A stretch of DNA of 24,000 bases, taken from contig JAVZCJ010000004.1 of the NCBI GenBank assembly GCA_038874475.1, positions 105,493 through 129,492 on the forward strand. Direction: 5' to 3'. The notes beneath the pieces are model-generated. The model was not told where the DNA came from and did not search any database. It worked only from the letters and a program-made list of their open reading frames with translations. This stretch comes from Nitrososphaerota archaeon (GTDB taxonomy: Archaea > Thermoproteota > Nitrososphaeria_A > Caldarchaeales > JAVZCJ01). The translations under genes were made by a program, and so were the position numbers. Of the stretch, positions 1-24,000 are shown one piece after another (position 1 is the stretch's first letter; every line of letters begins with the position of its first letter).

Positions 1-513
1 ATTTCCCCCTGTAGCATATATATGCTTACCTATAGGAGTTAAGTTTAATAAATAATAAGTCAGAAAACTTACTATTATTAATAAAATAAATACTATCGGG
101 ATATTAAGTATAGCTCCTTGTCCTAAGAAAATCAATGTTTCATTTTGAGTAACATCTATACCTATTGGAAAGCCGGAAGTTGAATATTGAGCTATCCCAC
201 GAGCGGTAGTTAAGGTAATTAATGTTATTAGAAAAGATGGTATGCTTGATGGTAATGGTGGTGAAAATTTATTTATGAAAAATGAATGCCACAATCCAAT
301 AAATATTGAGAAAATAATTGTTATTAATGATGCTACGAACCAATGTATACCGACATTTGTCATTAATGCAGCCAATACCATTCCATTAAGAGCCACCATA
401 GAACCTATAGATAGATCAAGGCCACCGCTTATTATTATAATTGCTTCTCCAACAGCCAACAAAGCCATCGTTGCAAAATGCCTTAGTAATATATGAAGGT
501 TCATAGGGTTCAT
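1..513 (-). CDS. ABC transporter permease, RbsC/monosaccharide (CUT2) type; C-terminal part lies beyond the window edge
   Basis: The ORF track shows only the antisense ORF 242..496. Minus-strand translation reads ..FMNPMNLHILLRHFATMALLAVGEAIIIISGGLDLSIGSMVALNGMVLAALMTNVGIHWFVASLITIIFSIFIGLWHSFFINKF..TTARGIAQYSTSGFPIG..IGKHIYATGGN. The GG(I/L)DLS(I/V)GS block and multi-TM pattern are typical of this family. The first in-frame ATG is at 513, but the frame stays open and hydrophobic up to 609 (see finding). Confidence 0.75.
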   Translation of the reverse strand, partial: MNPMNLHILLRHFATMALLAVGEAIIIISGGLDLSIGSMVALNGMVLAALMTNVGIHWFVASLITIIFSIFIGLWHSFFINKFSPPLPSSIPSFLITLITLTTARGIAQYSTSGFPIGIDVTQNETLIFLGQGAILNIPIVFILLIIVSFLTYYLLNLTPIGKHIYATGGN

Positions 514-753
514 AAATACCGGGTTAAGATATGAGAAAATAGAGAATAGAAATATGAAAACAATGAAAAGAAAAAAAAGATGAGTAAATCTTATATTTTT
601 CAGAGTATTTCACCACCTATTTAATGATTATTTTACTATGTTAGTTTATATAAATTTTTAAGTTATATAAACCATCAATTTATAAATGAGCTATGAAAAA
701 TCTCTAAATAAAAATTTATATATTTATCTATTTATTTTTTTCTAACATATAAG

Positions 754-1674
754 GTGTTATCTTTGTCAGAATATAAATCTAGATTTTCTATTCCAATATA
801 TAATAAATTTAAAAAGAAAATTTATTTAGATCAAATGACTATTAATGAAATTAAAGAAAGAATAAAAGAAAATGATATAATAATCGTTCCTTGTGGTTCT
901 ATTGAAAATCATGGTCCACCAGCTCCAGTTGGAGAAGATACTTTAATTGGAACATACATTGCTGAAAGAATTGCGTACGATACTGGCATAACTGTCGCTC
1001 CTCCAGTAATATATGGAAGTCACCCATCACATCATTATGGAATGATTGGAACAATTCCAATAGATAAAGAAGCATATGTTGGCTACGTTAGATCTGTTGT
1101 TAAATGGTTAAGCAATACTGGTTTCAAGAAAATAATTCTTTTCAACTCTCATGGACAAGAATATGTTTTACCAATCGTAAAAGATGAAGCTATAATAAAA
1201 GATGGAGTTCATGCAATAATATTTGTTACTAGTTGGTGGTCTTGGGTTAGGGATTTACTTCAAGTTGGAAAAGAATTAGCTCCTGGAATTGAATTAGAAA
1301 CACCATTCATTCATGCAGATGAAGTGGAAACATCTGTTGTACTTTATGTAGCTCAAGAATTATGTGATAAATCTAAATTACCAATTTCTAAAGTAGAGAA
1401 AATAGTTGGATTAATGCCAGATAAATGGATTGATAAAGCTGGAAATGTATATGGTAGACCATTTGGATGGTATGATGTGTCAGGTTACATGGAAATACAT
1501 CATTATCCAATAGGTGTAGTAGGAGATGCTAGTAAAGCAAGCGTAGAGAAAGGAAAAATAATTGTAGAAGAAACAATAAAAAGAATAATAGAATTTATAG
1601 AGTGGCTTAAAAAAACTTATCCTTCAGGAAATGTTCCTAAAGTGTGGCCAGAAAAAGAAGATTTTAAATATTAA
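754..1674 (+). CDS. creatininase-family amidohydrolase
   Basis: The track ORF contains GSIENHGPPAPVGEDT, a variant of the creatininase-family GxxExHGxHxPxxTD metal-binding block, plus the later SHGQ and HADEVETS motifs. The track start is a GTG. The ATG at 835 (MTINEIKERI..) is a more likely start. Confidence 0.7.
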   Translation: MLSLSEYKSRFSIPIYNKFKKKIYLDQMTINEIKERIKENDIIIVPCGSIENHGPPAPVGEDTLIGTYIAERIAYDTGITVAPPVIYGSHPSHHYGMIGTIPIDKEAYVGYVRSVVKWLSNTGFKKIILFNSHGQEYVLPIVKDEAIIKDGVHAIIFVTSWWSWVRDLLQVGKELAPGIELETPFIHADEVETSVVLYVAQELCDKSKLPISKVEKIVGLMPDKWIDKAGNVYGRPFGWYDVSGYMEIHHYPIGVVGDASKASVEKGKIIVEETIKRIIEFIEWLKKTYPSGNVPKVWPEKEDFKY

Positions 1675-1773
1675 ATTTACTTATTTCATGATAACTTTTA
1701 ATCTCTCATTGAATATAGTGATATAACTTATTTAAAAATTAAAAGATAAATTAAATTATTATCTTTAAAAACA

Positions 1774-2532
1774 TTAAGGTGTTGTCTCTATCTTAACTCC
1801 TAGCATCATTTTAATAATTTCATCTAAAGTTGTTTCTTCCTTATATCTTTCACCAATTTTCTCTCCAGCTCTTAAAACCATTATACGGTCAGCTATAGAG
1901 AAAATTTCGGGCAATCTATGACTTATCATAATAATTGATATCCCGCGCTCTTCTCTAAGTTTCTTTATAGTTTTAAGTAAACTTTCTGTTGCTGCTATAG
2001 ATAAACTAGCTGTTGGTTCATCCAAAATAAGAACCTTTGGATTCCATAATAATGCTCTTCCAATGCTTACTGCTTGTCTTTGTCCTCCTGAAAACATTCT
2101 AATTTTTCTCTTTAAATCACTACTTTTCATTTTAATATTTAAATCCTCTTCTAAAATAGTGAGAGCTTTTTGATTCATAGTCTTCCTATCTAAAACTTTG
2201 AATGGCCTAGTTAATTCTTTTCCCAGAAACATATTTTCCACGACATCAAGAGTTGGAACGAGAGCCATATCTTGAAAAATCATTTCAATTCCAATCTTCC
2301 TAGCTTCAGATGGTGTATAATTAGAGGTATCAATTTTCTCTCCATCTACATATATTTCTCCCTCATCAGGTACATATAATCCAATTAAAATTTTCATTAA
2401 AGTGGATTTTCCAGCTGCATTATCTCCAACTAAACCAAGGATTTCTCTCTTCTCTAATGTTAAATTCACTTTATTAAGGGCTCTTATTGTTCCAAAATAT
2501 TTCGTTATATTTTTCATTTCAATTAATGCCAT
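1774..2532 (-). CDS. ABC transporter ATP-binding protein (single-domain, sugar/CUT2-like)
   Basis: Walker A GDNAAGKST, signature FSGGQRQ, Walker B LILDEPT and H-loop ISHRL are all present in the 252-aa ORF. Confidence 0.9.
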   Translation of the reverse strand: MALIEMKNITKYFGTIRALNKVNLTLEKREILGLVGDNAAGKSTLMKILIGLYVPDEGEIYVDGEKIDTSNYTPSEARKIGIEMIFQDMALVPTLDVVENMFLGKELTRPFKVLDRKTMNQKALTILEEDLNIKMKSSDLKRKIRMFSGGQRQAVSIGRALLWNPKVLILDEPTASLSIAATESLLKTIKKLREERGISIIMISHRLPEIFSIADRIMVLRAGEKIGERYKEETTLDEIIKMMLGVKIETTP

Positions 2533-2693
2533 ATTCTTCGATTAAAAAACTGAAATCTTATATATAAAAATTTTTATTTATGTTTCCCATAATAATCTTT
2601 AGAAACAGAATTAATTCTTTATAAAATAAAACTTTAATGATATTATAAAGAAAAGTTAAAATCTTTCTGAAAAATCTCTTTTTATGATTAAAA

Positions 2694-3077
2694 ATGGGTG
2701 GAGTATTTATAAAAAATGTTATGGATTTTAAACCATATAACTTAACTAATCCAAATAGAACTGTTAGAATACTTGTTAATAAAGAAAATTGTGGAGCTGA
2801 AAAGCTTTCAGCTGGATTTACTATGATAGACCCTTTGAGCAGTACACCTTTCCATTCTCATGATAATGAAGAAGAATTTATGTATATTATAAAAGGAAAA
2901 GGAAGATTTATAACGGAGAAAGAAGAATATAATCTTGCAGATAATACTATTATATTTGTTAAACCTGGTATTAAACATAAAATAGAAAATATTGAGAATT
3001 CTCCATTATGGTTTGTATTTATTTATTCTCCACCTGGACCCGAAAGGGATATATATAAATATGTTAAAAAATTATGA
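2694..3077 (+). CDS. cupin domain protein
   Basis: Cupin motif 1 is PFHSHDNEEEFMYIIKGKG (HxH..E..G). Motif 2 is VKPGIKHKIEN (PxG..H...N). The size is a small 127 aa. Confidence 0.75.
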   Translation: MGGVFIKNVMDFKPYNLTNPNRTVRILVNKENCGAEKLSAGFTMIDPLSSTPFHSHDNEEEFMYIIKGKGRFITEKEEYNLADNTIIFVKPGIKHKIENIENSPLWFVFIYSPPGPERDIYKYVKKL

Positions 3078-3115
3078 ATCTTTTATGATATTGCTAAATA
3101 TATTAATTTTTTCTA

Positions 3116-3352
3116 TTAAAAATATATAAAATAAAATTTTATAATTATGGTTATTCCAGTTAAGTAAGCATTTGCTTTTTTTTCAAAATTATTAGTTGTT
3201 GCCCAAAATGCAGAAATAAGATTAAACCAATAAAAAAGGGAATATTTAAGAAGTGCCCTATACGTGGATGCACATGGTATGATAGTGAAGGTGAAGGAGG
3301 GGAAAAGTAGAATATTTATCATATTAGGAATATGTTTAGAATGTTGATACAA
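3116..3352 (-). CDS. hypothetical small membrane protein (uncertain)
   Basis: A 78-codon ORF lies alone in an otherwise empty intergenic gap and has 2-3 hydrophobic segments. No recognisable motif. An ORF this long is unusual by chance in such AT-rich DNA, but there is no other support. Confidence 0.3.
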   Translation of the reverse strand: MYQHSKHIPNMINILLFPSFTFTIIPCASTYRALLKYSLFYWFNLISAFWATTNNFEKKANAYLTGITIIIKFYFIYF

Positions 3353-3375
3353 TAAATTTAATTGGAGAAAAGCAT

Positions 3376-4071
3376 ATGAAAGATAAAATCATTCTTTCTT
3401 GGAGCGGGGGCAAAGATAGCGCCTTTTCTTTATATAAAATTATGAATGAAAATGAATTAGAATGTGTAGGATTATTAACAACATTTACTAAAGAATATGA
3501 TAGAGTTACTATGCATGGTGTAAGACGTTCATTAATAGAAAAGCAAGCGTCTTTACTTAATATTCCATTAGATATAGTTTATATTCCAAAAAATTGTTCA
3601 ATGGAAGAATATGGTACAATAATGAGAAATGTTTTAAGAAAATATAAAGAGAAAGGAATAAAAGGATTTGTTTTTGGTGATATTTTCCTTGAAGATGTAA
3701 GAAGCTATAGAGAGAAAATGCTTTTTTATGAAGGATTTAAAGGATATTTTCCACTTTGGGGAGAAGATACTAGAGAATTAGTTCTACAATTTATTAGGCT
3801 AGGTTTTAAAGCTATTATAACTTGCGTAGATGAGGAGGTTCTTAGTTCATCATGTGTAGGAAGAGAATTGAATGAAAATTTTCTAAAAGAAATCCCACCT
3901 AATATTGATCCTGCTGGTGAAAATGGAGAATACCATTGCTTTGTGTATGATGGCCCATTATTTAGTGAACCCATAAATATAAAAATTGGAGAAATAGTAA
4001 AACAAAACGTACAAGGAAAAACATTTTATTATTGTGACATTTTTCTTGAAGATGAATATTATAGTTATTAA
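3376..4071 (+). CDS. PP-loop ATP pyrophosphatase, Dph6/MJ0570 family (putative diphthine-ammonia ligase)
   Basis: N-terminal PP-loop SWSGGKDS. The C-terminal GENGEYHCFVYDGPLF block is characteristic of the COG2102/Dph6-type family. GGAG lies 9 nt upstream of the ATG. Confidence 0.7.
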   Translation: MKDKIILSWSGGKDSAFSLYKIMNENELECVGLLTTFTKEYDRVTMHGVRRSLIEKQASLLNIPLDIVYIPKNCSMEEYGTIMRNVLRKYKEKGIKGFVFGDIFLEDVRSYREKMLFYEGFKGYFPLWGEDTRELVLQFIRLGFKAIITCVDEEVLSSSCVGRELNENFLKEIPPNIDPAGENGEYHCFVYDGPLFSEPINIKIGEIVKQNVQGKTFYYCDIFLEDEYYSY

Positions 4072-4368
4072 TTTAGAAGATCACCAAAAAATTTTTGATT
4101 TCAATATTTATTAAATTTATTTCTACAAATTTATAAGAGAGATATTATAGAAAAAAGAGCCTTAAAATTTAATAATCATGAAAAATTAAATATCTCTTAA
4201 TTATTTCTTTATTTATTTTTTTAAAAATTTTGTAGAGTAGCTGAAGTTTAAAAAAATTAATAATTATTGAAAGCTGGTCTATCACTAGTTTTAAAATCTG
4301 GTCTACGGCATTATTTACAATTTTTAATGAAAAAATTAATAAGACTCTTTTTTTTAATAATTATTCTA

Positions 4369-4443
<75 letters not shown>

Positions 4444-4891
4444 TAATGTTTATATGAAATACTTTATTTCTTAAAAATAAATTTTCTATCAAATAAAGAT
4501 TCTTTTTTATGAAATCAAGCTAAAAGTAGTAAGTATGAACTATTAAATAAGTTTATATTTTTTTAGAATATTTCTAATCATACTAAATATGCTGGGAGAG
4601 AAAAGTAGAAAGAGAGAGAATTGGGATTTAATCGCACAAAATACTAAAAGAGAATTTTCTCATATTTTTATGTAGCGTCCAATTATTACTTATTTCTATT
4701 TTTAAATTCTTTTAATTCTTCTAAATTTCTTAATCATCTTTCTTATCTTGTTTATTTCATTATATTTTTAAACTAATTGTTCCTTCTAATCTGGTAAAGC
4801 TTCTTATTGCCAATTTCTACTATTCAAGATTTGCAGCAAAAACTTTTATGCAATATTCTTTCTTACCTTCTTGCTCTTCAAATATTTTTAT

Positions 4892-4956
4892 AATGGTAAA
4901 AAAATTTCACTAAATGGTGAAACATTTAAATATAAGAAAAATATTAAAAGTGAAAG
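4892..4956 (+). promoter_or_regulatory. candidate promoter/operator of the wHTH-NTase operon
   Basis: The TATA-like tttaaatata at 4925..4934 is centred about 27 nt before the ATG at 4957, which implies a leaderless or near-leaderless mRNA. Directly upstream is the inverted repeat tttcac(4905..4910)/gtgaaa(4917..4922). The direct repeat aatggt occurs at 4892 and 4913, 21 bp apart. A third gtgaaa sits at 4950..4955. Confidence 0.35.
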
Positions 4957-5574
4957 ATGAAGAAAGAAGAAAAAATACTTAGAGAAATTTTAATTGGAAT
5001 AAAAGAAGGAAAAGAAACTTTTTTTCAAAAAGAAATATCTGAAAAATGCAATGTTTCTATAGGCTTAGTTAATAAAGTTATAAAAAAACTAGAATTACAA
5101 AATTCTTTACAAAGGAAAAATAAAGGATTTTCTATTATAGATCCTAGCAAAATTTTATTATACTGGGCAATAAAAAGACAAATTAAAAAAGAAATAAATG
5201 AAAAATATTATATTAAGAGCACAATTGAAACAATTGAAAAAACCTTGCCTGCTTGTGCTATATTTACCGCATTTTCTGCTTGGAAGCTTTTAACTGGAAG
5301 AGTTCCAGCAGATTATAGAGAAGTTTACATTTATGTTCCTAAAAAAGAAGAAAAAATGATTAAACTATGGTTAAAAGAAAATAAAATATTCAAAGGGCCT
5401 GAAAACCTTTTTATAATTTATATTAATGATGAACATTTGATAAAAAATTCAAAGAAAAACATAGCACCATTACCACAAATATTTGTAGATTTATATTCAA
5501 TTGGTGGAATAAGTAGTAAGTATTTTTTAAAAGATATTCTTGAAACAAATCCTGAATTTAAATTTGAGGTATGA
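4957..5574 (+). CDS. winged-helix DNA-binding protein, AbiEi-antitoxin-like
   Basis: N-terminal HTH-like segment FQKEISEKCNVSIGLVNKVIKKLE. The C-terminal part (IFTAFSAWKLLTGRVPADYREVYIYVP ... APLPQIFVDLYSIGG) resembles the AbiEi/COG5340 C-terminal domain pattern. The stop overlaps the next gene's start by 4 bp (ATGA). Confidence 0.5.
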   Translation: MKKEEKILREILIGIKEGKETFFQKEISEKCNVSIGLVNKVIKKLELQNSLQRKNKGFSIIDPSKILLYWAIKRQIKKEINEKYYIKSTIETIEKTLPACAIFTAFSAWKLLTGRVPADYREVYIYVPKKEEKMIKLWLKENKIFKGPENLFIIYINDEHLIKNSKKNIAPLPQIFVDLYSIGGISSKYFLKDILETNPEFKFEV

Positions 5575-6218
5575 ATATGGAATTATGGAATGAAAAAGCT
5601 ATAGAAAAAAGTGAAAGAATATTAAATGAATTGAAGAAAATTTCAGATTTTGTTTTGGTTGGCGGATGGGCAGTTTTTTTATGGACAAAAGCTATAAAAT
5701 CTATAGATATTGATATTTATATGAATTTTGAAAATTTTTATAAAATCCAATCGATTTTAATTGAAAAAGGAATTTTCATTAATTTTAATCCAAAGCTTAA
5801 AAAATATAGCACAAAAATTGAAGAAGTAGATATTGATATTTATACTCCTGATCAATGTGGATTGGTAATACCATGTAAAGATGTTTTCAAAAATAAATGG
5901 TTTGAAACAATAGGAAGGTTTAAAGTTTTAAAAGCAGAACCTTTAATGTTACTTAAACTTGATGCTGAAAGTAAAAGGTCAAGTACCATAAAAGGATTTA
6001 AAGATAGATGTGATATTCTTGCCTTAATTACAAAATTGGATTTGGATACAAATTTTCTTAATTATTTATTCAAAAAATATAATGCTTTTACTCTTAAAAA
6101 AAGGCTAATAAAAATTGTGAAAGATTCTTCAGAAGAATATAAATATGCATTACAAAAAACAATCATTCCAAGCAAGCTTAAGAAATTAAAGAAAGAAATT
6201 ATTTCAAAGATAAGTTAA
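5571..6218 (+). CDS. minimal Pol-beta-fold nucleotidyltransferase, AbiEii-toxin-like
   Basis: VLVGGWAVFLWTKAIKSIDIDIY fits the hG[GS]-x(9-13)-Dh[DE]h NTase signature. A second acidic block, VDIDIYTP, lies downstream. The gene is translationally coupled to the wHTH gene. Its last 80 bp are repeated at 9949..10028. Confidence 0.5.
   Translation: MNMELWNEKAIEKSERILNELKKISDFVLVGGWAVFLWTKAIKSIDIDIYMNFENFYKIQSILIEKGIFINFNPKLKKYSTKIEEVDIDIYTPDQCGLVIPCKDVFKNKWFETIGRFKVLKAEPLMLLKLDAESKRSSTIKGFKDRCDILALITKLDLDTNFLNYLFKKYNAFTLKKRLIKIVKDSSEEYKYALQKTIIPSKLKKLKKEIISKIS
6139..6218 (+). repeat. 80-bp direct repeat, copy 1 (3' end of the NTase CDS including its stop codon)
   Basis: A base-by-base comparison with 9949..10028 shows 80/80 identity. 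Mismatches occur immediately outside both ends. Confidence 0.95.
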
Positions 6219-6520
6219 GTATAAAAATATTATAAATGATAATTTAGATAAGACATTAAAAGTACTATTGTTAAAATGATGGTAATTACAAAAATTATGA
6301 TATTCTGAAAAATAGATTCTGTTTTTATACATTTTCTCTTCATTATTTAATCTCTCTTATCAAAAAGTATATTCTTATTATTTCCTTTCTTGCCTGTTTT
6401 TCAAATTTCCTACTCTATTCCTAAAGTTCCTTTTGTTATATTCCAGCATAATTTTTTCTCTATACATAGAATAATGAATTAAATTATTATAAAATTAAAA
6501 AAGTTTTATCTTAAATATGA

Positions 6521-6634
6521 TGCGGAGGGTGGGATTTGAACCCACGAGACCCCTATGGGATTCTCCATATTCTTCCGGAGCCTCACTCCGGGAAATTCTG
6601 TCCGGCGCTCTTGACCAAGCTAAGCGACCTCCGC
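6521..6634 (-). tRNA. tRNA-Leu (anticodon GAG), class II, with two predicted 14-nt introns (6586..6599 and 6561..6574)
   Basis: The minus strand reads GCGGAGG-U-C-GCUU-AGCUUGGUCAA-GAGC-G-CCGGA-C[AGAAUUUCCCGGAG]UGAGGC-UCCGG[AAGAAUAUGGAGAA]UCCCAUAGGGGUCUC-GUGGG-UUCAAAU-CCCAC-CCUCCGC-A. The Leu-type D-loop and long variable arm (CCC-AUA-GGG) are present. Removing the two bracketed segments yields a perfect anticodon arm with loop CUGAGGC. Confidence 0.8.
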
Positions 6635-6785
6635 AATACCAATTTTATTTTTAGTAGTTAGATGTATATATTTTTAATAATCTTTAAAAATAATATGGCA
6701 ATTAATAAATTTTTAAATAAAACCATCAATAATAAAATTTCTTAAAATAAAAAAATTTATTAACATTAATATAATCGCTAATAAT

Positions 6786-6859
6786 GGGCTGGTAGATCAG
6801 TCTGGAAGATCGCCCCGCTCGCACCGGGGAGGTCGCGCGTTCAAATCGCGCCCAGTCCA
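6786..6859 (+). tRNA. tRNA-Ala (anticodon CGC), no intron
   Basis: GGGCUGG-UA-GAUC-AGUCUGGAA-GAUC-G-CCCCG-CUCGCAC-CGGGG-AGGUC-GCGCG-UUCAAAU-CGCGC-CCAGUCC-A. The G3:U70 alanine identity pair is present. Confidence 0.92.
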
Positions 6860-6987
6860 TAAAATTTTTCACTCTTAAAAATTATCATTTAAGTAATGAA
6901 GTATTATCTATTTTTAAACTATTTTTTTCTATATTAAACTTAAGGAAATTTTTTAAAAACATTAATCAATATCTGTTTAATAGATGG

Positions 6988-7351
6988 TTGATTATAGGTC
7001 ATACTATTGCTAAAATTAAGATTTATAATCCTAAATACGAATCTCTAAGCTTAGAGCTTGAATTGTTAGTTGATACTGGTTCAACTTATACTTGGATTGC
7101 ATTTGAAAAACTTATAAAATTTAAAGTTAAACGATTAGGAGGAGTTTCAAAACTCTAGATAATAGAATTATTAAACGTGATATTGGCGAAGTAATAATTG
7201 AATATTTAGGTAGAAGAGCTATAACAATAGTAGTTTTGCTGAGAAAGAAGATAATGAAGTTTTAGGATTACATGCTTTAGAAGATTTAAGACTTGAGGTA
7301 GATCCAATAACGAAACAACTTAAAGGATCCGAAGCAATATTAACACTATAA
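6988..7351 (+). pseudogene. retropepsin-like (clan AA) aspartic protease, disrupted by two frameshifts
   Basis: Three consecutive frames together give (M)IIGHTIAKIKIYNPKYESLSLELELLVDTGSTYTWIAFEKLIKFKVK / TIRRSFKTLDNRIIKRDIGEVIIEYLGRRAITIVV / FAEKEDNEVLGLHALEDLRLEVDPITKQLKGSEAILTL*. The catalytic DTGS motif and the overall layout match small archaeal single-domain aspartic proteases. The shifts lie near 7128..7135 and in the T4 run at 7234..7237. Confidence 0.6.
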
Positions 7352-7629
7352 TTGAATTATAAACTGTATAATTTTTATTTCTTTTCTAATCTTTCTCTAA
7401 AATTTTTTATCTTTTGGAAGTGAAATAAATACACGACTTTCACTAATTCATTAACAAACATAGTAACATTATATTTACCAGCAATTATTAGAAATTGAAT
7501 TTTGATATTAAGCTTTTTTCATTTATTCTATCAACTTAATACGATTAATTAATTTTTCATCATGTCTTGTTTTTTAACTATTATAAAAAACTTATATTAT
7601 ACGTAGATAAATGAATTTTTTAATATATA

Positions 7630-7677
7630 GGCGATGAAGCTCGCCTTTAACCGCCCTTGCTTCAATATTGCGAGGGC
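7630..7677 (+). other. GC-rich double hairpin upstream of, or overlapping, the start of the toroid-protein gene
   Basis: Hairpin 1 is ggcga(7630..7634)/tcgcc(7641..7645) with a 6-nt loop. Hairpin 2 is gcccttgc(7653..7660)/gcgagggc(7670..7677), 8 bp including one G-U, with a 9-nt loop. It is preceded by the strong TATA-like ttttttaatatata (7616..7629). Function is unknown. Confidence 0.4.
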
Positions 7678-8597
7678 TGATAGCTTCTACCAATTTAAAT
7701 AAGAAAGGGTGGAATGCTATATTGCATGAAGCAGGGCGAATTTCCCCATGGACTCAAATTAAAAGCTTTGATAAACGATCATCTATTCAATCAAGAGTTA
7801 AAGCTATTATAAATTATATAATTAATAGACAAAATGATGATGGAGGATATGCTTTTTGTAAAGGCACAGACTCAAATGCTCAAGATACTTATTATGGATT
7901 AGCAATATTAAAATTATTAAAAGCTCCTTTTCCAAATTTACAAAAAACAATTAATTGGTTAAATAATTTTGTTCCAGACAATCTTTATTCATATTTTTAT
8001 ATAGCTAAATCTTTAAAATTATGTGATCAAGAAATAAATAAGAATCTTAAGAATTTCCTCCTTTCTCTTGAAGTTTCTAATGAAGGATTTGGAACATTAG
8101 ATGTTTATGTAGAAGTCTCTTCAGAATTTGAAGCTACATTTATGATTACTGAACTTATAAATATGTTAAATCTTAAAATCAATAATGAGAAAATAATTAA
8201 ATGGTTATTAAAATATCAAAATAATGATGGCGGATTTGGAGCTCATGAATATTCAAACTTAAGTTCAACTTATCATGCTATAGCTTCCCTTTTCAATCTT
8301 GGTTATCCTATTAAATCTCTTACTAAAACTCTTGAATATGTTAGGTCTTGTGAAAAACCCTCAGGAGGTTTTACTGTAGTACCAGATATTTCTAAACCAT
8401 ACATGGAACATACATATTATGGAACAATGATTATTGATTTATTTGGTGAAAATTTAAAATACCCTGAAAATACTTCTCAATTTGTTTTAAATTGTCAAAA
8501 TTCAAATGGTGGATTTGCAAGATCTGAATTTGGAATATCAACTTTTGAAGATACTTTCTATGCTGTTAATATATTAAGAAAAATTGGCAAGATATAA
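7668..8597 (+). CDS. alpha/alpha-toroid protein with prenyltransferase/squalene-cyclase-type repeats
   Basis: Six helical-hairpin repeats, four with the classic motif: NRQNDDGGYAF..DTYYGLAILKLL, KYQNNDGGFGA..STYHAIASLFNLG, CEKPSGGFTV..HTYYGTMIIDLFG, CQNSNGGFAR..DTFYAVNILRKIG. There is no in-frame ATG near the 5' end. Candidate starts are TTG 7668 (inside hairpin 2) or TTG 7722, which has GGGTGG 9 nt upstream and seems more plausible. Confidence 0.7.
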   Translation: MRGLIASTNLNKKGWNAILHEAGRISPWTQIKSFDKRSSIQSRVKAIINYIINRQNDDGGYAFCKGTDSNAQDTYYGLAILKLLKAPFPNLQKTINWLNNFVPDNLYSYFYIAKSLKLCDQEINKNLKNFLLSLEVSNEGFGTLDVYVEVSSEFEATFMITELINMLNLKINNEKIIKWLLKYQNNDGGFGAHEYSNLSSTYHAIASLFNLGYPIKSLTKTLEYVRSCEKPSGGFTVVPDISKPYMEHTYYGTMIIDLFGENLKYPENTSQFVLNCQNSNGGFARSEFGISTFEDTFYAVNILRKIGKI

Positions 8598-8606
8598 AAG
8601 GCGAAG

Positions 8607-9392
8607 ATGATGATTAAAAAAGACGCATTAACAATAACAATTTTTGAAAGTATTAAAAAATCAGATATATGCCCATTATGTTATCTTTGGTTAAAAAACG
8701 AAGAACGCTATATGAATTATCTTCTTACAAATGAAGTAGTAATGAGCCCTGAATTTGGAGAGAAAGTTTTAGTTGCTAAAGGATTTTGTAATCGTCACAT
8801 GCATTTATTATATAAAACTGCTTATGGAGGGCATACTGAAAATGGTTTAGGATATGCTCTTTATATGCAAAAAGTTATTGAAGAAATTTATAAAGATTTT
8901 GAAATATTGCTTAATAATTTAAATAAACTTAAGAATTTAGAAAGCAATATTTTTAATAAAAAAAGAAAACAAAAGGAAATTTCATTATTATATAATAAGA
9001 TTATGCTTGCAATTAAAGGAAGGAAAAAATGTCCAGCATGCGAACATTTAGAATCAATGGATAGTATATACATACATACTTTAATTCGAATGTTAAATGA
9101 TAAAAATTTTAGAGAAGAATTTAAATCATCAAATGGTCTTTGCCTCCCTCATTTTTCTTCTATTATTAAAATGATTAATCAAAGCAAAATTAAGAACCCA
9201 ATTATTATAATTCAAACACTTTTTGAAGCAGAAAATAAACAAATTCAATTGATAAAAAATTATCTTTCAGAATTTATAAGGAAGCATAGTTGGGATTTTA
9301 GAAATGAAGCTTTTGGACCTGAAGCTAATGTAAATTATATGATTTTAAACATATTAACAGGTGTAGAAAGTCTCTATTTATTGAAACTATAA
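8607..9392 (+). CDS. uncharacterised protein with two CxxC...CxxH modules (putative zinc-binding)
   Basis: A 261-aa ORF starts 10 bp after the toroid gene, so the two are probably co-transcribed. Module 1 is CPLC(22-25)...GFCNRH. Module 2 is CPAC(152-155)...GLCLPH. The C-terminal part reads KHSWDFRNEAFGPE. No catalytic motif was recognised. Confidence 0.6.
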   Translation: MMIKKDALTITIFESIKKSDICPLCYLWLKNEERYMNYLLTNEVVMSPEFGEKVLVAKGFCNRHMHLLYKTAYGGHTENGLGYALYMQKVIEEIYKDFEILLNNLNKLKNLESNIFNKKRKQKEISLLYNKIMLAIKGRKKCPACEHLESMDSIYIHTLIRMLNDKNFREEFKSSNGLCLPHFSSIIKMINQSKIKNPIIIIQTLFEAENKQIQLIKNYLSEFIRKHSWDFRNEAFGPEANVNYMILNILTGVESLYLLKL

Positions 9393-9418
9393 ATTTTTAT
9401 CATTTAAAAAATGCATTG

Positions 9419-9814
9419 TTAAAAATTATTCTTTATTTCTAAAATTAATTTTTGTCCTTTATGATCATATACTGCAACATTTCTTTCATCTATAAATGGA
9501 AAACTAACAATCATAAGTATACTCCCAAAGAAATGGTTTAAATCCATTGCAGAAGGATTTAAATTTCCAGAGGGATGAGAGTGTACTGTTCCAATAATAG
9601 AAAAATCTATTGACAGCATATGAAGTGGAATACTAGCGAATCCCCAACCATAAGTTGCAAGCGGAGGAACAATTAATTCAGTAATATTGATCAAATTCTT
9701 ATTTTTCTTACCTCTAAGAAATAAAATCATTTCTTTTGGATAAATTTGTTTTGCACTTTCAAAAATTGCTTGTAATAATTCTTTATTGATTGAAATTATT
9801 ACGCTGCTTTTCAT
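9419..9814 (-). CDS. JAMM/MPN+ metalloprotease (archaeal stand-alone JAB domain)
   Basis: The complete JAMM signature is present: an upstream Glu (PKEMILFLRG), then GTVHSHPSGNLNPSAMD, which matches HxH-x7-S-xx-D. The 131-aa size is typical of archaeal AfJAMM/HvJAMM1-like proteins. Confidence 0.8.
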   Translation of the reverse strand: MKSSVIISINKELLQAIFESAKQIYPKEMILFLRGKKNKNLINITELIVPPLATYGWGFASIPLHMLSIDFSIIGTVHSHPSGNLNPSAMDLNHFFGSILMIVSFPFIDERNVAVYDHKGQKLILEIKNNF

Positions 9815-9948
9815 AATATCTAAAATTAGAAACTTATATTTTAATATTTTAAAAAATAGATTATTAATCTAAGATAAATTTTTTACTTTAACAATTTTTA
9901 TAAAAAATATATGGTGTGTTTTACATGTGATCATATTATTGAAATAAG

Positions 9949-10028
9949 ATAAATATGCATTACAAAAAACAATCATTCCAAGCAAGCTTAAGAAATTAAA
10001 GAAAGAAATTATTTCAAAGATAAGTTAA
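9949..10028 (+). repeat. 80-bp direct repeat, copy 2 (orphan 3' fragment of the NTase gene)
   Basis: Identical to 6139..6218. The reading frame is closed by TAA at 9945..9947, so this copy is non-coding. A weaker resemblance to the NTase gene (aaaaaatata...ttttac) may extend about 45 bp further upstream. Confidence 0.95.
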
Positions 10029-10072
10029 TAAAGGAAAAACTTTTTTGAAGTTATAATATATTTAGTAGTTTT

Positions 10073-10876
10073 TTATTCTTTTTCTTTAAAAGGATTAATA
10101 TCATTAATGAATTTTCTAATAACATCTAAAGCATTATTTATCCATTCTATAATCAATTCCCCAATACTTACAATTAAATCTAAAATTTCCCTTCCAACAT
10201 CAATAATTGTATCTACAAATTTTTTACCAATATCTATAATTGCTTCTAATATGCTTTTTCCAACATTAACAATCGTATTTCCAATGCTTATAATAGCATC
10301 TCCTATTTTTTCAAGAGGGTTTTTCTCTTGTTTAATACTTGAATTTATTAAAGATGTAGTTGAAGTGGTTATCGTAGTTTTTATTTCACTTTCGATTGTA
10401 GTTTCTTCTTTTATTTCTATTTTTCTATAATATGCAATAATTTCTCCATAATTATTTTGAACTATCAAATAATTATATGACGAGTTTTGTGAATAACTTA
10501 ATTTCCCTCCAATTATTTCCCAATGATCAAATTCATATCCTTCTTCTGGCTTATATTCTATACGGTATCTTTCATTTTTTGATAATTCTATATAACTTGG
10601 TAAAGGATAATTCTTATTATCAATACGTATAATCCCTTCATTTTCAGATTTATTATTTACACATATCGATTTTAATTCAAATACATTATGTATAGCAATT
10701 CCGGTTTCAAAAGAAAAACATTCATTTTGTTTAATATTTTTTATTAAAAGAGAATTTACATTTATTATTAATTGTGAAGTAATAATATCAAATAATATAA
10801 TAATCAATAAAATGGAAATTATATTTTTAAATATTCTATTCTCTAAGCATAAGTGATACATAGTATTCTCCTCCAT
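10073..10876 (-). CDS. membrane-anchored surface protein: N-terminal TM, beta-rich GYxFxxW domain, Thr/Ser linker, C-terminal hendecad-repeat tail
   Basis: TM segment IFKNIISILLIIILFDIITSQLII. The domain block YRIEYKPEEGYEFDHWEIIGG..IIAYY resembles bacterial/archaeal surface-repeat domains. The linker is KTTITTSTTSLINSS. The tail is an 11-residue periodic I-x-x-[IV]-G array. Alternative start at ATG 10861. The gene overlaps the upstream pilin-like gene by 26-41 nt. Confidence 0.6.
   Translation of the reverse strand: MEENTMYHLCLENRIFKNIISILLIIILFDIITSQLIINVNSLLIKNIKQNECFSFETGIAIHNVFELKSICVNNKSENEGIIRIDNKNYPLPSYIELSKNERYRIEYKPEEGYEFDHWEIIGGKLSYSQNSSYNYLIVQNNYGEIIAYYRKIEIKEETTIESEIKTTITTSTTSLINSSIKQEKNPLEKIGDAIISIGNTIVNVGKSILEAIIDIGKKFVDTIIDVGREILDLIVSIGELIIEWINNALDVIRKFINDINPFKEKE
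10097..10309 (-). repeat. coding tandem periodicity (7/11-residue repeats, 33-bp period) in the tail of the surface protein
   Basis: KIGDAIISIGNTIVNVGKSILEAIIDIGKKFVDTIIDVGREILDLIVSIGELIIEWINNALDVIRKFINDI. Conserved Gly residues are spaced 7, 7, 11, 11, 11 residues apart. The hendecad consensus is x-[IF]-[LVI]-[DE]-x-I-[IV]-[DS]-[IV]-G-x. Confidence 0.7.
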
Positions 10877-11354
10877 CTAAAGTATAAATTGTGATGTATA
10901 TTCTTTGACCAATAGAAGCTGCATATGGTGGAATCCCTATTCCAACCCCTCCAATTTCTCCAGGTTCTATAGGAATGAATGTTTTATCGTTTAAAGGATC
11001 TAATTCTTCGAATGTTTTTGCACTACCTACATCTACAGTTGTTTCAGGTGCAAAATCTTTAAACGACTTACCATTTATTGCTACATTGCATACTTTTACA
11101 GTTTCTTTTCCAATATTTTTAAATTCAATAATTATAAAGAAATAATCATCAAATGTTTTTTTACTAAAAACATAAGTAATTTCCATTTTTTTAGCATTCA
11201 TATATTTTTCAGTTGTACTAGAAATCCATGCAACAATGACTATTGTAATAATAATGCATATTGCAATTAAAATTATTGTAGTTTTTATTATACTTATTCC
11301 TTTTTTATTTTTATACATATTTTCTCTTTTTATCAAATTATTAACTTTTTTCAT
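10836..11354 (-). CDS. archaeal type IV pilin-like protein (class III signal peptide)
   Basis: N-terminus ..MYKNKKG|ISIIKTTIILIAICIIITIVIVAW matches the [KR]G|(I/A/Q)S + hydrophobic helix pattern processed by prepilin peptidase. The globular part contains FKNIGKETVKVCNVAING, typical of archaeal pilin-domain proteins. The true start may be the internal Met (MYKNKKG) at 11318. Confidence 0.6.
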   Translation of the reverse strand: MKKVNNLIKRENMYKNKKGISIIKTTIILIAICIIITIVIVAWISSTTEKYMNAKKMEITYVFSKKTFDDYFFIIIEFKNIGKETVKVCNVAINGKSFKDFAPETTVDVGSAKTFEELDPLNDKTFIPIEPGEIGGVGIGIPPYAASIGQRIYITIYTLDGGEYYVSLMLRE

Positions 11355-11387
11355 CGCTTCAACTTGGAAATTGAAATAAATTTAAAT

Positions 11388-11523
<136 letters not shown>

Positions 11524-11616
11524 ATCTTAAATTGTTATTTTTCTTCCTATAAAATTTTTCTTTAAAAAAGAAATATAAATTCTTTTATTCTCTTTTATTT
11601 CATTTTTTATGAAAAT

Positions 11617-12669
11617 ATGAATAATAACATATGGGCTTTAAAAATTTTTAAAAAGGATGGAGAAAAAGCTTTAAAATTAATAAAAGAAAAAAATTTACTT
11701 AATTCAAATTATAAAATCATAAGTAATGAAGAATATTTATTCATTCCATTAAAAGAAAAAATTGATGAAGATTTTTTTAAAAATAGGCTTGATTATTATT
11801 CTATTATTTTAAAAGATTTTCCTTTAAGATTAATTAAGCCAAAAAGTATCGAAGAATATTTATTAAAAAAATATGGAAAAGATATTGCAAATTTAGCTCC
11901 AAAATCTTTTGAAATTATTGGTAATATAGCTATTATAGAATCTAAGAAAGAATATGAAAAATATATAAAAGATATTGCAGAAGCAATAAAAAATGTTCAT
12001 AAAAATATTGATACAGTTCTTTTAAAGAAAAGTTCTATTAGTGGAGAATATCGTATTAGAGAATATGAAGTTTTAACTGGTTCTGGAAAAACAGAAACTA
12101 TTCATAAAGAAAATGGTTGTATTTTTCTTCTTGATATTAGAAAAGTTTTCTTCTCTTCTAAACTTTCAACAGAACATTTACGTGTAGCATCTCAAGTAAA
12201 AAATAATGAAATTGTTGTTGATATGTTTGCTGGAATAGGACCATTTTCAATACTTATTGCAAAACTTTGTAAAGCTTCTTATGTTCATTCTATTGAAATT
12301 AACCCTCATGCATATGAGTATTTAAAGAAAAATATTGAAATTAATAAAGTAAGCAATAAAATTGAAGCTATATTAGGAGATGCAAGAGGAGTTCTTAAAG
12401 AAAAAGAAAATTTTGCAGATAGAATTATTATGAATCTTCCTTATAAAGCTAAAGATTTTTTAGATATAGCATGTAAAATTGCTAAACCTAAAGCATATTT
12501 ACACTATTATTGTGTTTGTAAAGAAGGAGAAGAAGAAAAAGCTATTAAAGATTTTATGGAAAAAATTCAAAGATTTGGAAGGAAAGTTAATATTCTTAAT
12601 TATAAAAATGTTTTAGAAATTGCTCCTAGAAAATATACTCTATGTATAGATACTGAAATTTTAACTTAA
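11617..12669 (+). CDS. trm5: tRNA (guanine37-N1)-methyltransferase, Trm5/TYW2 family
   Basis: The SAM-binding block VVDMFAGIGPFSI and the catalytic-loop MNLP motif are both present. The 350-aa size and domain order are typical of archaeal Trm5. Confidence 0.8.
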   Translation: MNNNIWALKIFKKDGEKALKLIKEKNLLNSNYKIISNEEYLFIPLKEKIDEDFFKNRLDYYSIILKDFPLRLIKPKSIEEYLLKKYGKDIANLAPKSFEIIGNIAIIESKKEYEKYIKDIAEAIKNVHKNIDTVLLKKSSISGEYRIREYEVLTGSGKTETIHKENGCIFLLDIRKVFFSSKLSTEHLRVASQVKNNEIVVDMFAGIGPFSILIAKLCKASYVHSIEINPHAYEYLKKNIEINKVSNKIEAILGDARGVLKEKENFADRIIMNLPYKAKDFLDIACKIAKPKAYLHYYCVCKEGEEEKAIKDFMEKIQRFGRKVNILNYKNVLEIAPRKYTLCIDTEILT

Positions 12670-12715
12670 ATTAATATTTTAGTAATTTTTTATTTTTAAT
12701 AGAGGTTATAAGAGT

Positions 12716-13753
12716 TTGGGTGTAAAAATAAGAGAAATAATTCCTCCAGAAGCAATAGCAACTATTGAATTAGAAAATCTTAATGGTAAAGCTATTGCTT
12801 TTGATGCATATAATATTCTTTATCAATTTCTTTCTATTATTAGAAGCCAAGATGGAAAACCTTTAATGGATTCAAAAGGTAGAATCACAAGTCATTTAAG
12901 TGGATTATTTTTTAGAACAATAAATTTTATTGAAAAAGGAATTAAGCCTGTATTTGTTTTTGATGGAAGGCCCCCTGAACTTAAGAGAGTTACAGTTGAA
13001 GAAAGAGAAGAAATTAGAAAAGAAGCTGAAGCTCTTTATAAAGAATATTTAGAAAAAGGAGAAATAGAAGAAGCAAGAAAATATGCTATAAGATCTGCAC
13101 AATTGAATGAAGAAATAATAAATAGTGCTAAAAAATTGATTGAATTAATGGGAAATCCATGCATTCAAGCCCCTTCTGAAGGTGAAGCTCAAGCTGCTTA
13201 TCTTGCTTTAAAAGGGGATGTTTATGCTTCTGCTTCTCAAGATATGGATTCTCTTTTATTTGGTTCTCCTAGACTTGTTAGAAATCTTTCAATAGTTGGT
13301 AAAAGACGCTTACCAGGAAAGAAAGCATATGTTGAAGTTAAGCCTGAAATAATATATCTTGATAAAATGCTGAATGTATTAAAAATTAGTAGAAAAGAAC
13401 TTATTGATATTGGAATACTTGTTGGAACAGATTATGCAGAAGGAATATATGGAATTGGGCCAAAAAAAGCTTTAAAATTAATAAAAGAATATGGTTCTAT
13501 AGAGAAAGTTTTAGAAATTCAAAAAGCTTCTTTATCAATTGATCCATCTATTATTAGAGATATCTTCTTAAATCCAAAAGTTACAGATAATTATTCTATA
13601 GAATGGCATGAACCAAATTATGATGGAATAATAAAATTTTTATGTGATGAACATGATTTCTCTATTGAAAGAGTACAAAATGCATTGGATAAATTAAAAG
13701 AATCATTATTAAAAAGTAAAGGTAAAACAAGCTTGGATATGTGGATTAAGTAG
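12716..13753 (+). CDS. fen: flap endonuclease 1 (FEN-1)
   Basis: Canonical N-terminus MGVKIREII. The XPG-N block is [11 protein letters not shown] and the XPG-I block is [23 protein letters not shown]. The H3TH is [20 protein letters not shown]. It uses a TTG start with GAGGT about 9 nt upstream. Confidence 0.95.
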
Positions 13754-13973
13754 ATACTATTTCAATCATTTTTTTATCTTTATCTAAAGATGTTACTCTT
13801 ATTTTACCATTTATTTCTAATTTCAATAATGTTGCGTAAAGGTCTTTTAATGTAATATCTAAACCTTTCCTTTTCAATTCTTCTAATAATGTTGATGCTA
13901 AAGTTTTCCCTCCCATTTTATTTATAGTTTCGTATATTGTGATCAAAAGAGAATTATTATGTAACATTTTCAT
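13746..13973 (-). CDS. small hypothetical protein, possible winged-helix fold
   Basis: A 75-aa ORF whose ATG overlaps the cdc48 stop (TAATG), which suggests translational coupling. The helix-rich sequence with [12 protein letters not shown] resembles a wHTH wing. There is no specific family assignment. Confidence 0.5.
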
Positions 13974-16153
13974 TATCCTACTATTGGAGAAGGCCTTTCG
14001 CTTACTCTTATCCTTTCTTTTATCCTTTCATATTCTTTGATCATCGAAGAAGATATGCTTGGTTTAATTGTTTTTAATGCATTTTCAAAATCATTAAAAG
14101 TAACAACATCAGAATTTATATCCCTTCTCATTGCTTGCAAAGCAGCTTCCCTACATATATTTTCTAAGTCTGCTCCTGTGTATCCATCTGTTATTTTTGC
14201 TAAATATTCAAGTGATACATCAGGAGATAATGGCATCTTATTCGTATATATTTTTAATATTTGTAATCTTGCTTTTTCATCTGGTGGAGGAACATAAACA
14301 AGCCAATCCAATCTACCTGGTCTAAGCATTGCTGGATCTATTAAATCTGGCCTATTTGTTGCACCTATAACGATAACATCTGAAAGTTTCTTAACTCCAT
14401 CTATTTCTGTTACTAATTGGCTTATTACTCTATAAGATACTCCAGAATCATCTCCAAGCAATTCTTTTCTCGTAGCAATTGCTTCTATTTCATCAAAGAA
14501 TACTATTGAAGGTGCAGCCATCCTAGCTTTTCTAAATATTTCTCTTATTGCTTTTTCAGATTCTCCAACCCATTTACTAAATATTTCTGGACCATTTACA
14601 AGTATAAAGTTTGCTTCACTTTCATTTGCAACAGCTTTTGCTAAAAGTGTTTTTCCACATCCTGGTGGACCATATAATAATACTCCTTTTGGTGGAGAAA
14701 TTCCCATTCTAGAAAATTTCTCAGGATATTTTAAAGGCCATTCGATTGCCTCAATTAATTTTTGTTTTACTTCTTCAAGACCACCAATATCTTCCCATCT
14801 AACATTTGATACTTCTACTTCAACTTCTCTCATTGCTGTAGGAGTAATTTCTTTATAAGCTTCAAGAAAATCTTTCATTGTTACTTCCAAACTTTCCAAT
14901 AATTCAGGTGAAATATTTTCTTCAGAATATTCTATACTAGGCAAAACTCTTCTAATACATTTCATAGCAGCTTCTCTACAAAGTGCAGCTAAATCTGCTC
15001 CTGTATATCCTTTAGTAAGTTCAGCTAATCCATCAAGATCTACATCAGATGAAAGTGGCATTCCACGTGTATGTATTTGAAGTATTTCTTTTCTATCATT
15101 TTTGCTAGGTATTCCAATTTCAATTTCTCTATCAAATCTTCCAGGCCTTCTAAGAGCAGGATCTACTGCTTCTATCCTATTTGTTGCGCCTATAACTATA
15201 ACTTGACCTCTACTTTCAAGTCCATCCATTAAAGCAAGTAATTGTGCAACAACTCTTTTCTCTACTTCTCCTGTTACTTCCCCTCTTTTTGGAGCAATGG
15301 CATCTATTTCATCTATGAAAATTATGCTAGGAGCATTTTCTTCAGCTCTCTTAAATATTTCTCTAAATCTTGCTTCAGTTTCTCCATAATATTTACTCAT
15401 TATCTCTGGACCATTTACAAGTATAAAGTTTGCTTCACTTTCATTTGCAACAGCTTTTGCTAAAAGTGTTTTTCCACATCCTGGTGGACCATATAATAAT
15501 ACTCCTTTTGGTGGCTCTACACCCAATTTTTGGAATATTTCTGGAAATTTTAATGGAAGTTCTATCATTTCTCTAATTCTTTGAATTTCATCTTTAAGGC
15601 CACCTATATCTTCATATGTTACACTCGCTTTAAGAGCTTTTTCTTGTAAAACTCTACTTTGTATTATAATATTTGTTTTAGGTGTGATTTTAACTACTCC
15701 AGAAGGTTTTGTTTGTAATACTGCAAAAGTAAATAAATTTCCAAAGAATAATACAGGAATAATATTCTTTTGAATTACTGGATAATCTATTAATCTACTT
15801 TTTATTATTCTTGTTAAATTTTCATCAGTTTTTATAGATGTATTAACAGGTGCTAAAGTTATTGAGAATGCTTCTTTTACATCAGCTTTTTTCACTATAA
15901 CATATTCGTTTAGTGATACTCCAGCATTACTTCTTATATACCCATCTATTCTAATAATATCTTTCTCTTTCTCATCAGAGTATCCTAACCATAAAGTTGC
16001 AGCTGCAATTTTTTTACCTTGAATTTCTATAATATCTCCTGTTGAAAGACCTATACTTGCACCTACTTCTCTATCTATACGTGCAATTCCATAACCAACA
16101 TCTCTACGTCTTGCTTCAGCTACTCTTAATCTAAGTTCTTTATTCTTCAACAT
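13973..16153 (-). CDS. cdc48: CDC48/VCP-like AAA+ ATPase (N domain + D1 + D2)
   Basis: The double-psi-barrel N domain reads [19 protein letters not shown]. There are two AAA modules, each with Walker A GPPGCGKT. The Walker B motifs are IIFIDEID and [11 protein letters not shown] and arginine-finger regions are present. Confidence 0.95.
14586..14695. repeat. 110-bp intragenic repeat, copy in the D2 Walker-A region of cdc48
   Basis: 110/110 identical to 15405..15514 at an offset of 819 bp (273 codons). It encodes [37 protein letters not shown]. Confidence 0.95.
15405..15514. repeat. 110-bp intragenic repeat, copy in the D1 Walker-A region of cdc48
   Basis: Identical to 14586..14695. The flanking bases differ immediately on both sides. 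Confidence 0.95.
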
Positions 16154-16188
16154 TTCTATAATATAATATTATCTGGCTATTATTAAGT

Positions 16189-16461
16189 TTATTCATGAAA
16201 TCTTTGCACATTTATAACAGTTACTTCAGAAATTCCCTCAAACCCTTCTAAAAATTCTTCAATTTTTCTTGAATAACCAGCTTCATCAGGCATTAAAATT
16301 TGTATTATTAATGCTTTTAATCCAAAAGCTATTGGTTCTTCTTTATATGCATAAATTTTAAAATTTTCTGGTAATTTTTCATTTATTGAATTTAACAATT
16401 TTTTTAAATCTATTTCATCACTATTTGGGAAAACCCTATATGTTGCTAATACTTTTGCCAT
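16189..16461 (-). CDS. ef1b: translation elongation factor aEF-1 beta
   Basis: MAKVLATYRVFPNSDEIDLKKL...EEPIAFGLKALIIQILMPDEAG..ISEVTVINVQR matches the about 90-aa archaeal EF-1beta pattern. The ATG at 16461 is preferred over the track's GTG at 16470, because that GTG lies inside the GGTGA Shine-Dalgarno-like element. Confidence 0.85.
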   Translation of the reverse strand: MAKVLATYRVFPNSDEIDLKKLLNSINEKLPENFKIYAYKEEPIAFGLKALIIQILMPDEAGYSRKIEEFLEGFEGISEVTVINVQRFHE

Positions 16462-16475
16462 AATTCTCACCTTTT

Positions 16476-16652
16476 TTATGGTCCTTTAAAACCACACGCA
16501 GGGCATATGTATGGTTGGCCCATGCTTCTACATTTTCCACATCTCCAAATTATTATTTTTCCACAATTTGGACAAGGGAAATTGACACTTTTCTCTCTTG
16601 GAATAATTGGTTTATGGCACCAATTGCAAATTGGTAAAACTATTTTGCTCAT
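16476..16652 (-). CDS. Zn-ribbon protein (COG2888-type, usually encoded next to aEF-1beta)
   Basis: Not in the ORF track (58 aa). MSKIVLPICNWCHKPIIPREKSVNFPCPNCGKIIIWRCGKCRSMGQPYICPACGFKGP contains four CxxC pairs. It ends 14 nt before the aEF-1beta start. This gene pair is a conserved archaeal arrangement. Confidence 0.8.
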   Translation of the reverse strand: MSKIVLPICNWCHKPIIPREKSVNFPCPNCGKIIIWRCGKCRSMGQPYICPACGFKGP

Positions 16653-16692
16653 TGCTTTTTTATCAAAAAAGCTACTATATATAGTTATCTTT

Positions 16693-17877
16693 TTAGAAAA
16701 ATGTTCTTATAAAATTATAAAAAATATTTACCCCATTTCTTAAAATATTCTTCTTCAATATATTAATAATTGTCCTTCTTTGAAAATCCATATCTCCAAA
16801 ATTTTCTATATCTTTTTCTAATCCACTTTCTTTTACTATTTTAAAAATTTTTTCAAAAAATGGAATTGAGATATTGTTTAAAAAATTCCTTAAAAATGCC
16901 ATTGTTTCAAGTTCTGGATAAATTTTTTTCTCTAATAATTTTTCATAAATATTGAATATGTCTTTATTCTCTTTTTCTAATTTACAAATTTTACTTGCAA
17001 TTTCTCCTGCATAAATTGCTCCCAATCCACCAAATATTATTCCTCCACCAGTTGTTGCTTTCACATGCCCAGCAGCATCTCCAACAAATAGCATTCTATT
17101 TTTATAAGCTGGTTTAATTGGTTTACCAGTATAAATAGAAGAAAATGAAATGCCTATTATTTTAGATTTTGGGGATTCTTCTTTAATAAATTTATTAAAT
17201 GCTTTTAATGGAAAATATTTTGTAGCTAAACCAATTTTTCCAATTTCTTCATTTATAGGTACAAAATATCCAAAAAACCCTTTAATGTATTCTTTAAAAA
17301 ATATGTATGCATAATCTTTTTGAAATGAATGATTTGCTATTATTGCTTGAATTGCTGGTAACCATTTTTCAATATTTCTTCCAGTTTTATATCCTAATTG
17401 AATAGAATTTTTTCCCATAGCATTAATTGCTATTTTAGCACAATATTCTTTTTTATTAGAAGAAAAAATTTTTACATTTTTTTCATTATTTAAAATTTTT
17501 AAAGCTTTTACACCTAATTCAATATACGCTCCTTCTTTAATTGCTAAAGAAGCTAAAAATTGATCAAATAATCTTCTATTAACTACTATTGCAACTTTTC
17601 TTTTTGGATTTATTTCAATAATATTATTTTTAGGGGATTTAATAATTGCTCCATTAATAAAATTTTGAATGTAAAAATTTTCAATTGGAATATTTATTTT
17701 CTTTAATCCAGAAATACTTAATAATCCAGCACATTTTTCTGGTTTTCCAATATGATTATGCTCTTCTAATAATAATACTTTACATTTATTTTTTGATGAA
17801 TGGATAGCTGATATTAATCCTGCTGGACCAGCTCCAATGATAATTATATCCAAATCTTTTAATTGCATATTTTTCAT
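16693..17877 (-). CDS. geranylgeranyl reductase family flavoprotein
   Basis: N-terminal FAD dinucleotide-binding fold DIIIIGAGPAGL. The GDAAGHVKATTGGGI block is typical of archaeal geranylgeranyl reductases. Confidence 0.8.
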   Translation of the reverse strand: MKNMQLKDLDIIIIGAGPAGLISAIHSSKNKCKVLLLEEHNHIGKPEKCAGLLSISGLKKINIPIENFYIQNFINGAIIKSPKNNIIEINPKRKVAIVVNRRLFDQFLASLAIKEGAYIELGVKALKILNNEKNVKIFSSNKKEYCAKIAINAMGKNSIQLGYKTGRNIEKWLPAIQAIIANHSFQKDYAYIFFKEYIKGFFGYFVPINEEIGKIGLATKYFPLKAFNKFIKEESPKSKIIGISFSSIYTGKPIKPAYKNRMLFVGDAAGHVKATTGGGIIFGGLGAIYAGEIASKICKLEKENKDIFNIYEKLLEKKIYPELETMAFLRNFLNNISIPFFEKIFKIVKESGLEKDIENFGDMDFQRRTIINILKKNILRNGVNIFYNFIRTFF

Positions 17878-17923
17878 TAAATTAATATATTTCTTATCTA
17901 AAAATTTTTAAAATGAGATAGGA

Positions 17924-18202
17924 ATGGAAAAAGCTAGAGCACATGTTTTTATTTCAGGATTAGTACAAGGAGTATTTTTTAGATGGAATACTAAAAAAAT
18001 GGCTGATAAATTACAATTATCTGGATGGGTTAGAAATTTGCCAGATGGAAGAGTTGAAGCTATTTTTGAAGGAAATAAAGAATCTATTGAAAAAATGATT
18101 GAATGGTGTAAAAAAGGGCCTTCTGAAGCAATTGTAGAAAAAGTTGAAATTATATGGGAAGAATATAAAAGTGAATATAAAGGATTTAAGATAGTATATT
18201 AA
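17924..18202 (+). CDS. acyP: acylphosphatase
   Basis: ISGLVQGVFFRWNT and GWVRNLPDGRVEA are the two acylphosphatase signature blocks. The ORF is 92 aa. Confidence 0.9.
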   Translation: MEKARAHVFISGLVQGVFFRWNTKKMADKLQLSGWVRNLPDGRVEAIFEGNKESIEKMIEWCKKGPSEAIVEKVEIIWEEYKSEYKGFKIVY

Positions 18203-18268
18203 ATCTTTTAAAAGATATATTTAAGTTCTTTTATTTTTTATAAGATTATTTAAACATATGGTGATTCT

Positions 18269-18967
18269 ATGCCTATAGAAAAAGGGAGTTTCATATTGCT
18301 AGATTATACAGCTCGTATAAAAGAAACTAATGAAGTATTTGAAACAACTATTGAAGAAGAAGCAAAAAAAGCTGGTTTATACAATCCATCTATAATTTAT
18401 GAACCTAGATTAATTATTATAGGTGATGGATGGATTTTAAAAAGTGTTGAAGAAAAATTAATAGGATTAGAAGAAGCTTCAGAAATCAATATTGAAATTC
18501 CACCTGAAAATGCATTTGGCCCAAGAGATCCAAATAAAATAAAAATAATTCCTTTAAGAAGATTTAGATCAAGTGAAGTAACTCCAACTATTGGAGCTAG
18601 AGTTTCTATAGATGGAAAAGAAGGTGTTATACGTTCAATAAGTTCTGGAAGAGTACAAGTTGATTTTAATCCCCCTCTTGCAGGAAAATCTTTAATATAT
18701 GAGTGCAAAATTAGAAAAATCATAATAGATCCTATTGAAAAAATTAAGTATCTTTTACATGATAGAATGAAAGAAGTGGAAGTTGATAAATTTTCTGTAG
18801 AAATATTAGAAAAGGAAGTTAGAATAAAAATGCCTAAAGAATCTTTTTTACTTCCAACATTACAAATTGCTAAAAAACTCACTTCAAAAATAATCTATAC
18901 TCATATGCCAGAAATTGAAAAAGTTTCTTTTATTGAAGAATACCTTAAATCTGAAAGTGAAACTTAG
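18269..18967 (+). CDS. FKBP-type peptidyl-prolyl cis-trans isomerase (long archaeal type with insert and C-terminal domain)
   Basis: The N-terminal FKBP half reads ILLDYTARIKETNEVFETT. The FKBP-closing block is VQVDFNPPLAGKSLIYECKI. An IF-like insert lies between them and an extra C-terminal domain follows. Confidence 0.8.
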   Translation: MPIEKGSFILLDYTARIKETNEVFETTIEEEAKKAGLYNPSIIYEPRLIIIGDGWILKSVEEKLIGLEEASEINIEIPPENAFGPRDPNKIKIIPLRRFRSSEVTPTIGARVSIDGKEGVIRSISSGRVQVDFNPPLAGKSLIYECKIRKIIIDPIEKIKYLLHDRMKEVEVDKFSVEILEKEVRIKMPKESFLLPTLQIAKKLTSKIIYTHMPEIEKVSFIEEYLKSESET

Positions 18968-19088
18968 TATTTTTCAATTTTATTAATTTTTATAATAAAA
19001 CTTTTTATTTAAGTTTAGTTTTTCTTTTTTTATTAAACATTCTTAAACATATAAAACATTATATATAAAATTAAATTGGAGATATTCA

Positions 19089-19748
19089 ATGAATATTAAA
19101 CATATTGATATTTCAATGGAGAATATAAGAAAAACTGGAACAACAACTGTTGGATTATCTATTAAAGATGCTGTAGTGTTTGCTACAGATACTAGAGTTA
19201 CTGCAGGATATTTTGTAGCACATAGAAAAGGGAAAAAATTATTTCCACTTTCAGATAATGCAGCTATAACTATTGCAGGAAGAGTTGCTGATGCTCAAGT
19301 TTTAATAAATATTCTTAAAGCAAATATAAATTATTATCAAATAACTCATGGAAAACCTATGGATATTATTTCAATTTCTAGATTAGCAGCAAATCTTTTC
19401 TTTAGAGAAAGAATATTTCCATTGCTTGCACAAGTAATAATTGGGGGAATAGATTCTACTGGTTCTCATCTTTATACTATTGATTTTACAGGTTCTTTAA
19501 CAGAAGAAAATATAGTATCAACAGGTTCAGGATCTCCAATTGCATATGGAATTATTGAAGCAGAATATAGAAAAGATTTAACTTTAGAAGAAGCTTTAAT
19601 GCTTTCTGCTAAAGCTGTAGCATCAGCTATAAAAAGAGATATAGGTACTGGAGATAGTATAGATTTGGCATACATTTCTAAAACAAAAGGATATACAGAA
19701 TTATCTCCTAAAGAAAAAGAAAAATATGTTAAACCATTCATCAGCTAA
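19089..19748 (+). CDS. psmB: proteasome subunit beta
   Basis: The propeptide ends in RKTG|TTTVGL (catalytic Thr1). The blocks GRVADAQ and the GSGS motif follow. Confidence 0.9.
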   Translation: MNIKHIDISMENIRKTGTTTVGLSIKDAVVFATDTRVTAGYFVAHRKGKKLFPLSDNAAITIAGRVADAQVLINILKANINYYQITHGKPMDIISISRLAANLFFRERIFPLLAQVIIGGIDSTGSHLYTIDFTGSLTEENIVSTGSGSPIAYGIIEAEYRKDLTLEEALMLSAKAVASAIKRDIGTGDSIDLAYISKTKGYTELSPKEKEKYVKPFIS

Positions 19749-19802
19749 ATAAATATTTTAAAAAAATAAAAAACTATATAAAATACGAGATAGATTTAAA
19801 AA

Positions 19803-21704
19803 ATGGAAACAATAAGAAATGATATAGTAAAATATTTTACAACAATTGCTCCTAAAGAAGTAGCTATAACTAGGATTGAGTATGAAGGAACAAAATTAGC
19901 AATATATACAAAAAATCCTAAAATATTTTATGAACAAGATCAAATTGCTAGAGATTTAGTAAGTCTTATAAAAAAGAGAGTTGTAATAAGGTCAGACCCT
20001 TCTATTAGATTACCTAAGGAAAAAGTTGAAAGTATAATTAAAGAGAAAATTCCAATGGATAAAATAAAGAACATTATTCTTGATGAATTATTAGGAGAAA
20101 TAATTATTGAAGCACATAATCCAGATGATATATTAAACAATTATAAAAATATTCTTGATGATTTAACAAAATTAACTTTATGGAAACCAAGAATAATAAA
20201 ATCTCCATTAATGCATTCAAAAACTCTTGAGCAAGTAAGAGGTTTCATGTATGGATCAATAATTGAAAGAAAAGAAATTTTAAGGAATATTGGTGAAAGA
20301 ATTTTTAGACCTATTTTATTAAATATCGGAGATTTAAGTATAACAATATTAGGATCAGGACAGCAAGTTGGTAGGTCAGCAATATTAGTTGAAACAAAAG
20401 AAAGTAAAGTTTTAATAGATTGTGGAATAGACCCTGGAGCAAATTCTTTAATAAATCAATTTCCAAGGTTTGATGCGATAGCTGAAAAAATATCTCAATT
20501 GGATGCGATAATTATTTCTCATGCTCATTTAGACCATTCGGCACTTGTTCCATATTTATTCAAGTATGATATTAATGTTCCTGTTTTTTGTTCAGAACCT
20601 ACACTTCCATTAATGGCAATGCTTCAAAGTGATTTTATAAATGTAGCTGGGAAAGAAGGAATTCCACCACCTTATACTGAGAAAGAAATTAGAAAAATGC
20701 TTTTACATACGATTCCTTTAAAATATAAAACTGTAACAAATATTACTCCAGATATTAGATTAACTATGTATAATTCTGGTCATATATTAGGAGCTGCTAT
20801 AATTCATTTACACATTGGAGAAGGTTTTCATAATATTATTTACACAAGCGATTTTAAATTTGAGAAAACACGTTTATTAGATGCTAGTACTTATAAATTT
20901 CCAAAAATGGAAACTCTTATTATAGAAAGCACTTATGGAAATACTTTTGTTCCATTTACAAGAGAAGATAGCGAGAAACTCTTAGCAAGCTATATTAAGC
21001 AAACTATTGAGCAAGGAGGTAAAGCTTTGATACCTGTTCCAGCAGTAGGAAGAGCACAAGAAATTCTTTTAGTATTAGATAATTTAATTAGAAGCAATTT
21101 CATTCCTGAAGTACCAATATTTGTAGATGGTCTTATAAATGAAGCTACTGCAATTCATACAGCATATTCACAATATTTATCAAATGATTTAAGACCTTTA
21201 CTTGAAGGAGGATCAAATCCATTTTCTTCAGAATATGTAACAACTGTATTAAATAATTCTCAAAGAGATGAAATAATAGAATCTAAAAACCCATGCATAA
21301 TATTATCTACTTCTGGAATGTTAGAAGGAGGACCAGTATTAAATTACTTTAGAGAACTTTCTGAAGATGAAAAGAACTTTTTAATATTTGTAAGTTATCA
21401 AGTAGAAGGCACATTGGGTAGAAAACTTTTAAAAGGTATTAGGGATATTTCTTTAATAAATGAAAATGGTAAAACAAAAGTTATTCATGTAAAAATGAAA
21501 ATAGATAAAGTTGATGGTTTTTCAGGGCATTCAAGTAGACAACAATTATTAGATTATTTGAAAAAGGTATCTCCTAAACCTAAAAATTTAATAATTTTAC
21601 ATGGAGAACCTGAAGCTATAGAAAGTATTGCAAAAACAGCTAATAAAATTATTCCAGCTAAAATATATACTCCTAAAAATTTAGATGCTATTTGTTTATC
21701 ATAA
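19803..21704 (+). CDS. aCPSF1: aCPSF1: KH-domain + metallo-beta-lactamase/beta-CASP ribonuclease (archaeal transcription termination factor family)
   Basis: The N-terminal KH-like region is followed by MBL motif ISHAHLDHSALVP and beta-CASP motifs (ESTYG; FSGHSSRQQL; ILHGEP). The 633-aa size is typical of aCPSF1. Confidence 0.9.
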   Translation: METIRNDIVKYFTTIAPKEVAITRIEYEGTKLAIYTKNPKIFYEQDQIARDLVSLIKKRVVIRSDPSIRLPKEKVESIIKEKIPMDKIKNIILDELLGEIIIEAHNPDDILNNYKNILDDLTKLTLWKPRIIKSPLMHSKTLEQVRGFMYGSIIERKEILRNIGERIFRPILLNIGDLSITILGSGQQVGRSAILVETKESKVLIDCGIDPGANSLINQFPRFDAIAEKISQLDAIIISHAHLDHSALVPYLFKYDINVPVFCSEPTLPLMAMLQSDFINVAGKEGIPPPYTEKEIRKMLLHTIPLKYKTVTNITPDIRLTMYNSGHILGAAIIHLHIGEGFHNIIYTSDFKFEKTRLLDASTYKFPKMETLIIESTYGNTFVPFTREDSEKLLASYIKQTIEQGGKALIPVPAVGRAQEILLVLDNLIRSNFIPEVPIFVDGLINEATAIHTAYSQYLSNDLRPLLEGGSNPFSSEYVTTVLNNSQRDEIIESKNPCIILSTSGMLEGGPVLNYFRELSEDEKNFLIFVSYQVEGTLGRKLLKGIRDISLINENGKTKVIHVKMKIDKVDGFSGHSSRQQLLDYLKKVSPKPKNLIILHGEPEAIESIAKTANKIIPAKIYTPKNLDAICLS

Positions 21705-22103
21705 TTTTATTATTGTATTTGGTGATATAAGTATTATTTTTTTATTTTCTATCCATCCGATATCTCCACCAATTTCATCAATGCTATCTTTTAATCTTAA
21801 TAAGAAATCTTTAAAATTTTCAACATCTATTTTTTGAGGAACATCTATAATTATAAAACCACCATTTTTTAAAATATCTATTAAAGAATCTAATAAAATA
21901 TTTTCATCATATATTATATAATAAAGCCTAGATTCCTTTTTCTCAATTTCTTCTTTTTTAATTTCTTCTTTAATTTCAGGTTCAGGTAGAATTATTTTTA
22001 TTTCTTCCTCTTCCTCTTTTACTTCTTCCTTTTCTGAAACTTCTTTTATTGCTTCCTCTATTTCCTTCCAAATTTTTTCTTCATTATTACTTCTTTTTGC
22101 CAT
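21699..22103 (-). CDS. sepF: SepF-like cell-division protein (DUF552 core) with a Glu/Lys-rich N-terminal linker
   Basis: The C-terminal core RLYYIIYDENILLDSLIDILKNGGFIIIDVPQKID..FLLRLKDSIDEIGGDIGWIENKKIILISPNTII aligns by eye with archaeal SepF cores (..DGNLVIADI...EVDGDIVQKGDDQIVITPTGISI). Its 3' end overlaps the aCPSF1 stop convergently by 6 nt. Confidence 0.6.
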   Translation of the reverse strand: MAKRSNNEEKIWKEIEEAIKEVSEKEEVKEEEEEIKIILPEPEIKEEIKKEEIEKKESRLYYIIYDENILLDSLIDILKNGGFIIIDVPQKIDVENFKDFLLRLKDSIDEIGGDIGWIENKKIILISPNTIIKL

Positions 22104-22120
22104 TTTTTCTAAATTATATA

Positions 22121-22651
22121 TTAATCAAATTGGTTAATAAAGCCTTCTATTTCAGGCAATATTTTCCAAATACTATCTCCTACATAATGAATATTTTTTA
22201 TAATTTTCCCCTTTTTTTCTTCAATACATGAATAAGATTCTTTTAAAGCTTCTCCAATAGCTAAAATTTTAGAATATTCAATATCTTTGATTAAAACAAT
22301 ATCTCCTATTGAAAAATTTCCATTAAATTTAACTATTCCAGGTCTCATAATATCTGCTCCATCGCATATATGTGGAATAGCTCCTTTATCAATAAAAACA
22401 CTTGGCAATTTAGAAAATATTTCTGAATTAATTTTTAAAGATAATGCTGGAAAAAATTTTGAATTATGTAAAAAAAGCAATGCCTTATCTTGAAAATAAT
22501 AAAAATTAATTTTTTCATAATTTATTATGTATATGTTTATTTTACTTTCTATTAATAATTTTTCTTCAATAATTTTAGATAATTGATTTATATATGATTT
22601 GGTGAAATCTCTTTTGCTTGTTCCTGTTAATTTTCTATAATAAATATTCAT
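22121..22651 (-). CDS. PUA-domain RNA-binding protein (pre-PUA + PUA, MCT-1/Tma20-like)
   Basis: The block FIDKGAIPHICDGADIMRPGI..GDIVLIKD matches the PUA-domain core motif (G-A-D-v-M-x-P-G). The 176-aa size is typical of archaeal stand-alone PUA proteins. Confidence 0.7.
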   Translation of the reverse strand: MNIYYRKLTGTSKRDFTKSYINQLSKIIEEKLLIESKINIYIINYEKINFYYFQDKALLFLHNSKFFPALSLKINSEIFSKLPSVFIDKGAIPHICDGADIMRPGIVKFNGNFSIGDIVLIKDIEYSKILAIGEALKESYSCIEEKKGKIIKNIHYVGDSIWKILPEIEGFINQFD

Positions 22652-22740
22652 TTTTTCTCTTTATAGTATATAAACCTAATATTAAAAGATATATTTTATT
22701 ATTATACTATTTTATTAGAAAAAAATGGTTGGTGGAAAGA

Positions 22741-22977
22741 TTGTCTGTGGATATATCTCTTAAAGTTCTTTCAAAAAGCTTAGGTGAAAAAGTTTTAGTA
22801 AAGCTTAGGAATGGAAAAACTCTTAGAGGTTTTCTTCAAGGATATGATCAACATATGAATCTTGTTCTTGAAGATGCTGAAGAAATAGTAAATGATGAAA
22901 ATACTAATAAATTAGGTCCAATAGTTGTAAGAGGAGATAATATAATAATGATATCTCCGCTTTTAATAAAAAAATAA
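22741..22977 (+). CDS. Sm-like archaeal protein (SmAP/LSm)
   Basis: Sm1 is LGEKVLVKLRNGKTLRGFLQGYDQHMNLVLEDAEE. Sm2 is IVVRGDNIIMISP. The track ORF starts at 22618, but that extension overlaps the divergent PUA gene. TTG 22741, with GGTGG 5 nt upstream, or GTG 22747 gives the normal-length protein. Confidence 0.85.
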   Translation: MSVDISLKVLSKSLGEKVLVKLRNGKTLRGFLQGYDQHMNLVLEDAEEIVNDENTNKLGPIVVRGDNIIMISPLLIKK

Positions 22978-22992
22978 TGGTGTTCATGAAAA

Positions 22993-23154
22993 ATGGTAAA
23001 AGGCACTCCTTCTTTTGGTAAAAGGAATAAAAAAGTGCATATAAGATGTAGACGTTGTGGTAGAGTATCTTTTCATGTTTCTAAAAAAAGGTGTGCTGCT
23101 TGTGGCTTTGGAGAAACAAAGACATTAAGGAAATATAAATGGCATAAATTTTAA
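22993..23154 (+). CDS. rpl37e: 50S ribosomal protein L37e
   Basis: Not in the ORF track (53 aa). [53 protein letters not shown] matches the L37e [20 protein letters not shown] zinc-ribbon pattern. Sm-L37e is a conserved archaeal gene pair. Confidence 0.9.
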
Positions 23155-23252
23155 ATTTTTAAGTCTCTTCATGAAAACTTAATGGAAAAATATATTGTAA
23201 ATTTTTAAAAATAAAAGTTAAGTTTTTATTATTTTATGAAATTCTATAATTT

Positions 23253-23798
23253 ATGAAAATCGAGGTTGATCTTAACGAATCTTATAAACTTCTTCATCCA
23301 CGTCCAGTTGCAATGATATGTTCTATTGGAAATGATGGTAAAATAAATATTATGGCATGTTCTTGGATTACTCCTATAAGCGATGAACCACCATTAATAG
23401 CAATATCTTTATGGTCTAAAGGATATACGCATAAATTAATAGATGAAATTGGTGAATTTACAGTTAATATACCATCAATAAATCTATTAGAAAAGGTATG
23501 GATAGCTGGTACTAAAAGTGGAAGCAAAGTAGATAAAGCTAAATTATTAAAATTATCATTTAAAGAATCGAAAAAAGTTAAACCTCCAATAATAAATGAT
23601 TGTATAGGAAATTTAGAATGTAAAGTTAGGAATAGAATAATTGTAAATGAGCAAATATTATATATTGCTGAAGTATTAAAAGCGTATGTTGAGGAAAATT
23701 TATTTGAAGATAATATTTTAATTGAAGAAGCAAATATATTACATCATGTTGGTGGTAAAATTTTTGCAATAACAACAAAATATTTAAAAGCCAAATAG
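23253..23798 (+). CDS. flavin reductase-like FMN-binding domain protein (flavoredoxin family)
   Basis: LLHPRPVAMICS..GKINIMACSWITPIS.EPPLIAISL is the typical N-terminal pattern of flavin-reductase-like split-barrel domains. Confidence 0.7.
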   Translation: MKIEVDLNESYKLLHPRPVAMICSIGNDGKINIMACSWITPISDEPPLIAISLWSKGYTHKLIDEIGEFTVNIPSINLLEKVWIAGTKSGSKVDKAKLLKLSFKESKKVKPPIINDCIGNLECKVRNRIIVNEQILYIAEVLKAYVEENLFEDNILIEEANILHHVGGKIFAITTKYLKAK

Positions 23799-23802
23799 TT
23801 TT

Positions 23803-24000
23803 TTATAATTCAATCGTTGTAGAAAACTTATGTTCTCTTATTTTATGAGGGTTTGAAATTAAGCTTTTTAGATTTTCCTTTAAAGCATCGAACATTTCAT
23901 TAAAACTTTGTTCAACTTTCCTTTTTCTTTTTACTGGTGTACAAAAAGATACTACTTCTTTATATAAAAATGGATGGTCTATACCAATTTCCCTAATTTT
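23803..24000 (-). CDS. hypothetical protein, C-terminal 65 codons only (gene starts beyond the window)
   Basis: An open minus-strand frame runs from the window edge to TAA at 23803..23805: KIREIGIDHPFLYKEVVSFCTPVKRKRKVEQSFNEMFDALKENLKSLISNPHKIREHKFSTTIEL. No family was recognised. Confidence 0.45.
   Translation of the reverse strand, partial: KIREIGIDHPFLYKEVVSFCTPVKRKRKVEQSFNEMFDALKENLKSLISNPHKIREHKFSTTIEL

Follow-up and report, generated by a model that had tools for sequence, protein, structure and literature searches.

Does a perfect direct repeat that brackets tRNA genes mark the ends of an integrated element, or can such a repeat arise within a chromosome by other means? The question is raised by a 24-kb stretch of DNA (the window, meaning the whole stretch analyzed) from an uncultured, very AT-rich archaeon, in which the 3′ end of a nucleotidyltransferase (NTase) gene is found a second time, unaltered, downstream of the gene itself. 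An earlier note on this DNA had headlined the arrangement as att-like integration of a cargo segment. That headline is contradicted by related lineages, which keep the "cargo" and have neither the repeats nor the NTase gene. Our data favor a different account, in which the second copy is probably an old relic of an NTase 3′ end that was recently homogenized by short-tract gene conversion.

An exact repeat with abrupt edges

The two copies (6139..6218 and 9949..10028, both on the forward strand and thus in direct orientation) are identical at 80 of 80 positions, with 3,810 nt from start to start and 3,730 nt between them. A 79-mer of the repeat matched the window exactly twice, even with up to three mismatches allowed, and matched none of 100 dinucleotide shuffles. 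Copy 1 consists of the last 26 codons and the stop of the intact NTase gene (ORF 5571-6218), and copy 2 is an orphan NTase 3′ relic that forms the left edge, and the first 80 nt, of a variable block (block B). Having no start codon and an in-frame TAA at 9945-9947, copy 2 shares homology with its intact paralogue over these 80 nt only, as expected of a non-functional fragment. Identity ends abruptly on both sides: four of the 6 nt to the left of the copies match, and in-register identity over 60 nt (25/60 upstream; 20/60 downstream) did not rise above that of shuffled sequence. The exact direct repeat, its sharp ends, and the orphan closed by a TAA had all been described correctly in the earlier note. 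The weaker homology that it proposed upstream of copy 2 did not stand, as local, gapped, and in-register comparisons all fell within shuffle ranges, including one in which the 134 nt preceding copy 2 were aligned locally, with gaps, to the HTH and NTase genes of the module described below.

The bracketed segment is conserved without the repeats

Most of the DNA between the copies (6511..9947) is collinear with that of two related lineages. It comprises an intron-containing tRNA gene (6521-6634, reverse strand), tRNA-Ala(CGC) (6785-6860, forward), a fluoride riboswitch (7621-7696, forward), a prenyltransferase-like (prenyltransferase-toroid) gene (PT; ~7722-8597, forward), a DUF6062 gene (8607-9392, forward), and a JAB (Prok-JAB) gene (9419-9814, reverse). 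Directly 3′ of tRNA-Ala, a small variable block (6909..7483, forward) holds a frameshifted retropepsin-like pseudogene with a DTGS motif, the coding sequence of which is spread over three reading frames in a three-frame translation; this block is missing from L016, and about 4 kb of other genes occupy its place in L052. The content listed for the interval in the earlier note (two tRNAs, a decayed protease, the toroid gene, DUF6062, and JAB) was therefore correct, as was its remark on integrases and transposases, domains of which were found in none of the ORFs scanned in the 24-kb window. The G+C content of the segment (0.259) matches that of the window (0.264).

A sister lineage (L016-L019), with about 94% nucleotide identity to the window across Trm5 to FttA, has the gene order dph, tRNA-Gly, intron-containing tRNA, tRNA-Ala, riboswitch-PT, DUF6062, JAB remnants, tRNA, and Trm5. 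Three parts of the window (4448-6510, 6909-7483, and 9948-11369) are missing from this lineage, and no trace of the NTase was found there. In a more distant lineage (L052/L053; 84% amino acid identity for PT), dph, tRNA-Gly on the reverse strand, the intron-containing tRNA, and tRNA-Ala follow one another without intervening HTH or NTase genes, and PT, DUF6062, and JAB are contiguous. Nucleotide identity over the segment is 80-89% with L016 and about 79-87% with L052/L053. In both lineages, the "cargo" thus occupies the same dph to Trm5 neighborhood without an adjoining NTase gene, and both repeat copies are missing. Its presence in two lineages that have no NTase gene beside it shows that the "cargo" predates this gene in the lineage of the window. 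Judged from this conserved synteny, the copies enclose 3.7 kb of old resident chromosome, not a mobile element. The empty-site check proposed in the earlier note gave the reverse of its expectation: the relatives retain the bracketed DNA and lack the target and the repeats, and no contig was found that runs from the NTase gene straight into the sequence from 10029 onward.

As an observation in its own right, a conserved fluoride riboswitch precedes the prenyltransferase-like gene, downstream of which DUF6062 comes next in the window, and this association may be of more interest than the repeat. A scan of the genome collection with the prenyltransferase-like protein returned only one distant Bathyarchaeota locus, which is informative for the riboswitch and not for synteny, and our literature search yielded no account of DUF6062, nor of a prenyltransferase-like gene paired with a fluoride riboswitch.

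Variable DNA lies on either side at tRNA genes

The NTase gene belongs to a lineage-specific insertion (block A; 4448..6510) that has the 3′ end of tRNA-Gly on one side and that of the intron-containing tRNA on the other. These two tRNA genes are adjacent in L016-L019 and L052, from which block A is missing. The tRNA-Gly(UCC) gene of the window (4369..4443, forward) is inverted and intron-less relative to L016 and L052; its orientation being the same in those two, that of the window is derived. Block A carries a winged-HTH gene (4957..5574, forward; 205 aa; weak HTH_24 match), the stop of which overlaps the start of the NTase gene in a 4-nt ATGA (5571-5574). The NTase (5571..6218, forward; 215 aa) is probably of the DUF6036 type and has a GG...DxD motif, both parts of which are conserved without exception across 22 homologues. 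DUF6036 matched 15 of the 22 homologues, with the window NTase itself (19.0 bits) below the Pfam cut-off of 23.6, and AbiEii touched only two. Neither the HTH nor the NTase protein had matches in PADLOC, NCBIfam, or PDB sequences. In other genomes (L004, L009, L022, and L042), the HTH gene is always paired with the NTase, and the occurrence of the pair in unrelated contexts (L004/L042, L009, and L022) indicates that the module is mobile. By analogy, the NTase is probably the toxin-like partner in a two-gene module of the AbiE kind, and the HTH-NTase module would represent a toxin-antitoxin pair with putative toxicity.

On the other side, block B (9948..11369; 1.42 kb) comprises copy 2, a gene for a 267-aa protein (10073-10876, reverse), and a pilin-like gene for a 172-aa protein with a weak UpsA pilin match (10836-11354, reverse). 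A 10-nt direct repeat, ATTGAAATAA (9938..9947 and 11370..11379, both forward), borders it on either side, and 10 nt separate the right copy of this repeat from the 3′ terminus of an intron-containing tRNA (11390-11523, reverse). Homology to L016 stops at 9947, the exact left edge of copy 2, and restarts at 11370, and the 10-mer is single-copy at the corresponding empty site of L016. Going by these flanks, block B could have entered with a target-site duplication, or it could have been lost from L016 by a microhomology deletion; the latter is equally possible because the 10-mer occurs four times in 24 kb. Block B is missing from L016-L019 and present in L021, a separate lineage (~5.7% divergent) that forms a near-trichotomy with those of the window and L016; the outgroup contig, L053, breaks off 55 nt before the site is reached. 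L020 and L023 also have the 172-aa/267-aa gene pair, there unaccompanied by an NTase, and only four homologues of the 267-aa protein were found, none adjoining an NTase. Terminal inverted repeats were not detected in block B (an end-to-end inverted alignment was no better than shuffles), nor were transposase domains in its two genes, and a search for partial tRNA copies as att scars gave nothing beyond a shared T-arm motif. The possibility that the two blocks are decayed copies of a single island was rejected, as the 292 nt after copy 1 (6219-6510) showed only chance-level short matches to block B and to 4095-4956.

The second copy varies among conspecific strains

Seven conspecific MAG contigs, which bear the label "Nitrososphaerota archaeon", share this layout; the independent assemblies in which it occurs are GCA_038873895.1, GCA_038872755.1, GCA_038871875.1, GCA_038850765.1, GCA_038826945.1, and GCA_038869555.1. 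Copy 1 does not vary among the seven contigs, and copy 2 has three alleles: one indistinguishable from copy 1 (in the window, L001, L002, and L013, a near-clonal group), one with a 2-nt deletion and two substitutions (L012 and L014), and one with eight substitutions and a 1-nt insertion (L003). Copy 2 of the window is therefore 100% identical to its paralogue and only about 89% identical to its orthologue in L003, while the flanks are 97-100% identical. Among 314 windows of 80 nt between our stretch and L003, those over copy 2 were the most divergent (nine differences, against a mean of 0.83), and the 90 nt to the right of copy 2 contain no differences at all. Copy 2 of the window is thus closer to its paralogue than to its orthologue, and divergence is raised within the tract only, a pattern expected of gene conversion.

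The diverged relic appears to be old. Orthologous diverged relics lie at the same junction to block B in L003, L012, L014, and L021. In L021, the relic is reduced to its final 24 nt, which carry both L003-type variants (GAAGTTATTTTAAAG); as L021 is about 5.7% divergent, this points to an old allele, with a link between L003 and L021 of two variant sites only. NTase homologues contain further variants of the L003 type (AAACTT and AAGTT in L022 and L004; ATT ATC in L009), in agreement with descent of the relic from a different allele. The variants of L012 and L014 are not a subset of those of L003 and include private changes, so that a single conversion of one ancestral relic is insufficient and extra mutations or exchanges are needed. 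The strain tree is star-like, and mixed site patterns speak of recombination among the strains; the sharing of two diverged-allele variants by L021 is to be read against this background.

Taken together, we consider it probable that copy 2 is an old NTase 3′ relic recently homogenized by short-tract gene conversion. In the proposed sequence of events, an HTH and DUF6036-NTase module would have inserted between two tRNA genes as block A, accompanied by inversion of tRNA-Gly. Block B, adjoining another tRNA gene, would have carried an 80-nt stump of an older, different NTase allele, which may be what a deletion left of a module inserted earlier. Most of the population has a stump that differs from the live gene. 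In the window and its near-clonal relatives, the stump would then have been overwritten by the 3′ end of the live gene (copy 1 to copy 2) through non-reciprocal homologous recombination across 3.8 kb, both direction and mechanism being inferred. Perfect identity with knife-sharp edges would follow because conversion spreads only as far as homology. The earlier note had offered a relic gene copy or recombination event as an alternative, and the data support this part, although its argument from upstream homology was not significant. Neither the donor of the original relic nor a close third NTase paralogue was found, the latter in 5.8 billion proteins or in a metagenome scan. The scan with a 20-nt repeat core returned 28 matches, of which 27 were chance occurrences in unrelated DNA and one an L004-type module, with no intact NTase followed by block B.

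Alternative explanations

Integration of the 3.73 kb as a decayed or non-autonomous element into the NTase 3′ end, with the repeats as attL and attR, would agree with perfect direct repeats of which one completes the target gene, and with a neighborhood rich in tRNA genes and variable blocks. We nevertheless regard it as extremely unlikely, as the segment sits between dph/tRNA-Gly and tRNA/Trm5 in two lineages devoid of NTase and repeats, the outgroup polarizes the NTase module and not the segment as the newcomer, no integrase was found in the 24-kb window, and the G+C content of the segment does not deviate. Furthermore, a conserved att core would not be expected to drift in one copy alone, yet copy 2 is polymorphic among conspecific strains (alleles down to 89% of copy 1) and its supposed partner is invariant. 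The same polymorphism argues against functional recombination sites that excise and reinsert the tRNA/fluoride cassette, for which the direct orientation, predicting a 3,810-bp circle upon recombination, could be adduced; the cassette, with its two tRNA genes, is fixed in all relatives. A variant of this reading, with block B as a novel non-autonomous element that makes 10-bp target duplications and captured a gene tail, draws on the clean flanking 10-nt repeat and the single-copy "empty" site by the tRNA in L016, and is weakened by the lack of terminal inverted repeats and transposase and by the four occurrences of the 10-mer. We hold both versions to be very unlikely. Equally small is the chance that blocks A and B are halves of a new integrase-less archaeal cassette that targets tRNA 3′ flanks with 10-bp target duplications and spreads the HTH-NTase addiction module, the 80-mer being its functional recombination or copy-choice site.

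The direction of change might also be the opposite, with a relic originally equal to copy 1 and the L003 and L012/L014 alleles acquired by conversion or import from other NTase alleles. In support of this, the L003 block B region is about 3% diverged from the window, compared with 0.8% for the rest of the contig, some of its variants are common to L021, and the population is visibly recombining. In 640 nt of block B, L021 differs at 31 positions from L003 and at 36 from the window, so that the L003 allele could stem from inter-lineage recombination. The presence in L021 of a relic at the same site with diverged variants, however, implies that the diverged relic predates the clone of the window; the perfect identity of the stump would still require conversion or a very recent origin at the exact orthologous site, and no close third paralogue was seen among the 5.8 billion proteins or in the metagenome scan. 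This opposite direction is accordingly unlikely. An assembly or polishing artefact, either a chimeric join at the shared 80-mer or a copy 2 "corrected" to copy 1, deserves mention because all data are short-read MAGs and 80 bp lies within the k-mer range of assemblers. Its probability is negligible: the same order and junctions occur in six separately deposited assemblies, diverged copy 2 alleles at the same position cannot cause a k-mer join, and both junctions lie with unique flanks within read length. The assembly join entertained in the earlier note is excluded on these grounds.

Significance and comparison with known systems

A perfect "att-like" repeat around tRNA genes can be a false lead, and here sister lineages invert the picture: the flanks are mobile DNA and the middle is resident DNA. 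The locus offers a small, clean case of turnover of a toxin-antitoxin-like module at tRNA-flanking hot spots and, probably, of an 80-nt stump altered by short-tract gene conversion in a population about 1% divergent. A wider consequence would follow only if the repeats drove excision of the tRNA-bearing segment.

The attL/attR repeats of archaeal and bacterial integrative elements usually lie at tRNA 3′ ends and are served by tyrosine or SSV-type integrases. The repeats of the window resemble them in being direct, in completing a gene at one copy, and in bracketing a few kilobases, and tRNA 3′ flanks do carry variable DNA here; they differ in that the bracketed DNA is ancestral and present in relatives without repeats, and in that the repeats lie in two variable blocks outside it. 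Modules of the AbiE type (type IV) combine an AbiEi wHTH antitoxin with an AbiEii/DUF1814-like nucleotidyltransferase, related Pfam NTase families being DUF6036 and DUF2204. The module of the window likewise consists of two overlapping genes, wHTH first and NTase second with GG...DxD, and shows a patchy distribution in unrelated contexts among other TA genes, whereas its sub-threshold DUF6036 score, the sparse AbiEii matches, and the lack of PADLOC and NCBIfam matches set it apart.

Other close parallels are ectopic (interlocus) gene conversion, in the form that involves a functional gene and a truncated fragment of its paralogue, and the concerted evolution of short prokaryotic repeats. As in those cases, paralogous copies within one genome are closer to each other than copy 2 orthologues are between strains that differ by about 1%, the identity extends no further than the homologous stretch, and the functional copy is unchanged while the fragment is changed. 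The present tract differs in being very short (80 nt), with one donor and no evident selective role, and the system is unlike pilE/pilS, in which silent copies donate to the expressed gene in programmed conversion. The homogenization of a gene-tail relic is, as such, an ordinary process.

Copy 2 and the sharp edges of the 80-bp repeat

The window comes from the chromosome of a very AT-rich archaeon (26% G+C) and includes genes for CDC48, FEN1, Trm5, proteasome beta and FttA. Alignment of 6139-6218 with 9949-10028 reproduced the perfect repeat described in the earlier note (80/80 identical positions; start-to-start spacing, 3810 nt), and this sequence occurred exactly twice in the window with up to three mismatches permitted, compared with 0 matches in 100 dinucleotide-preserving shuffles. 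As had been described, copy 1 forms the final 26 codons and stop of the NTase ORF (5571-6218), and copy 2 is an orphan fragment without a start codon, with an in-frame TAA (9945-9947) just ahead of it. The edges were indeed sharp: the six bases left of the copies matched at 4/6 positions, and the 60-nt flanks matched in register at 25/60 (upstream) and 20/60 (downstream), no better than shuffled sequence. The score of a gapped local alignment between the interval from the JAB gene to copy 2 and the HTH and NTase genes also fell inside the shuffle range; the weaker homology suspected upstream of copy 2 is therefore unsupported. Of all direct repeats in the window, the largest (280 nt, 79% identity; 14525-14804/15344-15623, also 14306-14377/15131-15202) corresponds to the AAA+ domains D1 and D2 of CDC48. 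A perfect 26-nt direct repeat, AAAAAGCTTTAAAATTAATAAAAGAA, is located in the Trm5 gene (11663-11688) and the FEN1 gene (13464-13489), with at least one copy perfect in the sister lineage (L016-L019) as well, and could be due to chance in AT-rich coding sequence.

The inventory of the interval between the copies was correct, comprising an intron-containing tRNA (6521-6634, minus strand), tRNA-Ala(CGC) (6785-6860), a retropepsin-like pseudogene with a DTGS motif scattered over three reading frames (within 6909-7483), a prenyltransferase-type alpha-alpha toroid gene (~7722-8597, plus strand), a Cys-rich DUF6062 gene (8607-9392, plus strand) and a Prok-JAB gene. The reported lack of an integrase or transposase held for every ORF of the window. 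Rfam found both intron-containing tRNAs (6521-6634 and 11390-11523) and ARAGORN found neither; tRNA-Ala was found by ARAGORN and was unlisted by Rfam at the gathering threshold, though its L016 orthologue was listed.

The interval in conspecific and related lineages

An exact-protein look-up recovered the locus from seven MAGs that had been deposited separately, one contig in each, with identical gene order in all and the relic present in 6/6 contigs reaching the copy 2 site (L015 stops before it). Assemblies sharing the layout include GCA_038873895.1, GCA_038872755.1, GCA_038871875.1, GCA_038869555.1, GCA_038850765.1 and GCA_038826945.1. This recurrence rules out the assembly join that had been offered as one explanation of the layout.

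The sister lineage, about 94% identical to the window at the nucleotide level from Trm5 to FttA, has the order diphthamide synthase, tRNA-Gly, intron tRNA, tRNA-Ala, fluoride riboswitch, prenyltransferase-like gene, DUF6062, JAB remnants, intron tRNA and Trm5; the supposed cargo therefore occupies the same chromosomal slot there. Three segments of the window are absent from L016: block A (4448-6510; HTH gene, NTase gene and a further 292 nt), the protease pseudogene (6909-7483) and block B (9948-11369; copy 2 with genes for 267-aa and 172-aa proteins). A tblastn search detected no NTase trace in L016. In a more distant lineage (L052/L053), in which the prenyltransferase-like protein is 84% identical to that of the window at the amino acid level, diphthamide synthase, tRNA-Gly, intron tRNA and tRNA-Ala are adjacent with no HTH/NTase genes between them, and the riboswitch, prenyltransferase-like, DUF6062 and JAB elements are contiguous. 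The integration model of the earlier note predicts an empty site with the NTase gene present and the cargo absent, and the opposite was found in both related lineages. Because the cargo is in place in both without the NTase gene, we reject att-like integration. By parsimony, the NTase-less arrangement is ancestral and block A is an insertion in the lineage of the window, meaning that the cargo was resident first and the NTase gene came in beside it later.

The tRNA-Gly gene lies on the minus strand and contains introns in L016 and L052; in the window it has the opposite orientation and no intron (tRNA-Gly(UCC), 4369-4443, plus strand; orthologues at L016 8271-8366 and L052 ~4390-4500, minus strand). 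The insertions comprise one of 20 nt in L016 and two (14 and 13 nt) in L052, and about 46 nt of upstream sequence was inverted along with the gene in the lineage of the window. Three genes are broken into pieces in the sister lineage (9 contigs), namely those for diphthamide synthase, DUF6062 and JAB (L016 7555-8245, 10001-10526 and 10804-11144), which suggests gene decay in progress; the prenyltransferase-like gene and its riboswitch are intact despite these fragmented neighbors.

Variable blocks at tRNA flanks

Homology with L016 ends at 9947, one base ahead of the G preceding copy 2, and picks up again at 11370. Two perfect direct copies of the 10-mer ATTGAAATAA (9938-9947 and 11370-11379) border block B, and L016 has this 10-mer once, in the context ...CATATTATTGAAATAA|ATTTAAATAGCGGGCCC...; copy 2 thus makes up the left-hand 80 nt of a distinct variable block. 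The rest of the block carries a gene for a 267-aa protein that has a membrane segment at its N terminus and one for a 172-aa pilin-like protein that weakly matches UpsA. This gene pair was also found in two further metagenomic contigs, with no NTase there. No terminal inverted repeats were found on block B. Block B would reflect either an insertion with a 10-bp duplication or a loss in L016 via the 10-nt microhomology; both are compatible with the data, in which ATTGAAATAA occurs four times in the window (one expected), the window, L016 and L021 lineages form a near-trichotomy, and the outgroup contig L053 stops 55 nt before the site.

All three variable blocks adjoin tRNA 3′ ends: block A lies between tRNA-Gly and an intron tRNA, the protease-pseudogene block (575 nt) directly follows tRNA-Ala, and block B is separated by 10 nt from the intron tRNA at 11390. 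Such placement suggests that the flanks, rather than the middle, may be decayed remnants of integrated DNA. No recombinase was seen. It is highly improbable that blocks A and B represent one integrase-less cassette targeting tRNA flanks with a functional 80-mer. At the tRNA-Ala flank, L052 has unrelated small genes spanning about 4 kb (5097-9050), including a DUF6036-like fragment (146-aa ORF).

Allelic variation and proposed gene conversion at copy 2

Copy 1 was invariant across all conspecific contigs, whereas copy 2 had three alleles. Allele A, identical to copy 1, was found in the window, L001, L002 and L013 (mutually 99.94-100% identical); relative to copy 1, allele B (L012 and L014) has a 2-nt deletion and two substitutions, and allele C (L003) has eight substitutions and a 1-nt insertion. 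Overall, the window and L003 diverged by 0.8%. Of 314 80-nt windows (6.3 kb), those that overlap copy 2 diverged most, with 9 differences versus a mean of 0.83, and the 90 nt directly to the right were identical. In L021, a separate lineage about 5.7% divergent (Logan SRR32459162), a ~1.07-kb deletion (window-equivalent 8931 to ~10004) cuts DUF6062 short near codon 108, links it to the final 24 nt of the relic and takes out the JAB gene. These 24 nt contain both allele C variants (GAAGTTATTTTAAAG), and NTase homologues share other variants of allele C (AAACTT and AAGTT in L022 and L004; ATT ATC in L009). On the simplest interpretation, the relic is old and derived from a different allele of the NTase family.

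Non-reciprocal recombination from copy 1 to copy 2 would then have created the perfect identity in the window recently. Such conversion would be confined to the homologous stretch, and the sharp repeat edges would be expected because conversion cannot pass beyond it. However, a single conversion does not account for all alleles: the changes in allele B are private and form no subset of those in allele C, which calls for more than one event. Block B of L003 is also slightly nearer to L021 than that of the window is, and the copy 2 allele of L003 might therefore have been imported through recombination. Collectively, these data support the fallback proposal of the earlier note, a relic of a second gene copy, with conversion added to account for the perfect identity; a relic combined with gene conversion is an ordinary phenomenon.

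A fluoride riboswitch upstream of the prenyltransferase-like gene

The prenyltransferase/squalene-cyclase-like gene, which is followed by DUF6062 in the window, is preceded at a distance of about 25 nt by a fluoride riboswitch (Rfam RF01734, 53 bits; 7621-7696, plus strand). The riboswitch was also found at L003 3307-3382, L012 10798-10873, L016 9011-9087, L052 9107-9182, L053 413-488 and L011 9865-9938, with scores of 37-53 bits across loci (gathering score, 34). The pairing is kept in all lineages covered, among them a Bathyarchaeota MAG with a 51%-identical protein and no adjoining DUF6062 gene; the closest named relatives of the protein are from Bathyarchaeia. The associated gene is neither crcB nor eriC, and nothing on DUF6062 or on this pairing turned up in the papers searched. 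The pairing may merit separate study.

The HTH-NTase module

The 215-aa NTase has a GG...DxD signature that is invariant in 22 homologues, which match DUF6036 (15/22), DUF2204 (7/22) and AbiEii (2/22) in Pfam; the window protein scored slightly under the DUF6036 cut-off. PADLOC, NCBIfam and PDB sequence searches with the HTH and NTase proteins gave no matches. A 205-aa winged-HTH gene always precedes the NTase gene, and its stop codon overlaps the NTase start codon. This two-gene unit recurs between a HAD hydrolase and thymidylate synthase in L004 and L042 (88% amino acid identity), amid PIN/MazE genes in L009 (78%), and with another, different right-hand context in L022 (96%). Because the pair occurs in unrelated contexts, it fits a putative mobile toxin-antitoxin-like module of the AbiE kind.

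Follow-up and report, generated by a model that had tools for sequence, protein, structure and literature searches.

A predicted fluoride-inducible operon coding for a prenyltransferase beta-like toroid and a DUF6062 protein in a Nitrososphaerota archaeon

The window, a stretch of 24,000 nucleotides from a Nitrososphaerota archaeon, carries a two-gene cassette on its forward strand. In the ORF map, the longest form of the first gene (7668-8597) begins at a TTG codon at 7668 and codes for an alpha/alpha toroid protein of 309 aa, while the second gene (8607-9392) codes for an all-helical DUF6062 protein of 261 aa with two CxxC...CxxH modules of the Cys3His type. The two reading frames, first described in an earlier note made from the letters alone, are open, lie 10 nt apart, and are conserved. 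The toroid gene is present in a single copy in the genome. A possible TATA-like box (cttatatta, 7591-7599) can be read on the same strand upstream of the cassette, and a T5 run (9393-9400) directly 3' of the DUF6062 stop codon might serve as an archaeal terminator. A JAB gene on the opposite strand (9419-9814) is convergent to the DUF6062 gene and ends at 9419. It was considered as a third member of the cassette and rejected, because of its strand and because it does not recur among the 80 toroid loci described below.

The leader of the cassette matched the fluoride riboswitch aptamer (crcB motif, RF01734) at 7621-7696 on the forward strand, about 25 nt downstream of the TATA-like box. The match to the Rfam covariance model scored 53.1 bits against a gathering score of 34 (E = 2.7e-12), covered the full model (1-64 of 64), and was the only RF01734 match in the whole 1.92-Mb genome. 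The aptamer contains the helices P1 (7630-7633 with 7642-7645) and P3 (7653-7656 with 7674-7677), and a pseudoknot in which GAAGC (7636-7640) of the P1 loop pairs with GCUUC (7683-7687) of the 3' tail. Across 75 aligned copies, 98.3% of the cells of the aptamer pairing were paired, compared with 31-53% in slid controls. For the pseudoknot the proportion was 100%, with 16 double changes (AU to GC in 10 sequences, CG to UA in 6). P1, P3, and the pseudoknot are supported by covariation in these copies, and, judged by its sequence, the leader is a fluoride riboswitch. The earlier note had seen in 7621-7696 a GC-rich double hairpin; the leader is indeed structured, and its identity had been missed. 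The identification of the riboswitch gives the cassette a physiological context.

The riboswitch also affects the reading of the toroid gene. The TTG codon at 7668 falls within the aptamer, and the string RGLIAST in the 309-aa form is the riboswitch tail read as protein. The real start is probably the TTG at 7722, which is preceded by the Shine-Dalgarno sequence GGGUGG (7707-7712) and gives a gene of 7722-8597 and a protein of 291 aa, shorter than the product first described. This start agrees with homologues that open with MHEVGRF and with a cluster representative of 291 aa.

A predicted expression platform lies at 7680-7720 on the forward strand, where AUAGCUUCUACC (7680-7691) pairs with GGUGGAAUGCUAU (7708-7720) and covers the Shine-Dalgarno sequence. 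The region 7621-7760 folds with a minimum free energy (MFE) of -46.4 kcal/mol (z = -3.65), and none of 200 shuffled sequences was equally stable. Because the 3' tail of the aptamer pairs with the Shine-Dalgarno region, the ribosome-binding site is predicted to be masked. In the MFE folds of the other toroid leaders, the aptamer tail pairs downstream in 43 of 66, often to GGUGG or AGUGG, and the restriction of the masking helix to these 43 counts against the proposed switch. Fluoride binding may thus raise expression in the following way. In the absence of fluoride, the tail would hold the toroid gene's Shine-Dalgarno region in a helix; once the Mg-fluoride complex is bound, the tail would be captured in the pseudoknot, the ribosome-binding site would be freed, and both closely spaced genes would be translated. 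The same aptamer, with P1, P3, and the pseudoknot in the 5' leader, characterizes the fluoride riboswitch regulon (RF01734; Weinberg 2010, PMC2864571; PMC11139923), and the ON-switch logic predicted here is alike. Unlike in that regulon, control of the present cassette is predicted to be translational, by Shine-Dalgarno masking and with no terminator.

The toroid protein belongs to Pfam Prenyltrans (PF00432; E = 4e-28, 99 bits against a cut-off of 26.5). Its AlphaFold2 model contains 12 helices that form six hairpins (pLDDT 87, pTM 0.85), which bears out the six toroid hairpins with prenyltransferase beta-type repeats recognized in the earlier note. In a Foldseek comparison with the PDB, the best folds were RabGGTase beta and GGTase-III beta (E about 2e-8, TM up to 0.73), and profile alignment to the PDB also pointed to prenyltransferase beta (E = 1.7e-14). 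With the beta subunits of RabGGTase, GGTase-III, and FTase (1ltx_B, 6o60_B, 1ft1_B) it shares the six-hairpin alpha/alpha toroid and GGF-type repeats. It differs from them in its shorter length of 291 aa, prokaryotic host, riboswitch control, lack of an alpha subunit, and the replacement of the Asp and Cys ligands by Asn and by Ser or Asn. In RabGGTase beta, zinc is bound by D238, C240, and H290; these residues align to N179, S181, and H230 of the toroid, and S181 is N in most homologues; two of the three ligands of the Asp-Cys-His triad are therefore replaced, and the His alone is kept. The genome, at 97.5% completeness, has no match to a PPTA alpha subunit (PF01239). Class II terpene cyclases and LanC-like proteins share the alpha/alpha toroid fold and appeared as lower-ranked Foldseek matches. 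However, no DxDD motif is conserved in the toroid alignment, the matches to squalene-hopene cyclase domains in Pfam and NCBIfam were weak, with all cyclase scores far under their cut-offs (TIGR01787, 34 bits against 322.7), and the toroid has neither a LanC family match in the Pfam search at E up to 0.1 nor a Cys-Cys-His zinc site. The three absences listed in the earlier note (alpha subunit, terpene synthase motif, and LanC-type zinc triad) were therefore all confirmed. The catalytic motifs are thus lost in the toroid, which is most likely a ligand-binding or scaffold ring rather than a prenyltransferase. Alignment to the secondary structure placed conserved aromatic residues where the inner helices begin (Y57, Y58, Y93, Y184, Y232, Y233, and F279), and a polar and acidic crown is conserved as well (D55, E131, E135, N179, E229, H230, and E276).

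The second protein is a member of Pfam DUF6062 (PF19538; E = 1e-30, 107 bits against a cut-off of 27) and has the same twin CxxC...CxxH architecture as this family; the copy in the window is archaeal and has a toroid partner. In 19 homologues, C22, C25, C61, N62, H64, and H66 are invariant in the first module, C142, P143, C145, C179, and H182 in the second module, and W229 and E239 in the tail. This invariance indicates that the two modules and the tail motif, both of which had been pointed out before, are real and conserved. The AlphaFold2 model (pLDDT 85.3, pTM 0.78) had no fold match in the PDB (best E 0.43), and no sequence match was obtained there either. The Cys3His sites are putative zinc sites, as suggested by the motif and its position at helix N-termini, and DUF6062 is most likely a helical partner with structural zinc. 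We found no mention of DUF6062 in the published literature.

The prenyltransferase beta fold together with a Cys/His-rich partner gene might suggest that the pair modifies peptides or proteins in the manner of prenyltransferase, LanC, or RiPP systems, with the zinc protein as a guide; the earlier note had offered zinc protein-guided modification as an example. Our results make this very unlikely, since N179 and S181 stand in place of two of the three zinc ligands, the genome lacks an alpha subunit, no LanC match and no terpene synthase match above its cut-off was obtained, and riboswitch control points toward ion stress. The search for small ORFs or peptide substrates, also suggested in that note, found none conserved in or beside the operon or among the recurrent neighbors, and a RiPP or precursor-peptide system was rejected on this ground. 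Neither catalytic motifs nor matches to defence or RiPP families were found for the pair.

To place the cassette among its relatives, 80 species-level toroid loci were collected from genomes of Bathyarchaeia, Archaeoglobi, Methanosuratincola, Methanocellales, Brockarchaeota, Freyarchaeota, Jordarchaeia, and Thermococci, and 78 of them were testable for the riboswitch. With a purpose-built covariance model, a riboswitch was found directly upstream of the toroid on the same strand in about 66 of the 78 (~85%), and all 20 toroid leaders that were sampled passed Rfam's own cut-off. In 38 of the 80 loci the gene directly downstream of the toroid codes for DUF6062, and in 32 of these 38 it starts -14 to +20 nt from the toroid stop codon. 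The synteny on which the earlier note had staked its idea of an uncharacterised two-gene module was thus found, and neither family has been characterised; however, the second protein falls in a catalogued family, and the pairing is frequent and not obligate, as DUF6062 is missing from about half of the toroid loci, and toroid genes behind a fluoride riboswitch are found with no DUF6062 partner. Pairs with no riboswitch were seen as well (L006, L008, L010, L019, and L020), one pair has the reversed order (L120), and several close archaeal DUF6062 genes are accompanied by neither toroid nor riboswitch. With the search filters off, no hidden riboswitch was found at the Rfam-negative archaeal loci that have DUF6062 only or the pair without a switch. 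Conversely, fluoride riboswitches precede DUF6062 at toroid-free loci of Archaeoglobi, Nitrospirota, Ignavibacteria, Thermomicrobiales, and Rubrobacter, where the neighbors of DUF6062 include CLC, a Na+/H+ antiporter, USP, CrcB, DUF190, and a dynamin-like GTPase. An apparent toroid-DUF6062 fusion in one genome (G305) was rejected; its 582-aa open frame is a high-GC read-through, and the toroid there is a separate ORF of 320 aa.

Among the neighbors of the toroid loci were CrcB (10 loci), DUF190 (9 loci), and one MFS subfamily (15 loci), some of them behind a second riboswitch. The very tight link of riboswitch and toroid, together with the sharing of loci with CrcB and DUF190, suggests a dedicated fluoride function. 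This has to be weighed against the idea that fluoride is only an environmental cue, for example of acidic or geothermal water, and that the pair has a general task in remodelling or guarding the isoprenoid membrane or proteome, separate from fluoride chemistry, with the toroid binding an isoprenoid lipid. Such a role would be in line with the retained prenyltransferase beta fold, the conserved aromatics at the inner-helix starts, and the partnership of bacterial DUF6062 with a dynamin-like, membrane-remodelling GTPase. Nevertheless, no lipid-biosynthesis genes recur near the toroid loci, and in view of the link in ~85% of loci and the common CrcB and DUF190 neighbors, we consider this role unlikely.

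Two copies of an 86-nt direct repeat flank the cassette (6133-6218 and 9943-10028; 98% identity between copies), in agreement with the repeat-bracketed segment noticed earlier. The bracketed segment is 3.8 kb long, and the repeat is a duplication of the upstream gene's 3' end. Within the class of the present archaeon, RF01734 exceeded the Rfam cut-off only in this genus (2 of 3 genomes), one other genus carries a divergent toroid without the riboswitch (4 of 10 genomes), and in the phylum sample the toroid of the window is closest to toroids of other families. The repeats, this distribution, and this relationship would fit a defence or addiction module, or other cargo carried by a mobile element, with which the riboswitch is associated incidentally. 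We regard this as the least probable of the explanations considered. No integrase was visible, PADLOC matched neither the toroid nor DUF6062, so that a defence system was rejected, and the riboswitch-toroid unit has a chromosomal setting beside housekeeping genes in dozens of genomes. Horizontal acquisition would, moreover, be in keeping with a fluoride operon.

Our preferred explanation, to which we give a probability of about three in four, is that the segment is a fluoride-inducible operon made up of the riboswitch, a zinc-less prenyltransferase beta-like toroid, and DUF6062, and that it serves a cytoplasmic, non-export response to fluoride. The riboswitch identification, the conserved linkage of the genes, and the missing catalytic motifs of the toroid are direct observations, and regulation of the cassette is well supported. 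The two soluble cytoplasmic proteins would take part in the fluoride stress response, in a branch separate from ion export. The toroid would be dedicated to the fluoride response in Thermoproteota and a few other archaea, with DUF6062 as its most frequent partner, possibly in a physical complex; a protective effect against fluoride may follow. As the same switch precedes the toroid in most of the 80 archaeal species, the cassette probably represents an undescribed arm of the archaeal fluoride response that works without export. Related loci contain CrcB, DUF190, Na+/H+ antiporter, CLC, and pyrophosphatase genes, similar to the known fluoride riboswitch regulon, but the genes controlled here are the toroid and DUF6062. 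Neither is among the riboswitch-associated genes named in PMC2864571 and PMC11139923, which are exporters, Na+/H+ antiporters, pyrophosphatase, HAD, enolase, formate hydrogen lyase, chorismate mutase, and mutS. We found no publication that links a toroid to the fluoride riboswitch; the toroid might be among the genes tabulated in the supplement of Baker et al. (2012). Our results provide a first physiological context for the two uncharacterised families, and they supply dozens of natural archaeal fluoride riboswitches that are predicted to act on translation.

Known fluoride resistance consists of two exporter families and a few overproduced enzymes in support, and reviews state that further determinants exist, whose identity is not known. 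Standing behind a fluoride riboswitch in most of the species examined, the toroid family is a concrete candidate for a mechanism without export. Neither cassette protein matched the CRCB or Voltage_CLC family in Pfam, and the 1.92-Mb genome has no CrcB or CLC homologue, which sets it apart from the known regulon. Half of the genomes sampled from the phylum lack CrcB and CLC, so this absence is not special. In the 401-genome phylum sample, both exporter families were missing from 41 of the 60 toroid-bearing genomes, which speaks for the non-export candidate, and from 161 of the 341 others; the difference is modest and confounded by phylogeny and is taken as descriptive. We tentatively raise the further possibility, itself rather doubtful, that the toroid, by itself or jointly with DUF6062, acts as a new intracellular fluoride-tolerance protein whose crown captures fluoride or a metal-fluoride complex, or which protects a sensitive target, and so stands in for an exporter. 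If so, the toroid would replace exporters in many Thermoproteota without CrcB or CLC. Against the non-export reading, a protein encoded elsewhere in the present genome is homologous (40% identity) to the fluoride-linked MFS subfamily and might be an unrecognised exporter.

The two-gene cassette lies behind a fluoride riboswitch (RF01734, 7621-7696, + strand), which scored 53.1 bits over the full model against the Rfam gathering score of 34 and was the sole RF01734 match in the 1.92-Mb genome (97.5% complete). The earlier note had seen a GC-rich double hairpin here; a structured leader does exist, but its identity is that of this riboswitch. We consider it probable (about three chances in four) that the cassette is a response operon under fluoride-riboswitch control that does not act by export, its first gene coming from a toroid family dedicated to the fluoride regulon; the estimate refers to regulation and regulon membership. 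Such an operon would join a known riboswitch to new effector proteins.

In the ORF map, the gene for the prenyltransferase-beta-like alpha/alpha toroid protein (longest version 7668..8597, +, 309 aa, TTG start) and the DUF6062 gene (8607..9392, +, 261 aa) run in the same direction with 10 nt between them, in a window of ~26% G+C. Coordinates, lengths and gap agree with the earlier note, apart from the toroid start, which it had placed at 7668. This TTG falls within the riboswitch aptamer, and the residues RGLIAST are the translated conserved 3' tail of the riboswitch. The toroid homologues begin with MHEVGRF and the identical cluster representative has 291 aa, which makes TTG 7722, located 9 nt after GGGUGG, the likely true start.

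The MFE fold of 7621-7760 had a free energy of -46.4 kcal/mol (z -3.65), and 0 of 200 shuffles were equally stable. In this fold the aptamer tail AUAGCUUCUACC (7680-7691) was paired with GGUGGAAUGCUAU (7708-7720), covering the Shine-Dalgarno sequence, and the P3 5' strand was paired with UGAAGCAGGGC, just past the start codon. Without ligand, the tail is predicted to mask the toroid Shine-Dalgarno sequence, while the ligand-dependent pseudoknot would take the same tail through its partner GAAGC (7636-7640). The two pairings are mutually exclusive, in the manner of a translational ON switch, and the leader probably works as one according to the folding model. Of 66 other toroid leaders, 43 likewise had the tail paired with downstream sequence in the MFE fold, GGUGG or AGUGG being a frequent partner.

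Eighty species-level loci collected with the toroid profile were searched with a covariance model from Rfam-validated copies. A coding-strand riboswitch was present in 69; of the 78 loci that have upstream sequence, about 66 had it ending no more than roughly 200 nt from the toroid. On re-testing with Rfam, 20/20 toroid loci exceeded its cut-off at identical coordinates. The pseudoknot, left out of the search model, was paired in 100% of cells with 16 double substitutions in a 75-sequence alignment. Judged by record title, most loci came from Bathyarchaeia, and others from Archaeoglobi, Methanosuratincola, Methanocellales, Brockarchaeota, Freyarchaeota, Jordarchaeia and Thermococci, with binning errors possible. 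No toroid-fluoride link was found in the literature searched (the Baker 2012 supplement lay outside it), and the new element here is the toroid in the fluoride regulon.

The second protein is not an orphan: it matched Pfam DUF6062 (PF19538) at E 1e-30, scoring 107 bits where the cut-off is 27. It had been noted for twin CxxC...CxxH modules and a conserved-looking tail, which are indeed conserved among 19 homologues. Invariant in this alignment were C22, C25, C61, N62, H64 and H66, then C142, P143, C145, C179 and H182, and W229 and E239 in the tail. The model is all-helical (pLDDT 85), with every CxxC and CxxH at a helix N-terminus; no PDB relative was found by fold (best E 0.43) or by sequence, and no mention of DUF6062 was found in the literature searched. 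Among twenty loci fetched with the DUF6062 profile, seven carried Rfam-significant fluoride riboswitches upstream on the same strand, eight in total with two in the Nitrospirota locus. The riboswitch lies directly upstream of DUF6062 in Archaeoglobi, the order is riboswitch, toroid, DUF6062 in Bathyarchaeia and the window's genus, and upstream riboswitches also occur in Nitrospirota, Ignavibacteria, Thermomicrobiales and Rubrobacter. Classic regulon genes lie between riboswitch and DUF6062, coding for CLC, Na+/H+ antiporter, universal stress protein, CrcB, DUF190 and dynamin-like GTPase. One Archaeoglobi contig (L014) carries a divergently transcribed pair of DUF6062 genes with one fluoride riboswitch apiece (3309-3381, -; 3799-3874, +).

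The two families are syntenic in other genomes, since DUF6062 was immediately downstream of the toroid in 38/80 loci, its predicted start lying -14 to +20 nt from the toroid stop in 32 of these 38. The pair occurs without any riboswitch in L006, L008, L010, L019 and L020 and in reversed order in L120; these arrangements point to a functional connection that goes further than common regulation. Each family also occurs without the other. The earlier interpretation as an uncharacterised syntenic pair stands in part, but the pairing is not obligate, DUF6062 is a catalogued family, and the leader is a fluoride riboswitch. Recurrent toroid neighbours were one MFS_1 subfamily (15 loci), CrcB (10) and DUF190 (9), some behind a second riboswitch. 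In Bathyarchaeia, second fluoride riboswitches (L056 5182-5259, L051 5221-5298, L062 5149-5226, L083 4481-4566) directly precede CrcB-DUF190 or an MFS gene, and these loci therefore hold two separately switched units each. Small Pfam-less coiled-coil proteins follow the pair in 15/80 toroid loci (e.g., L072 4974-5429), NUDIX was near the toroid in 9, and dynamin-like GTPase and pyrophosphatase were single cases. A Pfam-less family of ~218 aa takes the usual place of DUF6062 in 7 loci (L100, L102, L103, L106, L107, L111, L112; about 3830-4500 each), with the motifs PAYRCFDINLG and GRVNNVEV; L118 has a relative upstream of the toroid.

The toroid matched Pfam Prenyltrans (PF00432, E 4e-28), while squalene-cyclase, ribophorin-II and TED toroid matches were all sub-threshold. 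At 50% identity the family falls into 177 clusters (E up to 1e-30). The confident twelve-helix model (pLDDT 87, pTM 0.85) was nearest to the solved folds of RabGGTase beta and GGTase-III beta. In the profile alignment, the three zinc ligands of RabGGTase beta line up as D238 with N179, C240 with S181 (N in most homologues) and H290 with H230; with the replacements at N179 and S181/N, the toroid is, as judged from its sequence, without the prenyltransferase catalytic triad. The earlier note had found no prenyltransferase alpha subunit, DxDD motif or LanC-type site, and this holds: the genome has no PPTA match, and the toroid has no DxDD motif and no LanC match. PADLOC matched neither protein. 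In alignment and model, the family-specific invariant residues come after each GGF loop, where the inner helices begin, and the polar and acidic ones (D55, E131, S134, S178, N179, T183, E229, H230, S273, E276), with conserved aromatics beneath, may by analogy with prenyltransferases form the mouth of the central cavity. Our leading but weakly supported guess is that a ligand would be captured in this cavity and that DUF6062 would be a partner stabilised by zinc.

The toroid occurred patchily, in 60 genomes of a 401-genome phylum sample. In the window's class it was confined to the window's genus (2/3 genomes) and one other genus (4/10), and the riboswitch exceeded the cut-off only in the former. 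CRCB and Voltage_CLC had no match in the window's genome, and CrcB was found in 0/61 relatives in its order. Both CrcB and CLC were missing from 41/60 toroid-bearing genomes versus 161/341 others, a suggestive association confounded by phylogeny. Across the whole phylum sample, 202/401 genomes, about half, had neither family. The window's genome also has a 40%-identity homologue of the fluoride-locus MFS subfamily (G000:C3:56149-57303; L121 1489-2676), with no riboswitch there and a second MFS gene following, which might be an unrecognised fluoride exporter.

As the earlier note described, the pair lies inside a repeat-bracketed segment, downstream of a decayed protease gene, here a frameshifted retropepsin-like aspartic protease (6988-7350, +; LVDTGST in a 56-aa ORF at 6988-7158, the remainder in other frames). 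The 3.8-kb segment also holds two tRNA genes and a JAB gene, and is bracketed by an 86-nt direct repeat (6133-6218, 9943-10028; 98% identity) in which the 3' end of a nucleotidyltransferase gene (5571-6218, +; DUF6036 or aminoglycoside type) is duplicated. The repeats look like an integration scar; no integrase was seen. The closest relatives of the window's toroid are toroids of other families, and together with the patchy occurrence and the bracketing this makes horizontal acquisition of the cassette likely. In a sister species (L007/L013, G002 contig 21), the cassette directly adjoins tRNA and Trm5 genes, DUF6062 is split by frameshifts, the JAB gene is decayed, and the window's two membrane-protein genes (10073-11354) are missing.

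Two tRNA genes on the minus strand, 6521-6634 (114 nt) and 11390-11523 (134 nt), were detected by Rfam and missed by ARAGORN, consistent with archaeal introns in both; two others are on the plus strand (4369-4443, 6785-6860). A winged-helix protein gene (4957-5574, +) overlaps the nucleotidyltransferase gene, and the two may form a toxin-antitoxin-like module.
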